The position numbers and the translations under genes were made by a program. A stretch of 64,000 nt of DNA from Agathobaculum sp. Lineage in GTDB: Bacteria > Bacillota > Clostridia > Oscillospirales > Butyricicoccaceae. Shown here in pieces: positions 1 through 64,000 of the stretch. Under the pieces are notes generated by a model, which had not been told where the DNA came from, did not search any database, and saw only the letters and a list, made by a program, of their open reading frames with translations. How positions within the stretch are numbered: the first letter of the stretch is position 1; every line of letters begins with the position of its first letter. Location of the stretch: assembly GCF_022775115.1 (NCBI RefSeq), contig NZ_JALFLA010000017.1, forward strand, positions 9,388 to 73,387, written 5' to 3'.

Positions 1-723
1 GAGACGCCTGCGCGCGGCATCGTGCTCACCTGCAGCCGTCCCGACCTGCCGACAGATGCGCGCAATCTGGCCTACCGCGCGGCCGCGCTGTTCTATGAGC
101 AGACGGGCATCGACCCGGAGACGTGCGTGATCGACATAGAAAAGCACATCCCGGTCGCGGCGGGGCTGGCCGGTGGCTCGACCGACGCGGCGGCCGTGCT
201 GCGCGCGCTCAACGCGCTGCACCAGACCGCGCTGACCGACGACGCGCTGTGCGCGCTGGGGCTGCGGCTGGGCGCGGACGTGCCCTATTGCCTGCGCGGC
301 GGCACGATGCTGGCCGAGGGGATCGGCGAACGGTTGTCGCCCCTGCCGCCCATGCCGCATGCATGGGTCGTGCTGTGCAAGCCGCCCTTTGCGGTGTCAA
401 CGGCCGAAATCTACCGGCAGATCGACGCGGAGGAGCTTGCGCACCGGCCGGACACGGCGGGCATGATCGCCGCGCTCGGGCAGGGTGATCTGGCGGGCGT
501 GGCGGCGCGCCTGTCCAACGTGATGGAGCAGGTGACCGCGCGGCAGCACAGCGAGATCGGCGAGATCTGCGCCTGCCTGCGCGAAAACGGCGCGGCGGGC
601 GCGCGGATGAGCGGCTCCGGGCCGACAGTGTACGGCCTGTTTGCCGACGAGCGCCGCGCCGCCGCGGCAGCAGAGCTGCTCCGCCGCCGCTTTGCGGACA
701 CCTTTTTGACCGAGACTGTATAA
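1..723 (+). CDS. ispE: 4-diphosphocytidyl-2-C-methyl-D-erythritol kinase, 5'-truncated by the window edge
   Basis: GHMP-kinase motifs KHIPVAAGLAGGSTDAAA, LGADVPYC, MSGSGPTVYG; frame open from base 1. Confidence 0.95.
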   Translation, partial: ETPARGIVLTCSRPDLPTDARNLAYRAAALFYEQTGIDPETCVIDIEKHIPVAAGLAGGSTDAAAVLRALNALHQTALTDDALCALGLRLGADVPYCLRGGTMLAEGIGERLSPLPPMPHAWVVLCKPPFAVSTAEIYRQIDAEELAHRPDTAGMIAALGQGDLAGVAARLSNVMEQVTARQHSEIGEICACLRENGAAGARMSGSGPTVYGLFADERRAAAAAELLRRRFADTFLTETV

Positions 724-746
724 CCACACCGTCTTCCGGGCATACT
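718..746 (+). promoter_or_regulatory. sigma-F/G-type (forespore) promoter
   Basis: GTATA (718-722), 15 bp, GGGCATACT (738-746) matches the B. subtilis sigma-F consensus GYWTA-N15-GGnnAnAnT. Confidence 0.6.
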
Positions 747-779
747 GGGAACACCAGATGACGGAAGGCGGTTTTTTAC

Positions 780-1007
780 ATGAGAAAATGGGACAGAACC
801 TCGCTCGCCGCGCTGCTCACCGCGCTTTGCCTGCTGGTGACGGCGGCGTTTTACCCGCCCGCGCCGCAGGCGGCATGGTGGTGCACGGCGTTTTCGGTCA
901 CCTGCCGGGAGATGGCCGCGCCGCAGCAGACGCAGTCCGCAGGCGGGCAGACGGTCGAGTACCGTTGGAAGCTGGCCGAGTGGTGGCGGGCGCGCACGGC
1001 AGACTGA
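780..1007 (+). CDS. small exported/membrane protein with SpoIIR-like WWC and C-terminal motifs (mini-SpoIIR-like)
   Basis: N-terminal hydrophobic segment, WWCTAFSVTC, VEYRWKLAEWW; sigma-F-like promoter; directly after ispE. Confidence 0.6.
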   Translation: MRKWDRTSLAALLTALCLLVTAAFYPPAPQAAWWCTAFSVTCREMAAPQQTQSAGGQTVEYRWKLAEWWRARTAD

Positions 1008-1088
1008 CGGCAAGAAAGACTTGTTCGTATCCGTCCGCTGTGCTATAATTAAGACAGAATCGCAATAAGTATCAGCGGAGGATTGTGT

Positions 1089-1595
1089 ATGAAGCTCATC
1101 AACGAAAAAGGAAAGCTGTTCGGCCTTATCAATATCGTCGATCTGCTTGTGCTCGTGGCGGCGGTCGCGGTCGTCGCCGGCGTGGGCTATAAGCTGTTCG
1201 CACCCAAGATCGCCGAGGTGGCCAGCCCGCAGGTCGGGATGACTACGGTCATCCGTGTGCGCGGCGCAACGCCGTTTCTCGTCAGCGAGGTCGAGCGCAA
1301 CAGTCAGGTCGGCAAAAAGCTGGTCAGCGGCAACGCCTATGTGGACGCGACCATCGAGAGCATGACCATCGAGGACTATGTGCAGCAGGTGACGACAGCT
1401 GACGGCCGTATCGTTGACGCGCTCGACAGCACCAAGCGCGATTTAGTGTTCACCATCAAGACGACCGTGCCCAAGGATACGCCCGCGCCCAAGATCGGCA
1501 CGCAGGAGGTGCGCGCGGGACGCACCTTCATTCTGAAAACCAACGATTTTGAGACGACCGGCAACATTGACTCGGTCGATATCGCGGACGAGTAA
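1089..1595 (+). CDS. DUF4330-family membrane-anchored protein
   Basis: Characteristic N-terminus MKLINEKGKLFGLINIVDLLVL plus one TM helix; GGAGG-type RBS before ATG 1089. Confidence 0.75.
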   Translation: MKLINEKGKLFGLINIVDLLVLVAAVAVVAGVGYKLFAPKIAEVASPQVGMTTVIRVRGATPFLVSEVERNSQVGKKLVSGNAYVDATIESMTIEDYVQQVTTADGRIVDALDSTKRDLVFTIKTTVPKDTPAPKIGTQEVRAGRTFILKTNDFETTGNIDSVDIADE

Positions 1596-1599
1596 GCCG

Positions 1600-3189
1600 A
1601 TGAGAGCGGTTTTTGCAAACAGCGCGTTCGTGCGGGCGCTGCTGCAGCTGCGCGCCTGGTATCACATGGGCGCGCTTGCAGGCTTTTTCCGGCAGGTGCG
1701 CGAGGCCTATCCCGACTCGGTCTTCAAACGCCTGTGGGACGGCTTTTGCGCCGCGCCGCTCTGCACAGCGGCCAACAGCGGTTATGCGCGCCTGCTGGCC
1801 GGGCTGCGCCGCGCGGTCGAGCGGGCGGGCGGCGTGATCGGGCAGAGCGGCGTATACCACCTTTGCCTTGCGGTGTGGCGGCCGGTGAGCGGCTTTCTCG
1901 GCGGCGGGGTGGTCGGGCGCGTCATCCGGTTTTTCGGTGTGCGCGGCCTGCTGCTGACCGCGCTGGCGCTCTATCTGCCGCTGGACTATCTGCTGCGCAG
2001 CGTGTTACAGCTCGGCTTGCTAGCCTCGGTGTGGGATGAGGGCCTGATGCTGGCCGCGTTTGCCTATGTGCTGTGGCACACGGCCATGCGCCGCGCGCCC
2101 ATCCAGTCACGCGGCACCCCGGTGGACGGCTATCTGCTGCTGTTCATCGGCGTGGGATTCTTTTTGATGTGCGCGGTCTCGCCCTATCCGTCCATCGCGG
2201 TGGACGGCTACCGCGCGGTCGTGCAGTATTTGTTCTGGTTCTTCCTCGTCACAAGGCTGATCGAGGATGACCGCGACTTTGCCATCTTTTACGGCGCGCT
2301 GGTCGCCATGGCGGTCATCATCGGCCTGCACGGCATCTATCAGTATATCATCGCCGCTCCGATCCCCGCGGGCTGGGTCTCGCAGACCGAGCAGAGCGTG
2401 CGCACGCGCGTCTATTCGATCACCGGCAGCCCCAACATCATGGGCAGCTTGTTGGTATTATTCGCGCCGATGGTGGCGGGCATCGCGTATTACAGCCGCA
2501 GAATGTGGGTCAAGGTGCTGGCCGTGTGCGCGACCGGCATGATGTGCCTGTCGTGTATATTCACGTTTTCCAAGGGCGCGTGGGGCGGCTTGGCGGTGGC
2601 CGTGCTGGTGTTCGCAGCCTTTCTTGACCGCCGTCTGATCGCGCTGATGGGCGCGGCGGGCGCGGGCGCGCTGCTGGCCATTCCATCCATCGCAAACCGC
2701 ATCACCTACCTGTTCACCGCGGACTATGTCGAGGCCAGCCAGCGCGCGGGCCGCATGGTGCGGTGGGAGACCGGCCTGAACCTGCTGCACGAGTCCAATC
2801 CGTGGCTGGGCTTCGGTCTTGGCCGTTTTGGCGGTGCGGTGGCCATGCAGAACAAGATCATCGAGGAGACCGACGTTTTTGAGTATTTCTATATGGACAA
2901 TTATTACCTCAAAACGCTGGTCGAGATGGGATACATCGGCCTTATCTTCTTCATTATCCTGTTGCTCGGGCTGGTGCTGTGGTGCCTGCGCGCGATCGGT
3001 CGCACCCGGCTGACTGGGGACGACCGCACGCGGGTGCTCGCGGTTTCGATGTTCGCGGGGCTGATGGGCGTGCTGACGCACTGCTATTTTGAAAATATCT
3101 TTGAGGTGCCGTATATGATGGCGTACTTCTGGAGCATGGCTGCGGCCGTGCTGTATCTGGGGTATTTCCGTAAAAAACGGCAGACCTGA
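1600..3189 (+). CDS. O-antigen ligase (WaaL/Wzy_C)-family polytopic membrane protein
   Basis: Many TM helices; RVYSITGSPN, TFSKGAWGG, R..RWETG..L, GFGLGRFG, MDNYYLKTLVEMGYIG motifs. Confidence 0.85.
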   Translation: MRAVFANSAFVRALLQLRAWYHMGALAGFFRQVREAYPDSVFKRLWDGFCAAPLCTAANSGYARLLAGLRRAVERAGGVIGQSGVYHLCLAVWRPVSGFLGGGVVGRVIRFFGVRGLLLTALALYLPLDYLLRSVLQLGLLASVWDEGLMLAAFAYVLWHTAMRRAPIQSRGTPVDGYLLLFIGVGFFLMCAVSPYPSIAVDGYRAVVQYLFWFFLVTRLIEDDRDFAIFYGALVAMAVIIGLHGIYQYIIAAPIPAGWVSQTEQSVRTRVYSITGSPNIMGSLLVLFAPMVAGIAYYSRRMWVKVLAVCATGMMCLSCIFTFSKGAWGGLAVAVLVFAAFLDRRLIALMGAAGAGALLAIPSIANRITYLFTADYVEASQRAGRMVRWETGLNLLHESNPWLGFGLGRFGGAVAMQNKIIEETDVFEYFYMDNYYLKTLVEMGYIGLIFFIILLLGLVLWCLRAIGRTRLTGDDRTRVLAVSMFAGLMGVLTHCYFENIFEVPYMMAYFWSMAAAVLYLGYFRKKRQT

Positions 3190-3348
3190 CACGGCGTGAT
3201 AGGCGCGCTGTGCGTTTGATTGGATGCGTCGCGGCATGGCTGCGGCCGGTGGCTCCGAGCGGCTTAACAGGGGCGCGGCCGCAACCTGTCCTTGGGTAAT
3301 ATTCTATTTTTACTCTGCGCATACTGTTTGCAGAAAGGGGGGTTCTTA

Positions 3349-3540
3349 ATGAACGTCAAGATCGACCGGGACGGCTGCGTTTCCTGCGGACTGTGCGAAA
3401 TGACCTGCCCTGCGGTATTCCGCATCGCGGATGACGGCCTTGCCGAAGTTCATCACCAGCCCGCCTCTGCCGCCGAAGAATCCGGCGCGCAGCAGGCTGC
3501 GGGCGGCTGTCCGGTATCGGTTATCCATACCGATGCGTAG
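3349..3540 (+). CDS. single-cluster [4Fe-4S]/[3Fe-4S] ferredoxin
   Basis: CVSCGLCEMTCP ... GCPVSVI; 63 aa; purine-rich RBS AAAGGGGGG. Confidence 0.9.
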   Translation: MNVKIDRDGCVSCGLCEMTCPAVFRIADDGLAEVHHQPASAAEESGAQQAAGGCPVSVIHTDA

Positions 3541-3607
3541 TAGCCTTGTATGGCTGCAAGCAAAAACCCTGTCTCAAGGGACGGGGTTTTTGCTTGCCGT
3601 GTTTGCA

Positions 3608-4465
3608 TCAGCGCCGCACATATTTGACCGCGCCGAGCGCGGTCTGCGCGCCGTCGGCCACCGCCTTGGCGACCTGTAGGAGGCCGCCCGTGCAGTCGCC
3701 CGCGGCAAAAATGCCGGGCACATTGGTCGCGCCGGTGGCGTCGGTCAGGATGCGCGGGCCGTCGGTCTGCGCGCCGAGCTTGCGCGCAAAGTCCGCGCTG
3801 CCCGCCGTGCCGTAGGCAATAAACACCCCATCGACGGGAAGCGCCTCGCCCTCGGTAAATTCGACGCGCTGCACCTTGTCCTCGCCGACGATGGCCGCGA
3901 GCGGCCGCCGGTCGACCGCTAGCCCCTCAGGCAGTGTGTCGGGCGCGTCTGCCCCGCCGGTCAGCAGCGTGACAGAGGCGGCCACGGGCAGCAGTGTGCG
4001 CGCCTCCTCGAGCGCGTATTCGCCCTCGCCCAGCACCGCGACGGCCTTGCCCCGGTAAAAGAAGGCGTCGCATACCGCGCAGTAGCTGACACCCCGGCCT
4101 TCCAATTCCGCCACGCCGGGCAGCAGGGGCACAGCACGCGGCGCACCGGTGGCCAGAATGACCGCGTCAGCCGCGTAAACGCCTGCCGTGGTCTTGACGG
4201 TGTAGCCCTTTTCCGCGTATTCGATGCCGGTCACCTCGGCCTGCACGAGCGACGCGCCCAGCCGCTCGGCCTGCGCGCGGCCGCGCGCAAGCAGGTCGGG
4301 GCCGGTGAGCGGCTCGGTAAATCCGAAGTAATTCTCGATTTTGTCTGTCTTTTCCAGCGCGCCGCCGTTCCGGTACAGTACGGTGGTCTGCACATTGGAG
4401 CGCGCCGCGTAAACCGCGGCGGACAGCCCGGCCGGGCCGCCGCCGATGATAACGATCGAAGGCAT
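3608..4465 (-). CDS. trxB: thioredoxin-reductase-family flavoprotein
   Basis: IIGGGPAGLSAA FAD motif, VSYCAVCDAFFY CxxC, TNVPGIFAAGDC. Confidence 0.85.
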   Translation of the reverse strand: MPSIVIIGGGPAGLSAAVYAARSNVQTTVLYRNGGALEKTDKIENYFGFTEPLTGPDLLARGRAQAERLGASLVQAEVTGIEYAEKGYTVKTTAGVYAADAVILATGAPRAVPLLPGVAELEGRGVSYCAVCDAFFYRGKAVAVLGEGEYALEEARTLLPVAASVTLLTGGADAPDTLPEGLAVDRRPLAAIVGEDKVQRVEFTEGEALPVDGVFIAYGTAGSADFARKLGAQTDGPRILTDATGATNVPGIFAAGDCTGGLLQVAKAVADGAQTALGAVKYVRR

Positions 4466-4477
4466 AATGATTTCTCC

Positions 4478-5326
4478 TTATTGTTGATAGATTTCGGCTT
4501 CAAATTTATCGTGATACGCCTGCTGCAGCCTGCGCAGCAGCGCGGGCGCTTTGCCGCCGATGGGCGCGCCATCCAGCGCGCAGGCGGGTACGCAGTGCGA
4601 GCCGGTGGACAGGATCAGCACCTCGTCGGCCTTTCTCAGCTCGTCCAGCGTAAAGGGCGCGATACGGGTCGGGATGCCCAGCTTTTCGCAGAGCTGCAAG
4701 CAGTGCAGGCGGGTGACGCTGGGCAGGATCAGCTCGTCCGCCGGGGGCGTGCAGAACACGCCGTCCCACAGCAGGGCAAGGCCGGAATGCGCGCCCTCGG
4801 TCACGCGGCCGTTCCGGTGGTAAACGACCTCCTCACAGCCAGCCTCAGCGGCCTGCTGGAGCGCCATGACGTTGGGGATGAGGTTGAGCGTTTTGATGTT
4901 ACAGTGCAGAAAGCGCGTATCCTCGAGCGAGAGCAGGCGCATGGGCTTGTCCACCGGGTCGAGCGCCACCGGCTCGACAAAGATCAGCAGGCTGGGCGGC
5001 GCGTCCGCGGGAAAGGTGTGGCGGCGGTGGGCGTTGCCGCGCGTCGCCTGCCAATAGAGCATATGGAAGTCCGCGCCGTCCACCTTGCCGCAAAGCTCGC
5101 GCAGCAGTGCGGCCAGTGCGCCGCGCTCCATCGGCGGGCTGATGCGCAGCAGCGCCAGACTGCGGTAAAAGCGGTCAAGATGGTCGTCCAGCGCGAAGAT
5201 CCTGTCGCCGCGCGCAATGGCGGCCTCGTACACACCGTCCCCAAAGTAAAAGCCGCGATCGGTGACCGGCGCGCGCACCTCGTCGATCGCGCCGACCACA
5301 CCGTTGTAATATGCAATATCCCGCAT
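4478..5326 (-). CDS. dat: D-amino-acid aminotransferase (class IV PLP enzyme)
   Basis: DRGFYFGDGVYE, CNIKTLNLIPNV (PLP lysine), TEGAHS, ILPSVTR motifs. Confidence 0.85.
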   Translation of the reverse strand: MRDIAYYNGVVGAIDEVRAPVTDRGFYFGDGVYEAAIARGDRIFALDDHLDRFYRSLALLRISPPMERGALAALLRELCGKVDGADFHMLYWQATRGNAHRRHTFPADAPPSLLIFVEPVALDPVDKPMRLLSLEDTRFLHCNIKTLNLIPNVMALQQAAEAGCEEVVYHRNGRVTEGAHSGLALLWDGVFCTPPADELILPSVTRLHCLQLCEKLGIPTRIAPFTLDELRKADEVLILSTGSHCVPACALDGAPIGGKAPALLRRLQQAYHDKFEAEIYQQ

Positions 5327-5500
5327 GGGATGGATCCCCCTTCGATTCTTTGTCTGTGTATCCAGTATAACGGTTTCGTGCGGGGTTTGCAAGGGCGGGC
5401 GGATGTGCTATAATAAAGCATACCGCGTCCACGGGCGCGGCTTGCGGCCGAGCGGGACAAGCGCATGGCCGCCGCTTTGGCGATAAAGGAGTTGATTTTC

Positions 5501-6061
5501 ATGAAAACCTTGCTGCACGTCTGCTGCGCGCCGTGCTCGATCGTCTGCATCGACACGCTGCGGCAGGAGGGCATAGAGCCGGTGGGGTATTGGTATAACC
5601 CGAATATCCATCCGATGAAGGAATATAAGATGCGCAAAAACACCATGGTCGAGTACGCAAAGAGCATCGGCATGAAGCTCGAGGTGAACAATGAATACGG
5701 GCTGCGCCTCTTTATCGAGGGCGTTTACCCGGATTTTGACCGCCGCTGCGGCTTTTGCTACGCGCTGCGCTTTGACGAGACTGCGCGCTACGCGGCCGAG
5801 CACGGCTATGACTGCTTCACCTCGACACTGTTTGTCAGCCCCTATCAAAATCAGGGGTTGATGCGCGAGACGGCCGAGCGCGCCGCCGCCAAATACGGTG
5901 TGCAGTACCTGCACCGTGATTTTTCGCCCCGCTTCCACGAGGGACAGGACAAGGCGCGCGAGCTGGGGCTGTATATGCAAAACTACTGCGGCTGCGTATT
6001 CTCGGAGGAGGACCGCTACCGAAAAAGACCCAAAAAGAAAAAGGCAGAGGCGGGCGCGTAG
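5501..6061 (+). CDS. queH: epoxyqueuosine reductase QueH
   Basis: LLHVCCAPCS, YNPNIHP, RCGFCY, QNYCGCVFS motifs. Confidence 0.92.
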   Translation: MKTLLHVCCAPCSIVCIDTLRQEGIEPVGYWYNPNIHPMKEYKMRKNTMVEYAKSIGMKLEVNNEYGLRLFIEGVYPDFDRRCGFCYALRFDETARYAAEHGYDCFTSTLFVSPYQNQGLMRETAERAAAKYGVQYLHRDFSPRFHEGQDKARELGLYMQNYCGCVFSEEDRYRKRPKKKKAEAGA

Positions 6062-6210
6062 CGCGCAGACAGCCTGCGAAAAAGGATTTACAGTTAGAAT
6101 GCGGGAGACCTGAGCTACGGCGGTTTCACCAATTGCCGCAGCGGGCAGAGAGATATGGTAATATGACAGAAAAGCAAATCGGAATCTGAAATAGGGAGGG
6201 AAAATAACAG

Positions 6211-6900
6211 ATGAAACGTGTCATAAAAATAGTTACAATAGGAATTTGTGTAGGGTTTGTTCTGGTAATTTTCCAAAAGAGCTTTCGGATTGACGAGACT
6301 GCTTTTATGCGCGGTTATTGGATTGCTGCCCCGGCCATCATAATTGGGGCTGTGTTGATCAATGTATTTTATAACTTAGTCTATCTAAATAAGATGCGAA
6401 AAATCGCAAAGCTGTTGCGTGAGCAAAAGCCGCAGGAATACATCGACGGAATAGAAGCTTTACTCAAAACCGCGAAAGGGAAAAATTTACGAAATATTCT
6501 GACGTTGAATCTGGCTGCTGGATATGTCGAGATAAAACAATTTGACATGGCAATAACTATGCTGGAAGGATTATCTGCTAAGCATCTGAAAGGTTCTGCT
6601 GTAAATGCAGCTCATCGTCTCAATCTCTGCATCAGCTATTTTGAAACCGGACAGCATGAAAAGGCAATGGCGCTATACGATGGGAGTCAAACGCTTTTTA
6701 AGAAATACAGGGATGGAAACATTTATGGCGCCAATATAGCGCTGCTTGATATATTGGCAGCGATAGGGAATAAACAATACGAGCGGGCAGAAAAATTACT
6801 TGATTCGGCAAATAAAACATATGATGATGCCCGGTTTCAAAAAGCATTTCACGAAGTTGCCCATACCTTGAATGAAATTAAGGATAGCCAGCATGAGTAA
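6211..6900 (+). CDS. AT-rich hypothetical membrane protein with a TPR-like helical C-terminal region
   Basis: 229-aa ORF with strong RBS GGGAGGG; two N-terminal TM segments; helical repeats; composition differs visibly from the flanks. Confidence 0.8.
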   Translation: MKRVIKIVTIGICVGFVLVIFQKSFRIDETAFMRGYWIAAPAIIIGAVLINVFYNLVYLNKMRKIAKLLREQKPQEYIDGIEALLKTAKGKNLRNILTLNLAAGYVEIKQFDMAITMLEGLSAKHLKGSAVNAAHRLNLCISYFETGQHEKAMALYDGSQTLFKKYRDGNIYGANIALLDILAAIGNKQYERAEKLLDSANKTYDDARFQKAFHEVAHTLNEIKDSQHE

Positions 6901-7034
6901 CAACTTCCGGTTTATTTTGCACTTGAACAGGCCTCGCCGGTTCAAGGCAAGGCCGGTTCTGTTATTTTAATGAAGGAAAATTGAAATACCCAAAACCAAC
7001 ACATTAAGTTAAAACGGATTTACAGAATGTTCAC

Positions 7035-7063
7035 TTGCCAAACAGAATTTTTTTTGTTAGAAT
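7035..7063 (+). promoter_or_regulatory. sigma-A promoter of the rsmE operon
   Basis: TTGCCA, 17 bp, TAGAAT, with a TG extended -10. Confidence 0.6.
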
Positions 7064-7083
7064 AGGAAAGGTTATTTGTCAAG

Positions 7084-7809
7084 ATGCCGAGATTCTTTGT
7101 CACCGAGCGGCCGGAAAACGGCCGCATCACCCTGCGCGGGCAAAACGCGCACCACGCGGGGCGCGTGCTGCGGCTGCGCCCGGGCGAGCGCGTCACCCTG
7201 TGCGACGGCGCGGGGGAGGATTATGACTGTGTGGTCGAAACGGTGGAAAAGGACGCGGTCGCCTGCCGCGTGACGGCCATCCATCCGTCGGAGACCGAGC
7301 CAAAGCAGCGGCTGACGCTTTTTATGGCGCTGCCCAAGGGGGACAAGATGGAGCTGATCGTGCAAAAGGCGGTCGAGCTGGGGGTGCGCGATATCGTACC
7401 CTTTCTGTCTAAAAACTGCGTCTCCCGTCCGGATAAGACCGCGCAGAAGGTCGCGCGCTGGCAGCGTATCGCCGAGGAGGCGGCCAGCCAGTGCGGACGG
7501 GGCTGGCTGCCGCGCGTGCAGCCGGTCATACCGGCCGGGGAGGCCATCACGCGCGCGGCGCAAAGCGAGACTGCGCTGTTCTTTTATGAAAACGAAACGC
7601 AGACCGGGCTGCGGGCTGCGCTGTCGCGCGGCGTGGGCAGTACGGTCGCGCTGGTGATCGGCCCGGAGGGTGGCTTTGCCCCTGAGGAGGCCGCAGCCGC
7701 AAAGCAGGCCGGGCTGACGAGCGTGTCGCTCGGCCGACGCATCCTGCGGTGTGAAACGGCGCCGATCGCGGCGCTTGCCGCCGTTCTGTATGCGGGCGGC
7801 AATATGTAA
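7084..7809 (+). CDS. rsmE: 16S rRNA m3U1498 methyltransferase
   Basis: HAGRVLRLRPG, KGDKMELIVQKAVELG, IGPEGGF, LGRRILRCETA SPOUT motifs. Confidence 0.95.
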   Translation: MPRFFVTERPENGRITLRGQNAHHAGRVLRLRPGERVTLCDGAGEDYDCVVETVEKDAVACRVTAIHPSETEPKQRLTLFMALPKGDKMELIVQKAVELGVRDIVPFLSKNCVSRPDKTAQKVARWQRIAEEAASQCGRGWLPRVQPVIPAGEAITRAAQSETALFFYENETQTGLRAALSRGVGSTVALVIGPEGGFAPEEAAAAKQAGLTSVSLGRRILRCETAPIAALAAVLYAGGNM

Positions 7810-7831
7810 GATAAAAAGGGAGTGGGCCAAA

Positions 7832-8614
7832 TTGGCGAAGAGCAATGTAAGCAAAAAGCCAATCAGCGAGGAGGAATATACGACCAATAAGGTGCTGACC
7901 GTGTTCAGCGTTTGTCTGCTCGGCGTGTTGGTGCTGATGTTTGTGCAGCGGCAGCTGGATTACGCATCGACTTGGCGCACCGGCATGATGACCGTGCGCG
8001 CGCTGCTCGGCCTTGGTATTGTGGGCGTGCTTTGGGGCTTGTGGCTGCTCGTGTCCGAGCGCACGGGCAAGCGCACAGCCGCACGGCGTATCGTGTGCGG
8101 CCGCCATGTGCTGATTGTCAGCATCGTGCTGATCGCCTGCATGACGGCTGTCTATTATCTTGGCACGCAGCCGATCAAGGGGCTGTATGTGGTGCTGCCC
8201 GCGCTGGCGGTATACTATCTGGTCTACCACTCCTATGCGCCGGAGTTTTTCCTCATCGCGGTGGATGCGGGCGTGGCCGCCGGCCTGATATGGGTGGCGC
8301 ACCGCGCGGCCCTGTCCGCCAGCTACGGCTCGATGGCTTACGCGGCGCTGGGTGCGGCGGTGGTGCTGGCAATCGCGCAGATCGCCTGTGTGTATGGGCT
8401 GCGCGGCAAAAAGGGCGTATTGCAGCGGAGCGGCAAGACGGTCGACCTGCACTTGAGCCGCAACGCCTATCGGATGCTGACCGTCACGCCTGTGGTGATG
8501 GCCGTGTTGGTCGCGGTGGCCGTGCTCATGCCGACGGCCGCCCTCGCGGCGATGGGCATTGCGGCGGCATATCTGTTCATCACGGCGGTGTATTACACGG
8601 TAAAGCTGATGTAA
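7832..8614 (+). CDS. hypothetical polytopic membrane protein
   Basis: About 8 hydrophobic segments; TTG start after AGGGAG. Confidence 0.75.
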   Translation: MAKSNVSKKPISEEEYTTNKVLTVFSVCLLGVLVLMFVQRQLDYASTWRTGMMTVRALLGLGIVGVLWGLWLLVSERTGKRTAARRIVCGRHVLIVSIVLIACMTAVYYLGTQPIKGLYVVLPALAVYYLVYHSYAPEFFLIAVDAGVAAGLIWVAHRAALSASYGSMAYAALGAAVVLAIAQIACVYGLRGKKGVLQRSGKTVDLHLSRNAYRMLTVTPVVMAVLVAVAVLMPTAALAAMGIAAAYLFITAVYYTVKLM

Positions 8615-8687
8615 AGGCCGTTTTACCGGCATAACCAGCGGACGGCATCCCCGTCCGCTTTGCTTTTGGGGGAAAGGAGGAAGCCCT

Positions 8688-9467
8688 GTGCGGCGACCGG
8701 GCAAGCTGCTTGCAATGCTGCTGATCGTATGCGCCACCGTGCTCATGGCGGCCTATCCGTGGCTGACCGCCGTGCAGGTGCAAAGCCCGTTTGCGGCGGC
8801 CGCGCTGCTCGAGCGTGACCTGCGCGGGCAGAACAAGGGTGTGCTGTTCCGCAGCGCGCAGATCGACCTGCAAGCGGTGTACAGCGCGCTCGAGGCGCGC
8901 TACCCCTACGCCTTTTCGCTGCACGCTTCGTCCCGTGCGGGCGGCACGACTTTGGTGCGCGCCGAGCTGTCCCGTCCCGCGCGGCAGCGGCAGGCGCGGG
9001 AGTACGCGGCCGTGCTCGCAGCCGAGACCGTTTCCGGCGGCATGACTGACGCGCAAAAGCTGCGCGCGCTGCACGACGCGCTGGTGCGGCTGTGCGCCTA
9101 TGACAGCCGAACGGCCGCCAGTGCCGCGCCCGACGGCGCGACCGCACCCTTTGCCGCGGACGGCGCGCTGCTCGACCACAGGGCCGTATGCGCGGGCTAT
9201 GGCCGTGCCTTTGGTATGCTGTGCGAAGCCGTCGGACTGCGCACGGTCTACATCGCCTCGGAGGAGATGAACCACGGCTGGAATGCGGTGCGGCTGGACG
9301 GGCAGACCTATTACATCGACTGCACTTTTGACGATCCCGTGCCCGACCGGGGCGAATATGTGTCCGACCGGTATTTTCTGCTGACTGCTGAGCAATTGTC
9401 CGCCACACATCTGTGGGATAAAGCATTTTACGAACAGGCGCTTGACAGCCTATACGCGGAAAAATAA
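8688..9467 (+). CDS. exported transglutaminase-like (Cys-His-Asp) domain protein
   Basis: Signal/TM N-terminus; AVCAGYGRAF, NHGWNAVRLDG, IDCTFDDP motifs. Confidence 0.85.
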   Translation: MRRPGKLLAMLLIVCATVLMAAYPWLTAVQVQSPFAAAALLERDLRGQNKGVLFRSAQIDLQAVYSALEARYPYAFSLHASSRAGGTTLVRAELSRPARQRQAREYAAVLAAETVSGGMTDAQKLRALHDALVRLCAYDSRTAASAAPDGATAPFAADGALLDHRAVCAGYGRAFGMLCEAVGLRTVYIASEEMNHGWNAVRLDGQTYYIDCTFDDPVPDRGEYVSDRYFLLTAEQLSATHLWDKAFYEQALDSLYAEK

Positions 9468-9491
9468 CGGGGATAAAAATGAAAAAGGCGC

Positions 9492-9520
9492 TTGACAACC
9501 GAAGAAAATCGTATTATAAT
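9492..9520 (+). promoter_or_regulatory. consensus sigma-A promoter of the tRNA operon
   Basis: TTGACA (9492-9497), 17 bp, TATAAT (9515-9520). Confidence 0.85.
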
Positions 9521-9562
9521 ATTTATCGTCGCCAGCGAACGGGCGACAGAGGGAAAGTATAT

Positions 9563-9639
9563 GGCGGTATAGCTTAGTTGGCTAGAGCGTCCGGTTCATA
9601 CCCGGAAGGTCATTGGTTCAAGTCCAATTACCGCTACCA
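9563..9639 (+). tRNA. tRNA-Met (CAT), elongator type
   Basis: Cloverleaf; anticodon arm TCCGG-TTCATAC-CCGGA; G1-T72 paired; encoded CCA. Confidence 0.93.
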
Positions 9640-9649
9640 TTTCCCCCTT

Positions 9650-9724
9650 GGCCCGTTGGTCAAGCGGTCAAGACACCGCCCTTTCACGGCGGTAACGGGG
9701 GTTCGATTCCCCCACGGGTCACCA
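9650..9724 (+). tRNA. tRNA-Glu (TTC)
   Basis: Cloverleaf; anticodon loop CTTTCAC; GGTTCGATTCC T-arm; CCA. Confidence 0.95.
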
Positions 9725-9727
9725 TAC

Positions 9728-9803
9728 GGAAGTTTAGCTCAGCTGGGAGAGCATCTGCCTTACAAGCAGAGGGTCAGCGGTTCGAGCCCGTTAACTTCCA
9801 CCA
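9728..9803 (+). tRNA. tRNA-Val (TAC)
   Basis: Cloverleaf; anticodon loop CTTACAA; CCA. Confidence 0.95.
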
Positions 9804-9807
9804 ACAA

Positions 9808-9850
9808 TTATCCCGCAGAGACAGATGTTTCTGCGGGATAATTTATTTTT
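9808..9850. terminator. intrinsic terminator between the tRNA operon and the convergent azoreductase gene
   Basis: TTATCCCGCAGAGAC / GTTTCTGCGGGATAA stem followed by a T-rich tail. Confidence 0.8.
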
Positions 9851-9877
9851 CAGCGCGGCAGATGCCCTTAACGCGGC

Positions 9878-10474
9878 TCAGAAGGTCTGCGCCAGCGCGC
9901 GGGCGCGCGTCTCGGCCTCGGTCATCAGGGCGTCCACATCCGCGCCGGCGATGTCCAGTCCCTCGGCCACCACTGTGTCCAGCTGCGTGATGCCGAGCAG
10001 GCGCATGATCGAGCCGAGAAAGGCTGAGGCGTGATCGTCCGCGCGGGCAGGGCCGGCCGAGTAAATGCCGCCGCGCGTCGAAAAGAATACGGCGCGCCCG
10101 GCGCGGCAGTAGCCTTCGGGTCGTCCGTCAGCCGCGTAGCCAAAGGTCAGCCCGGTGACACAGATGTGCTCCAGATAGGCGTGCAGCGCAGCGGGAAAGG
10201 TCCCTTCCCAAAAGGGTGCGGCAAACACAACGAGGTCGGCCGCGCGAAACTGGCGCGCAAGCGCAAAGCAGGGCTGCTGCCAGTCACCCATGGCTGCGTC
10301 ACGCGCGGCCAGCGTGTCGCCAAACAGCGGGGCCGGGCGCAGGATGTTGAGGTCGACTGTGTCAACACGCGCCTGAGGGCAGCGGGTACGCAGCGCGTCC
10401 AGAAAGGCGGTGGCAAGACGGCGGGTGCGCGAGACCGTGCCGCGTACACAGCCGTCCACAAAAAGAATCTGCAT
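9878..10474 (-). CDS. FMN-dependent NAD(P)H azoreductase/quinone reductase (flavodoxin-fold 2)
   Basis: ILFVDGCVRGTVSRT, ADLVVFAAPFWEGTFPAALHAYLE, FSTRGGIY motifs. Confidence 0.85.
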   Translation of the reverse strand: MQILFVDGCVRGTVSRTRRLATAFLDALRTRCPQARVDTVDLNILRPAPLFGDTLAARDAAMGDWQQPCFALARQFRAADLVVFAAPFWEGTFPAALHAYLEHICVTGLTFGYAADGRPEGYCRAGRAVFFSTRGGIYSAGPARADDHASAFLGSIMRLLGITQLDTVVAEGLDIAGADVDALMTEAETRARALAQTF

Positions 10475-10677
10475 GAAAAACACTCCTTTGAATGATTTTG
10501 GAAGAAACGATGGCTTACACGAGCAATTCGATGCGCTTGATACCCGGAGGCTATTATACCACAGCGGTGAGCATTTATTGCGTCAAAGCGCTTGTCCATG
10601 TGCCGCTGGTGATATAATTATAAAATAATTGGTATAATGGCCGTCTCGCGGCTATTGTACCACAATGGAAGACGGTT

Positions 10678-10938
10678 GTGAAGCAAAAGCATTGGCTTGG
10701 TGCCATGGTTATAGTTTGTATCATAGCCGTCTTGTGGTTTATGATAGCAGCGAGCGCCATATCTCGCCGCGCAATCGCACGAGGGACTTCGGATACTATG
10801 TTCTGCTATCCTTCATCTTTTTTATTCACTTGTCCAATATATGTTGCAATCCTGCACAAAAAAGAAAAAGTCAGACGTAGAATCGCTTTACAAACCGCGA
10901 CAACTGTGTTATACTATAAACCGTACCCGCGCCCGTAG
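10678..10938 (+). CDS. tentative small AT-rich membrane protein
   Basis: Two hydrophobic segments and an upstream extended -10 (TGaTATAAT); however the ORF runs over the tRNA-Arg promoter, so the end or the whole ORF is doubtful. Confidence 0.3.
   Translation: MKQKHWLGAMVIVCIIAVLWFMIAASAISRRAIARGTSDTMFCYPSSFLFTCPIYVAILHKKEKVRRRIALQTATTVLYYKPYPRP
10887..10915 (+). promoter_or_regulatory. sigma-A promoter of tRNA-Arg
   Basis: TTTACA, 17 bp, TATACT. Confidence 0.7.
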
Positions 10939-11130
10939 CTCAGTTGGATAGAGCGTCAGACTCCGACTCTGAAGGCCGCCGGTTCGAATCCAGTCGGGCG
11001 TACCAAGCCGGAGCAAGTGATAGTACACTTGCTTCGGCTTTTTTGCATAAAAAAGCGCCTGTTTCATAATGGATAAAATGCGCAACAGAATAATTGCGCA
11101 AATCAAAAGCTGAAAAGCTTTTTTCCGCAT
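10909..11130 (-). CDS. candidate type I toxin-like hydrophobic peptide (C-terminal part doubtful)
   Basis: GGAGGT SD 7 nt before ATG; MRKKAFQLLICAIILLRILSI; upstream TTGACG-18-TGgTATAAT promoter; anti-SD sequence in the 5' UTR. Confidence 0.45.
   Translation of the reverse strand: MRKKAFQLLICAIILLRILSIMKQALFYAKKPKQVYYHLLRLGTPDWIRTGGLQSRSLTLYPTELRARVRFIV
10929..11005 (+). tRNA. tRNA-Arg (CCG)
   Basis: Cloverleaf; anticodon arm TCAGA-CTCCGAC-TCTGA; CCA. Confidence 0.93.
11005..11044 (+). terminator. intrinsic terminator of tRNA-Arg
   Basis: AAGCCGGAGCAAGTG / CACTTGCTTCGGCTT stem plus T-run. Confidence 0.85.
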
Positions 11131-11387
11131 TCGCCCCACCTCCCTCCGCGCGAGACGAACGGGAGACAAGTGAGCTTGACCGCCAATATGTAACAGCGTC
11201 CACAGGTATTATACCATCGCGCGACGCAGTGCGTCAAATTTTGCCGCCCTTCGGGGCGGCTTCTGCTTTGTCCAGCCTGCCGTGCACCGGCCGTCGTTTT
11301 CACCCGATACCCGGCCGCCGCATAGCATGGATTGACCGCGCATCTACCCGGTGCGCGCCGTCAAATCCATAAGTGAGGGCTGAGACC

Positions 11388-11633
11388 ATGGAGGATACAA
11401 AATTTTTCGCGCTGACCGACCTGCCCGAAGGCGGACAGGCGCGTGTACACGCGCTGCACCTCTCCGGCGGGATGCGGCGGCGCCTGCAAGACCTCGGGCT
11501 GGTGACCGGCACGCGCGTGACCTGCTTGCAGCGCGCCGCTGCGGGTGACCCGACCGCCTACCTGATTCGGGGCGCGGTGATCGCGCTGCGCGCGGATGAC
11601 GCGGCACAGGTCGAGCTGGGGGTGCTTGCATGA
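11388..11633 (+). CDS. feoA: ferrous iron transport protein A
   Basis: RRRLQDLGLVTG, GDPTAYLIRGAVIALR; overlaps the feoB start. Confidence 0.93.
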   Translation: MEDTKFFALTDLPEGGQARVHALHLSGGMRRRLQDLGLVTGTRVTCLQRAAAGDPTAYLIRGAVIALRADDAAQVELGVLA

Positions 11634-13573
11634 CGCGCACGACCCGCACGCCGGTAGCCGCGCTGGCGGGCAATCCCAACGTGGGCAAATCGACCGTGTT
11701 TAACGCGCTGACCGGCAGCCGCCAGCACACAGGCAACTGGGCGGGCAAGACTGTCGCGGATGCCCACGGCACGCTGCGGTGCGGTGACCGGCAGCTGACG
11801 CTGGTTGACCTGCCGGGTACTTATTCACTGCGCGCCCGCTCACAGGAGGAGGCCGCCGCGCGCGATTTTCTGCAATCGGGCGAAGCCGATGTGACTGTGC
11901 TTGTCGCGGACGCGACCTGCCTTGAGCGCAACCTGATTCTTGTGCTGCAGGTGCTTGAGGTGACGCCCAACGTCGTTCTATGTCTGAATCTGATGGACGA
12001 AGCGCGCAAAAAGCACATCCAGATCGACGTAAATGCGCTCAAAGCCGAGCTTGGCATCCCGGTCATTCCCTGCGCCGCGCGCCGGGGGGATGGCCTGCCG
12101 CAGCTGACCCGTGCGGTGTGCCGCGCCGCCGACACAGGCGCGCCGACACAGGTCGCGTCCATCCGCTATCCCGCCGTGCTGGAGCAGGCCGCTGCGCAAA
12201 GCCCGCTGCCCCGTGCTGCCGCGTTGGACGCGCTGCGCCGTACCCCGCCCGAGGGCATGACCGCCGAGCAGGTGGACGATATGCTGACCGCCTCCGCCGC
12301 GCTGCGCGCCGAGGAGATCGCGATGACCTGTGTGCGCACGGGCGAGGATGCGTGCCGCCGCGATCGCCTGCTTGACCGTGTGCTGCTCAGCCGCCGTTTC
12401 GGCCTGCCGCTCATGCTTTTGCTGCTCGCGCTGGTGTTTTACATCACGCTCTTTGGCGCAAACGTGCCAAGCCAGTGGCTCAGTGGGCATTTGCTCGGCC
12501 TGACCGCGCCGCTTGCCGCGCGGCTGAGTGCGCTCGGCCTGCCGCAGCCGCTCGTTTCGCTTGTGGCCGACGGCATATGGCGCGTGACGGCCACGGTCGT
12601 TTCGGTCATGCTGCCGCCGATGGCCATTTTCTTCCCGCTGTTTACGCTGCTCGAGGACGCGGGCTACCTGCCGCGTGTGGCGTTTCAGCTAGACCACGCC
12701 TTCCACCGTGCGCACGCCTGCGGTAAACAAAGCCTTTCGATGTGTATGGGATTTGGGTGTAACGCCTGCGGTGTGACCGGCTGCCGCATCATTGACTCGC
12801 CGCGTGAGCGGTTGATCGCTATGCTGACCAACTCGTTTGCGCCGTGCAATGGCCGGTTTCCGCTGCTGATTTTTCTGTGCGCGGTGTTTTTCGCGGGCAG
12901 CGCGGCGGGCGGTGCGCTGCTGCTGACCGCCGTGATCGCGGGCAGCGTGGCGCTGACGCTTGCGGCCTCGCGGCTGCTGTCGGCCACGGTGCTGCGGGGT
13001 GTGCCGTCCTCGTTCACGCTGGAGCTGCCGCCCTACCGTGCGCCGCAGGTCGGCCGGGTGATCGTGCGCAGCGTGTTCGACCGGACGTTGTTCGTGCTCG
13101 GCCGCGCGGTCGCGGTGGCCGCACCCGCGGGTGCGTTGATTTGGCTGCTGGCCAATGTCAGCGTGGGCGGTACGCCGGTCTTTCAGCATTTGACCGCGCT
13201 GCTCGACCCTTTTGGTCGGCTGATCGGGCTGGACGGTGTCATCCTGCTGGCGTTTGTGCTCGGCTTTCCGGCAAACGAGCTGGTCATGCCGCTTATCGTC
13301 ATGGGTTATCTGTCTACAGGCACGTTGGCCGAGGTGAGCGACCTCTTTTCCTTTCGCGCGCTGCTGGTGCAGAACGGCTGGACGGGGGTGACCGCGCTGT
13401 GCACCCTGCTGTTCACGGTGGCGCACTGGCCATGCTCGACCACCTGCCTGACCATCTGGAAGGAGAGCCGCAGCGTCAAATGGACACTTGCGGCGGTGGC
13501 GCTGCCGGCGGCCTTTGGGCTTGCGCTGTGCTTTGCGGTGAGCACGGTGTGCCGGCTTGTGGGCATAGCATGA
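11630..13573 (+). CDS. feoB: ferrous iron transporter B
   Basis: GNPNVGKS, NWAGKTV, DLPG, NLMD G-motifs; LEDAGYLPR and GFGCN gate motifs; polytopic C-terminal domain. Confidence 0.95.
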   Translation: MTRTTRTPVAALAGNPNVGKSTVFNALTGSRQHTGNWAGKTVADAHGTLRCGDRQLTLVDLPGTYSLRARSQEEAAARDFLQSGEADVTVLVADATCLERNLILVLQVLEVTPNVVLCLNLMDEARKKHIQIDVNALKAELGIPVIPCAARRGDGLPQLTRAVCRAADTGAPTQVASIRYPAVLEQAAAQSPLPRAAALDALRRTPPEGMTAEQVDDMLTASAALRAEEIAMTCVRTGEDACRRDRLLDRVLLSRRFGLPLMLLLLALVFYITLFGANVPSQWLSGHLLGLTAPLAARLSALGLPQPLVSLVADGIWRVTATVVSVMLPPMAIFFPLFTLLEDAGYLPRVAFQLDHAFHRAHACGKQSLSMCMGFGCNACGVTGCRIIDSPRERLIAMLTNSFAPCNGRFPLLIFLCAVFFAGSAAGGALLLTAVIAGSVALTLAASRLLSATVLRGVPSSFTLELPPYRAPQVGRVIVRSVFDRTLFVLGRAVAVAAPAGALIWLLANVSVGGTPVFQHLTALLDPFGRLIGLDGVILLAFVLGFPANELVMPLIVMGYLSTGTLAEVSDLFSFRALLVQNGWTGVTALCTLLFTVAHWPCSTTCLTIWKESRSVKWTLAAVALPAAFGLALCFAVSTVCRLVGIA

Positions 13574-13575
13574 AG

Positions 13576-13606
13576 AAAGCCCGTCTGCGTAAGCAGGCGG
13601 GCTTTT
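13576..13606. terminator. bidirectional terminator between feoB and the XRE gene
   Basis: AAAGCCCGTCTGC / GCAGGCGGGCTTT stem. Confidence 0.75.
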
Positions 13607-13615
13607 GGCTTTGTC

Positions 13616-13843
13616 TCAGTCCCGAAATTCAAGCAGCTTGTACGGCTCGACCTCGAGCGCGTCGGCGATAGAAAACAGCATGTCAAGCGTTGCACCAACT
13701 GTTGCATTTTCAATTTTTGCAATCGTTGAGCGGTCAGCATCAATTGCTTCCGCCAGACTTTCTTGCGTAAATCGCCTATCCTTGCGATAGTACGCCACAT
13801 TCAGTCCGAATTTCCTATATTTATCCGAATATTTGAAATCCAC
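13616..13843 (-). CDS. XRE/Cro-family HTH transcriptional regulator
   Basis: NVAYYRKDRRFTQESLAEAIDADRSTIAKIEN HTH; GAGGTG RBS before GTG 13843. Confidence 0.85.
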   Translation of the reverse strand: MDFKYSDKYRKFGLNVAYYRKDRRFTQESLAEAIDADRSTIAKIENATVGATLDMLFSIADALEVEPYKLLEFRD

Positions 13844-13915
13844 TTCGACCACCTCACGAATAGTGTATCCGTGAAGTTTGCATATCAGAATGTATTCATA
13901 ATATCTATTTGTGTA

Positions 13916-13944
13916 TTGACAGCATATGATTCAAGATTTACAAT
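13916..13944 (+). promoter_or_regulatory. sigma-A promoter of the AbrB-like gene
   Basis: TTGACA, 17 bp, TACAAT. Confidence 0.7.
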
Positions 13945-13990
13945 TTACATATGGTAATTTTCAATATATAAAAGAGGAGTGACATTCACA

Positions 13991-14227
13991 ATGAACCGCA
14001 AACTGGACGAGTTGGGACGAATCGTTATCCCCGCCGATATCCGCGACGCGCTCGGCCTTGTACCCGGGCAGGCACTGACTGTTGGCCTTGACCTTGCACA
14101 CAAATGCATTACCCTGATTCCGCAGGGCGCGTACTGCCGGCTGTGCGGCTCCGGCGAAGGGCTGCGGCATGTCAACGGCAAGGCCATCTGCGAAAAATGC
14201 CTGCAAATCGCGCTGGCGGACATCTGA
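13991..14227 (+). CDS. AbrB/MazE/SpoVT-family regulator with a C-terminal CxxC...CxxC motif
   Basis: RKLDELGRIVIP AbrB signature; CRLC and CEKC. Confidence 0.88.
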   Translation: MNRKLDELGRIVIPADIRDALGLVPGQALTVGLDLAHKCITLIPQGAYCRLCGSGEGLRHVNGKAICEKCLQIALADI

Positions 14228-14264
14228 CAGCTTCCGCTTTTTTGTACTGTCCGCGCAAAACAGA

Positions 14265-14316
14265 ACAGGCGAGAAACCCCGTGCCATTTGGGTTGTCTCG
14301 CCTGTTTTTCTGTTTA
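14265..14316 (+). terminator. terminator after the AbrB-like gene
   Basis: AACAGGCGAGAAACCC / GGGTTGTCTCGCCTGTT stem plus T-tract. Confidence 0.7.
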
Positions 14317-14511
14317 TGCGTGCGATGATGCGGCCGGTCTTTTTGCCGCATATTCTGACTATACATGCGAAATAACCGCCCCATCGACTAAAATGAAGCG
14401 GTTATTTCTTTCAATCGTTATTGAGTTCAGTTATCTGACGGCGGCCCCCGCCTACATTTGACCGGGCTGTCATCTGATTTCCGCTCTTTTCTCCCGGCGC
14501 ACCGGCCTATA

Positions 14512-14895
14512 TTACTTGGTGGCCTGCTCCAAAGATTTTGCTACAGCGGACTTGATTCCTTCGGATGTAATCGTCGCACCGGAAACGGCGTCCACCTCAT
14601 AGGACTGCGCCTCTACGATTTTGTCCGGAAGCTGCGCGATGGCAACGCCGCCCTTATCCATGTCTTCCTGATTGTCTCCGACGGTGACGCTGGCGATATT
14701 GCCGTCCTGAATAACGACCGTTACCTCAAAATCGCCATTCTTGCCCGTTGCTGTTTCCGTATAGGTGCCGTCAGTCCAGCCCGTGGCTTCGCCGGCTGCG
14801 GAATCGGTTTTACCGTCCGCACCGGAAGCGCCGCATCCGGCCAGAGCCAACAGGCAGCAAGCTGCACATGTAGACGCAAAAATTCGTTTCTTCAT
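14512..14895 (-). CDS. FMN-binding-domain lipoprotein
   Basis: Lipobox LALAGC; DGTYTETATG; flavinylation motif VDAVSGATITS. Confidence 0.88.
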   Translation of the reverse strand: MKKRIFASTCAACCLLALAGCGASGADGKTDSAAGEATGWTDGTYTETATGKNGDFEVTVVIQDGNIASVTVGDNQEDMDKGGVAIAQLPDKIVEAQSYEVDAVSGATITSEGIKSAVAKSLEQATK

Positions 14896-15114
14896 TTTTC
14901 TCTCCTCCGTTTGACCCGGTTCAGCCGCCCCTGTTGGATCGTCCCAGCTGTTCAAGCCACATATGGATTGCAGCTCTGAGGGGATATCCACGCGGATGCA
15001 GCTTTCACATAGTTTTTTCGTTCGCGCTTGGGGGTGGACACGCCGTCAGCATCCGCCATGGCGATTGATGCACACCTTCCCGATCTTTGCGCTTTTTTGC
15101 GATTTTACAGAAGT

Positions 15115-15143
15115 ATTATAAACCGCGGCACATCGGCTGTCAA
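15115..15143 (-). promoter_or_regulatory. consensus sigma-A promoter driving the FMN-binding lipoprotein through a ~210-nt leader
   Basis: Minus-strand TTGACA (plus 15138-15143), 17 bp, TATAAT (plus 15115-15120). Confidence 0.75.
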
Positions 15144-15230
15144 GAACTACCTTTTTGGTCTGATATACGGCGCTGTGGATGACAGTACCGATTGGACAAG
15201 CGAAAAGGATGCCGGGTACAGTCTCGTTGG

Positions 15231-16214
15231 TCAAAGCACAGCGGTGGGGCGGCGGCTGTGGGCGACAAAGGCGCTCCAATCGCCCCCGCGCAGGTGCGCC
15301 TGCACGGAAAAGCCGTTTTGCTCGAGCGCGGCACGCACCTCGTCCGCGCGTTCGTTGAGAATGCCCGAGCAGATCAGCGTGCCGCCCGGCACGAGCTTTT
15401 CGGCAAACAGCGCGGCCATGCCGATGATGACATCGGCCACAATGTTGGCCACGATGACGTCATACCCGCCGCCGATCTCGCGGGCGAGCGCCGGGCTGCG
15501 CTGCGCATCGCCGCACAGGCTGCGGCCGATCACAACGCCGTTTTTCGCCGCGTTTTCCTGCGCGGTTTGCAGGCAGTTTTGGTCGATATCGACCACCGCC
15601 TCGACCTGCGCGCCCAGCATGGCCGCCGCGATCGCCAGAATGCCCGAGCCGGTGCCCATGTCAAGCAGGCGCTCGCCGCCGCGCACGGTATCCTCAAGCG
15701 CGGCGATGCAAAGCTGGGTGGTGTCGTGGCTGCCTGTGCCAAAGCTTGAGGCCGGGTCGATTTCGAGTATCCGCCGCCCCTGTGCGTCCTCAACCGTCTC
15801 CCACGAGGGCTTGATGAGAAACGTCCGCCCGACCGGAAAGGGCTTGAAGTACTGCTTCCAGCCCCACTCCCAGTCCTGCTGGCGGGTGGTCGCGGTGTCG
15901 GTCGCAAGGCGGCCCCAGCGTCCATCCGTGTCCTGCGCGCGCAGCTCGTCCAGCGCCGCGCGGATGGCCGCAAGCTGCGCCGCGCCCGCCTCGTCGTCGG
16001 ACAGGTAGATCTTCAGGCAGGTTTCCTGCGCGCGCTTTTCGCGCACCAGATCTTCATCCACATAGTCCCAGTATATCTCGGTATCCTTGAGAAATTCCTC
16101 AAAATCCGCAGCGTCCTCCAGCACATAGCCCTCTACGCCGTTCTCCTCCAGCGCCGCCGCGACCGGCTCGATGCCCGCGGTGGTCGTGTAGATCGTGATC
16201 TCTTTCCAGTCCAA
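15231..16214 (-). CDS. prmA: ribosomal protein L11 methyltransferase
   Basis: DWEWGWKQYFKP, IDPASSFGTGSHDTT, LDMGTGSGIL, ANIVADVI; TTG start after GGAAGGAG. Confidence 0.93.
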   Translation of the reverse strand: MDWKEITIYTTTAGIEPVAAALEENGVEGYVLEDAADFEEFLKDTEIYWDYVDEDLVREKRAQETCLKIYLSDDEAGAAQLAAIRAALDELRAQDTDGRWGRLATDTATTRQQDWEWGWKQYFKPFPVGRTFLIKPSWETVEDAQGRRILEIDPASSFGTGSHDTTQLCIAALEDTVRGGERLLDMGTGSGILAIAAAMLGAQVEAVVDIDQNCLQTAQENAAKNGVVIGRSLCGDAQRSPALAREIGGGYDVIVANIVADVIIGMAALFAEKLVPGGTLICSGILNERADEVRAALEQNGFSVQAHLRGGDWSAFVAHSRRPTAVL

Positions 16215-16258
16215 AATGGTGCTCCTTCCTTGCGCCGCAGGATGCGGCTTTTCATGCA

Positions 16259-17308
16259 TCAAAGGCGGATAAGGCCGTACTTCTGTTCCAGATAGTGCAG
16301 CACGTCCTCGGGCTGCTCCCATGTGCCGTCATACAGCGCAAGGCCGGGATAAATCCTCAGCCCCTGCTCGAGCAGCTCGGCCGATTCGGCGCACAGGCAG
16401 AGCGGACGCGAGAGCATATAGCGGTGCTCCTCAAGCGCGATCACGTCGTCCTCGGTCTCCAGCACCAGCTTGAGCGCGCCCGCCTCGTCCTCCGCGTCGA
16501 TCAGTGCCTCGCCCAGCCGGGGGCCGCACTCGATCTCGTCGGACATGTCGATGGTCGGGTCGATGAAGTGCGCGTGCCGCCCATCGGGCGCGAGGATGAA
16601 ATCGTCGTGGTCGCGCGGCACAGTGCGCGAAGCGCTGTGCGCGTCGACCGCTTCGAGCAGGCGTGCCTCATCGTCATGCTCGACCGGCAGGAAGAATTCG
16701 GTGTTGTACAGCGTCGTCTGCGCGCGCAGCCAAGCTGAATGCACCGACACGCCCAGCGAAATGCGCGCGTAAGGCGCGGCCAGATCGAGCGCCGCGGTCA
16801 GCGCGGCGGGGTCGTGCGCGGTCAGGATGACAGTGGACACGCCGATGCGCTGCAATACGCCCACAGCCGCGCGCACCTCGGTGCCGTCGGCCAGATGCCC
16901 CTCGTCGTCCTCTATGCCCAGCTCGGCGATCACCGTGCGGCCGGACAGGTCTCCCAGCGCGAGCGCGGCGGCGCGCAGCGCGGCAAAGGTCTGCGCGCCG
17001 CGCAGGCAGTAAAACGCGGCGGCATCGTGCAGCAGGCTGCGAAACGCGGCCTTGCAAAGGCCGATATAGTGCACGGTCGCGGGGCGGGGGCAGCTTTCTT
17101 CGTCAGGCAGGGGCGGGCAGGTCAGCGTCAGGCCGACCGGCAGCGGCTCGAGCTGCGCTGCCCATGCTGCGCAGGCTGCGCCGTCAGGCGCGATGGCCGC
17201 CGCGAAGCGCGCAGGCCGCGCAAAGCAGAGCGGCAGCGCGGCCGCGTCGGTCAGGATGATCTGCGGTTTGCCGTCCGGGTCGGCCGGCGGATATAACGGT
17301 AGCTCCAA
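16259..17308 (-). CDS. divergent homocysteine-S-methyltransferase/pterin-binding (MetH-like) protein, Zn ligands absent
   Basis: Recognised similarity of GDLSGRTVIAELGIEDDEGHLADGT..GVSTVILTA to the Hcy-binding domain and RPLCLCAESAELLEQGLRIYPG..KYG to the pterin-binding domain; GGAGG RBS. Confidence 0.55.
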   Translation of the reverse strand: MELPLYPPADPDGKPQIILTDAAALPLCFARPARFAAAIAPDGAACAAWAAQLEPLPVGLTLTCPPLPDEESCPRPATVHYIGLCKAAFRSLLHDAAAFYCLRGAQTFAALRAAALALGDLSGRTVIAELGIEDDEGHLADGTEVRAAVGVLQRIGVSTVILTAHDPAALTAALDLAAPYARISLGVSVHSAWLRAQTTLYNTEFFLPVEHDDEARLLEAVDAHSASRTVPRDHDDFILAPDGRHAHFIDPTIDMSDEIECGPRLGEALIDAEDEAGALKLVLETEDDVIALEEHRYMLSRPLCLCAESAELLEQGLRIYPGLALYDGTWEQPEDVLHYLEQKYGLIRL

Positions 17309-17347
17309 GGTACGTTCCTCCCAGAAAAGATCGGTATGGGGCGGTCG

Positions 17348-18832
17348 TCATTTGGCTCGCCAGCTGCCGTCGGGCAGGCTGACATACTGCTGCGGCTTTG
17401 CCGCGGCCAGACGGCAGATCTCGTGCGCGGTGTAAAGCTGCTCGTCGAGCAGCAGGGTCTGGCCGTCGAGCGTGCGCATGGCCCCGTCCAGCGCCGACAG
17501 CATGGCGGGCGAGGCGTACAGATCGGCGGGCAGGGCATAGCTGGCGCGGAAGGCGCTGACCGCGTCGAGCACCTGTCCGTCAAACACCTCGGTCGCGCCC
17601 GGCAGCAGGCCGAGCAGCGCAAGGCGCTCGGTCATGGCGTAAACCGCGTCCGACCGGTCGCCGAAGCGCAGCGCTTTGCCGGTGTCCAGCGGCGTGAGCG
17701 CCGCGCGGTCGATCGTCACCTGCCGATTTTCAAGCAGGATGTCGGGCGTTAGTCCCGCGCCCTCATACGCACCGGTGCGGGGCAGCTCCATCTCCAGCGT
17801 GGTGATGATGAGCTTGTCGCCGTTTATCAGCTCAAGGTGGAACTGACCCTGTCCCTTGCCGTAGGTCTGTGTGCCGAGCAGCGTGGCCGAGCCGGTGTCC
17901 CGCAGGCTGCCGGCGAGCAGCTCGGCGGCCGAGGCCGTCCCGCCGTCCACCAGCACGACCACCTTGTTCAGCGGCAGGCCGCCGCCCGATGAGTAGGTGG
18001 TCTGCGCGCCGCCCATATCCGCTCGGTAGCGGATCGAGGCGAGGGGCGTATCCTTCGCCTGCACGATGGCGTCGGCCATCTGGAAGGCCACGTCGATCAG
18101 GCCGCCGCCGTTGCCGCGCAGATCGAGCACGAGCGCGCGGGTGTTCTTCTCATCCAGCCCTTCCCAGAGCTCGGAAAAGGCCTTCCAGTCGTTTTCCGAG
18201 CCCATGGCGGCGACCTTGATGTACTCCACGCCGTCCGACAGTGTCCGCCCGGACACATACACCTGGTTGATCTGGCGGCGCACACAGCTGACCTCGATAT
18301 CGCGCCCCTGCCGGCGCAGGGTGAGCGTCACCCGCGTCCCCTCCTTGCCGCGCAGCAGCTCGGCGATCTGCGCGATGTTCATAGCGGTCGTGTCCTTGCC
18401 GTTCACGGCGATGATCAGGTCGCCGGTGCGGATGCCGGCCTCGTCCGCCGCGGAGTAGCGGACAACGTCTCCCACCCGCGCGCCCGCGGCGGTCTGCTCC
18501 AGCGCAACGCCGATGCCGACGTAGCCCTCCAGCTGGGAAAAGCCCTGCGAGTATTCCTCGGCCGACAGGTACATCGAATGCGTGTCCAGCAGCGAAAGGA
18601 TATCGTTTACGACCTCGTACAGCTCCTCCGGGTGCTTTTGCAGGTATTTGTTGATGTAGTTTTGCAGCACATAGGGGTCGTCCTCGGCCTTTAGGCCGAA
18701 CATGTCGATCAGCGCCCACACGCTGTCAAACCACGTCTCGCTCTCGCCGTCCTTAGTGACCGCGCCCGCGGGCGTGACCAGCAGCGCGGCGGAGAGCGCC
18801 AGCGCAGCCAGCCTTCTTGCTAGTTTTTTCAT
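17348..18832 (-). CDS. S41-family C-terminal processing protease (PDZ) with a putative peptidoglycan-binding C-terminal region
   Basis: Signal peptide; YVGIGV PDZ; LDLRGNGGG, TASAAE (Ser), YGKGQGQ (Lys). Confidence 0.9.
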   Translation of the reverse strand: MKKLARRLAALALSAALLVTPAGAVTKDGESETWFDSVWALIDMFGLKAEDDPYVLQNYINKYLQKHPEELYEVVNDILSLLDTHSMYLSAEEYSQGFSQLEGYVGIGVALEQTAAGARVGDVVRYSAADEAGIRTGDLIIAVNGKDTTAMNIAQIAELLRGKEGTRVTLTLRRQGRDIEVSCVRRQINQVYVSGRTLSDGVEYIKVAAMGSENDWKAFSELWEGLDEKNTRALVLDLRGNGGGLIDVAFQMADAIVQAKDTPLASIRYRADMGGAQTTYSSGGGLPLNKVVVLVDGGTASAAELLAGSLRDTGSATLLGTQTYGKGQGQFHLELINGDKLIITTLEMELPRTGAYEGAGLTPDILLENRQVTIDRAALTPLDTGKALRFGDRSDAVYAMTERLALLGLLPGATEVFDGQVLDAVSAFRASYALPADLYASPAMLSALDGAMRTLDGQTLLLDEQLYTAHEICRLAAAKPQQYVSLPDGSWRAK

Positions 18833-18885
18833 GCTATTCTCCATTTATCAGCGGTAAAACATGTTTTGTGCGCGGGATGCGGCGT

Positions 18886-20583
18886 TTACATGGTCTCCGG
18901 CGCGTCCACGCCGATCAGTCCCAGCGTGTTGGCGATGGTCTGCCGCGCGGCAATGCACAGCGCAAGGCGCGCCGCGCACAGCGCCGGGTCGTCGCACTTG
19001 ATGCGGCAGGCGTTGTAGAAGTGGTGGAACTGCTGCGCGAGCGCGACGGCGTACTTGTTCAGGCGCGAGGGGTCGCGGCCTGCGGCGGCCTGCGCGATCT
19101 CCTCGGGCAGCAGCGCGAGCTGCTTGATGAGCCTGCGCTCGTCCGCGCCGGTCAGCACGGACAGGTCGACGGTTAACAGGTCAGGCATGGCCACGCCGTC
19201 CTGCACACAGTTTTTGATGACCGAGCAGATGCGTGCATGGGCATACTGCACATAATACAGCGGGTTGTCCGAATCCTGCCGGATGGCAAGGTCGAGGTCG
19301 AACTCCATCTGGGTCTCGGCCGCGCGGGAGTTGAAGAAGAAGCGCGCCGCGTCGACCGGGATCTCGTCGAGCAGGTCGGTCAGCGTCAGGCTCTTGCCGG
19401 TGCGCTTGGACATGCGCACGACCTCGCCGCCCTGCATCATGCGCACCAGCTGCATCAGCACGATCTCCAGCCGGTGCGAGCCGTCCAGTCCGAGCGCGTC
19501 GAGCGCGCATTGCAGGCGCTTGACATGGCCGTGGTGGTCGGCGCCCCAGATGTTGATGACGCGGTCGAAGCCGCGCTCGGCAAATTTGTTGCGGTGATAG
19601 GCGATGTCGGCCGCGAAGTAGGTGTAAAATCCGTTGGCGCGGCGCAGCACATCGTCCTTGTCGCAGCCGAAGGCCGTGCTGCGCAGCCAGAGCGCGCCGT
19701 CCTCGGTCTCGTAGGTCGCACCCTTTTCGGTCAGCAGGTCGATGGTTTCCTTGACATAGCCGGAATCGTGCAGCGTGCTCTCGCGGAACCACACGTCGTA
19801 GTCGATCTTGTAGCGCTTCAGGTCGCGCTCCATGCGCGCAATGTTGGCCGGCAGGCCGTAGCCCGCGATGACGGCAAAGCGCTCCTCGGGGGTCTTGTCC
19901 AGCAGGCTGTCGCCGTATTGCTCGACCAGCTCGTGCGCGAGCGCGCGGATATCGTCGCCCTGGTACCAAGAGGGGTCGAAGTCGATCGCGTCCTCACCGC
20001 GCACCTGCTGGATATACCGTCCCTCTACCGAGTGGGCAAATTTATCCACCTGATTGCCCGCGTCGTTGATATAAAACTCGCGCGTCACATCGTTGCCCGC
20101 CCACGCGAGCACCTCGGCCAGACAGTCGCCCAGCACACCGCCGCGCGCGTTGCCCATGTGCATCGGCCCGGTGGGGTTGGCCGAGACGAATTCGACCATG
20201 ACCTTTTCCGGCTTGGCCGTCTGGGTGCGGCCATAGTCCGCGCCCAGCTGGCCGATAGCGCGCACGGCTTTTTCGTACCAGCTCTGCCCGAGCGTGAAAT
20301 TCAGAAAGCCCGGCCCCGCGATCTCGACCGTGTCAAAGCAGCTGCCCGACAGGTCAAGGCTGTCCACAAGCACCTCAGCGATGCGGCGGGGCGCCATGCG
20401 CAGCGGTTTGGCGCACTGCATGGCGAAGGTGCAGGCCCAGTCGCCGTTGGCGGCGTCCTTGGGCGTTTCCACGGTAACGGGCGGGATGTCGCCCGCGGGC
20501 AGCGCGCCCGCGGCGGACGCCTTGCGGTAAGCTGCCTCGACGACCCGGGTCGCCTCGGCGCGCGCGAATTCATATGCGTTCAT
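18886..20583 (-). CDS. argS: arginine--tRNA ligase
   Basis: VEFVSANPTGPMHMGNARG (HIGH), WGADHHGH, RMSKRTG, YVQYAHAR. Confidence 0.97.
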   Translation of the reverse strand: MNAYEFARAEATRVVEAAYRKASAAGALPAGDIPPVTVETPKDAANGDWACTFAMQCAKPLRMAPRRIAEVLVDSLDLSGSCFDTVEIAGPGFLNFTLGQSWYEKAVRAIGQLGADYGRTQTAKPEKVMVEFVSANPTGPMHMGNARGGVLGDCLAEVLAWAGNDVTREFYINDAGNQVDKFAHSVEGRYIQQVRGEDAIDFDPSWYQGDDIRALAHELVEQYGDSLLDKTPEERFAVIAGYGLPANIARMERDLKRYKIDYDVWFRESTLHDSGYVKETIDLLTEKGATYETEDGALWLRSTAFGCDKDDVLRRANGFYTYFAADIAYHRNKFAERGFDRVINIWGADHHGHVKRLQCALDALGLDGSHRLEIVLMQLVRMMQGGEVVRMSKRTGKSLTLTDLLDEIPVDAARFFFNSRAAETQMEFDLDLAIRQDSDNPLYYVQYAHARICSVIKNCVQDGVAMPDLLTVDLSVLTGADERRLIKQLALLPEEIAQAAAGRDPSRLNKYAVALAQQFHHFYNACRIKCDDPALCAARLALCIAARQTIANTLGLIGVDAPETM

Positions 20584-20648
20584 TGTTTGTCAAAACCTCC
20601 GGTTTATTTTGCGCGGCGGGCGGATAACGTCCCGTCCGCATCTCTGTT

Positions 20649-21086
20649 TTACTGCGGCAGTGCGGCCACACACATCTCAAAATGGTGCTGTCCCATAAGC
20701 GAGCCTTCGACCTCGACCGTGTAGTCGATCACGAGGTTGCCGCCCATCTCGCCGATCGTGTTGCGAATGTGCGAGGTATGTGTGGCGATGGTCATTTCGG
20801 TGCCGACTGCGGTCTGATACAGGCCGACGTGCCGCTCATCCTCGGCAAACAGCATATGCGAGGGGTAAGCGCCCGTGCGGATGAGCGTGACCCGCTTGCC
20901 GTCAAGCTTGACAGTCGTGCGTGTGCCCTCCAGCCCGGTCAGCTCGGTTTCATCGTAAGCGATGTAGTATTTTCCGGCGCGCTCATACAGCGTGGCCGCC
21001 GTGACCAGGTCGATCTGCTCCTCCTCGCAGCCTGAGAAGTGCTGCGTCGAGGTGATCGCCAGCCAAACGTCTTTTTTCATATCCAT
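20649..21086 (-). CDS. DUF1934-family (YwiB-like) beta-barrel protein
   Basis: YYIAYDETELTGLEGTRTTVK ... HMLF..RHVGLYQT; typical position upstream of argS. Confidence 0.8.
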   Translation of the reverse strand: MDMKKDVWLAITSTQHFSGCEEEQIDLVTAATLYERAGKYYIAYDETELTGLEGTRTTVKLDGKRVTLIRTGAYPSHMLFAEDERHVGLYQTAVGTEMTIATHTSHIRNTIGEMGGNLVIDYTVEVEGSLMGQHHFEMCVAALPQ

Positions 21087-21123
21087 ACTCCGATTTTATC
21101 TATATTATATAGAAAAAGGGCGC

Positions 21124-21924
21124 TCAATAGGCCGAAATGTCGATCAGGCCGGCTTCGCCGTGCACATCCTCCTGCAAAAACAGGCCGGCAAGCTGGGCGA
21201 AGCCCTGCGGATCGTCCGAGACGAAGTACTGTGTCCCGCCCGCGCCGACCTGCGCCGGCTCGACCGCGCGGCGCACCGCGTTGGCGGCCTCCGCGCCCGA
21301 GTCGACCAGCGTCACGCCCGCGCCCATAAAGTCCGCGATCACGTCGTGCAGCAGCGGATAGTGCGTGCAGCCGAGGATGAGCGTGTCCACCCCGGCGTCC
21401 CGCATGGGCTGCAAATACTCGCGCACGACCGTTTCGATCACGATATCGCCCCGGTGTACGCGCCCGTTCTCGACCAGCGGCACGAACAGCGGGCAGGCCG
21501 CGGTGTACACGGTCAGCGCCGGGTCGGCCGCGCGCAGCCGGTGCTCGTAGATGCCGCTGCGCACGGTCGCGGCCGTGCCGATCACGCCGATGCGTCCCTC
21601 CCGCGTCACGCAGCGCGCCTTGTCGCACGAGGGCTCGACCGTGCCGAAGATGGGCAGGTCGAACTCGTGGCGCACGGTGTCCAGCGCGGCGGCCGAGGCC
21701 GTGTTGCACGCGACCACAATGGCCTTGAGGTCATAGCCGAGCAGAAAGCGGATGTCCTGCCGGGCGTATTTGATGATCGTGTCCCGTCCCCGGGTGCCGT
21801 AGGGCACGCGGCCGGTGTCCCCGAAATAGATGATGCTCTCCTGCGGCATGGTCTCATGCAGGCGGCGCACGCAGGTCAGCCCGCCAAGGCCGGAGTCGAA
21901 CACGCCGATCGCGCGGTTATCCAT
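21124..21924 (-). CDS. murI: glutamate racemase
   Basis: IGVFDSGLGG, VVACNTAS, LGCTHYP. Confidence 0.96.
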   Translation of the reverse strand: MDNRAIGVFDSGLGGLTCVRRLHETMPQESIIYFGDTGRVPYGTRGRDTIIKYARQDIRFLLGYDLKAIVVACNTASAAALDTVRHEFDLPIFGTVEPSCDKARCVTREGRIGVIGTAATVRSGIYEHRLRAADPALTVYTAACPLFVPLVENGRVHRGDIVIETVVREYLQPMRDAGVDTLILGCTHYPLLHDVIADFMGAGVTLVDSGAEAANAVRRAVEPAQVGAGGTQYFVSDDPQGFAQLAGLFLQEDVHGEAGLIDISAY

Positions 21925-22984
21925 TGTGCGCCTCCAGCGCCAGTTCGATCAGGCGGTCGAGCAGCGCCGGATAGTGCATACCCGCGTGGTCGAACAGCTT
22001 GGGATACATGCTGATCGAGGTAAAGCCCGGTATCGAATTGAGCTCGTTGAACACGACCGCGCCGTCCGCGCGGCGCACGAAAAAGTCCACGCGGGACAGG
22101 CCGCGGCAGCCGAGCGCGGCATAAACGCGCAGCGCGTTTTGCCGCACGGTCTCGCGCTGCTCGTCAGTGATGCGGGCGGGGATGTACAGCTTGGAGCTTG
22201 CGTCGTGATACTTGGCGTCAAAGGTGTAGAACGCCTGCGTCGGCGCGATCTCACCGACCGGTGAGGCGACCGGCGCTTGGTTGCCGAGCACGGCACACTC
22301 GACCTCCTGCCCGTCGACATACTCCTCAACCAGCACCTTGTAGTCATACCGGAAGGCGGCGGACAGTCCCTCGGCCAGCGCCGCGCGGTCGCCCGCCTTG
22401 GCAACGCCTACCGACGAGCCCTGCGAGCAGGGCTTGACGAACACCGGATACGAACCGATCGCGTCAGCCGCCGCGCGCACCACCCCTTCGGGGTCACGCG
22501 CAAAATCGTGCCGCAGAGCGAGGTAATAGCGCGCCTGCCGCACGCCCGCCTGCTCTACCAGCACCTTGGTGATGGATTTGTCCATCGAGTTGGCGCTGGC
22601 CGCCACGCCGCAGCCGACATAAGGGATGCCCGCCAGCTCGAGCAGGCCCTGCACCGCGCCGTCCTCGCCGCCCTCGCCGTGCAGCACAGGGAAAACGCAG
22701 TCCAGCCGGACAGCCTCACCCGCGCCGCCGTGCAGCACCATGCCGTGCGTCGCACGGTCGGGCGAGAGGATGGCCGGTATCAGCGAGGGCTGGCTCGCCC
22801 ACGAGCCGTCCTCGACCCGGTCGGGGTCGTGGTGCGGGTAATACCGCCACGCGCCCTCCTTGGTGATGCCGACCGCGTGGATATCATATTTGTCCGAATC
22901 GAGATTGCGCAGAATGGACGCCGCGGACAGGCACGAGACCTCGTGCTCGCTCGACACGCCGCCAAACAATACCGCTAACTTCAT
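21917..22984 (-). CDS. ddl: D-alanine--D-alanine ligase
   Basis: GGVSSEHEVS, LHGEGGEDG, KPCSQGSSVG, YTFDAKY, NELNSIPGFT. Confidence 0.95.
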   Translation of the reverse strand: MKLAVLFGGVSSEHEVSCLSAASILRNLDSDKYDIHAVGITKEGAWRYYPHHDPDRVEDGSWASQPSLIPAILSPDRATHGMVLHGGAGEAVRLDCVFPVLHGEGGEDGAVQGLLELAGIPYVGCGVAASANSMDKSITKVLVEQAGVRQARYYLALRHDFARDPEGVVRAAADAIGSYPVFVKPCSQGSSVGVAKAGDRAALAEGLSAAFRYDYKVLVEEYVDGQEVECAVLGNQAPVASPVGEIAPTQAFYTFDAKYHDASSKLYIPARITDEQRETVRQNALRVYAALGCRGLSRVDFFVRRADGAVVFNELNSIPGFTSISMYPKLFDHAGMHYPALLDRLIELALEAHNG

Positions 22985-23192
22985 GCCTTGGGATACGCTC
23001 CTTCTCTCTGCTGTCAGATTGACATTGATATACAGTCTATATTATACGCCCTTTGCGCTGTGAATACAATGCGAAAACGCGGTTTTCCGCGCGCCGTTTT
23101 CACAAAATTTACAGCGGGCAACACCGCATCCTTGCATAAGCGGCGCTTCGCGCGGGCGCGGCTGTCTGCTGAAAAATTTCTTGAAATAGCAG

Positions 23193-23221
23193 TTGACAGA
23201 TTATATTATATATAATATAAT
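23193..23221 (+). promoter_or_regulatory. sigma-A promoter overlapped by a perfect 20-bp palindrome (probable PadR operator)
   Basis: TTGACA 23193-23198, 17 bp, TATAAT 23216-23221; TTATATTATA|TATAATATAA at 23201-23220. Confidence 0.75.
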
Positions 23222-23284
23222 ATTGACACACAAACAAAATGCTTGCCCGGCCGTGTCCGGGCGCAACTGTACGGAGGTGGTTTC

Positions 23285-23593
23285 ATGTCATACCCGATTG
23301 CCTCCTCCCTGCTTGACGGCGTTGTGCTGGCCGTGGTCGAGCGGGAGAGCACTTACGGCTACCGCATCACACAGGATGTGCAGCAGGTGCTGGATATATC
23401 CGAATCGACCCTGTATCCCGTTTTGCGCCGCTTGCAAAAGGACGGCTGCCTGACGACCTACGATGAAAACTTTGCCGGGCGCAACCGCCGCTATTACCGC
23501 ATCACCGAGCATGGACGCGCGCGGCTGCGCCAGCACCGGATCGACTGGCAAAACTACCGCAACGGCATCGACACGATCTTTTTTGGAGGATGA
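23285..23593 (+). CDS. PadR-family transcriptional regulator
   Basis: YGYRITQDV, ISESTLYPVLRRL, RRYYRITEHG; GGAGGTG RBS. Confidence 0.93.
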   Translation: MSYPIASSLLDGVVLAVVERESTYGYRITQDVQQVLDISESTLYPVLRRLQKDGCLTTYDENFAGRNRRYYRITEHGRARLRQHRIDWQNYRNGIDTIFFGG

Positions 23594-23597
23594 AGCG

Positions 23598-24224
23598 ATG
23601 AGCAGAAACGAATACATGGCCGCGCTGCGCGCCGCGTTGGCCGTGCTGCCGGAGGAGGAGCGCGCGGGCGCCCTGCGCTATTATGAGGAGTATTTCGACG
23701 ACGCGGGGCCGGAAAACGAGCAGCGGGTCATCGACGAGCTGGGCGACCCCGCGCGGGTGGCCGCGCAGATACTGGCCGACTATCGCGAGCTGACCGCCGT
23801 GCCGCCGCCGCAGCAGCAGGATGTACCCGGTAAGCGCGGCGGCAAGGGCATGAGTCCGTGGGCGCTGCTGGCCATCGTGCTGCTGGCGCTCGTGTTCGGT
23901 GCGCCGCTCATCGTGACGCTGGTGGGCGTGCTCCTCGCCGTGGTTGCGATTGCGGCGGCGCTGCTGATCGTTGCCGCTGTGCTGCCGCTCAGCCTGCTGC
24001 TCGGCGGCGGGGCGCTGGTGGTTTTCTCCTGCTTTCTGTGGCTGCACCCGGCAAATGCGCTGGTCACGCTGGGCACGGGGCTGATGTGTATGGCGGCCGG
24101 CGCGCTGCTGGGGCTGCTGTTTATCAAGCTGTGCGTGCTGTTTGTGCCGCCGGTGTTCCGCGGCTTGGTGGCCGCGCTGCGCTGGCCGTTTGACAAGCTG
24201 AGAGGAAGGAGCGTGACGCAATGA
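23598..24224 (+). CDS. DUF1700 (HAAS) membrane protein
   Basis: LPEEERAGALRYYEEYFDDAG..E..VIDELGDP plus C-terminal TM helices. Confidence 0.88.
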   Translation: MSRNEYMAALRAALAVLPEEERAGALRYYEEYFDDAGPENEQRVIDELGDPARVAAQILADYRELTAVPPPQQQDVPGKRGGKGMSPWALLAIVLLALVFGAPLIVTLVGVLLAVVAIAAALLIVAAVLPLSLLLGGGALVVFSCFLWLHPANALVTLGTGLMCMAAGALLGLLFIKLCVLFVPPVFRGLVAALRWPFDKLRGRSVTQ

Positions 24225-25054
24225 AGAAACTGGTGATTGCTTGCCTGCTCGTCGGGCTGGTGGGCTGCGCGCTGAAGATTGGCGGCGCGGCTATGGGCGG
24301 CGAGCTGTACAGCGTATACTACGACGGCAGGCTGCACTCGGCGCGCGAGGCCGCGAAAGACGCGGCGGATTATCTGCGCGGCGCGGCGCGCGAGCTGCCT
24401 GACCGGACGGAGGACTTTTTCGACGGATGGGCGGACGATTACACCGTGCGCCGCCGCGATGCGGTCGACGACGCGCTTTACCGCACCGCAAACAACCTCC
24501 CCTCGGTATCGGTCGACTGGATCGATGGGCTGGATCTCCGCCTGACCGGCGGCACGTTCCGAATCGAAGGCGGCGGCGATTTTGATGTCTCCGACCCGTC
24601 CGCGATCACGCGGAGCGAGTATGCGGACGGCGAATGGCGGCTTCGCCTGTCTTCCGCTGGGGACGAGCCGGTCGTTATCACGCTGCCGGTCAAGGATGTG
24701 CGCTATGATGAGATATTCATCTCCGCGCATGACTGCGGTTTGACGGTCGACGCGGCGCTCGAAGCCGAAGAATTCGCGCTGGCGCTGGTCGGCGCCACGG
24801 CCGACATCAGCAGCGTCGGCTCGCCGGATATCGACCTGAATGTCAGCGACGGGACGCTGCTCGCCTCGCTTACCGGCCGCGCCGAGGATTTTCATGTGGA
24901 AGCAAAGACGAGCGGCGGCGCGATTCTGTTCAACGGCGAGGTGCTCGCGGGCGGCACATCGGGCATTCTGCACGCCGAGCGCGGCACCGGTGAGCTGCCG
25001 TATGAGCTGGACTTGAAGGCCGAGTCGGCTTCCATCACGATCACCGCCAACTGA
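24221..25054 (+). CDS. DUF4097 (Toastrack)-like exported beta-strand-repeat protein
   Basis: Signal/TM N-terminus, beta-repeat-like C-terminus; standard position after PadR-DUF1700. Confidence 0.7.
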   Translation: MKKLVIACLLVGLVGCALKIGGAAMGGELYSVYYDGRLHSAREAAKDAADYLRGAARELPDRTEDFFDGWADDYTVRRRDAVDDALYRTANNLPSVSVDWIDGLDLRLTGGTFRIEGGGDFDVSDPSAITRSEYADGEWRLRLSSAGDEPVVITLPVKDVRYDEIFISAHDCGLTVDAALEAEEFALALVGATADISSVGSPDIDLNVSDGTLLASLTGRAEDFHVEAKTSGGAILFNGEVLAGGTSGILHAERGTGELPYELDLKAESASITITAN

Positions 25055-25062
25055 AACACCAC

Positions 25063-25091
25063 TTGACGCGGCGCGCAAAACAACGTATGAT
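25063..25091 (+). promoter_or_regulatory. sigma-A promoter for pspC
   Basis: TTGACG, 17 bp, TATGAT. Confidence 0.6.
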
Positions 25092-25112
25092 AAAGAAAAA
25101 GGAGACTTTACT

Positions 25113-25310
25113 ATGAATGGCAAAAAGCTCTACCGCAGCGAGTCCAACCGGATGCTGTGCGGCGTTTGCGCCGGCATCGCGGACTATTTCAATATCGACC
25201 CGACGCTCGTGCGTCTCGCTTGGGTCTTTCTGTGCTGCCTTGGCTTTTCCGGCGTGGTTGCCTATATCATCGCCGCGATCATCATTCCGACGCAGAGCGC
25301 CGTCCAGTAA
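25113..25310 (+). CDS. pspC: PspC-domain protein
   Basis: KKLYRSESNRMLCGVCAGIADYFNIDPTLVRL. Confidence 0.92.
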   Translation: MNGKKLYRSESNRMLCGVCAGIADYFNIDPTLVRLAWVFLCCLGFSGVVAYIIAAIIIPTQSAVQ

Positions 25311-25338
25311 ATCCCGTAAATGAGAGGATGTGCCCCAC

Positions 25339-25665
25339 ATGGCTGAAAACGAGCGGATTGACGATGCCTCCCTCCCGGCGGAGGAGGACGCCGCCCTGCC
25401 CGCCGCGCAGGATGAACCCGTCGGGGAGGAGGATATCGACCCGGCCGACGTGCAGATCTTCGGCCTGCCGCGCCGGTGCTTTCATGGCGCGGCGATCGGC
25501 TTTGCCGGCGGCTATATTCTCAACGGCTTGATCGGTCTGGCCGGTCTGCCCGTGCCCAGCGCGACTGTGTGCGGCTTGGCGTGCGCCCTTGTGGGCTATG
25601 GCATCGCCCGGCATTTTGATAAAAAGCGCATTGCCGCAAAGCAGCAGACGAACGAAGACAGCTGA
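25339..25665 (+). CDS. hypothetical membrane protein (acidic N-terminus, 2 TM)
   Basis: GAGAGG RBS; coherent composition; basic tail after the TMs. Confidence 0.65.
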   Translation: MAENERIDDASLPAEEDAALPAAQDEPVGEEDIDPADVQIFGLPRRCFHGAAIGFAGGYILNGLIGLAGLPVPSATVCGLACALVGYGIARHFDKKRIAAKQQTNEDS

Positions 25666-25737
25666 AACCGAAACGCCGGCCGGGAAAACGCTCCGGTCGG
25701 CTGTTTTGTTGTCTGCCAAACCGCTTAGGGGGATCGA

Positions 25738-26004
25738 ATGACTGCCTATACCTATCTGCTGCGCTGCGCGGACGGCACGCTTTACTGCGGCTGGACCAAT
25801 GACCTTGCCGCGCGCCTTGCCGCGCACAACAGCGGTAAGGGAGCGAAATATACGCGCGCCCGCCGTCCGGTGCGGCTGGTGTACAGCGAGCCGCACCCAA
25901 CGCGGGGCGAGGCCATGCGCCGTGAGGCTGCGATCAAGCGCCTGTCGCGCGCGGAAAAGGAAGCGCTGCTGGCCGCGCAGGAGGCGCGCTGCCCGGTTCC
26001 ATGA
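25738..26004 (+). CDS. GIY-YIG nuclease (YazA/UPF0213-like)
   Basis: YTYLLRCADGTLYCGWTNDL..R...HNSGKGAKYTR. Confidence 0.92.
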   Translation: MTAYTYLLRCADGTLYCGWTNDLAARLAAHNSGKGAKYTRARRPVRLVYSEPHPTRGEAMRREAAIKRLSRAEKEALLAAQEARCPVP

Positions 26005-26289
26005 CCGCGCAAAAGAGGATTGAGTATCTTTTGATAAAAAATTTCAAAAAAATTTTTTGAGCGGCTTTGCCCGGCGGTGTGCGTTCGGCGTGCGCCGCCG
26101 CGCAAGGCCGCGTTTGTATTAACGCCGCAATGCGCATGGCTTAGACTGATATCGAACAAAACACCATGTAATTGTCGTGAAAAAATAATGACATATTTAC
26201 ATCAATATGCACAAAATTGACGGCTGACAGCCAGTTCGGTACTTATGCCGCTGCGGGCGCGCGACGCCTCGCGCAAGTCGCCAAGGGAC

Positions 26290-26318
26290 TTGACAGATAT
26301 TGTATTTCAGAATAAAAT
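26290..26318 (+). promoter_or_regulatory. sigma-A promoter of the hemerythrin-fusion gene
   Basis: TTGACA, 17 bp, TAAAAT. Confidence 0.7.
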
Positions 26319-26476
26319 AAGGAAAAAGCATAAAAGCGTTCCGCTTTTACATTGCTTGGGACATTTATAGAAGCGCGTTTCATTCTCTGCTGCGGCACGG
26401 GTGAACTGTGCTTTTATATTTTTCACCGGGTATACCGGTGGGCAAGGGGCAAAATAACAGGCGAAGGAGGTAATAT

Positions 26477-27379
26477 ATGGATAACTATCAATGGAATGAT
26501 GCATATTCCTTGGGTGTGGAAGTGATCGACGCAGGACATAAAAGGCTGCTTTCGGTCTGTCAGAGGGTGATAAAGATGCTGGAAGGCGGTGACTATGAGA
26601 TGCACCGCTACGCCTGCATCGAGGCCGTCAAGTTTTTCAAAAGCCACCTGATCACGCACTGCGCCGAGGAAGAAGAATATATGCGCTCGATCGACTACGA
26701 GCACTACGAGTGGCATAAGGAGCTGCACGATCGGGCGACCCATAAGCTCATACCCTCAGTGGAGAAGGATCTGATCGAGTCCGACTATGATGAGGAGTCC
26801 ATCCGGCGGTTCGTCGGCATCGGGCTGGGCTGGTTTACCGCACACCTTGGCGATGATCTGGCGATCGTGGGCAGAGGCGTGGACAGAAGCCGGGTGCTCA
26901 GCGAGCGGGGCGTGGTCGCAAAGCTGGCTGAGGGCGTCAGCGAAGTGATGAAGGGTGTTTTCCAGATGCCGGCCGAGCTGGTCAACGACCAGTATGAGGG
27001 CGAGGATTTCGGGGACGCGCTTTACTATGACATCGGCTACAAATCAATCATGGACGAGGGATATGTCCGCCTGATCGTTTCGCTGGAAAAACGGCTGGTG
27101 CTGCAAGGCACGGGTGTGCTGCTGTCCACCAGCTTTCAGGAGATAGATACCATGGTGCTTTCGGCGACCAAGGAGCTGTCCAACATGATGTTCCAGCATA
27201 TGCGCGGGTATTTTCCCAGCGAAAGCGCGCGGTATCAATTTGCCGGCGACCAGCTGCTCACAGCGGAGCAGGTACGCTTGCGGCTGGCCAAAAAGGCACC
27301 GGACTACGGCCTGCTGTTCAAAACGCCAATGGGCTTTTTTGCCATCTGTTTGGATATGGGAGAGGCCAAAATAAAATAA
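26477..27379 (+). CDS. bacteriohemerythrin domain fused to a CheC/CheX-like domain
   Basis: WNDAYSLGVEVIDAGH, HCAEEE, HKELH, WFTAHLGDD; C-terminal ATKELSNMM (ExxN); GGAGGT RBS. Confidence 0.8.
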   Translation: MDNYQWNDAYSLGVEVIDAGHKRLLSVCQRVIKMLEGGDYEMHRYACIEAVKFFKSHLITHCAEEEEYMRSIDYEHYEWHKELHDRATHKLIPSVEKDLIESDYDEESIRRFVGIGLGWFTAHLGDDLAIVGRGVDRSRVLSERGVVAKLAEGVSEVMKGVFQMPAELVNDQYEGEDFGDALYYDIGYKSIMDEGYVRLIVSLEKRLVLQGTGVLLSTSFQEIDTMVLSATKELSNMMFQHMRGYFPSESARYQFAGDQLLTAEQVRLRLAKKAPDYGLLFKTPMGFFAICLDMGEAKIK

Positions 27380-27426
27380 GCCGCCGGGGGAACAAACTGC
27401 GCGTTTGGCATCCCCCGCGGCTTTTT
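27378..27426 (+). terminator. terminator after the hemerythrin-fusion gene
   Basis: AAGCCGCCGGGGGA / TCCCCCGCGGCTT stem plus T-run. Confidence 0.7.
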
Positions 27427-27470
27427 GCCGTTCTGTGGGCGGTTTTTGTATCATAAAAGGGGGAGAGGGA

Positions 27471-28160
27471 ATGAGAGTTTTAGTGGTGGAGGACGCGCGG
27501 GACATGAACCGCCTGATCGTCAAAACGCTGACCCGCGCCGGGTACAGCGTCGACGGCTGCTATAACGGTGAAGAGGCGCTCGACTGCCTCTTGGGCGCGG
27601 CGTATGACGCGATCATACTCGATGTGATGATGCCGAGGATGGACGGCTATGAGCTGCTGCGCCGCCTGCGCGAGCAGGGGGTGGATACGCCGGTGCTGTT
27701 CCTGACCGCGCGCGACACGGTGGCCGACCGCGTCAAGGGGCTTGACCTCGGCGCGGACGACTACCTGATAAAGCCGTTCGATTTTGACGAGCTGCTCGCC
27801 CGCATCCGCGCCATGACGCGCAAGCACACCGGCCTGCGGAGCAACCTGCTGACGCTGGGCGACCTGACGGTTGACACGCAGCGGCACACGGCCGCGCGCG
27901 CCGGGCAGGAGATCGCGCTTCTGCCCAAGGAGTTTGCCATTTTGGAGTATATGATGCGCAATCAGGGCATCGTACTTTCACGCGAGCAGCTGGAAAACCA
28001 GATATGGAACTATGAATACGCGGGCAGCTCGAATAATATCGATGTGTACATCAGCAAGCTGCGCAAAAAGATAGACGGCGGCCACGACACACGGCTGCTG
28101 CACACCATTCGCGGCGTGGGCTGGGTGCTCCGCGCCGAGGACGAAAAGGGGACGACATGA
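27471..28160 (+). CDS. OmpR/PhoB-family response regulator
   Basis: VLVVED, ILDVMMP, LTARD, DDYLIKPF, winged helix IDVYISKLRKKI..LHTIRGVGW. Confidence 0.96.
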   Translation: MRVLVVEDARDMNRLIVKTLTRAGYSVDGCYNGEEALDCLLGAAYDAIILDVMMPRMDGYELLRRLREQGVDTPVLFLTARDTVADRVKGLDLGADDYLIKPFDFDELLARIRAMTRKHTGLRSNLLTLGDLTVDTQRHTAARAGQEIALLPKEFAILEYMMRNQGIVLSREQLENQIWNYEYAGSSNNIDVYISKLRKKIDGGHDTRLLHTIRGVGWVLRAEDEKGTT

Positions 28161-29536
28161 GAAAATGCTCGGTCAAGACTAAGATCACCATATGGATCAC
28201 GCTGCTGATGTTCATTCTGTCTGCGCTGCTGATCGCGTTTACGCTGGCCATCGGCAACGCGGTCATCCTGCGCACGTCCAGAGAGCAGCTTATCCGCACG
28301 CTGCGCTCGTCCGCCGCGCAGGTGCGCTTGCAGGACGGCCGGGTGAACACCGACGAGGGCTTTCAGTTTTACCGCAGCGGCGTTTCCACGCTCGTGTACA
28401 GCAGCAAGGAATCGCTGCTGGCCGGGCAGCTGCCGGTCTCCTTTGCCGGGGTGGAGGGCTTTGAAAAAGGCGTTATCCGCACGGCAAAGGGCGAGCAGGC
28501 CGAGTATCTGGTGCTCGACCTCTGGGTGGCCAGCGGCTGGGAGGATGGCGTGTGGCTGCGCGGCCTGCTCGAAGTGCCGGACAGCCGCCAGATCGCGTAC
28601 AGCTTTTTGCAGGTGGCGGCGGTCGCGCTGCCGGTCTTTCTCCTACTGGCCGCGCTCGGCGGCTACCGGATCGTCCGGCGGGCGTTCCGGCCGCTGGACG
28701 CGATCAACGCTACGGCCTCAGCCATCAGCGAGGCCAAGGACCTGTCGCGGCGCATCGGCCTGCCGCCGGGACGGGATGAATTTTCCTCTCTGGCGCAGGT
28801 GTTTGACCAGCTGTTCGCCCGGCTCGAGCATTCGTTCGAGGCCGAAAAGCAGTTCACGGCCGACGCTTCGCACGAGCTGCGCACGCCGGTATCCATTATC
28901 AAGGGCGCCTGCGAATACGCGGAAAAATACGATGAAACGCCTGAGGAGCGGCAGGAGACCATTGCGATGATCGCGCGGCAGGCGGACAAGATGTCCAGCC
29001 TGATCGACCAGCTTTTGCGCATGACCCGGCTCGATCAGGGCACCGAATCGGCGCGGATGGAGACGGTCGACCTCAGCGCGCTGGTCGAGGAGCTGCTGCG
29101 CGAGCAGCGCCGTCCGCCCGAGCGGCTGAGCGCCGCGGTGCAGCCCGGGGTGACGGTGTGCGGTGACGCCGCGCTGCTCGCCCGGCTGGCCGGCAATCTG
29201 GTGGACAACGCCTTCAAATACGGTAAGCCCGACGGACATGTATGGGTTTCGGTTGCGGCAGACGGCGAGGAGGCGCAGCTTTGCGTGCGGGATGACGGGA
29301 TCGGCATCTCGCGCGAGCAGCAGGACAAGATCTGGCAGCGGTTTTATCAGGTCGACCCCGCCCGCAGCGGCGAAACGCAGGGCGCGGGACTGGGCCTTTC
29401 CATGGTGCGGCAGATCGCGCAGCTGCACGGCGGCCATATGACGCTCGAGAGCGTGCCGGGCATCGGCAGCTCGTTTGTGCTGCACCTGCCGCTGGCGGAA
29501 AAGGGCGGCGCGGACGCGGCAGCAGTGGGCGAATGA
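28157..29536 (+). CDS. HAMP-HisKA sensor histidine kinase
   Basis: Two TMs, DEFSSLA HAMP, FTADASHELRTP, NLVDNAFKY, DDGIGI, GAGLGLS. Confidence 0.96.
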   Translation: MRKCSVKTKITIWITLLMFILSALLIAFTLAIGNAVILRTSREQLIRTLRSSAAQVRLQDGRVNTDEGFQFYRSGVSTLVYSSKESLLAGQLPVSFAGVEGFEKGVIRTAKGEQAEYLVLDLWVASGWEDGVWLRGLLEVPDSRQIAYSFLQVAAVALPVFLLLAALGGYRIVRRAFRPLDAINATASAISEAKDLSRRIGLPPGRDEFSSLAQVFDQLFARLEHSFEAEKQFTADASHELRTPVSIIKGACEYAEKYDETPEERQETIAMIARQADKMSSLIDQLLRMTRLDQGTESARMETVDLSALVEELLREQRRPPERLSAAVQPGVTVCGDAALLARLAGNLVDNAFKYGKPDGHVWVSVAADGEEAQLCVRDDGIGISREQQDKIWQRFYQVDPARSGETQGAGLGLSMVRQIAQLHGGHMTLESVPGIGSSFVLHLPLAEKGGADAAAVGE

Positions 29537-29567
29537 CCGCGCCGGAAGGCCAAAAATTTTTTTTGGC

Positions 29568-29602
29568 AATTTCATGTAAATTTCATATTTGGCCGGTATA
29601 GT
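29568..29602 (+). promoter_or_regulatory. tandem direct repeat (AATTTCAT x2, 11-bp period) at the -35 position; -10 TATAGT
   Basis: AATTTCAT at 29568-29575 and 29579-29586; TATAGT at 29597-29602. Confidence 0.6.
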
Positions 29603-29648
29603 ATTCTCAGAAAGCAAAAGACCAATGGCAAGAGAGGAGTGCATACCA

Positions 29649-30581
29649 ATGAAAAAACATTCCGTGATTGGCGCGCTCGCGCTGACCGCCCTGCTGCTCA
29701 GCGGCTGCGCGCAGGGGGATGCGAAGATGGAGTATATTGGCGCGGATGCCGCAAAGCTGCTGGCGGCCTCGAGCGCGGGGCTGTCCACCGGGCAGATCAC
29801 CTTTACCAATACCGATCTGGATACGCGCAACGGCGTGGAGTATTACCGGGTGGCCTTTACGGCGGACGGCGAAAGCTACGAATATGACATCGACGCGACC
29901 ACCGGCGTCATCATCGACAGTAAGCTACCGGCCGTCACGGCCAAAAGCGCCCAGCCCGCGCAGGACAGTCTGGTGACTGACGCGGACAGCTTCGGCGCCA
30001 CCCAGCCCGCGCAGAACAACGCCGCGCAGCCTGCACAGAACAACGCCGCGCAGTCCCCCAACGCGGTGACCGGCGCGACTGTGCCCGCGAATGCGGCTGC
30101 TGCGGCGCAGAACAGCGGGCAGGCGGTGATAAGCGAGGCCGACGCCAAGGCCAAGGCGCTGGCGCACGCCGGGCTGAGCACCTCGCAGGTCACCTTCGTC
30201 AAGAGCTATCTGGACTGGGACGACGGCCGTCAGGTTTACGAGGTCGAGTTCTACACCGCCGATTACAAGGAGTATGACTACGAGATCGACGCGTACAGCG
30301 GCAAGGTGCTGAGCTACGATTATGATGCCGAGTATTACACCCCGCCGGCTAAGACCGGCAGCAGCACAGGCTCAATCACGGCGGATGCCGCCAAGGATCT
30401 GGCGTTGGCGCAGGTGCCCGGCGCGACCCGCGCGAATATCCGCGAGTTCAAGACCGACTACGACGACGGACGGCTCGAGTATGAGGGCAAGATCTACTAC
30501 GGTAATATGGAATATGAGTTCACGATCGACGGATACAGCGGCTCGATACGCGAGTGGGATGTCGAGTCGATCTATGATTAA
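29649..30581 (+). CDS. lipoprotein with three PepSY domains
   Basis: Lipobox LLSGC; three units of type ..A..LAL..YEVEF..Y.YEIDA.SG.V. Confidence 0.9.
   Translation: MKKHSVIGALALTALLLSGCAQGDAKMEYIGADAAKLLAASSAGLSTGQITFTNTDLDTRNGVEYYRVAFTADGESYEYDIDATTGVIIDSKLPAVTAKSAQPAQDSLVTDADSFGATQPAQNNAAQPAQNNAAQSPNAVTGATVPANAAAAAQNSGQAVISEADAKAKALAHAGLSTSQVTFVKSYLDWDDGRQVYEVEFYTADYKEYDYEIDAYSGKVLSYDYDAEYYTPPAKTGSSTGSITADAAKDLALAQVPGATRANIREFKTDYDDGRLEYEGKIYYGNMEYEFTIDGYSGSIREWDVESIYD
30003..30053 (+). repeat. 24-bp tandem repeat encoding QPAQNNAA x2
   Basis: cagcccgcgcagaacaacgccgcg followed by cagcctgcacagaacaacgccgcg. Confidence 0.85.
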
Positions 30582-30608
30582 AAGGATTAAAAGGGAGGAA
30601 ATGTAGTC

Positions 30609-31760
30609 ATGAAAACCAAAACACTGAAAGCAAAGTCACGTCTGGGCGTTCTGCTGCTCGCCTTCGTGCTGATCGCCGGCCTGTTCATGGTCGGCGCGGC
30701 GGCGGCGGACGTCACCACCTTCACCGCGCAGCTGCGGCCGAACGTCACCATTCTGGTGGACGGCACGGCGCGCACCTTCTACAACGCACAGGGGCAGGAG
30801 GCGCACGCCATCTATGCCGACGGCACCCATTATCTGCCGCTGCGCGCCATCGGTGAGCTGATGGGCAAAAATGTCAACTGGGATCAGACCACGCTGACCG
30901 TCTCGCTCTCCGGCACGAGAACGACGGGCGCGGTGCAGGGCACGCCCGACACCACCACGCAGACGCAGTCCGTCTCGGTGCAGAGCCGCCCGGACTTCAC
31001 GATCATGGTTGACGGCGTTAAGAAGACCTTTGCCGACGCGCAGGGCAGAACGGTCTATCCGCTGCTGTATAACGGCACCACCTACCTGCCCGTGCGCGCG
31101 GTGGGCGAGCTGATGGGCAAGACGGTCAGCTGGAACGAGCAGACGGCCACGATCACGCTGGCGGCTTCGACCGGCAATCTGGTGACCGACGCGGACAGCT
31201 TCGGCCAGAACACCAACACGACCGCACCCACCACGCCCGTCACCCCGCCGCAGGCGATCACCGGCGCGACGCAGCAGGCCGGCACGCAGACCGGTGCGAA
31301 GATCAGCGTGGAGACTGCCAAGAGCAAGGCGCTGGCTCATGCCGGGCTTGCGGCCGATCAGGTCACCTTTGTGCAGCAGAAGCTCGATTGGGACGATGGC
31401 CGTCTGGTGTATGAGATCGAGTTCTACACCGCCGATTACAAGGAGTACGACTACGAGATCGACGCGACGACCGGCGCGGTGATCAGCTATGACTACGACG
31501 CCGAGTACTATGCGCGTCCCACGACCCCGACGAACACCAACGGCAGCTATATCGGCGTGGAAAAGGCCAAGAGCATCGCGCTTGGCAACGCGGGCCTGAC
31601 CGCGAACAAGGTATCCCGCCTGCGCTGCTGGCTCGAGCGCGACGATGGCCGCTGGCAGTACAACGTCGAGTTCTACTACAACACGATGGAGTACGAGTAT
31701 GAGATCGACGCCTATACCGGCACGATCCTGTCCCGCGATGTGGATTCCATTTACGACTAA
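30609..31760 (+). CDS. secreted protein with two stalk (copper-amine-oxidase N-terminal-like) domains and two PepSY domains
   Basis: Signal peptide; two units of YLPLRAIGELMGKNVNWD / YLPVRAVGELMGKTVSWN; two PepSY units. Confidence 0.88.
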   Translation: MKTKTLKAKSRLGVLLLAFVLIAGLFMVGAAAADVTTFTAQLRPNVTILVDGTARTFYNAQGQEAHAIYADGTHYLPLRAIGELMGKNVNWDQTTLTVSLSGTRTTGAVQGTPDTTTQTQSVSVQSRPDFTIMVDGVKKTFADAQGRTVYPLLYNGTTYLPVRAVGELMGKTVSWNEQTATITLAASTGNLVTDADSFGQNTNTTAPTTPVTPPQAITGATQQAGTQTGAKISVETAKSKALAHAGLAADQVTFVQQKLDWDDGRLVYEIEFYTADYKEYDYEIDATTGAVISYDYDAEYYARPTTPTNTNGSYIGVEKAKSIALGNAGLTANKVSRLRCWLERDDGRWQYNVEFYYNTMEYEYEIDAYTGTILSRDVDSIYD

Positions 31761-31764
31761 ATGC

Positions 31765-31799
31765 AAAAGCGGGAGCGGACAAACACCGCTCCCCTTTTT
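31765..31799 (+). terminator. terminator after the PepSY genes
   Basis: GGGAGCGG / CCGCTCCC stem plus T-run. Confidence 0.7.
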
Positions 31800-31822
31800 A
31801 TCCATGATGAGGTGAGAAGCGA

Positions 31823-32137
31823 ATGAAAAAAGAGGTTACGGTACAGGTCGATGTGCTCGCCCTGCTCGCCGGGGTGCTGCGCACGCTGTCCTTCGTGCTG
31901 CTGGCCGGCGCGGTGCTGGTGACGGTGGCGCTGGCCGCGTTTGCGCTGCGTATGCCCGGCCCCGGCGGCCTGTTCTATCTGCTGGACGAGATGGACGATG
32001 AGCTGCTGGGCGCGTTCCTGCTCTGGGGCGGCTTTGCGCTCAGCGGCACGGCCGCGCGGGTGCTGCGCGGGCAGGTCGCGCGGGCGTGGCAGGCGGCTGA
32101 GCAGACGGGCGGGCAAACGCCCCGGCTGCCCGGCTGA
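31823..32137 (+). CDS. small hypothetical membrane protein
   Basis: GAGGTG RBS; two hydrophobic segments; own terminator at 32163-32194. Confidence 0.65.
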   Translation: MKKEVTVQVDVLALLAGVLRTLSFVLLAGAVLVTVALAAFALRMPGPGGLFYLLDEMDDELLGAFLLWGGFALSGTAARVLRGQVARAWQAAEQTGGQTPRLPG

Positions 32138-32218
32138 GACGCATGATATCTGTCAAACGAAGACCGGCGGGAGGGTTGTCCTCCCGCCGGTTTTGCCATG
32201 TGCGCCGGTGTTTTTCGG

Positions 32219-32248
32219 TTGACAAGGCGCGCGCCCCGCGCGTACAAT
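32219..32248 (+). promoter_or_regulatory. sigma-A promoter of cbiQO
   Basis: TTGACA, 18 bp, TACAAT. Confidence 0.6.
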
Positions 32249-32285
32249 GGGTGATATACCGCAAACGGAGAAAGGGGGCGGCGAA

Positions 32286-33089
32286 ATGGCAAGGTCGCAC
32301 GCGCACGGCGCATATGCGATCGACCGGTTGACGCACGACTCGGGCATGGGCGGCTGGAACCCGGCGTTCAAGGCCGTGCTGGCGCTCGGTACGCTGGTCA
32401 TCTGCCTTGCGGCCGACTGCATGGCTGTGTCGCTGGCCGTGATCGTGTCGCTGGCCGCGCTACAGCGGGTCAAGGGCGGCTTGCCGCTGGGGACATATCT
32501 CGGCCTGCTGCGCGTGCCGCTGGTGTTTCTGCTGCTCGGCTGTCTGGCGGTCGCGTTTGACCTGTCGCGCGCGCCCGCGGGCGACTGGTATGTGGGTCTG
32601 CGCTGGTTTTATGTGTGTACGACGGCGGGGCAGCTGGCCGCAGCGGCCGCGCTGCTGCTCAAGGCGCTCGGCGCGGTCAGCGCCATGTATCTGCTCGCGC
32701 TGACGACCACAGCCAGCGAGCTGACCGGCGTGCTGCGGCGCGCTCACCTGCCGCCGCTGCTGTGTGAGCTGATGTATCTGATCTACCGTTTTATCTTCGT
32801 GCTGCTCGATACGCACGAGCGGATGCACACGGCGGCGGACGCGCGTTTGGGCTGGCGCGATTTCCGCACTGCCTGCCGCTCGTTCGGCGGGGTGGCGGGC
32901 AATCTGCTGGTTTTGGCGCTGCGCAAATCGCGCGTGTATGACGACGCGATGGACGCGCGCGGCTACGACGGCACACTGTGTTTTTTGGAGGAGGACAAGC
33001 CGCTGCGGCGCGTGCAGCTTGTGTGGACGGCAGTGTTCTGGGCGGCGCTCCTCCTGCTGCGGCTGGTCGCGAGACAGAAGGGAGCGTGA
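32286..33089 (+). CDS. cbiQ: cobalt ECF transporter T component
   Basis: LLRVPLVFLLLG, LIYRFIFVL, ARLG and AMDARGYDG Arg motifs. Confidence 0.92.
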   Translation: MARSHAHGAYAIDRLTHDSGMGGWNPAFKAVLALGTLVICLAADCMAVSLAVIVSLAALQRVKGGLPLGTYLGLLRVPLVFLLLGCLAVAFDLSRAPAGDWYVGLRWFYVCTTAGQLAAAAALLLKALGAVSAMYLLALTTTASELTGVLRRAHLPPLLCELMYLIYRFIFVLLDTHERMHTAADARLGWRDFRTACRSFGGVAGNLLVLALRKSRVYDDAMDARGYDGTLCFLEEDKPLRRVQLVWTAVFWAALLLLRLVARQKGA

Positions 33090-33919
33090 TGGCGGTGGAC
33101 ACACCGGTTTTGCAGGCGCGCGGCCTGTGTTTTTCTTATGACGGGCGAACGAACGCGCTCGACAGCGTGTCGCTCGATATCCGCGCAGGCGAGCGGCTGG
33201 CCGTGCTGGGACAGAACGGGGCGGGCAAATCGACGCTGTTTTTGTGTCTCAACGGTGTGCTCGCGCCCACGGCGGGCGAGGTGCTGCTGCACGGCCAGCC
33301 GATGCGCGGCAAGCGGCGGCGGGCGCTGTGCGCGCAGGTCGGCATCGTGTTCCAGCAGGCGGACGATCAGATCATCGCCTCGACGGTCGCGGGCGAGGTA
33401 TCCTTCGGGCCGATGAACCTGCGCCTGCCGCGGGATGAGGTGGTGCGCCGGGTCGACCGGGCGCTGGACTGCATGGAGCTGCAGCCGCTGCGGAGCAGGC
33501 CGCCGCACGAGCTGTCGGGCGGGGAAAAAAAGCGCGTGACCATCGCGGACATCCTTGCGATGGAGAGCGAGGTCATTTTGTTCGATGAGCCGGGCGCGTC
33601 TCTCGATCCGGCGGGCGAGGCGCGGCTGGAGGGCGTGCTGGAGCGCCTGTCCGGCGCGGGCAAGACGCTGGTCATCGCAACGCATGATATGGGTTTTGCC
33701 TTCCGCTGGGCGACGCGCGCGGTCGTCTTCAGCGGCGGCCGCCTGATCGCCGACGGCACCCCCGAGGAGGTGTTCCGAAACGAGGCGGCGCTTGCGGCGG
33801 CGCACCTGAAAAAGCCCGCCATGCTCGAGGTGTTCGAGCTGCTGCGCGCGCGCGGCCTTGTGCCGGCGGACGCGCCCTGCCCGAAAACGCCGGCGGCGCT
33901 CGAACGGCTATTAAAGTGA
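33089..33919 (+). CDS. cbiO: cobalt ECF transporter ATPase
   Basis: GQNGAGKST, VFQQADDQI, LSGGEKKRV, LFDEP, ATHD. Confidence 0.92.
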   Translation: MAVDTPVLQARGLCFSYDGRTNALDSVSLDIRAGERLAVLGQNGAGKSTLFLCLNGVLAPTAGEVLLHGQPMRGKRRRALCAQVGIVFQQADDQIIASTVAGEVSFGPMNLRLPRDEVVRRVDRALDCMELQPLRSRPPHELSGGEKKRVTIADILAMESEVILFDEPGASLDPAGEARLEGVLERLSGAGKTLVIATHDMGFAFRWATRAVVFSGGRLIADGTPEEVFRNEAALAAAHLKKPAMLEVFELLRARGLVPADAPCPKTPAALERLLK

Positions 33920-33940
33920 GCGAAAAAACGCGGCACATGC

Positions 33941-33968
33941 TTGACAGCACCTGCCGCCATGCTATAAT
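33941..33968 (+). promoter_or_regulatory. sigma-A promoter of the cobalamin operon
   Basis: TTGACA, 16 bp, TATAAT, with a TG extended -10. Confidence 0.8.
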
Positions 33969-33999
33969 GGAATTACTTCTTCCGGCCAAACAGCCGGAT

Positions 34000-34175
34000 A
34001 CGATGGGGTGCCTGCCAATTCTCCGGCAGGATAATAGGGAAAGAGGTGCAAGTCCTCTGCGGTCCCGCCGCTGTAAGGGAAGAGTCCGCCGCCAGACGAT
34101 GGTCACTGGAGCGAAAGCCTCCGGGAAGATCGGCAAACGGATGATGATGCCCAAGCCAGAATACCTGCCCCCTCG
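34000..34175 (+). ncRNA. cobalamin (AdoCbl) riboswitch aptamer
   Basis: GGTGC..AATAGGGAA.GAGGTGCAAGTCCTCTGCGGTCCCGCCGCTGTAA ... CACTGG..CCGGGAAGA (B12 box) ... AAGCCAGAATACCTGCC; upstream of cbiM. Confidence 0.93.
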
Positions 34176-34256
34176 GATGGAAGTGCAACCGGCTACGAGT
34201 GATGGCCGGCGTGTGTCGCGCGGCTTTCCGCCCGAAAAGGGGGGAGGCGGCGGTGT

Positions 34257-34303
34257 ACGCCGGGTTCGGTGCGTGGGTAAGCACTGGGACAGGGCGTTTT
34301 TTT
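34257..34303 (+). terminator. riboswitch expression-platform terminator
   Basis: ACGCC..GTTCGGTGC / GCACTGGGAC..GGCGT stem followed by T7, before the cbiM RBS. Confidence 0.7.
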
Positions 34304-34341
34304 ATGCCCCTTGGCGGGCATGATGGAAAGGAGAAAACAAT

Positions 34342-35085
34342 ATGACAGGCAAACAAAAAAGACTGGTGCGTCTGACCGCGTGTGCGGCGCTTTGCTGCGG
34401 TATGCTGCCGATGGCGGGCGCGATGCACATCATGGAGGGTTATTTGCCGCCCGCAATGTGCATTGCTTGGGGCGCGGTCGCGCTGCCCTTTCTTGCGGCG
34501 GGCTATTTTTCGCTGAAAAAGCGGGTCGCAGCCGACCGCCGCGCGCTCACACTTGCCGCGATGGCGGGCGCGTTTATATTCGTGATATCATCGCTCAAGA
34601 TACCGTCGGTGACCGGCTCGTGCTCGCACATGACCGGCACGGGGCTGGGCGCCATCCTGTTTGGGCCGAGCGCGGTGTCCGTTCTCGGCATCATCGTGCT
34701 GCTGTTTCAGGCCATCCTGCTGGCGCACGGCGGCCTGACCAGCCTTGGCGCGAACACCTTTTCGATGGCGGTGGCCGGGCCTTTCGTCAGCTACGGGATA
34801 TACAAGCTGTGCGGCAGGCTGCGGATCAATAAAATGGTGGCGGTGTTCCTCGCCGCGTCGCTGGGCGACCTGTTTACCTATGGCGTGACCAGCCTGCAGC
34901 TGGCGCTGGCCTATCCGTCGGCCACGGGCGGCGTGGCCGGCTCGGTGGTCGAGTTTCTCGGCGTGTTCGCGCCGACCCAGCTGCCGCTGGCCGTGCTGGA
35001 GGGTATTCTGACCGTTATCACGATGATCGCATTGGAATCCTATGCGCGGCCGGAGCTGCGCGCCGTTGGCTTTGGGGAGGCGTGA
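34342..35085 (+). CDS. cbiM: cobalt ECF transporter S component with an N-terminal leader peptide
   Basis: AGA|MHIMEGYLP mature N-terminus; [15 protein letters not shown]. Confidence 0.95.
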
Positions 35086-35088
35086 GAC

Positions 35089-35415
35089 ATGACCAAAAAG
35101 AACAAAAAAACGATTGCGCTGCTGGTCGTGCTGTGTGTCGTGCTGATTGCCGCGCCGGTGCTCGCGCTGCGCGGCGCGGAGTTTGGCGGCTCGGACGACG
35201 CGGGCAGCGACAAGGTGGCCGAGATCACCGGCACGGCATATGAGCCGTGGTTTACGCCTGTGTTCGAGCAGTTGCTCGGCGGCGAGCTGCCGGGTGAGCT
35301 GGAAAGCTTGATTTTCTGCGTGCAGACCGGCATCGGCGTGGGTGTGCTCGCGTTTTTCCTTGGCCGCTTTGTCGAGCGCGCAAAGTGGACAGGCGATAAG
35401 GCAAAGACGGAATAA
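35089..35415 (+). CDS. cbiN: cobalt transport protein CbiN
   Basis: AEFGGSDDAG, YEPWFTP, GELESLIFCVQTGIG. Confidence 0.93.
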   Translation: MTKKNKKTIALLVVLCVVLIAAPVLALRGAEFGGSDDAGSDKVAEITGTAYEPWFTPVFEQLLGGELPGELESLIFCVQTGIGVGVLAFFLGRFVERAKWTGDKAKTE

Positions 35416-35477
35416 CCGGGCGAAGCGGGGCGGGGCTGGCGGCTCGCCCTGCTTTGTTTGCGAAAGGGGGCAAAACG

Positions 35478-36602
35478 GTGGAACAGAGGGTGTACGCGGG
35501 CGCGCTGCGGCGCGGCTGGACGACAGGCTCGTGCGCGGCGGCGGCCGCGCAGGCGGCGGCGCAGCTGCTGCTCACCGGCAAAGCGCCCGAGGCCGTGCGC
35601 CTGCACACGCCGGGTGGGGTGACCTTCACGCTGCCGGTTGAGCGGGCGCGGCTGGGGGACGGCGCAGCCATCTGTGCTGTGCGCAAGGACGCAGGCGACG
35701 ACCCCGATGTGACAAACGGCGTGTGCATCCTCGCCCATGTGAAAAAGGCGGCGGCAGGCGTCGCCATCGAGGGCGGGCGCGGCGTCGGCCGCGTCACCCG
35801 TCCCGGGCTGTCCGTGCCGGTGGGGCAGGCGGCGATCAACCCCGCGCCGCGCGCGCAGATCACCGAGGCCGTGCGCCGCGCCGCCGCGCAGGCGAGGTAT
35901 GCGGGCGGCTTTGCCGTCACGATCGAGGCCGAAAACGGCGCAGAGCTTGCAAAACAGACGTATAATGCGCATCTGGGCGTGATGGGCGGCATTTCGATCC
36001 TCGGCACGAGCGGCATCGTCGAGCCGATGAGCGAAAAGGCGCTGATCGACACCGTCCGGCTCGAGCTGGACAGCCTGTATGCGCAGGGGCAGCGCGCGCT
36101 GCTGCTCTGTCCGGGCAATTACGGCGCGGATTTTGCGCGGGATACGCTCGGGCTTGCGCTCGAGCGCGCGGTCAAATGCTCGAATTTTATCGGAGAAGCG
36201 CTCGACCACGCGGTATGGCGCGGCTTTGCGCGCATTTTGCTGGTTGGCCACGCGGGCAAGCTGGTCAAGCTCGCGGCGGGCGTGATGAACACGCACTCGT
36301 CCGCGGCGGACGGGCGGCAGGAGATATTCACCGCGCATGCGGCGCTCTGCGGCGCGCGGCGGCAGGCGCTGGAAGCGCTGATGGAAGCCGTCTCGGTTGA
36401 CGCGATGGTCGAAATTTTAGAGCACGAAAACCTGCGCGGGCCGGTCTGCGCGCGTATCGGCGCGGCGGTCGAAAAGCGCCTCGCGCGGCGCATGAGTGGC
36501 CGGACGCGGGCCGAGTTTATCATGTTTACCAACCAATACGGCGTGCTCGCGCAGTCGGCCGGAGCGGCCGCGCTGTGCAGTGAACTGGGGGAGAGAAAAT
36601 GA
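35478..36602 (+). CDS. cbiD: cobalt-precorrin-5B C1-methyltransferase
   Basis: LRRGWTTGSCAAAAA, KDAGDDPDVT, GGISILGTSGIVEPMS. Confidence 0.95.
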   Translation: MEQRVYAGALRRGWTTGSCAAAAAQAAAQLLLTGKAPEAVRLHTPGGVTFTLPVERARLGDGAAICAVRKDAGDDPDVTNGVCILAHVKKAAAGVAIEGGRGVGRVTRPGLSVPVGQAAINPAPRAQITEAVRRAAAQARYAGGFAVTIEAENGAELAKQTYNAHLGVMGGISILGTSGIVEPMSEKALIDTVRLELDSLYAQGQRALLLCPGNYGADFARDTLGLALERAVKCSNFIGEALDHAVWRGFARILLVGHAGKLVKLAAGVMNTHSSAADGRQEIFTAHAALCGARRQALEALMEAVSVDAMVEILEHENLRGPVCARIGAAVEKRLARRMSGRTRAEFIMFTNQYGVLAQSAGAAALCSELGERK

Positions 36603-37297
36603 CAAAAGGGATACTGTATGGTGTGGGCGTCGGTCCAGGGGACGCCGAGCTGATGACGGTCAAGGCGCGGCGCGTTATCCGCGAGAGCGATGTGATCGCT
36701 GTGCCGCGGGCGGACATGGGCGAGCAGACCGCGCTTGCCATTGCGGCGGACTGTGTGGGAGACAAGCCGGTGCTCCGGTGCGATATGCCGATGACGCGCG
36801 ATAAGGCCGCGCGCGACACGGCGCATGACCGCGCGGCGGATGAGATCTGCGCACTGCTGGACGCGGGAAAGCGCGTGGCCTTCTTGACGCTGGGCGACCC
36901 GACCATCTACGCGACCTACTGGTATGTGCACAAGCGCGTGGCCGCGCGCGGCTACCCGACCGAGATCGTGCCCGGTGTGCCGTCTTTTTGCGCGGCGGCG
37001 GCCAGAACAGGCCGCGCGCTGTGCATGGACGGCGAGCCGTTGCATATTATCCCGGCCTCGCACGGCGCGGCCGCGCGCGGGCTGGCCCTGCCGGGCGGCA
37101 AGGTGCTGATGAAGGCGGGCAAGGGCATTCTGGACGTGCGCGACGCGCTGGCCGCGCAGGGGCAGCTGGCAAACGCCGTGCTGGTCGAGCGCTGCGGCAT
37201 GGAGGGTGAGCGGATCGTGACCGATTTGGCGCAGCTGGGCGACCCGACGGGGTATTTTTCCATCATCCTCGTGCGGGCGGAAGGCAATACCGATTAA
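36599..37297 (+). CDS. cbiL: cobalt-precorrin-2 (factor II) C20-methyltransferase
   Basis: LYGVGVGPGDAELMT, AFLTLGDPTIY, IVPGVPSF, VLMKAG. Confidence 0.92.
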   Translation: MTKGILYGVGVGPGDAELMTVKARRVIRESDVIAVPRADMGEQTALAIAADCVGDKPVLRCDMPMTRDKAARDTAHDRAADEICALLDAGKRVAFLTLGDPTIYATYWYVHKRVAARGYPTEIVPGVPSFCAAAARTGRALCMDGEPLHIIPASHGAAARGLALPGGKVLMKAGKGILDVRDALAAQGQLANAVLVERCGMEGERIVTDLAQLGDPTGYFSIILVRAEGNTD

Positions 37298-37352
37298 AGC
37301 GCGCCCGCAGCGGGGCGGGCGTTCAGGCTACTTGTGAACAAGGAGGCAGGCT

Positions 37353-38108
37353 ATGATCTATTTTGTCGGCGCGGGCTCGGGCGCGCCCGATCTCATCACC
37401 GTGCGCGGGGCGCGGCTGCTCGGGCAGGCGGACGTGATCGTCTACGCAGGCTCGCTGGTCAATCCCGCGCTGCTGGACTATAAAAAAGAGGGCTGCGCTG
37501 TGTATGACAGCGCGAAAATGACGCTTGAGCAGGTCATCGCTGTCATGGCGCCTGCGGCAAAGGCGGGCAAAACGGTCGTGCGCCTGCACACGGGCGACCC
37601 GTGTGTATACGGCGCGCACCGCGAGCAGATGGACGAGCTGGACAGGCTGGGGTTGGCGTATGAGGTCTGTCCGGGCGTGTCCTCGTTTTGCGGCGCGGCG
37701 GCCGCGCTGCGCGCGGAATACACGCTGCCGGGCGTCAGTCAGACGGTCATCCTGACCCGTATGGAGGGCAGAACGCCTGTGCCTGAGCGGGAGCAAATCG
37801 AAGCGCTGGCCGCGCACGGCGCGACCATGGTGCTGTTCCTGTCCGCCGGTATGCTGGATAAGCTGGCCGCGCGGCTGATCGCGGGCGGCTACGCGCCCGA
37901 CACGCCCGCCGCCATCGTCTACAAGGCGACATGGCCGGATGAAAAGGTCGTCCGCACGACGGTCGCGGAGTTGGCCGAGGCCGCCGCGCGCGAGGGTATC
38001 ACTAAAACCGCGCTCATCACGGTCGGCGGCTTTTTGGGGGATGCATATGAGCGCAGCCGGTTGTATGACCCGTCGTTTTCCACGGGCTTGCGTGAGGCCA
38101 GCCGATGA
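37353..38108 (+). CDS. cbiF: cobalt-precorrin-4 C11-methyltransferase
   Basis: YFVGAGSGAPDLIT, YAGSLVN, RLHTGDP, SQTVILTR. Confidence 0.95.
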   Translation: MIYFVGAGSGAPDLITVRGARLLGQADVIVYAGSLVNPALLDYKKEGCAVYDSAKMTLEQVIAVMAPAAKAGKTVVRLHTGDPCVYGAHREQMDELDRLGLAYEVCPGVSSFCGAAAALRAEYTLPGVSQTVILTRMEGRTPVPEREQIEALAAHGATMVLFLSAGMLDKLAARLIAGGYAPDTPAAIVYKATWPDEKVVRTTVAELAEAAAREGITKTALITVGGFLGDAYERSRLYDPSFSTGLREASR

Positions 38109-39130
38109 TACACGCCAAAATCGTCTCCTTTACCGATAGGGGCGCGAACACCGCCGCGCGCGCGGCGGCGGTGCTGGCGGACGCGCATGTAGAGCGCTAC
38201 GCCCGCACGGTCGACCTGTCGCTCCGGTATACGTCGCTCTCGCGCTTTGCGCAGCAGGCCATGGTCGACTGCGACCTCATCGTGTTCGTCGGCGCGGCGG
38301 GCATCGCGGTGCGCGCGGTCGCGCCCTATCTTGCGGGCAAGGCGTTTGACCCGGCGGTCGTCGTGATAGACGAGGCGGGCAGATTTGTCATCTCGCTGCT
38401 GTCCGGCCATCTGGGCGGCGCGAATGCGCTCACGCAGCGGCTGGCGGACGGCCTTGGCGCCGAGGCCGTCATCACGACCGCGACCGACGGGCGCGGCGTG
38501 TTCGCAGCCGATACATGGGCGGCGGCGCACGGTTGCACGGTCGCCGATCCGGACAAGATAAAGCACGTGTCGGGCGCGCTGCTGCGCGGGGAGATGGTCG
38601 GTCTGCGTTCGGCCTTTCCGGTGGACGGGCGCTTGCCCGCGCGGCTCGATCTTAACGCCCCGGCGGAGAGCGGCATCTGCATCGGCTACGACACGGCGGC
38701 GCAGCCCTTTGCACACACACTGCATCTGGTGCCGCGTATCGTGCATCTCGGCCTTGGCTGCCGTAAGGGTACGCCGGTCGAGCGCATAGAAGCGGCGGTG
38801 CGCGCCGTGCTGCGGCAGGCGGGGGTGCCGGTGCAGGCGCTGTGCGCGGCTGCGTCGATCGACGTAAAGCGGGACGAGCCGGGATTGCTGCTGTTCTGCG
38901 CGCGGCACGGGCTGCCGTTTGACACCTTTTCGGCCGCGCGGCTGGCTGAGGCGGGCGAGGGCTTTACGTCCTCCGGCTTTGTGCAGCAAACGGTCGGCGT
39001 GGACAATGTGTGCGAGCGGGCGGCGGTCGTGTCCGCAGGCGGCGGACGGTTGCTCTGCCGCAAAACGGCCATGGACGGCGTGACCGCCGCGCTGGCCGAA
39101 GCGCCTTGGCGCGTGCGGTTTGACGAATAG
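38105..39130 (+). CDS. cbiG: cobalt-precorrin-5A hydrolase
   Basis: GAAGIAVRAVAP, DPAVVVIDE, SLLSGHLGGAN, ITTATD, GLGCRKG, NVCERAA. Confidence 0.93.
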   Translation: MIHAKIVSFTDRGANTAARAAAVLADAHVERYARTVDLSLRYTSLSRFAQQAMVDCDLIVFVGAAGIAVRAVAPYLAGKAFDPAVVVIDEAGRFVISLLSGHLGGANALTQRLADGLGAEAVITTATDGRGVFAADTWAAAHGCTVADPDKIKHVSGALLRGEMVGLRSAFPVDGRLPARLDLNAPAESGICIGYDTAAQPFAHTLHLVPRIVHLGLGCRKGTPVERIEAAVRAVLRQAGVPVQALCAAASIDVKRDEPGLLLFCARHGLPFDTFSAARLAEAGEGFTSSGFVQQTVGVDNVCERAAVVSAGGGRLLCRKTAMDGVTAALAEAPWRVRFDE

Positions 39131-39157
39131 CCGCGCAAAAACGATTTTGGGAGGAGC

Positions 39158-40366
39158 ATGATGGTGGAGCTGTGGATGGCGGGCGTGGATTTCGTGCACG
39201 CGCCGCTCGATATGCGCGAGCGGGTGTCCTTTGTGCGCGGACAGGTGCAGGCGCTGCTGCCGCGCATCGCGGGTGCGCCCGGGGTGCTGGCCTGTGTGCT
39301 GCTGGCGACCTGCAACCGCACCGAGCTGTATGTGCACGGCGCGCCGGATGCGGAAATAGACGCGCTCGGCCTGCTGGCGCGGGCGGCGGGCTTTGACGCG
39401 GACACCTACCGCCCGCTGAGCGTGACGCGCGGCGGCGAGCAGGCGGTACGCCATCTGATGGCCGTGTCCGCCGGGCTGCAATCGCAGATCTTCGGGGACG
39501 AGCAGATCGTCACACAGGTGCGCGACGCGCTCTGCCTTGCGCGGGCGGCGGGCACGACCGACGCTGTGCTGGACACACTGTTTCGCCGCGCGGTGACGGC
39601 GGGCAAGCGGGTGCGCGCGGAAACGCGGCTGGTGGGCGTGCCGTCCTCGGCGGCTGCGGTCGCTGCGCGCCGGGCGGAGGCGTTTTTCGGCTCGCTCGAG
39701 GGCAGGCGCGCGGCCGTCATCGGCAACGGAGAGATGGGGCGGCTGGCCGCGGCCGCGCTGCGGGCCCGGGGTGCGGCGGTGACCGTCACCCTGCGTACCT
39801 ACCGCCACGGTGAGACGGTTGTGCCCGCGGGCTGTGCGACCTGGCCGTATGAAAAGCGCTACGGGCTGCTCGACGGCGCCGACCTTGCTGTTTCGGCCAC
39901 GACCAGCCCGCACTGTACGGTGACGGCGGCGGGGGTGTCCGCGCTTTTGCGTCCGCCCGCGCTGCTGATTGACCTTGCCATGCCGCGCGATATCGAGCAG
40001 GCAGTCGCAGACGATGGCCGTGTGACCGTGTGGAATCTGGACGATCTGGGCGACCTTGGCGAGCCGGGGGCGGACGAGCGCGCGGCTGCGCTGCGCATCC
40101 TTGACGAGGAGCAGGCCGCCTTTGCCGCGTGGTACGCCTACCGGCAGTCGCTGCCGGTGATCGGGCAGCTCAAGGACACGGCGCTCGACCGGCTGCGCTT
40201 TGACCACGCCTACGGTGGGCTGTATGAGGACGGCGATCTGGACGGCATGGCCGCGCTCGCGGTCAACAAAACGGTCGACCTGCTGCTGGGCGGCATGAAG
40301 GAGGTGGTCAGCCCGGCGCGGCTGGCGGCCTGTTTGGAGCATATAAAAAGGGGGAGCGGAAAATGA
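39158..40366 (+). CDS. hemA: glutamyl-tRNA reductase
   Basis: LATCNRTELY, GLQSQIFGDEQI, IGNGEMG, DLAMPRDI. Confidence 0.93.
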   Translation: MMVELWMAGVDFVHAPLDMRERVSFVRGQVQALLPRIAGAPGVLACVLLATCNRTELYVHGAPDAEIDALGLLARAAGFDADTYRPLSVTRGGEQAVRHLMAVSAGLQSQIFGDEQIVTQVRDALCLARAAGTTDAVLDTLFRRAVTAGKRVRAETRLVGVPSSAAAVAARRAEAFFGSLEGRRAAVIGNGEMGRLAAAALRARGAAVTVTLRTYRHGETVVPAGCATWPYEKRYGLLDGADLAVSATTSPHCTVTAAGVSALLRPPALLIDLAMPRDIEQAVADDGRVTVWNLDDLGDLGEPGADERAAALRILDEEQAAFAAWYAYRQSLPVIGQLKDTALDRLRFDHAYGGLYEDGDLDGMAALAVNKTVDLLLGGMKEVVSPARLAACLEHIKRGSGK

Positions 40367-41091
40367 AGCTGTACTGTATCGGCATCGGGCCGGGCGGCGC
40401 GGAGGAGATGACGCAGCGGGCGGTGCGCGCACTCGCGCAATGCGACTGCGTCGCGGGCTACGGCCTGTATCTCACGCTCATCGACGAGCTGCTGGCGGGC
40501 AAGGAGCGCATCTGCACCGGCATGACGCGCGAGGTCGAGCGCTGCACGGCGGCGCGGGACGCGGCGCTTGCGGGCAAGCGGGTGGCGGTCGTTTCCTCGG
40601 GCGACGCGGGCGTGTACGGCATGGCCGGGCTGCTGCTCGAGCTGTGCGCGGACTATCCTGAACTGGAAGTCGAGGTCGTTCCGGGCGTGACGGCGGCCTG
40701 CGCGGGCGGCGCGGCGCTCGGCTCGCCGCTGACGTGTGACTTTGCCTGCGTGTCGCTCTCCGACCTGCTCACACCGTGGGCGGTGATCGAAAAGCGCCTG
40801 CGCGCAGCGGCGGCAGGCGGCTTCTGCATCGCGCTGTACAACCCGGCGAGCAAAAAGCGCACTGACCACCTGCGGCGGGCGTGTGACATCGTGCTCGAGA
40901 CCCGCGCATCCGAAACCGTGTGCGGGCTGGTGCGCAGCGTTGGCCGGGCGGGCGAGGAGAGCACGCTGACCACGCTCGCCGCGCTGCGGGACACCCCGGT
41001 CGATATGCTGACGACCGTGTTCATCGGCAACGAGGACACCCGCGTCATCGGCGGGCGCATGGTCACGCCGCGGGGGTACCGGGGCGTATGA
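40363..41091 (+). CDS. cbiH: cobalt-precorrin-3B C17-methyltransferase
   Basis: IGIGPGG, VVSSGDAGVYGMAG, DFACVSLSDLLTPW, LYNPASKKR, TPRGY. Confidence 0.93.
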   Translation: MKLYCIGIGPGGAEEMTQRAVRALAQCDCVAGYGLYLTLIDELLAGKERICTGMTREVERCTAARDAALAGKRVAVVSSGDAGVYGMAGLLLELCADYPELEVEVVPGVTAACAGGAALGSPLTCDFACVSLSDLLTPWAVIEKRLRAAAAGGFCIALYNPASKKRTDHLRRACDIVLETRASETVCGLVRSVGRAGEESTLTTLAALRDTPVDMLTTVFIGNEDTRVIGGRMVTPRGYRGV

Positions 41092-42290
41092 GGCTTGTCA
41101 TCTTCTCCGGCACGAGCGAGGGACACGCGCTCTGCCGTTTTCTGTCTGCGCGCGGCGCGCGGGCGGCGGTGTATGTGGCGACTGCGTATGGACAGCAGGT
41201 GCTTGAGCCGATGGAAGGCATCAGCGTGCACACCGGGCGGCTGGACACCGGCGAGATGGCCGCCGCACTGGACGCGGATACATTGGTGATTGACGCAACG
41301 CATCCCTACGCCGCCGTGGTGAGCGGAAACCTGCGCGCGGCCTGCGGGCAGACAGGCGCAGCCTATGAGCGGCTCATCCGCCCCGCGCTGGACGCGGACG
41401 GCGTGCAGACCGTGCCGGACACGGCGGCGGCCGTCGCATGGCTGAACGCAAATGGGCAAAGCGCGCTGCTGACCACGGGCAGCAAGGAGCTTGCCGCCTA
41501 CACGGCGGTCGAGCGCTATCAGGAGCGGCTGTTCCCGCGCGTGCTGCCGTCGGCTGAGGTGCTGCGCACCTGCGAGCAGCTCGGCTTTCCGGGCGCGCAC
41601 ATCATCGCCATGCAGGGGCCGTTTTCGCACGAGCTGAACGCCGCGCTGCTGCGGCAGACCGGTGCGCGGGTGCTGGTAACAAAGGACACCGGCGCATCGG
41701 GCGGCTTTGCCGAAAAGCTGTCCGCCGCGCGCGAAGTGGGCGTGGCGGTGCTGTGCATCGCTCGGCCGCGCGCCGAGCAGGGCAAAACGCTGGGCGAAAT
41801 GCAGGACTATCTGACCGACACGCTCGGCTTGCACGAGCCTGCGCGCGCGCCGCTGCGGTTTCCGCTGTTTGTCTCGCTTGTGGGCAAGCGGTGCGTGGTG
41901 TTCGGCGCGGGCAAGATCGCGGCGCGGCGCGCCGGGGTGCTGCGGCGCTTTGGCGCGGCGGTGCGCGTGATCGCACCGGAGAGCCGGTCGGATCTTTCAC
42001 CGGACGAGTGCCGCGGCTACGAGAAAAGCGATCTGACCGGGGCTTTTCTGGCGGTCGCGGCGACCGACGACCACGCGGTCAACCGCCGCATCAGCGAGGA
42101 CTGCGCGGCGCAGGGCATCCCCTGCTCGGTGGCCGACTGCGCGGCGCGCTCGAGCTTCTTTTTCCCCGCCGTGTGCGAGGGAAGGGGGCTTGTCGCGGGC
42201 GTGGTGTCGGACGGCAGGGAACACACGGCCGCGGCAGCGGCGGCAAAGCGCATCCGCGCGGCATTGGAGGAATTGGATGGAGCCGATTAG
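41088..42290 (+). CDS. cbiJ: fusion of cobalt-precorrin-6A reductase (CbiJ) and a precorrin-2 dehydrogenase (SirC/Met8-like) domain
   Basis: FSGTSEG, IDATHPYA, AMQGPFS, TKDTG; then FPLFVSLVGKRCVVFGAGKIAARR..AVAATDD. Confidence 0.88.
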   Translation: MRLVIFSGTSEGHALCRFLSARGARAAVYVATAYGQQVLEPMEGISVHTGRLDTGEMAAALDADTLVIDATHPYAAVVSGNLRAACGQTGAAYERLIRPALDADGVQTVPDTAAAVAWLNANGQSALLTTGSKELAAYTAVERYQERLFPRVLPSAEVLRTCEQLGFPGAHIIAMQGPFSHELNAALLRQTGARVLVTKDTGASGGFAEKLSAAREVGVAVLCIARPRAEQGKTLGEMQDYLTDTLGLHEPARAPLRFPLFVSLVGKRCVVFGAGKIAARRAGVLRRFGAAVRVIAPESRSDLSPDECRGYEKSDLTGAFLAVAATDDHAVNRRISEDCAAQGIPCSVADCAARSSFFFPAVCEGRGLVAGVVSDGREHTAAAAAAKRIRAALEELDGAD

Positions 42291-43146
42291 AATAGGCAGC
42301 AGGGACAGCCGCCTTGCGGTCGCACAGGCCGAGGAGGTCATGCGTGCGCTGGGCAGCTGCGCGCTCATCACGATGAAAACGACGGGCGACAAGGTGCTCG
42401 ACCGGACGCTCGACCGCGCGGGCGGCAAAGGTTTGTTCGTCAAGGAGCTTGACCGGGCGCTGGCTGAGCGCCGCGTCGACCTGACCGTGCACAGCTTAAA
42501 GGATGTACCGGTCGAGCAGCCGGACGGCCTGCCGCTCATCGCCTACACCCGGCGGGCGGACGCGCGCGACGCGCTCGTGCTGCCCGAAAGCGGCGTGTGG
42601 GATAAAACAAAGCCGATCGGCAGCGCCTCCGCCAGACGGCGGGTGCAGCTGGCGGCGCTGTTTCCGGAAGTCGCGGTAAAGCCGGTGCGCGGCAACGTGC
42701 AGACGCGGCTGGCAAAGCTCGAAGCGGGCGAGTACGGCGCGCTCGTGCTGGCGGCGGCGGGGCTGCACCGGCTCGGGCTGCAAGACCGCATCAGCCGGTA
42801 TTTTTCACCGGATGAACTGCTCCCGGCGGCGGGACAGGGCATTTTGGCTGTGCAGGGGCGCGCGGGTGAGCTGGAGGACGCTGCAAAGCTGCTTGATGAT
42901 GCGGACGCGCGCGACTGCGCGCTGGCCGAGCGCGGCTTTGTGCGGGCGCTGGGCGGCGGCTGCTTTGCGCCGGTCGCGGCCTATGCCGAGGTGCAGGGCG
43001 CGTATCTGCATCTGCGCGGCCTGTACGCGACCGAGGACGAGCAGACGGTGGTGCGCGGCGCGCTGACCGGCGCGCGGCGCGACGCGGCGGCGCTGGGACA
43101 TACCTTGGCGCTGACGCTGCGGCGGCAAGCGGAGGGCGAGGCATGA
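42277..43146 (+). CDS. hemC: hydroxymethylbilane synthase
   Basis: IRIGSRDSRLAVAQ, GKGLFVKE, VHSLKD, RGNVQTRL, PAAGQG. Confidence 0.95.
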   Translation: MEPIRIGSRDSRLAVAQAEEVMRALGSCALITMKTTGDKVLDRTLDRAGGKGLFVKELDRALAERRVDLTVHSLKDVPVEQPDGLPLIAYTRRADARDALVLPESGVWDKTKPIGSASARRRVQLAALFPEVAVKPVRGNVQTRLAKLEAGEYGALVLAAAGLHRLGLQDRISRYFSPDELLPAAGQGILAVQGRAGELEDAAKLLDDADARDCALAERGFVRALGGGCFAPVAAYAEVQGAYLHLRGLYATEDEQTVVRGALTGARRDAAALGHTLALTLRRQAEGEA

Positions 43147-44639
43147 TAGGCACGGTAACATTGGTCGGCGCGGGGCCGGGGGGACGCGAACTGCTGACGC
43201 TTGCGGGCGCCGCGGCCATTCGGCAGGCTGACGCGGTCGTGTACGACCGGCTGGTGGATGGGGATATCCTGTGCCTGCTCCCGCCGGGGGCGGTGCGTGT
43301 CGACGCGGGCAAGCAGGCGGGCAATCACCCCATGCCGCAGGACGAGATCAACGCGACACTGGTGCGGCTGGCTAAGCAGGGCAAGAACACCGTGCGGCTC
43401 AAGGGCGGGGACTGCTACCTCTTTGGCCGGGGCGGGGAGGAATGCGAGCATCTGCGGGCAAACGGCGTACCGTTCCGCGTGATTCCGGGCGTGACGAGCG
43501 CGCTGGCCGCGCCCGCCTTCGCGGGCATCCCGGTCACCCACCGGGACTATTGCTCGTCCGTGCATTTCATCACGGCGCATGCGCGGGCGGGACAGACACC
43601 GTCTATCGACTACGCCGCGCTGGTGCGGCTGGACGGAACGTTGGTCTTTCTGATGGGGCTGGGGGCGCTCGAACAGGTGACGCAGGGCCTGCTGGACGCG
43701 GGCATCGACCCCGCAATGCCCGCCGCCGTGATCGAAAACGGCGCGCGCGGCAGCCAGCGCAAGGTGGTGGACACGGTGCGCGGACTCGCGGCGCAGGTGC
43801 GCGCGGCCGGGCTTGGCAGTCCCGCGCTGATCGTGGTCGGTCGGGTGTGCGGCCTGAGCGACGCGCTCGATTGGTTCACCCCGCTGCCGCTGCACGGCAA
43901 AACGGTGGTTGTAACGCGCCCGCGCGAGCGGGCGGGTACGCTCAGCGCGCGGCTGCGGACGCTTGGTGCGAACGTGGTCGAAGCGCCGTGCATCGAGACC
44001 GTCGAAAATGAGGATACCGCGCTGCTGCGCGCGGCGCTCGGTCATTCTTATGACTGGGCGGTGTTCACCAGCCCGGCGGGCGTACACGCGGCAGTACACG
44101 CGCTCGGCCGCTTGGGGCGTGACCTGCGCGCGCTCTACGGCATGAAGCTTGCCGCCATCGGGCGGGGCACAGCTGATGCACTCGCGGCCTACGGCCTGAC
44201 CGCCGACCTCGTGCCCGCACAGTATGACGGGGCACATCTGGCCGACGCGCTTGTTGAGCAACTGCCGCCCGACGGTGCGGTGCTGCTGCTGCGCGCGCGG
44301 CAGGGTACAAGGGTTTTGCCCGAAAAGCTGCTGGCGGCCGGAATGGTCGTGGCCGACGTGCCGCTGTACGACACGGTGTACCGCTGCGACCGGGCGGATG
44401 AGCTGCGCGCTCTGCTTGCGCGGCGCGCGGTCGACTGCGTCACCTTTACCAGTGCGTCGACGGTCGAGGGCTTTGTCCGCGCGGCCGGGGACGCGCCCTT
44501 GGACGGCTTTACTGCTCTGTGTATCGGTGCGCAGACCGAAAAAGCCGCGAAAGATCATCTCATGCACACCATTACCGCGAAAAACGCGACCATAGACGCG
44601 ATGCTCGCGCGATTATTGGAGGAATACGGCAATGTTTAA
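43143..44639 (+). CDS. cobA-hemD: uroporphyrinogen-III C-methyltransferase / uroporphyrinogen-III synthase fusion
   Basis: VGAGPG, RLKGGDCYLFGRGGEE; then VVVTRP, FTSPAGV, AAIGRGTA, FTSASTV. Confidence 0.93.
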   Translation: MIGTVTLVGAGPGGRELLTLAGAAAIRQADAVVYDRLVDGDILCLLPPGAVRVDAGKQAGNHPMPQDEINATLVRLAKQGKNTVRLKGGDCYLFGRGGEECEHLRANGVPFRVIPGVTSALAAPAFAGIPVTHRDYCSSVHFITAHARAGQTPSIDYAALVRLDGTLVFLMGLGALEQVTQGLLDAGIDPAMPAAVIENGARGSQRKVVDTVRGLAAQVRAAGLGSPALIVVGRVCGLSDALDWFTPLPLHGKTVVVTRPRERAGTLSARLRTLGANVVEAPCIETVENEDTALLRAALGHSYDWAVFTSPAGVHAAVHALGRLGRDLRALYGMKLAAIGRGTADALAAYGLTADLVPAQYDGAHLADALVEQLPPDGAVLLLRARQGTRVLPEKLLAAGMVVADVPLYDTVYRCDRADELRALLARRAVDCVTFTSASTVEGFVRAAGDAPLDGFTALCIGAQTEKAAKDHLMHTITAKNATIDAMLARLLEEYGNV

Positions 44640-45618
44640 CGATACCATCCGTCCGCGCAGGCTGCGCACCTCGCCCGTGCTGCGCCAAATGGTGCGCGAG
44701 ACACGCCTTTCGCCCGAAAGCTTGATTTGGCCGGTCTTTGTGGCTGAGGGCGAGGGCATTTACCAGGAGATCCCCTCGCTGCCCGGCCAGTATCACTATT
44801 CGCCCGACCAGCTTTACCGCATGGTCGAGCGCGCGCGGGCGCACGGTGTGTCCCGCGTGCTGCTGTTCGGCCTGCCGAAAGACAAGGACGAGCTCGGCTC
44901 GGGCGCGTGGGCGGCGGACGGTATCGTCCAGCAGGGCATCCGCAAGATAAAAGCGCTAGCCCCCACGATGTATGTGATAACCGACGTGTGCATGTGCGAA
45001 TACACGGCGCACGGCCACTGCGGCATCCTGTGCGGCCACGCGGTGGACAACGACCAGACGGTCGCGCGGCTGGCGCAGATCGCGGTATCGCACGCGCGGG
45101 CTGGCGCGGATATGGTTGCCCCGTCCGATATGATGGACGGCCGCGTTGCAGCTATCCGTGCGGCGCTCGATGAAAACGGCTTTCAGAACGTACCGATTCT
45201 GTCCTATGCCGCCAAGTTCGCCTCGTCCTTTTACGGACCCTTCCGCGACGCGGCAGGCTCGGCGCCCGCCTTTGGCGACCGGCGCGGCTACCAGATGGAC
45301 TGGCACAACAGCCGCGAGGCCATGCGCGAGTGCGCGCTCGATGTGCAGGAGGGCGCGGATATCCTGATGATAAAGCCCGCGCTGGCCTATCTTGACCTGA
45401 TCTACCAGTGCAGGCAGCGGTTCGACCTGCCGGTTGCGGCGTACGCCGTTTCGGGCGAGTACGCGATGCTAAAGGCGGCCGCCGCGCAGGGGCTGCTGGA
45501 CGAATACGGCGCGATGTGCGAGGCGGCGGTCGCCGTTTTCCGCGCGGGCGCGGATATTCTCATCACCTATTATGCGCCGGAGCTGGCCGACGCGATGCGA
45601 AAGGGGGATATCGGCTGA
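44632..45618 (+). CDS. hemB: porphobilinogen synthase (Zn-type)
   Basis: DVCMCEYTAHGHCG, APSDMMDGR, YAAKFASSFYGPFRDA, MIKPAL. Confidence 0.97.
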   Translation: MFNDTIRPRRLRTSPVLRQMVRETRLSPESLIWPVFVAEGEGIYQEIPSLPGQYHYSPDQLYRMVERARAHGVSRVLLFGLPKDKDELGSGAWAADGIVQQGIRKIKALAPTMYVITDVCMCEYTAHGHCGILCGHAVDNDQTVARLAQIAVSHARAGADMVAPSDMMDGRVAAIRAALDENGFQNVPILSYAAKFASSFYGPFRDAAGSAPAFGDRRGYQMDWHNSREAMRECALDVQEGADILMIKPALAYLDLIYQCRQRFDLPVAAYAVSGEYAMLKAAAAQGLLDEYGAMCEAAVAVFRAGADILITYYAPELADAMRKGDIG

Positions 45619-45619
45619 T

Positions 45620-46903
45620 ATGACACGCTCTGAGCAGCTTTTTGCGCGGGCGCGGCAGGTGATGCCCGGCGGCGTCAACTCGCCAGTGCGCGCGTTTCGG
45701 GCGGTGGGCGGCAAGCCGCGCTTTATCGCCAAGGGATTGGGCAGCCACATTCTAGACGAGGACGGGCTGGAGTATATCGACTATGTCGGCTCGTGGGGGC
45801 CAATGCTCTTTGGCCACAGCCATCCGGACATTCTGGTGGCGGTGCGCGAGCGTATGATGAGCGGCCTGTCCTTTGGCGCGCCGACCGCACTCGAGGTCGA
45901 AATGGCCGAAAAAATCATCTCCCTCACGCCCAATATCGAGATGGTGCGCATGGTAAACTCGGGCACGGAGGCAGTCATGAGCGCCATCCGGCTGGCGCGC
46001 GGCGCGACCGGGCGCGAAAAGCTCATCAAGTTCGCGGGCTGCTACCACGGCCACTCGGACGCGATGCTGGTTGGCGCGGGGTCGGGCGCGTTGACGCAGG
46101 GCGAGCCGGACTCGGCGGGTGTGACCCGCGGCGCGGCACGAGATACGCTGCTGGCGCGGTACAACGACCTTGCCTCGGTCGAGCGCCTGCTCGAAGCCAA
46201 CCGGGACGAGGTCGCGGCGGTCATCGTCGAGCCGGTCGCGGCCAATATGGGCGTCGTGCCGCCGCAGGAGGATTTTTTGCCGGGCTTGCGCCGCCTGTGC
46301 GACAGGCACGGCAGCCTGCTCATCTTTGACGAGGTCATCACCGGCTTTCGGCTGGCGGCGGGCGGCGCGCAGGCGTATTTCGGCGTGCGCGCCGATCTGG
46401 TCACCTACGGCAAGATTATCGGCGGCGGTATGCCGGTCGGCGCGTATGCGGGCAGCCGGCGGCTGATGGAACAGGTCGCGCCCACGGGGCCGGTGTATCA
46501 GGCGGGCACGCTGTCGGGCAATCCGGTGGCCATGGCGGCGGGGCTGGCGCAATTGCAGCTGCTGGACAGCCATCCGACGTGCTACACCGTCATGGAGACT
46601 GCCGCCCAGTATCTGGCCGCCCACCTGCGGGAGAGCGCGCAGCGCCACGGCATCCCCTTGCAGGTCAATCAGGTCGGCTCGCTGCTGTGCCCGTATTTTA
46701 CTGACAAACCGGTCGACTGCTTTGAGGCAGCAAAGGCGAGCGATACGAAAAAATACGCAAAGTATTTTAATGAAATGTTATTGCGAGGTGTATATCTCGC
46801 ACCCAGTCAGTTTGAGGCGATGTTTGTTTCCGCCGCGCACACACAGCGCGACCTTGCCTTTACGGTCAAGGCGGCGGACGAGGCATTGCAGGCACTAAAG
46901 TAA
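45620..46903 (+). CDS. hemL: glutamate-1-semialdehyde 2,1-aminomutase
   Basis: PGGVNSPVRAF, NSGTEA, YHGH, FDEVITGFR, YGKIIGGG, GTLSGNP. Confidence 0.97.
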   Translation: MTRSEQLFARARQVMPGGVNSPVRAFRAVGGKPRFIAKGLGSHILDEDGLEYIDYVGSWGPMLFGHSHPDILVAVRERMMSGLSFGAPTALEVEMAEKIISLTPNIEMVRMVNSGTEAVMSAIRLARGATGREKLIKFAGCYHGHSDAMLVGAGSGALTQGEPDSAGVTRGAARDTLLARYNDLASVERLLEANRDEVAAVIVEPVAANMGVVPPQEDFLPGLRRLCDRHGSLLIFDEVITGFRLAAGGAQAYFGVRADLVTYGKIIGGGMPVGAYAGSRRLMEQVAPTGPVYQAGTLSGNPVAMAAGLAQLQLLDSHPTCYTVMETAAQYLAAHLRESAQRHGIPLQVNQVGSLLCPYFTDKPVDCFEAAKASDTKKYAKYFNEMLLRGVYLAPSQFEAMFVSAAHTQRDLAFTVKAADEALQALK

Positions 46904-46912
46904 AGGGGAGAA

Positions 46913-48115
46913 ATGGGTATGGAGCGTCGTTTTGTCATCATCGGAGCCGGGCCGGGCGCGCCCGAGCTGCTGACCGGAGAGGCCGCTGCGGCTATTGCCG
47001 AAGCCGGGCTGGTGCTGACCTCGTCGGCGCGGCTGGCCGCGCTCTGCGCGGGGGCGCAGGTCTGTCCGTTTGGCGAGATGGCCGCGCGCGCGGCGGCGGC
47101 GGACTGCCAAACCGCTGCGCTGCTGGTGTCGGGCGATGTGGGCTTTTTCAGCGCGGCCTACCGCCTGCGCGAGCAGCTTTTGCCGCATGGCGCGGTGGGT
47201 CTGCTTTGCGGACTGTCCAGCCTGCAATATTTCTGCGCGCGCGTGGGCGTGCGGTATGACGATGCCTGTGTGCGCAGCCTGCACGGGCGCGGGGGAAGCA
47301 TCCTCGGCGCGGTCAGCTACCACAAAAAGGTGTTCGTGCTGACGGGCGGTACGCAGAACGCGCAGACCGTCTGCCGGGAGCTGGCCGAGGCCGGTCTTGA
47401 CGGGCTGACCGTGCGGCTGGGCGAAAACCTCGGCGCGGCGGATGAGCGCATCGTCTCCGGCACGGCTGCGTCGCTGGCGGACACAGCCTGCGGCGACCTT
47501 GCCGTGCTGCTCATCGAGCATCCCGACGCGGTCAATGCGCACGAGCCGGTGCGCGACGAGATGCTGACCCGGGGCAAAACCCCGATGACCAAGGAGGAGG
47601 TACGGTGGGTGTCGGTCGGCCGGCTGGCTGTGCAGCCGGGGGATACCGTGTGGGATGTGGGCGCGGGTACGGGCGCGGTGACGCTCGAGCTGGCGCGCCG
47701 CGCCGCGGACGGCACAGTATACGCCATTGAGCGTGCGCCCGTAGCCATTGACCTGCTGACCGAAAACCGCCGCAGGCTGGGCGGCTACAATGTGCGCATC
47801 GTCGAGGGCAGCGCGCCCGAGGTGCTGGCCGACCTGCCCGCGCCGGACGCGGTGTTCATCGGCGGCAGCGGCGGGCAGATGCGGCGCATTTTGCAGGCTG
47901 CAAAGCACAAAAACCCGGCGGTGCGCGTGGTGGTGACCGCCATTGCGATCGAGACCTTGCACACCGCGCAGACCGCACTGCACGAGTTTGGGTTTGCCGA
48001 TGTCGAGCTTATCCAGCTTTCCGCATCGCGCGGCAAGGCCGTCGGGCCGTATACCATGATGATTGCGAACAACCCGGTGTTCATCCTATCGGCAGAGGGC
48101 GCGTATGGCGGCTAA
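46913..48115 (+). CDS. cbiET: bifunctional cobalt-precorrin-7 C5-methyltransferase / cobalt-precorrin-6B C15-methyltransferase
   Basis: IIGAGPG, VSGDVGFFS; PMTKEEVR, WDVGAGTGAV, DAVFIGGSGG. Confidence 0.92.
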   Translation: MGMERRFVIIGAGPGAPELLTGEAAAAIAEAGLVLTSSARLAALCAGAQVCPFGEMAARAAAADCQTAALLVSGDVGFFSAAYRLREQLLPHGAVGLLCGLSSLQYFCARVGVRYDDACVRSLHGRGGSILGAVSYHKKVFVLTGGTQNAQTVCRELAEAGLDGLTVRLGENLGAADERIVSGTAASLADTACGDLAVLLIEHPDAVNAHEPVRDEMLTRGKTPMTKEEVRWVSVGRLAVQPGDTVWDVGAGTGAVTLELARRAADGTVYAIERAPVAIDLLTENRRRLGGYNVRIVEGSAPEVLADLPAPDAVFIGGSGGQMRRILQAAKHKNPAVRVVVTAIAIETLHTAQTALHEFGFADVELIQLSASRGKAVGPYTMMIANNPVFILSAEGAYGG

Positions 48116-49445
48116 CGCGGCGCGCCTGCTGTTGGCGGGCACCGGCTCGGGCTGCGGCAAGACAACGGTGGTAAGCGCGCTGCTGCGCGCGCTTCAGCGG
48201 CGGAGCGTGCCGCTTGCGGCCTTCAAATGCGGGCCGGATTACATCGACCCGATGTTCCACACTGCCGCGCTCGGCGTGCCTAGCCGCAACCTCGACCTGT
48301 TCTTTGTCAGCGAGGCACAGGCGCGCGCCGATTTGGCCGCACACATCCCGGCCGGGGGACTGGGCATCATCGAGGGCGCGATGGGCTTTTATGACGGTGT
48401 ATCGGGCGGAACGGACACGGCTTCGGCCGCGCACCTGGCCCGCGCGACGGCTACGCCCGCCGTGCTCATCGTCCGGCCGCAGGGACAGTCGCTCTCGCTC
48501 GCGGCCGAGATACACGGCTTTCGCACCTTTGCGGATAACACGCTTGCAGGCGTGATATTGAACGGCGTATCGCGCGCGATGCTGCCCTTCTACCGGGAGA
48601 TCGCCGAAAAGGCCGGGCTGCGGGTGTACGGCTGCCTGCCGCCTGTGCCCGAGGCCGCGCTGCCGCACCGCCATCTCGGCCTTGTGACGGCGGACGAGAT
48701 CGGCGGCTTGCAGGACAGGCTCGACCGGCTGGCCGACGCGGCCGAGCAGGGCTTGGACTTGGACGGCCTTGCCGCGCTGGCGCGCACCGCGCCGCCGCTG
48801 CGCGATAAGACCCCGCTGCTCGCGCCCGTGTGCCGAAAACCGGTGCGCATTGCGCTCGCGCGGGATAGGGCGTTCTGCTTTTACTACGCGGACAACCTGG
48901 ACGTGCTGCGTGCGCTCGGCGCGGAACTGGCACCGTTTTCACCGCTCGAGGACGCGGCGCTGCCCGCGGATATCGACGGCCTGTACCTCGGCGGCGGCTA
49001 CCCCGAGCTGCACGCGGACGCGCTCGCACGCAACGCATCCATGCGCGAGAGCGTGCGGGACGCGGTGCGAAACGGCCTGCCGACCGTTGCCGAGTGCGGC
49101 GGCTTTCAGTATTTACACCAGACGCTCGACGGACGCCCGATGGCGGGCGCGCTGCCGCTGCACGCCCGCATGACCGACCGGCTGCAGCCCTTCGGCTATG
49201 TGACGCTGACCGCCGCGCGGGATAACCTGCTCGGCCGGACGGGCGCGTCCATCCGCGCGCACACGTTCCACTACGGCGTGTCGGACGACGAGGGGGATGC
49301 GTTCCATGCGCAAAAGCCAAACGGCAGAGGCTGGCCGTGCGGCTGCGCGACGGACACGCTGTACGCCGGCTATCCACATTTGTATTTCCGATCCAACCCT
49401 GCGTTTGCCGCAAATTTTGTGCGCAAATGCGCCGGACTGAGGTGA
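48105..49445 (+). CDS. cbiA: cobyrinate a,c-diamide synthase
   Basis: GSGCGKTT, FKCGPDYIDP, IIEGAMG, AFCFYY, GGGYPE, AECGGF, YPHLYF. Confidence 0.95.
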   Translation: MAANAARLLLAGTGSGCGKTTVVSALLRALQRRSVPLAAFKCGPDYIDPMFHTAALGVPSRNLDLFFVSEAQARADLAAHIPAGGLGIIEGAMGFYDGVSGGTDTASAAHLARATATPAVLIVRPQGQSLSLAAEIHGFRTFADNTLAGVILNGVSRAMLPFYREIAEKAGLRVYGCLPPVPEAALPHRHLGLVTADEIGGLQDRLDRLADAAEQGLDLDGLAALARTAPPLRDKTPLLAPVCRKPVRIALARDRAFCFYYADNLDVLRALGAELAPFSPLEDAALPADIDGLYLGGGYPELHADALARNASMRESVRDAVRNGLPTVAECGGFQYLHQTLDGRPMAGALPLHARMTDRLQPFGYVTLTAARDNLLGRTGASIRAHTFHYGVSDDEGDAFHAQKPNGRGWPCGCATDTLYAGYPHLYFRSNPAFAANFVRKCAGLR

Positions 49446-49449
49446 GAGA

Positions 49450-50508
49450 ATGACATTACAGCAAACGGTGGCCCGCATCATGCCGCCTGACGAGACGAGC
49501 ATGGCCGCCGCGCGGCAGCGCTTTGCCGATATTGCCATGCCGATTGGCGCGCTCGGCCTGCTGCAAGAGGCAGTCGTGCGGCTGGCGGGTATGCAGCGCA
49601 CGGCAAGGCCGCGCATCGACCGGCGCGCGGTCGTTGTGTTCTGCGCGGACAACGGCGTGGTGCGGCAGGGCGTGACTCAGTGCGGGCAGGAGATCACCGC
49701 GCTCGTGGCCGACAACATGGGGCGCGGCCGCTCGGCGGTGTGTCTGATGGCAAAGCACATCGGCGCGGACGTGCTCCCGGTCGATATCGGCGTGGCGCAG
49801 CCGGTCAAAAGCGGGCGCGTGCTCGACCGAAGGATACGCCCCGGCACGGCCGATATGACACAGCAGCCCGCCATGACGCGGGGGGAGGCCGTCCGTGCGG
49901 TCGAAACCGGCATCGAGCTGGCCGCGCACTGCGCTGAGCAGGGCTATACGCTGCTGTGCACGGGCGAAATGGGCATCGGCAACACGACAACGAGCGCGGC
50001 GGTCACGGCGGCGCTCACTGGTGCGCCGGTCGAACTGGTGACCGGGCGCGGCGCGGGCTTGAGCACCGAGGGACTGCAAAACAAGCGCGCGGCCATCCGC
50101 GCCGCGCTTAAGCTGCACAGACCCGACCCGGCCTATCCGCTGGACGTGCTGCACAAGGTCGGCGGGCTGGACATTGCCGCGCTGGCCGGGCTGTGCCTTG
50201 GCGGCGCGGCCTGCGGCCTGCCGGTCATGTTGGACGGCGTGATCGCCGGCGCGGCGGCGCTGGCAGCTGTGCGGCTGTGCCCGGCGGCGCGCGGTTATCT
50301 GCTGGCTTCGCACTGCTCGGACGAGCCGGCGGCGCGGCTGCTGCTGGACGCGCTCGATCTGCGGCCGTTCATCACGGCGGGTATGCGGCTGGGCGAGGGG
50401 ACGGGCGCGGTGGCGGCGGTCAGCCTGCTCGATCTCACGCTCGCGGCGTATGACGGGATGCTGACCTTTGATGAGCTGGGCATGGAGGCCTACACGGAGC
50501 AAGCATAG
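49450..50508 (+). CDS. cobT: nicotinate-nucleotide--lower-ligand base phosphoribosyltransferase
   Basis: VFCADNGV, GEMGIGNTT, KVGGLDI, MRLGEGTGA. Confidence 0.95.
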   Translation: MTLQQTVARIMPPDETSMAAARQRFADIAMPIGALGLLQEAVVRLAGMQRTARPRIDRRAVVVFCADNGVVRQGVTQCGQEITALVADNMGRGRSAVCLMAKHIGADVLPVDIGVAQPVKSGRVLDRRIRPGTADMTQQPAMTRGEAVRAVETGIELAAHCAEQGYTLLCTGEMGIGNTTTSAAVTAALTGAPVELVTGRGAGLSTEGLQNKRAAIRAALKLHRPDPAYPLDVLHKVGGLDIAALAGLCLGGAACGLPVMLDGVIAGAAALAAVRLCPAARGYLLASHCSDEPAARLLLDALDLRPFITAGMRLGEGTGAVAAVSLLDLTLAAYDGMLTFDELGMEAYTEQA

Positions 50509-50517
50509 GAGGATACC

Positions 50518-51048
50518 ATGCTGATTTTGGTAACGGGCGGCGCGGCGAGCGGCAAATCGGCACACGCGGAGCGGCTTTTGTGCGCCCGCGCGGTAGGCGC
50601 CCGCCTGTATTTGGCGACGATGGCGCCGCAGGGCGCAGCGGCGCAGCGGCGCATCCGCAGGCACCGTGCGCTGCGGGCGGGCAAGGGCTTTGTCACGCTC
50701 GAGCGCTCCTGCGGGCTGGACGGGTTGCACCTGCCCCGGCGGTATGACGGCATTCTGCTCGAGGATATGGGCAATCTGCTGGCAAACGAGCTGTACGCGC
50801 CGCAGGCCGCAGGGCAAACGGCGCTTGACAGCATCCTTGCAGGGATAAAGCGGCTGCAAGCCTGCTGTGAAACGCTGGTCATTGTGACCAATGAGGTCTT
50901 TTCGGACGGCCTGCCATATGCCGACGAAACTGTCTGCTACATCGCGCTGCTGGGCAGGCTGAACACTGAACTCGCCGCGCAGGCGGATGCAGTGTACGAA
51001 TCGGTGTGCGGCCTTTTGCTGCCGGTAAAGGAGGGGAAAAACCGATGA
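50518..51048 (+). CDS. cobU: adenosylcobinamide kinase / cobinamide-phosphate guanylyltransferase
   Basis: VTGGAASGKS, YLATM, RIRRHRALR, VTNEV. Confidence 0.93.
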   Translation: MLILVTGGAASGKSAHAERLLCARAVGARLYLATMAPQGAAAQRRIRRHRALRAGKGFVTLERSCGLDGLHLPRRYDGILLEDMGNLLANELYAPQAAGQTALDSILAGIKRLQACCETLVIVTNEVFSDGLPYADETVCYIALLGRLNTELAAQADAVYESVCGLLLPVKEGKNR

Positions 51049-51833
51049 GGGACTTGTGGAGCGGCCTGCTGGTCGCGTTTTCGCTGTATTCGGCCGTGCC
51101 CGTGCCGCAGGTCGCGTGGACGCGGCGCAGTATGCGCTGGGCGCTCGGTTTTCTGCCGCTGGTCGGCGTGCTGATCGGCGTGGCGGAATGGCTCTGGTTT
51201 GCGTTTTGTGCGCGGTTTGGCGCGGCGGCGCTCTTTTACGCGGCTGTGGCCGCGCTGCTGCCGCTTATCCTCTCAGGCGGCATCCATCTGGACGGCTTTG
51301 CCGACACCTGCGACGCGCTCTGCTCCTTTGGTGACCGGGAAAAGCGGCTGGCCATCCTGTCCGACCCGCACGTCGGCGCGTTCGCGCCGCTGTGGCTGAC
51401 CGCGCTGCTGCTGGCCGAGACCGCCTGCTTTGCGCAGTTGTACGAAAGGCCTGTGCTGCTGCCGCTGGCGTATGCGGGGTTCGCCCTCGCGCGCACGATG
51501 GGCGGCGCGAAGGTCGTTTTGTCCCCTTGTGCGCGGGATAGCGGATTGGCGCAGATTTTTGCCGAAAACAGCGATAAAACGGCGGTGGTGGCCGCGCTTG
51601 CGGCAGAATTTATCCTGTTTTTGACGGTGTGCGGCCTGCCGCTGTACCGCGTGCCGCACGGGCTGACCGCCGTGAAAAGCATTGTGCCCGTGCTGCTGGT
51701 GTGGTATGCGCTGCACGAAAGCATGAGCCGCCGCGTGTTCGGCGGCATCACGGGCGACCTGGCGGGTTTTTTCATCTCGATTGCCGAACTGCTGGTTTTG
51801 GCGGCCGCCGCAGTGGGGGGACTGATGCTATGA
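51045..51833 (+). CDS. cobS: adenosylcobinamide-GDP ribazoletransferase (cobamide synthase)
   Basis: GGIHLDGFADTCDA, DPHVGAF, FGGITGDLAG. Confidence 0.95.
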   Translation: MRDLWSGLLVAFSLYSAVPVPQVAWTRRSMRWALGFLPLVGVLIGVAEWLWFAFCARFGAAALFYAAVAALLPLILSGGIHLDGFADTCDALCSFGDREKRLAILSDPHVGAFAPLWLTALLLAETACFAQLYERPVLLPLAYAGFALARTMGGAKVVLSPCARDSGLAQIFAENSDKTAVVAALAAEFILFLTVCGLPLYRVPHGLTAVKSIVPVLLVWYALHESMSRRVFGGITGDLAGFFISIAELLVLAAAAVGGLML

Positions 51834-52165
51834 CGGTTTTATTCATCGGCGGCGCGTATCAGGGCAAGGCAGCGCTCGCACGGCGGCTCTATCCTGATTT
51901 GCCGCTTGTGCAAAACCTGCACCTGCTGGTGCGGGAGATACTCGAAGCGGGCGGCGATCCCGCCGCGCTGCTGCCCGGGCTGCGCGGCAAGGCCGTCACC
52001 TGCGATGAGGTCGGCTGCGGCATCGTGCCGCTCGCGCGGGCGGACGAGAACTGGCGCGAGGCCACCGGCCGCCTGTGCTGCGCGCTGGCCGCCGAGGCGG
52101 ACGCAGTCGTGCGCGTGCTCGCGGGCGTACCGCAATACCTGAAGGGGGACGCGCCATGTACCTGA
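51830..52165 (+). CDS. short CobU-like paralog (111 aa)
   Basis: FIGGAYQGK, CDEVGCGIVP, WREATGR, VVRVLAGVP; coupled to cobS and cbiB. Confidence 0.8.
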   Translation: MTVLFIGGAYQGKAALARRLYPDLPLVQNLHLLVREILEAGGDPAALLPGLRGKAVTCDEVGCGIVPLARADENWREATGRLCCALAAEADAVVRVLAGVPQYLKGDAPCT

Positions 52166-53112
52166 CCTGTGCCGTGCTGCTCGGCTTTGCGCTCGACTGG
52201 CTGCTGGGCGACCCGCAGGGGCTGTGGCATCCGGTGTGCGCCATTGGCAGGCTGATATCGCTTGGCGAAAAGCTGCTGCGCCGCGTGTTCCCCAAAACCC
52301 CGCGCGGCGAGACTGCGGCGGGCGCGCTGCTATGGGTGACTGTGTGCGCGGTCAGCTTTGCCGTGCCGTTTGCGCTGCTGCGCTGGCTGCGCGGAATCAA
52401 CCTCTGGCTGGGCTTTGCGGCGGAAACGCTCATGTGCTGGCAGATATTCGCGCGCAGGAGCCTTGCCGACGCAGGTGCGCAGGTGCGCGGGGCGCTGGGT
52501 CGATCGCTGGAAGAGGGGCGGGCGGCGGTGGCCATGTATGTCGGCCGGGACACGGGCGAAATGGACGCGCAGCAGGTCATCAAAGCGGCGGTCGAGACTG
52601 TGGCCGAAAACACGACCGACGGCGTGGTCGCGCCGATGGTCTATCTGCTGCTCGGCGGCGCGCCGCTCGGCTGGCTGTACAAGGCGGTCAATACGCTCGA
52701 TTCGATGGTCGGCTACCACAGTGAGCGGTATGAGTATTTCGGCAAGGCCTCGGCGCGCATGGACGACCTGTTCAACCTGCTCCCCGCGCGGCTGGCGGCG
52801 GTCTGCCTGATCGCGGGCGCGGGTATGCTCGGGCTGGACAACCGCAACGCGCTGCGCGTGTTCCGGCGCGACCGGGCGCGGCACAAAAGCCCCAACGCGG
52901 GGCAGACTGAATCCGCGTGCGCGGGCGCACTGCATGTGCAGCTGGGCGGAGACGCGAGCTACTTTGGCAAAACGGTCAAAAAAGCGGCCTTTGGCGACCC
53001 CGACCGGCCGGTCAGCCAGGGCGATATCGGCCGCGCGGTCGATCTGATGACGGCGGCAAGCGTGCTGGCGCTGGCGCTGTGCTGCGCGGTGCGGCTCATA
53101 CTGACATTTTAG
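52156..53112 (+). CDS. cbiB: adenosylcobinamide-phosphate synthase
   Basis: LDWLLGDP..HPV, ETVAENTTDG, YKAVNTLDSMVGY, SPNAG. Confidence 0.95.
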   Translation: MYLTCAVLLGFALDWLLGDPQGLWHPVCAIGRLISLGEKLLRRVFPKTPRGETAAGALLWVTVCAVSFAVPFALLRWLRGINLWLGFAAETLMCWQIFARRSLADAGAQVRGALGRSLEEGRAAVAMYVGRDTGEMDAQQVIKAAVETVAENTTDGVVAPMVYLLLGGAPLGWLYKAVNTLDSMVGYHSERYEYFGKASARMDDLFNLLPARLAAVCLIAGAGMLGLDNRNALRVFRRDRARHKSPNAGQTESACAGALHVQLGGDASYFGKTVKKAAFGDPDRPVSQGDIGRAVDLMTAASVLALALCCAVRLILTF

Positions 53113-53127
53113 AAAGGAGGACAGCGT

Positions 53128-54188
53128 ATGCCCGCATATGTACACGGGGGAGATGTGTACACCTATGCCTCGCGGTACGGCGGCGCGCCGCTCGACCTGT
53201 CGGCCAACATTAATCCTTTCGGCACACCGGAGGGTGTGCGGCAGGCCATGCAGGATGCGCTGTCGCGCTGCGCGTGTTATCCCGACCCCTTTTGCCGTGC
53301 GGCGCGGCGCGCCATCAGCGCGGCCGAGGGCGTGCCCGCCGACTGGCTGTACTGCGGCAACGGCGCGGCCGATGTGCTCGACCGGCTGGCGGCTGCGCTG
53401 CGGCCAAGGACGGCGTTGCTGACCGTGCCCACCTTCGCCGCGTATGAGCGGACGCTCGCGGGCGCGCAGCTGCGCTTTCACCCGCTGCGCGTGGAGGAGG
53501 AGTTTACCCTGACCGGGCGGCTGCTGGACGATATCGTGCCCGGGCTGGACGCGGTGTATCTGTGCAACCCCAACAACCCGACCGGCCGCACGGCCGACCC
53601 CGCGCTGCTGCGAGCGGTCGCGCGGCGGTGCGCGGCAAACGGCACTTGGCTGGTGGTGGACGAGTGCTTTTCCGATTTTTTGACCGACAGCGCGCAGCAT
53701 ACACTCAAAGACCTGCTGGGTGCGCAGCCAAGGCTGGTTCTCCTGCGCGCCTATACCAAGATGTACGCCGTGCCCGGCGTGCGCTTCGGCTGGTGCATGA
53801 CGGCGAACGCCGCGCTGGTCGACGCGTTGTACCGCGCGGGGCAGCCGTGGAACGTGTCGGTCATCGCGCAGGCGTGCGCCGAGGCGGCGGCGCGGGAACA
53901 GGACTACGCGCAGCGGACGGCGGCGCGCATCGCGGACGAGCGCGCTTATTTGGCAGAGGAGCTGCAAAGGCGGGGACTGAACGTATATAAGAGCGAGGTC
54001 AATTTCCTGCTGTTTCGCGCGGCGGAGCAGGATTTGCAGCAGCAGCTTGCCGCGCGCGGTGTGCTGCTCCGCAGTATGCTGCACGACCGTGGCCTTGGCG
54101 CGGGCTGGTACCGCACGGCGGTCAAGACCCGGCAGGACAGCCGAACGCTGCTGGCCGCGCTGGATGAGATACGAAGGGAGGAGCGCTG

Positions 54189-54189
<1 letters not shown>
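53128..54189 (+). CDS. cobD: threonine-phosphate decarboxylase
   Basis: HGGD, DLSANINP, GNGAA, CNPNNPTG, VDECF, RAYTKMYAVPGVRFG. Confidence 0.9.
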
Positions 54190-55684
<1,495 letters not shown>

Positions 55685-55688
<4 letters not shown>

Positions 55689-56215
55689 ACGAAAAGGGAC
55701 TGATCCACCTGTACTGCGGCGAGGGCAAGGGCAAGACGACCGCCGCGATGGGGCTGGCTGTACGGTGCGCGGGACGCGGGAACCGAGTCGTGATCGCGCA
55801 GTTTTTGAAGGACGGCACCTCGGGCGAATGCCGCGTTTTGGCAAAGCTCGACGGTGTGACGCTGCTCGCCGCCAACCCGAGCGGCAAGTTCTCCACCCAG
55901 ATGAGCGAGGAGGAAAAGCGTGAGACTGCCGCCGCGATCACCCGCACCTTTGCCGCTGCGCGCGGCTTTGCCACGCGGGAGGGGGCGCGTCTGCTCGTGC
56001 TGGACGAAGTATGTGCCGCGATCAGCTGCGGCTTTCTGGACGAAAACGAAGTGCTCGACCTGCTGGACAGCCGGCCGGACGGCTTGGAGGCCGTGCTGAC
56101 CGGGCGCGGCCCGTCCGAACGGCTGCTGGCGCGGGCAGACTATATCACCGAAATGGTAAAACGGCGGCATCCGTTCGATAAAGGCGTTGCCGCGCGGGAG
56201 GGGATCGAGCTGTGA
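55685..56215 (+). CDS. cobO: cob(I)yrinic acid a,c-diamide adenosyltransferase (BtuR/CobO type)
   Basis: IHLYCGEGKGKTTAAMG, QFLK, VLDE, LTGR, HPFDKG..AREGIE. Confidence 0.95.
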
Positions 56216-56847
56216 ACGGAAAAATGCAGCCAAATGAGATCGAAAAGCAGTCGCTCGCCATTATCACGGCTGAGCTGGGCGGTCGCGCCTTTCCGCCGGG
56301 CGAGGATGAGGTCGTCAAGCGCGTGATCCACACAACGGCTGACTTCGATTACGCGGACAGCCTTGTTTTCTCCGAAAACGCGGTTGAGAGGGCCAAGCAG
56401 GCGCTGGCGGCGGGTGCAACCGTCGTGACCGATACCAACATGGCGCTCGCGGGCGTGAGCAAGGTCGCGCTGGGCAAGCTCGGCGGGCGGGCGGTCTGCT
56501 TTATGGCGGACGAGCAGGTGGCGCGAAAGGCCAAGGCGCGCGGCGTGACCCGCGCGGTCATCTCGATGGAACAGGCGGCGGCGCTCGACGGGCCGCTCAT
56601 TTTCGCCATCGGCAATGCGCCGACCGCGCTCATCCGCCTGCATGAGCTGATCGGCGAGGGCAGAGTAAGTCCCGCGCTCGTCATCGGCGTGCCGGTCGGC
56701 TTTGTCAACGTGGTCGAGGCCAAGGAGCTGTTCCTCGGCGGGGATACGCCGTATATCATCGCGCGCGGCCGCAAGGGCGGCTCGAATGTCGCCGCGGCGA
56801 TCGTTAATGCGCTGCTGTATCAGATCGTCAAACGGGAGGGCTTTTGA
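56212..56847 (+). CDS. cbiC: cobalt-precorrin-8 methylmutase
   Basis: RVIHTTADF, AIGNAPTAL, GVPVGFVNV, GRKGGSNVAAA. Confidence 0.95.
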   Translation: MNGKMQPNEIEKQSLAIITAELGGRAFPPGEDEVVKRVIHTTADFDYADSLVFSENAVERAKQALAAGATVVTDTNMALAGVSKVALGKLGGRAVCFMADEQVARKAKARGVTRAVISMEQAAALDGPLIFAIGNAPTALIRLHELIGEGRVSPALVIGVPVGFVNVVEAKELFLGGDTPYIIARGRKGGSNVAAAIVNALLYQIVKREGF

Positions 56848-56848
56848 A

Positions 56849-57628
56849 ATGGGTAAAAAGGCATTGCTGGTGGTCAGCTTCGGCACGGTCGACCCGGTGG
56901 CGCGCCGCGCGATCGAAGCGGTCGAGACGCGGCTGCAAAGCGCGTTTCCGGGATATGATTTTTGCCGCGCGTTCACCTCGCGCATGGTGGCAAGGCGCAT
57001 CGAGCGCGAGCAGGGCGAGTACATCCCCGCGCCGGACGAGCAGCTTGCCCGTCTGGCGGAGGAGGGCTATGACGAGGTGCGCTGCCAGAGCCTGCACGTC
57101 ATCTTCGGGCAGGAGTATGACAAGCTGCGCGCGCAGCTCGAGCCGTATCGCGGCCGTTTTGGCAGTCTGACGCTGGGCAGGCCGCTTTTGTGGGACACGC
57201 CCGACTACCTGCGCCTGACGCGCGCGCTGCTGGCGGACATGCCGCCGCTCGCGCCGGACGAGGCCTGTGTGTTCATGGGCCACGGCGCCGAGCATCCGGC
57301 GAACGCGGCTTACGCGCTGGTCGAGAACAGCTTCCGCTACCACGGCGCCGAGCGGGTGTATGTCGGCACGGTCGAGGGCTTTCCGCATCTCGATTATGTG
57401 CTCGCGCGCCTGCACCGGTGCGAGGCGGCGCAGGTGCGGCTGTATCCGCTGATGCTCGTGGCGGGTGACCATGCGCAAAACGATTTGGCCGGGGCGGAGG
57501 AGGACAGCTGGAAGAGCCGGCTGGAAGGCGAGGGCTACACGGTCGAAACGCATCTCAAGGGCATGGGCGAGCTGCCCGCCGTCGGTGATATTTTCGCTGA
57601 CCACTGCCGCGCCGCAAAGGAAATATAA
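56849..57628 (+). CDS. cbiK: sirohydrochlorin cobaltochelatase
   Basis: LVVSFGT, RAFTS, FMGHG, GTVEG.P, PLMLVAGDHA.ND. Confidence 0.95.
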   Translation: MGKKALLVVSFGTVDPVARRAIEAVETRLQSAFPGYDFCRAFTSRMVARRIEREQGEYIPAPDEQLARLAEEGYDEVRCQSLHVIFGQEYDKLRAQLEPYRGRFGSLTLGRPLLWDTPDYLRLTRALLADMPPLAPDEACVFMGHGAEHPANAAYALVENSFRYHGAERVYVGTVEGFPHLDYVLARLHRCEAAQVRLYPLMLVAGDHAQNDLAGAEEDSWKSRLEGEGYTVETHLKGMGELPAVGDIFADHCRAAKEI

Positions 57629-57635
57629 GGAAAAG

Positions 57636-57667
57636 AAACGTCTGCTTTGCTGAGTGGACGTTTTTTT
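57636..57667 (+). terminator. terminator ending the cobamide operon
   Basis: AAACGTCTGCT / AGTGGACGTTT stem plus T-run. Confidence 0.75.
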
Positions 57668-57706
57668 ATACGCAAAATCTTGCGCGCGCCATTTCCGCTT
57701 CTATTT

Positions 57707-57740
57707 TCCGTCAAGCCCTGCGTATTATCTGGATTATACT
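57707..57740 (+). promoter_or_regulatory. possible Spo0A-activated spoIIE promoter
   Basis: TCCGTCA (reverse complement TGACGGA, 6/7 to the 0A box TGNCGAA) upstream of -10 TATACT (57735-57740). Confidence 0.35.
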
Positions 57741-57765
57741 GGAAAAGCAAGGAGGCATAACGGAA

Positions 57766-60111
57766 ATGGACAAGCAAAAGACCAAGAGAGCCGCGCCGCA
57801 GCTGCTCGGGCGCGCGGCCGCGTGGCTGGCACAGCTGGCGGGTGGAGAGCACGGGCATGTGCTGATCGTGGGCGCGCGGCGGTTTGTGCTGTGCGCGCTG
57901 CTCGCGCGCGGGACGGTGCTCGGCGGTTATGCCCCCTTTGGGTTGGCAGCCGCCTCGGCGATGATGGCGCACGGCGCGGGACTTTCGGCCATCGGCGGCC
58001 TGTTCTGCGGCACGATGCTGCTGGGCGGTTCGCTGCGCAGCGGCGTGTACGCGGCGGCGGCGCTGCTCGTTTTGTGCGTGATGAGCGTGTGCGCCGGCCT
58101 GAAGATCATAGAAAAGCGGTGGTTTGCCCCGCTGGTGGCTACGCTGGCCGGCGCGGCCTGCACCTTTGTGTTCCTGCCCGTGGGGCCCGCGCTGACCGCT
58201 GCGTCCGTGCTGACCTTCGTGGCCGTACAGGCGCTGACCTTTGGCTCATGCTGGGTGTACAGCGCGGCCTTCGCGCCCCCGCGCGAGGAGAACGACTGGC
58301 GGCGCACAGCGACGATGCTGGCCTTTGCGGCAAGCGTGCTGCTGTCGCTGGCCGACCTGGATTTGTTCTCGCTGCTGTCGCCCGCGCGGGCGGCGGCGCT
58401 GTTGCTCGTGCTGGCCTCGGCCTATCTGGGCGGCGCGGGGTTTGGCGCGGCGGCGGGCGTGACCTTTGGCGCGGCGATGGATCTGGCAGCCGGGCAGGGC
58501 GCGCTGTTCACCTGCTGCTATGGCTTGTGCGCGCTGGTCGCGGGGCTCTTCCGCGAGCAGGGGCGGACGTGGTTTGCGCTCTGCGCGCTGGCGGCCGGGC
58601 TATGCGCGGCCATGCTGGGCGTCGACCATGTGCTGTTCGTGCCGCTCATTTTGGAGCTGCTGTGCGCGGTCGCAGCGTTTGCGGCGCTGCCCGAGCCGGT
58701 GTGGCGCGCGCTGCGGCAGACGCTGCTGCCCGACATACCCTCCGGCGAGGCCGTGCGCCGCCGTGCGCGGCAAACCGTCGGCCAGTGCGCCACCGAAGCT
58801 GCGCAGGCGTTTTACGAGATGTACCTATCCATGCTCAACGGCATCCATGAGGGCAAGGCTGCGGGCGACCAGAATGTGCGCGTGGTGTTCGACCACGCGA
58901 GCGAGCGCGTGTGCAAAAGCTGTGTGCTTTGCTCGCAGTGCTGGCAGCGGGACTATATCACGACGCTGGCCGCGCTCAATGATGTGACCCAGCCCATGCT
59001 GCGGCGCGGGCGGGCTGAGCTGTCCGATTTTCCGCAGCATTTCGCCTCGCGCTGTGTGCATCTGCCCGAGTTGATGCGCGCCATCAACAGCGCGCTTTTC
59101 GCGCTGCGCGAGCGGCAGAGCCTGCGGCGGCAGCAGGAGGAAAACCAAAGCCTGCTCGCGCGGCAGTACGCGGGCATTACCGATATTTTACGTCAGCTCG
59201 GCGCCGAGGTCACGCGGGACGAGATCGCCCAGCCCATGCTGGAAAGGCAGGTGCGCCGTTATGCGGCGGCCTTTGGCTGGATCGACCGTGTCTGCGCGGT
59301 GCGGGACGGGCAGGGACGGCTGGTGATCGAGCTGTTCGGGCAGGGTACGGGCGATGTGCTGGCGCAGGCGAGCGGCTTTGCGGCCGGTCTTGGCGCGCTG
59401 CTCGGCGTTGGGCTGACCGAGCCCAAGCTGGTCGGTGAGGGTGAGGACGCGCATCTCATTCTGCGCGAGCGCGCGCCCTTTCGCGCGGTCGTCGGTATCG
59501 GTAGGCAGCAGAAGGAGGGCGCGTCGGTCTCGGGCGACAGCGGCTGCTATTTTGTCACCGACGCGGGCGCTGCCTGCCTGCTGCTGGCCGATGGCATGGG
59601 TACGGGCGCGGCCGCCGCGCAGGACAGCCGGATGCTGGTCGGCTCGATGGAGCGCTTTCTGCGCGCGGGCATTTCAGTGGGGGACGCGCTGCGCGCCGTT
59701 TCGCCCGCGCTGCGCCTGCGCTCGGACGGGATGCGGTTCGCCACGCTCGACGCGCTGACCGTCGACCTGTTCACCGGGCGGGCGGAAAGCCTAAAATGCG
59801 GCGCGGCGCCGTCCTATCTGCGCGCGGGCGGGCGCTGGACGGTGCTGACCGCGGGTGCGCTGCCCATCGGCCTTGCCGAGGAGGACGCGCTGGGCGAGCC
59901 GGTGCCGCTGCGCCTTGGTCACGGCGACTTGTTTGTCATGCTGTCCGATGGGGTCTCGGATGGCGCGGACGACGGCTGGGTGCGCGCGCTGCTCGAAAAG
60001 CACGCAGGCGAGAGCCCTAAGGAGCTGGCCGCGCGTCTGGTGGTCGAGGCCAAGGGGCGTGGGCACGACGACGACCGCACCGCGCTGGTCATGCGGCTGG
60101 AAAAGATATGA
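57766..60111 (+). CDS. spoIIE: stage II sporulation protein E (PP2C phosphatase)
   Basis: About 10 TM N-terminus with GYAPFG; CKSCVLCSQCW; PP2C motifs VSGDS, LADGMG, SDGV, DDRT. Confidence 0.88.
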   Translation: MDKQKTKRAAPQLLGRAAAWLAQLAGGEHGHVLIVGARRFVLCALLARGTVLGGYAPFGLAAASAMMAHGAGLSAIGGLFCGTMLLGGSLRSGVYAAAALLVLCVMSVCAGLKIIEKRWFAPLVATLAGAACTFVFLPVGPALTAASVLTFVAVQALTFGSCWVYSAAFAPPREENDWRRTATMLAFAASVLLSLADLDLFSLLSPARAAALLLVLASAYLGGAGFGAAAGVTFGAAMDLAAGQGALFTCCYGLCALVAGLFREQGRTWFALCALAAGLCAAMLGVDHVLFVPLILELLCAVAAFAALPEPVWRALRQTLLPDIPSGEAVRRRARQTVGQCATEAAQAFYEMYLSMLNGIHEGKAAGDQNVRVVFDHASERVCKSCVLCSQCWQRDYITTLAALNDVTQPMLRRGRAELSDFPQHFASRCVHLPELMRAINSALFALRERQSLRRQQEENQSLLARQYAGITDILRQLGAEVTRDEIAQPMLERQVRRYAAAFGWIDRVCAVRDGQGRLVIELFGQGTGDVLAQASGFAAGLGALLGVGLTEPKLVGEGEDAHLILRERAPFRAVVGIGRQQKEGASVSGDSGCYFVTDAGAACLLLADGMGTGAAAAQDSRMLVGSMERFLRAGISVGDALRAVSPALRLRSDGMRFATLDALTVDLFTGRAESLKCGAAPSYLRAGGRWTVLTAGALPIGLAEEDALGEPVPLRLGHGDLFVMLSDGVSDGADDGWVRALLEKHAGESPKELAARLVVEAKGRGHDDDRTALVMRLEKI

Positions 60112-60131
60112 GCCGGCGCCGCCATCGGCGC

Positions 60132-60160
60132 GTTTAACCCGCCGCCGCGTTGGGCATACT
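60132..60160 (+). promoter_or_regulatory. sigma-F/G-type promoter
   Basis: GTTTA (60132-60136), 15 bp, GGGCATACT (60152-60160). Confidence 0.55.
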
Positions 60161-60178
60161 CTCCGCAAAAGGGAGGGA

Positions 60179-60448
60179 ATGGACATGGTAAAAGGGATCA
60201 GTCGGCGTGTGGTCGTTGTGCGGCCGGAGGGGCAGGGCGTGTTTGAGCAGGCCATCTTCCTGCTGCGGGACACGGCCGCGCCGCGCGGCGATATCGTGCG
60301 CGAGGCCTGCCGCATTGCCAACGGCTATCTCGCTGTGCGCACCGGGCGGCCGCGCCGGCGCTTTACGCTGCGGCAAATGCTCGGCGCGGGCGCGCTTGGC
60401 GCGGCGGCAGCCAGTGCGGTCTGGCTGGCCGTGCTGCTGATTTTGTAA
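60179..60448 (+). CDS. conserved-looking hypothetical protein with a C-terminal TM anchor
   Basis: GGGAGGG RBS; MVKGISRRVVVV..FEQAIFLL; hydrophobic C-terminus. Confidence 0.75.
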   Translation: MDMVKGISRRVVVVRPEGQGVFEQAIFLLRDTAAPRGDIVREACRIANGYLAVRTGRPRRRFTLRQMLGAGALGAAAASAVWLAVLLIL

Positions 60449-60567
60449 ATAGATTGAAAAATGCCGCTCCCGTCTCTTGTGTTGGCGGGAGCTGCTTGCT
60501 ATACTATATAATATACACGCCGCGCCGGGCAGGCCGGTGGTCTGCATGGGAAAGCGGGGATGGAGCT

Positions 60568-61074
60568 ATGACAGCCGAGCAGTTCTTCACATTGTTTCAT
60601 CAATATGGGCTGATTCTCATCTGTACGGTCATCTTCTGCGAGTACATGAACCTGCCGGGCTTTCCGGCGGGCATCATCATGCCGTGTATCGGCGTGCTCA
60701 TCGCGCAGAGCGAGCTGTCGCTGCTGGTCACGCTGGCGCTGAGCGTCTGCTTCGGGCTGCTGGGCAGTCTGGTGATCTACGGCCTTTGCTACTGGGGCGG
60801 TGAGCCGATCATGCAGCGCCTATTCGGCAAGAGTAAGAACTTCCGCGCCTTTGTCGAGCGCTGCCACCATTATATCAACGCACACCGCGGCAGGGGACTG
60901 GCGCTCTGCCGCCTGATCCCGGTGCTGCGCACGATCGTATCCATCCCGGCGGGGCTGATTCGTATGCCGGTGCAGTGGTTCATCGGCTGGTCGGCGCTCG
61001 GCATCGCGGCATGGAACACCGCGCTGATTTCATTCGGGTATTTTTTCAGCGAAAAGATATTGTCCATGCTGTGA
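60568..61074 (+). CDS. DedA-family membrane protein
   Basis: FCEYMNLPGFPAGIIMP, CRLIPVLRTIVSIPAG. Confidence 0.9.
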   Translation: MTAEQFFTLFHQYGLILICTVIFCEYMNLPGFPAGIIMPCIGVLIAQSELSLLVTLALSVCFGLLGSLVIYGLCYWGGEPIMQRLFGKSKNFRAFVERCHHYINAHRGRGLALCRLIPVLRTIVSIPAGLIRMPVQWFIGWSALGIAAWNTALISFGYFFSEKILSML

Positions 61075-61095
61075 GGCAAAACTGCATATACGCCG

Positions 61096-61124
61096 CGCGG
61101 GAAGCCTTGGTTTCCCGCGTTTTT
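61096..61124 (+). terminator. terminator after the DedA gene
   Basis: CGCGGGAA / TTCCCGCG stem plus T5. Confidence 0.7.
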
Positions 61125-61240
61125 CGTTGGATGTTTTCGGCAGAATACGGAAGCGATTGTCACCACATTGAAATTTGCGGCGGATAGGGTGATATGATAT
61201 AATATAATGCGTTAATTTATACAATATGGGGGGATGATCC

Positions 61241-62212
61241 GTGCACATCGACAAGGTGCCGCTTGCGGGGCGGCTGGTGCTCGCGCCGATGGCGGGCGTG
61301 ACCGACCGCGCCTTTCGGCAGGTTTGCCGGGCGCATGGCGCGGCGCTGACCGTGACCGAGATGGTCTCGGCCAAGGCGCTGTGCTTTGGCGATAAAAAAA
61401 CCCCCTCTCTGCTCGCCCTGTACGAGGGAGAGCACCCTGCCGCTGTGCAGATATTCGGCCACGAGCCGGACAGCATGGCCGAGGGAGCCAAGATCGTGCG
61501 CGCGCTTTCGGGCTGCGATATCATTGATATCAATATGGGCTGCCCCGCGCCCAAGATCGCGGGCAACGGAGACGGCGCGGCGCTGCTGCGCGACCCCGCG
61601 CTGGCCGGCCGTGTGATCGAGGCCGTGTGCCGCGCGGTCGATGTGCCGGTAACGGTCAAGTTCCGCAAGGGCTGGGATCAGGCGAGCGTCAACTGCGTGG
61701 CGTTTGCCCGCGTGTGTGAGCAGGCGGGCGCGTCAGCCGTCGCGGTGCACGGGCGCACCCGCGCGCAGCAGTACAGCGGACAGGCCGACTGGGACGCGGT
61801 CAAGGCGGTAAAGCAAGCCGTGTCCATCCCGGTGATCGCCAACGGAGACGTATTCGAGCCGGAGGATGTGCCGCGCATCCTGGCGCACACCGGCGCCGAT
61901 TTGGTGATGATCGGCCGGGGCGCGCTGGGCGATCCATGGATTTTCGAGCGGGCAAACGCGCTGCTGCAAACCGGCGTATGTCCGCCACTGCCCCCCTTTG
62001 CCGCGCGGATTGACACGGCCGTGCGGCAGATCGAGCTGGCCGCCGGGTACAAGGGCGAGCGCGTCGCGCTGCTCGAAGCGCGCCGCCATGTCAACTGGTA
62101 TCTCAAGCGGCAGAGCGGGCTGAAGGCGTTCAAGGCGCGCGTTTGTGCGCTGGAAACGCTCGACGAGCTGCGCGCGCTGGCCGAGGAGCTGAAGCAGGCG
62201 GCCGGCGCGTGA
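61241..62212 (+). CDS. dusB: tRNA-dihydrouridine synthase B
   Basis: LAPMAGVTD, DINMGCPAPK, VKFRKGWD, HGRTRAQ, ANGD, MIGRG. Confidence 0.95.
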   Translation: MHIDKVPLAGRLVLAPMAGVTDRAFRQVCRAHGAALTVTEMVSAKALCFGDKKTPSLLALYEGEHPAAVQIFGHEPDSMAEGAKIVRALSGCDIIDINMGCPAPKIAGNGDGAALLRDPALAGRVIEAVCRAVDVPVTVKFRKGWDQASVNCVAFARVCEQAGASAVAVHGRTRAQQYSGQADWDAVKAVKQAVSIPVIANGDVFEPEDVPRILAHTGADLVMIGRGALGDPWIFERANALLQTGVCPPLPPFAARIDTAVRQIELAAGYKGERVALLEARRHVNWYLKRQSGLKAFKARVCALETLDELRALAEELKQAAGA

Positions 62213-62251
62213 CCGCCTAAACGACGGCAGACGGGCAAGGAGGCACTGTTT

Positions 62252-62854
62252 GTGGACGAAAAGCATATACTGGCCAAGGCGCGCCGTGGCGAGACAGATG
62301 CCTTTGAAGAACTGGTAAGGCTGTATGAAAAGCGCGTTTACGCGGTGGCACTGCGCTCGTCCGGCTCGCCGGAGGACGCGGCCGATATCACGCAGGAGGT
62401 ATTTCTGCGCGCGTGGCGCTCGATTGAGGGCTTTCGCGGGGACAGCGGCTTTGCCACTTGGCTGTTCCGCATCACAATGAACCTGTGCGTTGACCATGCG
62501 CGCCGCAGGCAGGCGCAGCCGCAGACCCAGCCGCTCGCGGCGGACGACGAGGCCGAGCGCCCCATCCCGGACAGCGCGCCCACGCCCGAGGAGCAGTTGG
62601 AAAACAGCGAGCTTGGCCGCGAGCTTGCCGCCGCGCTCGGTGAGGTGAGCGGCGAGCACCGGCAGATCGTGCTGCTGCGCGACGTGGCCGGGCTGAGCTA
62701 TACCGAGATCGCCGAAACGCTGGAGATCAACGAGGGTACGGTCAAATCGCGCCTGTCGCGCGCCCGGCTGGCGCTGCGCACCGTGCTGCTGCGGCGGGGG
62801 AACCTTTTGCAGCGCCCTGCGTCTAACGGGACGAAAGGAGGCGGGCAGGCATGA
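62252..62854 (+). CDS. ECF RNA polymerase sigma factor
   Basis: AFEELVRLY, DAADITQEVF, FATWLFRI, SYTEIAE..EGTVKSRLSRAR. Confidence 0.93.
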   Translation: MDEKHILAKARRGETDAFEELVRLYEKRVYAVALRSSGSPEDAADITQEVFLRAWRSIEGFRGDSGFATWLFRITMNLCVDHARRRQAQPQTQPLAADDEAERPIPDSAPTPEEQLENSELGRELAAALGEVSGEHRQIVLLRDVAGLSYTEIAETLEINEGTVKSRLSRARLALRTVLLRRGNLLQRPASNGTKGGGQA

Positions 62855-63783
62855 GCGATCACGAATATTTTGAGCAGCTTTGCGCTGCCGGCATAGACGG
62901 CGCGCTGACCGCGGCCGAGCGGGAAAAGCTGGAGGCGCATCTGGCCGAGTGCCCCGCGTGCGCCGCGCTGGAGCGCGACCTGCGTGCGATGCAGGCGCTG
63001 CTTGCCGTACCCGACGAGCCGCCCGCCGCGCTGCATGAGCGCATCATGGAAAGCGCCCGGCAGCAGACGCGGCTGCGCGTGGTGCAGCCGGAAAAGCCGG
63101 CGCGCCGCCTGCCGGTGTTCACTATGCTGGCAGCGGCGGCGGTCGTCGTGCTGGTCGTGCTGGGCGGCGGCGTCGGCCAGATGTTCAACATGGGCGCGGG
63201 ACAGGCGGCGGGCGAAGCGGCCGCGGCGGGCGATTCCGCAGCGATGGCCGCCCCGGCAGCCGGCGGCATGGCGGAGCAGATCGAGCGCGCGGCCGAGGCT
63301 GCGTCAGGCGAGACGGGTATGCGCGCACTGGACGCGGGCGGCACGACAGACGCGGCGAAGGATACCGGCGCGTCCGCTCAGGCGGAGGGAGAGACAGCCG
63401 CCGAAGCGCCTGCCGATATGTCTGTGGCCGCGGCCGCACCCGCGCAGGTGCAGAGCGCGGAGGAGCAAAAGGCGCAGGATGCACCGTCCGCCGTGCCGTT
63501 TGCCGCGATGCCGGCCATTCGCCTGCCGGACAGCCTGCAAGGCACGAGCGCGGCACACTGTTATCTGGCGCAGGGCGCGGGCGAGCTGCCCGATATCGGC
63601 GGTGAGCTGCTGATGCAGGAGGACGGCGTGGCCGTGTTCTCGCTGACCAACAGCATGGGCGTGATCGAGGACACGCTGCGCGCGGTCGAGGAGGCTGGCT
63701 ATGACGTGTCGGCCTATGACGACGTCGGACTGACGATAGACAGCAAGGCCGAAAAGTGGATTTTGATCGTGGTAAGCGGCTGA
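62851..63783 (+). CDS. zf-HC2 (ZAS) transmembrane anti-sigma factor
   Basis: HLAECPAC (HxxxCxxC); single TM; coupled to the sigma gene. Confidence 0.88.
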   Translation: MSDHEYFEQLCAAGIDGALTAAEREKLEAHLAECPACAALERDLRAMQALLAVPDEPPAALHERIMESARQQTRLRVVQPEKPARRLPVFTMLAAAAVVVLVVLGGGVGQMFNMGAGQAAGEAAAAGDSAAMAAPAAGGMAEQIERAAEAASGETGMRALDAGGTTDAAKDTGASAQAEGETAAEAPADMSVAAAAPAQVQSAEEQKAQDAPSAVPFAAMPAIRLPDSLQGTSAAHCYLAQGAGELPDIGGELLMQEDGVAVFSLTNSMGVIEDTLRAVEEAGYDVSAYDDVGLTIDSKAEKWILIVVSG

Positions 63784-63806
63784 GGAGGGCTTTTGCCCTC
63801 CTTTTT
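63784..63806 (+). terminator. terminator after the anti-sigma gene
   Basis: GGAGGGC / GCCCTCC stem plus T5. Confidence 0.75.
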
Positions 63807-63890
63807 GCCGCCGCGCGGCGGGCACGCCGGGTCAGCTGCGTGGGATTTGGAGATTTCCACAAAATTTTTGCGGAATTTTTGTGAAAGCGC

Positions 63891-64000
63891 TTGACTTTAT
63901 AAAGACCTTGTAGTAATCTATAAAAGCACCTGCGAAAGCGGGGGAAAACGCGATGATGCCGGAGATTGCTGCTCTGCGAGCAGGTAACTTCGGCGGAGTA
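63891..64000 (+). promoter_or_regulatory. strong promoter and start of a structured 5' leader (runs off the window)
   Basis: AT-rich upstream tract; TTGACT, 17 bp, TAATCT; hairpins CCTGC-GAAA-GCGGG and GCCGGAG..TGCTC-TGC-GAGCA..CTTCGGC. Confidence 0.55.

Follow-up and report, generated by a model that had tools for sequence, protein, structure and literature searches.

A low-GC TPR gene between queH and rsmE of Agathobaculum sp. as a probable relic of the cargo slot of mobilizable elements

The window analyzed here, a stretch of 64,000 nucleotides from a contig of Agathobaculum sp., contains between queH and rsmE a low-GC islet with a single gene, which encodes a protein with TPR repeats and is bracketed by two short related sites, denoted L (5′) and R (3′). 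The islet is probably an immobile relic of an expression module that was acquired horizontally among gut Clostridia, the likely source being the cargo slot of a mobilizable integrative element (IME). The window would then retain the whole slot unit: the TGGTAATAT box, a decayed L site, the ribosome-binding site, the TPR gene, a decayed R site, ~15 nt of the backbone that follows R, and a hairpin. Taken by itself, the islet is unremarkable: one gene, fixed and horizontally acquired, whose function is unknown. The broader observation is that a conserved pair of palindromic junction sites marks the start and the stop of the cargo ORF in mobilizable elements, of a family that is very widespread among gut Firmicutes. 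Resistance genes on Campylobacter plasmids are likewise enclosed by these sites.

A foreign gene at a rearrangement junction

The initial annotation described an AT-rich gene with transmembrane and TPR-like regions between queH and rsmE, and the Pfam matches of the three genes agree with this description (Table 1). The GC content of the gene is 0.40 and its GC3 is 0.39, against a GC3 of 0.78-0.88 in the neighboring genes; in 200-nt windows, the GC content of the islet is 0.37-0.43 compared to 0.55-0.73 around it. The TPR gene is foreign and horizontally acquired, given that no real homologue was detected among 40 relatives, only weak matches in three of these (E-values of 1e-4 to 7e-6). It is present in a single copy in its own genome. 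The protein family is patchily distributed among Oscillospiraceae, Lachnospiraceae, Anaerotignum and Agathobaculum, and splits into a class that is syntenic and matches the GC content of the host and a low-GC class. The protein has no match among phage proteins (50,697 records) and plasmid proteins, one irrelevant match (35%) in the JGI metagenomes, none in NCBIfam up to its cut-off, and two in PADLOC that are both weak (E 0.005-0.01). The AlphaFold2 model (pLDDT 85.4) is all-helical, and a fold search with this model retrieved generic TPR proteins only.

Table 1. Features of the queH-rsmE region (positions in the window)
Feature	Coordinates	Strand	Basis and remarks
queH (epoxyqueuosine reductase), left neighbor	5501..6061	+	Pfam QueH, E 1.9e-56; native, high-GC
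Low-GC foreign island, ~950 bp: promoter, L site, ORF, R site, terminator-like hairpin	6062..7016	+	GC content
Extended -10-like box TGGTAATAT	6156..6164	+	Predicted from alignment
L site (5′ junction site) GCAAATCGGAATCTGA, includes 12-mer AAATCGGAATCT	6174..6189	+	Reverse complement 13/16 vs consensus
Ribosome-binding site GGGAGGG	6194..6200	+	Read from sequence; ATG 10 nt downstream
Cargo ORF, 229 aa, two N-terminal hydrophobic TM helices and TPR	6211..6900	+	Pfam TPR_19, E 1.6e-6
R site (3′ junction site) ACAACTTCCGGTTTAT, includes 12-mer AACTTCCGGTTT; overlaps the final base of the stop codon	6900..6915	+	14/16 vs consensus
Terminator-like hairpin, followed by T-rich tail	6936..6957	+	Consensus scan
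Native rsmE promoter region, TTGCCA-17-TAGAAT with TG	7017..7083	+	Promoter scan 10/12; AT-rich, not foreign
rsmE (16S rRNA methyltransferase), right neighbor	7084..7809	+	Pfam Methyltrans_RNA and PUA_4, E 4.7e-52
tRNA-Arg(CCG)	10929..11005	+	ARAGORN; directly 3′ of queH in three congeners
prmA, ancestral upstream neighbor of rsmE, now 8 kb away and inverted	15261..16214	-	Pfam PrmA, E 1.5e-72

The right edge of the islet was placed at the point where the conserved rsmE promoter region of the congeners resumes; of 29 congener loci, 27 have this region at the corresponding position, there directly 3′ of the prmA stop codon. The left edge was drawn at the queH stop codon and is approximate. The inserted DNA thus delimited reaches ~110 bp to the left of the L site and ~100 bp to the right of the R site, so that the edges of the insertion are not the motifs, at which the breakpoints had been expected.

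The islet sits at a lineage-specific rearrangement junction that separates rsmE from prmA and queH from tRNA-Arg. The order prmA-rsmE is found in all eight congeners examined over 20 kb; tRNA-Arg directly follows queH in three congeners, and positions 6062-10928 therefore lie between former neighbors. The block of a trxB-like gene, an aminotransferase IV gene and queH is kept in four of five congeners (G004 has no aminotransferase IV match), and the gene order 3′ of queH is different in each of the five. No relative offers the empty site that had been envisaged for comparison, since queH is next to rsmE in none of them (queH lies within 1.5 kb of rsmE in none of 29 congener loci). The congeners compared have ~75% amino acid identity. 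Nor are the flanks of a second cassette in this genome, C22, adjacent in any of 19 congeners. A search for sequence common to both rearrangement junctions gave nothing above chance. The fragment probably entered the chromosome by illegitimate or rearrangement-linked recombination and not via the sites.

Contigs from three independent studies, of pig and bovine gut, span both junctions of the islet with ~99% identity. None joins across the islet, although contigs cannot prove absence, and the islet has a single orientation in the contigs of four runs, which drop minor variants; parts of the stretch that were uncovered in single runs were left out of the read evidence. On the minus strand, positions 6105-6125 show weak similarity to the 5′ end of a tRNA, where ARAGORN calls no tRNA. 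A perfect 11-nt inverted repeat (6201-6211 and 6958-6968) was set aside, being not collinear with the L/R pair.

The L and R sites in the window and beyond

Both 12-mers that the initial annotation had pointed out are present, AAATCGGAATCT at 6176-6187, 23 nt upstream of the ATG at 6211, and AACTTCCGGTTT at 6902-6913, the TAA stop codon (6898-6900) ending 1 nt before it. They are degenerate copies (13/16 and 14/16, respectively) of a 16-bp near-palindrome, ACAAAT-NNNN-ATTTGT, which occurs in two forms: L is located between a -10 box and a ribosome-binding site, and R overlaps the stop codon or comes after it. The L and R sites of the window form an inverted, not a direct, pair, and their centers, CGGA and TCCG, are exact reverse complements. 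As an inverted pair, the 12-mers match at 9 of 12 positions; a match at least as good was obtained in 38% of 500 shuffles of the 45-nt flanks, so that the pair alone is not beyond chance. The R site carries strain SNPs at 6903, 6907 and 6910. No target-site duplication was seen by eye beside the sites, either in the window or at C77, another locus of this genome (see below). The word TGTCGAA within the R arm was considered as a putative Spo0A box, as were presumed likenesses to CodY, LexA and dif sequences.

The genome-wide motif scan that had been suggested showed that the word is real and enriched: against 3.2 ± 2.2 (maximum 8) in 30 local dinucleotide shuffles, the 2.19-Mb genome contains 17 copies of the degenerate motif ARMTTCCRRTTT. 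Among the 15 matches outside the window, 7 mark the 5′ or 3′ boundary of a low-GC ORF, 2 have an ambiguous position, and the other 6 lie within ORFs or in a terminator loop. Sites scoring at least 14/16, like the R site of the window, number only 14 in 4.39 million genome positions. Unrelated ORFs of low GC content lie between L and R sites at other loci of this genome and across many gut Clostridia, and the cat gene of Campylobacter coli is enclosed in the same way; the statement in the initial annotation that similar motifs flank unrelated AT-rich ORFs of gut clostridia holds. The same architecture is found in this genome at five loci (C77, C22, C30, C76 and C43), among which C77 combines inverted L and R sites with outer inverted repeats of 15 and 22 nt and a remnant of oriT; nhmmer with a profile of the oriT region described below detected C77 and C22 only. 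An L-like site (background rate 8.7e-4 per position) together with an in-frame start near the 5′ end is also present in 12 of the 22 testable ORFs that are followed by R.

A scan of the sequence collection for the sites yielded at least 120 stretches, and 80 loci were taken for comparison. The ORFs that precede R sites represent at least 13 Pfam families, with GNATs, methyltransferases and small uncharacterized proteins among the cargo. At least 16 of the 80 loci come from non-Firmicutes genomes; by our own arithmetic, a scan of 596 Gb should give ~1000 matches by chance, and these non-Firmicutes matches are probably due to chance. The C. coli cat gene (the catA13 marker cassette) is itself bracketed by L and R, and the primers 'Catout' and 'C2' for C. 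coli-type cat, as given in primer tables, fall on these sites. In the literature excerpts retrieved with the site words, these words occur in primer tables only, with no description of the sites.

The cargo slot of mobilizable elements

The elements that carry L and R sites share the gene order large serine recombinase, TnpV, cargo, MOBQ-type oriT, DUF3847 and MobQ relaxase. Their L site is (T)CGACAAAT-CGGA-ATTTGT, with the right arm running into GGAGG and a promoter with an extended -10 box upstream; their R site is T(G/A)ACAAAT-TCCA-ATTTGTCGA, the cargo ORF ending inside or just before it, and is followed by oriT or a terminator. One and the same backbone stops at L and restarts at R with any of five cargos in between (a 50-aa peptide, SF0329, a GNAT-like gene, an AAA ATPase with further genes, and cat). 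In one slot, the cargo aph(3′)-VIIa has the inverted orientation. Internal homology endpoints fall within 12 bp of a site center in 59 of 489 cases, compared to 3.0 ± 1.6 at random placement, an enrichment that is inflated because the loci were chosen for holding a site or the oriT core. In the all-against-all comparison, no HSP had both ends at sites, so that no cassette was seen to have moved as a unit. A scan for the oriT core gave at least 120 stretches; in 30 of the 80 oriT-core loci listed, an R site scoring at least 15/19 lies 24-56 nt upstream of the core. These 80 loci are almost all from gut Firmicutes, with the addition of Bifidobacterium and Coriobacteriaceae.

The window alignments display the same pattern: a TATGGTATAAT-type box, L, a ribosome-binding site, the ORF, a stop codon in or next to R, and ..TTTGTCG(A/C).. 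after it. The TGGTAATAT box of the window aligns with the TATGGTATAAT / TATGATATAAT box in the cargo-slot promoter of the mobilizable elements and in that of C. coli-type cat; the position of L between this box and the ribosome-binding site matches five other aligned cassettes; and the context of R, TAAC followed by AACTTCCGGTTT..GCACTTGA, aligns with TAAC followed by AAATTCCAGTTTGTCGCACTGA in one of the elements (L054).

The TPR family itself is found on such elements, next to oriT. A module of ~1.1 kb with a TPR homologue (64% amino acid identity to the window protein) is 91-99%, mostly 94-97%, identical in six genomes with unrelated flanks. The TPR homologues in elements (L053-L058) are 72% identical to the window gene at the DNA level, within the coding sequence only, and are not bracketed by L and R. 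The 260 nt upstream of the TPR module correspond to the element that precedes DUF3847 and mobQ in the recombinase-TnpV-cargo unit of C. coli pCC14983A-1, and the reverse complement of the core of this upstream element contains AAGTGCGCCCT, which according to PMC3832669 is part of the MOBQ oriT consensus. According to a study of MOBQ2 IMEs (PMC12084326), DUF3847 is present in all of these and a PF14198 (TnpV) protein in 16 of 24. Rfam detected nothing in the oriT-like element, and group II introns in L058 only.

The initial annotation found no integrase or transposase in the window, and among the 25 ORFs of its first 26 kb there is indeed no recombinase, relaxase or TnpV; likewise, a MobQ relaxase, a DUF3847 gene, an oriT with AAGTGCGCCCT and an integrase are all missing from this region. 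Accordingly, the derivation of the islet from an element rests on the flank similarity of ~60 nt per side together with the sites.

What the sites may be

Within the elements, L and R probably act as the points of cargo exchange. The most credible reading of how they act, with not quite an even chance of being correct, is that they are protein-binding or expression signals, and that cargo is swapped by homologous recombination in the conserved flanks. Such a signal could be bound as an operator by a regulatory or relaxosome protein, or could consist of a 5′ stem-loop combined with the context of the ribosome-binding site.

That L and R are true site-specific recombination sites is possible but rather unlikely. 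More specific, and unlikely, is the proposal that the palindromes belong to an undescribed cassette-exchange system of Firmicutes, in which a protein encoded in trans or by the element would swap, invert or capture units from ribosome-binding site to stop codon at the site centers, islets like that of the window being its fossils. The mobilizable elements would then hold a defined slot beside oriT, possibly in the part that leads during transfer into the recipient, where the transferred strand would be the template. Integron-like recombination in trans is in this sense a hypothesis on the element family. Cargo does differ between related elements, with backbone homology stopping inside the sites; at the queH-rsmE locus such recombination is not supported, and no recombinase could be tied to the sites.

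A strictly RNA-level role appears distinctly unlikely. Under this scenario, L and R would not be DNA recombination sites at all: L would form a 5′-proximal stem-loop, ACAAAU-CGGA-AUUUGU, fused to the ribosome-binding site, R would be the matching 3′ element, and the two would pair in the mRNA or bind one protein, thereby stabilizing or regulating cargo transcripts, with cargo turnover through ordinary homologous recombination in the conserved flanks. The constant placement of L between -10 box and ribosome-binding site and of R at the stop codon ahead of the terminator or oriT is consistent with such a role, as are the predicted pairing of AAAUCGGAA (L) with UUCCGGUUU (R) over 9 bp in the window and the high conservation of the backbone on both sides of the slot, which offers homology for double crossovers. 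However, the 6-bp AU-rich stems are weak, the palindromic arms of both sites and the fixed distance between R and the oriT core fit a DNA-binding protein better, and the L and R sites of one cassette, compared by eye, complement each other no better than they do the consensus.

Very unlikely is the original proposal that the TPR gene is a single-gene cassette, inserted at, and excisable from, both sites by a trans-acting site-specific recombinase in an integron-like manner. The recurrence of the site family at ORF boundaries, the change of cargo between related elements with breakpoints inside the sites, the 25 Resolvase-domain matches in the genome, several of them of invertase size, and the complementary centers of the window sites all speak in its favor. 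Against it, inverted sites lead to inversion, not excision, with serine or tyrosine recombinases, foreign DNA continues outside both sites, the arms are decayed and the 3′ site has accumulated the three strain SNPs, the first 26 kb of the window lack a recombinase, and the central dinucleotides of L and R, compared by eye, agree in only about half of the cassettes. The claimed mobility at this locus also finds no counterpart in the independent assemblies, none of which contains the skipping joint, with the reservation on contigs made above.

Still less probable is that L and R are the terminal inverted repeats of a non-autonomous transposon (a MITE with a passenger gene): they are inverted repeats, yet the foreign DNA extends beyond them. 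Finally, the disfavored notion that the motifs are chance words in AT-rich DNA, and the islet an ordinary acquired one without any site family, draws on the shuffling result for the 12-mer pair, on the AT-richness of the motif in a genome with 11% low-GC DNA and on the 6 of 15 other matches that look like chance, but is hardly compatible with the 5-fold enrichment over local dinucleotide shuffles, the exact L- and R-class positions and orientations of both sites, the alignment of the flanks beyond them to the slot, and a joint placement at 13-14/16 or better that we estimate at ~1e-3 genome-wide.

Should the sites function in recombination or regulation, they would account for the ORF-by-ORF exchange of accessory and resistance genes in these elements, and could serve as a simple sequence tag by which cargo, as well as its relics in chromosomes, is traced in metagenomes. 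The exchange system, if it exists, would be a functional analogue of integrons in Firmicutes, where to our knowledge integrons are essentially absent; through it, diverse accessory genes, and resistance genes such as cat and aph, would flow into elements whose range extends to Campylobacter and Bifidobacterium.

Comparison with known systems

The window unit resembles the cargo slot of MOBQ2-type IMEs (serine recombinase, TnpV, DUF3847, MobQ), with which the promoter box, L, the ribosome-binding site, the ORF, R and the first bases after R align. The TPR family rides such elements next to oriT, and their gene content overlaps that of Tn4451/Tn4453, the carriers of catP/catD. The window differs from these IMEs in being a chromosome-fixed fragment of ~950 bp without relaxase, oriT, TnpV or recombinase. 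In the portion of the MOBQ2-type IME literature available, the L and R junction sites are not mentioned.

In integrons, an IntI tyrosine recombinase acts with attI and Pc nearby and the cassettes lie in one orientation; attC is one imperfect inverted repeat of 60-140 nt (R″-L″...L′-R′) at the 3′ end of the ORF only. The units described here are similarly compact (ribosome-binding site, ORF, site), with a 3′ site at the stop codon, comparable cargo and breakpoints within the sites. In contrast to integron cassettes, each unit has a palindrome of 16-22 bp at either end, the two being inverted relative to each other, instead of a single attC; no IntI/attI/Pc platform was seen, and the host elements are integrated by serine recombinases.

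The pdif modules of Acinetobacter plasmids consist of a single gene or a few genes, including resistance genes, between inverted short XerC/XerD sites of 11-6-11 structure (28-bp XerC-spacer-XerD), and have no recombinase of their own. The L/R units share with them the bracketing of one or a few genes by short inverted sites in a recombinase-free module, whereas the arms of L and R, 6-9 bp around a 4-nt center, bear by eye no resemblance to dif. Phage morons, as generally conceived, are likewise autonomous promoter-gene-terminator units of deviant composition between two native genes; unlike these, the islet has no phage context and its protein no homologue in the phage records searched. A segment flipped by a serine invertase would have inverted sites with an identical central dinucleotide and would occur in both orientations in a population; the centers of L and R in the window, CGGA and TCCG, are complementary, and the contigs, which suppress minor variants, show one orientation of the islet. 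The C. coli cat cassette has L and R as in the window around a different cargo, and this unit is found among resistance genes on conjugative plasmids, where it adjoins a fragment of the oriT element.

The TPR gene and its locus

The initial annotation described an AT-rich gene with transmembrane and TPR-like segments between queH and rsmE, at 9388-73387 of contig C68 for the window as a whole, and this description holds: the ORF has a GC content of 0.40, its neighbours encode QueH and RsmE, and its product combines two hydrophobic N-terminal helices with a TPR region (Pfam TPR_19, E = 1.6e-6). The GC3 of the gene is 0.39, compared with 0.78-0.88 in the neighbouring genes. The AlphaFold2 model of the protein (pLDDT 85.4) is all-helical: a membrane hairpin of two helices leads into TPR-like repeats. 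A fold search retrieved generic TPR proteins (PlcR, BepA, LapB, YfgM-like and MamA) with weak E-values, NCBIfam gave nothing at cut-off, and both PADLOC matches were weak; the protein is taken as a probable membrane-anchored TPR scaffold. The gene is present in a single copy in the genome, and a search with the protein yielded only weak, TPR-level matches, in 3 of 40 relatives.

Among 29 congener loci, queH is never found within 1.5 kb of rsmE. The 8 congeners compared across 20 kb all have the order S41 peptidase, unknown gene, prmA, rsmE, membrane protein and transglutaminase-like gene, whereas here prmA is parted from rsmE and the block downstream of it; in three congeners tRNA-Arg(CCG) directly follows queH, from which it is parted here by segment 6062-10928. 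The rsmE promoter region (TTCACTTGCCAAA...TTTTTTGTTAGAATAGGAAAGG), which occupies the same place in 27 of the 29 congeners, resumes at about 7017, so that the foreign DNA spans approximately 6062-7016. The queH/rsmE locus is thus a complex, lineage-specific rearrangement junction; the rearrangement junctions of the 7017-16214 region have no repeat in common. No empty queH-rsmE site for comparison occurs among the 29 congener loci, and likewise none was found for a second islet, on contig C22. Both island junctions are bridged at about 99% identity in contigs of three further pig/bovine gut metagenome studies, and a joint skipping the island is absent from these contigs, which could miss rare variants. 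The TPR gene is foreign yet fixed. Three strain SNPs (6903, 6907 and 6910) fall within the 3' motif. On the minus strand, 6105-6125 bears a short likeness to a tRNA 5' end (CCGTAGCTCAGG); ARAGORN predicts no tRNA there, and the stretch may be a chance resemblance or a relic. Of the 2.19-Mb genome, about 250 kb (11%) is low-GC DNA (300-nt windows, GC < 0.46).

Features of the window, motif hits elsewhere in the genome, metagenome contigs and slot cargo
Feature	Location	Remarks
TPR ORF	window 6211-6900	229 aa; start ATG 6211, stop TAA 6898-6900
First 12-mer, AAATCGGAATCT	window 6176-6187	23 nt before ATG 6211
Second 12-mer, AACTTCCGGTTT	window 6902-6913	one base after TAA stop 6898-6900
L site	window 6174-6189	13/16 to consensus
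R site	window 6900-6915	14/16 to consensus
Terminator-like hairpin	window 6936-6957	where the 3' flank alignment diverges
tRNA-Arg(CCG)	window 10929-11005	
prmA	window 15261-16214	minus strand; 8 kb from rsmE, opposite strand
Motif hits	contig C77, 33244 and 34674	around RsgA-like GTPase gene
Motif hit	contig C76, 9548	before GNAT gene
Motif hits	contig C30, 7254; contig C43, 17400 and 17605	start or end of low-GC ORFs
Motif hit	contig C22, 21335	ORF reads through site
Contigs bridging the island junctions	metagenome sets X15, record 3 (4500-7121); X8, records 18, 19; X19, records 9, 13	
Cargo between L and R	locus L258	50-aa peptide
Cargo between L and R	loci L055/L286	SF0329
Cargo between L and R	locus L246	GNAT-like gene
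Cargo between L and R	locus L202	AAA ATPase and further genes
Cargo between L and R	locus L203	cat

A family of palindromic sites at ORF boundaries

The two 12-mers proposed to bracket the gene were found where the initial annotation had placed them. As an inverted pair they match at 9 of 12 positions, which is equalled by 38% of shuffled 45-nt flanks, so the pair alone is no evidence. The degenerate motif of the initial annotation is enriched (17 occurrences in the genome against 3.2 +/- 2.2, maximum 8, in 30 local dinucleotide shuffles), and its association with gene boundaries stands in part: 7 of the 15 other hits flank low-GC ORFs, 6 are chance-like and 2 are ambiguous.

The TPR family comprises 139 clusters at E <= 0.001, with 45-97% identity among the best 120 of the 139, and many members lie on short contigs of 1-3 kb. 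Contigs from one genome per species yield two classes of homologues, one GC-matched, the other low-GC (0.30-0.36) and found in unrelated genera. The former keeps a syntenic position ahead of a GTPase gene (Pfam MMR_HSR1) in Flintibacter muris, Pseudoflavonifractor and several Oscillospiraceae MAGs, and the family resembles a vertically inherited core gene in some Oscillospiraceae. In loci L061, L063, L065, L067, L068, L073 and L074, GC-matched homologues overlap the start of the GTPase gene (MNIQWYPGHM...).

Six homologue loci, from Agathobaculum, Flintibacter faecis, C. vitabionis, Pilosibacter, Avoscillospira and a Clostridiales MAG, have in common a module of ~1.1 kb, which contains a TPR homologue and is, over its length, 91-99% (mostly 94-97%) identical between them. 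In four of the six (L053-L056) its left edge is the word AAAT(T/C)(T/C)C(A/G)(A/G)TTTG(G/T)CG, located directly after the stop codon of differing upstream genes (TfoX_N, an unknown, SF0329 and glyoxalase). In the Pilosibacter fragilis locus (L058), group II intron pieces (3628-4737 and 6241-6325, D1-D4 and D5-D6 matches) border the oriT/TPR module on its left and break up the start of a DUF3847-like gene.

The near-palindrome ACAAAT-NNNN-ATTTGT, which has this word as its core, comes in two forms. In the R form, T(G/A)ACAAAT-TCCA-ATTTGTCGA, the stop codon lies within or abuts the left arm; in the L form, (T)CGACAAAT-CGGA-ATTTGT, which is positioned 7-20 nt past a TATAAT-type box, the right arm continues into GGAGG. 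L approximates the reverse complement of R, so that the two sites enclosing an ORF are inverted relative to each other. Across 4.39 M positions of the genome, 14 sites score at least 14/16 and 77 at least 13/16.

A scan of species genomes (596 Gb) for AAATTCCRRTTTGTCG returned at least 80 loci, and we calculate an expectation of the order of 1000 chance matches; the matches outside Firmicutes look like chance matches. In 28 of the 80 listed loci, an ORF no shorter than 60 aa ends within 30 bp before the site. Six of the 28, whose ORF extends past the end of the locus, were left out of the test for L; 12 of the remaining 22 have an L-like site (at least 12/16) and an in-frame start near the 5' end. 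The background of such matches is 8.7e-4 per position, and a generous estimate puts the chance expectation under 4 of 22. Among these site-preceding ORFs, 22 represent at least 13 Pfam families and 5 are without a family; the families include GNATs, methyltransferases, HAD, MazG, PNPOx, DUF3795, DUF5714, peptidase S51, an NMN transporter, a cyclase and a beta-lactamase fold. In locus L150 (~1500-1560), a tandem pair of R-type sites, about 24 nt apart, lies past a GNAT gene.

The cargo slot of mobilizable elements

Upstream of the mobile TPR homologues is a 260-nt element that matches C. coli plasmids. In pCC14983A-1 it has a cargo region on one side and DUF3847+mobQ on the other, in a unit that runs recombinase, TnpV, cargo, element, DUF3847, MobQ, ..., TnpW. 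On the opposite strand its core contains AAGTGCGCCCT, part of the MOBQ oriT consensus according to the available text of PMC3832669, and for Gram-positives too in that of PMC10333310. A scan with this oriT core gave at least 80 loci, nearly all from gut Firmicutes, and in 30 of the 80 listed an R site (at least 15/19) lies 24-56 nt upstream. The core was also seen in Bifidobacterium simiiventris (L240), B. biavatii (L256) and a Coriobacteriaceae genome (L292), so the element family crosses phyla; an R site accompanies it in both Bifidobacterium loci and is absent from L292.

The element backbone (..TATGGTATAATTTGAATACGAAATTGAGAA|ACAAATCGGAATTT..) stops at L and restarts at R, ahead of oriT, and the cargo in between varies. 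When 186 loci were compared all against all, 59 of the 489 internal homology endpoints fell no more than 12 bp from a site centre, compared with 3.0 +/- 1.6 (maximum 7) in 200 trials of random placement, an effect size inflated by the choice of loci for holding a site or oriT. No HSP in this comparison has both ends at sites, and thus no cassette was seen moving as a unit. In L202, a C. coli plasmid, the L site and the first AAA-ATPase codons occur twice (4112-4160 and 2009-2060), the duplicate standing before a second slot, where an altered start codon is followed by an inverted aph(3')-VIIa; this arrangement records a duplication and an insertion within the cargo region.

Probable capture of a whole slot

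The 5' flank of the TPR gene aligns to the slot, best to its cat version, in the order TATGGTAATAT, 10 nt, GCAAATCGGAATCT and GGGAGGG, and the 3' flank, TAAC|AACTTCCGGTTT..GCACTTGA, aligns to TAAC|AAATTCCAGTTTGTCGCACTGA. The alignment reaches outside L and R, and hence the whole slot was captured; the proposal of the initial annotation that the motifs mark the insertion breakpoints fails, the sites not being the edges of the insertion. Its remark on the missing recombinase is correct for the 25 ORFs of window 1-26 kb, none of which encodes one. The genome has 25 Resolvase-domain matches, a high load for a 2.19-Mb assembly, and one TnpV match, none tied to the window. Similar relics with oriT remnants are found on contigs C77 and C22. 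On C77 (33100-34930; L077 1121-2929) a low-GC RsgA-like GTPase gene lies within inverted L/R sites; outer inverted repeats of 15 and 22 nt beyond these end in GGGGGATTTTTTTAT, and an oriT-like remnant is on the right side, about 200 bp from the contig end.

Possible roles of L and R and comparison with known elements

The findings establish the anatomy and distribution of L and R, and what the sites do is inferred. The palindromic arms and the fixed spacing from R to the oriT core suggest a dimeric DNA-binding protein. Expression signals, with cargo exchanged by homologous recombination in the conserved flanks, would also fit, given that L is located in the 5' leader and that the boundaries match the ORF exactly. 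Simple excision of a cassette via L and R is argued against by their inverted orientation. By eye, only some cassettes have matching central dinucleotides in L and R. We take MOBQ nicking and 5'-to-3' transfer to start at the AAGTGCGCCCT strand; for that reason the recipient would receive the cargo side of oriT before the rest, and the cargo genes would have the transferred strand as their template.

The accessible parts of the literature on Tn4451, TnpV and cargo contain no description of such sites, and among 8.4 million papers the site words turned up in primer tables only. 'Catout', primer 5705 and 'C2' of the C. coli-type cat cassette, as given in the primer tables of PMC7012605 and PMC3994027, fall on L and R. 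In the MOBQ2 IMEs covered by the available text of PMC12084326, DUF3847 adjoins the relaxase in all, and a PF14198 protein is present in 16 of 24.
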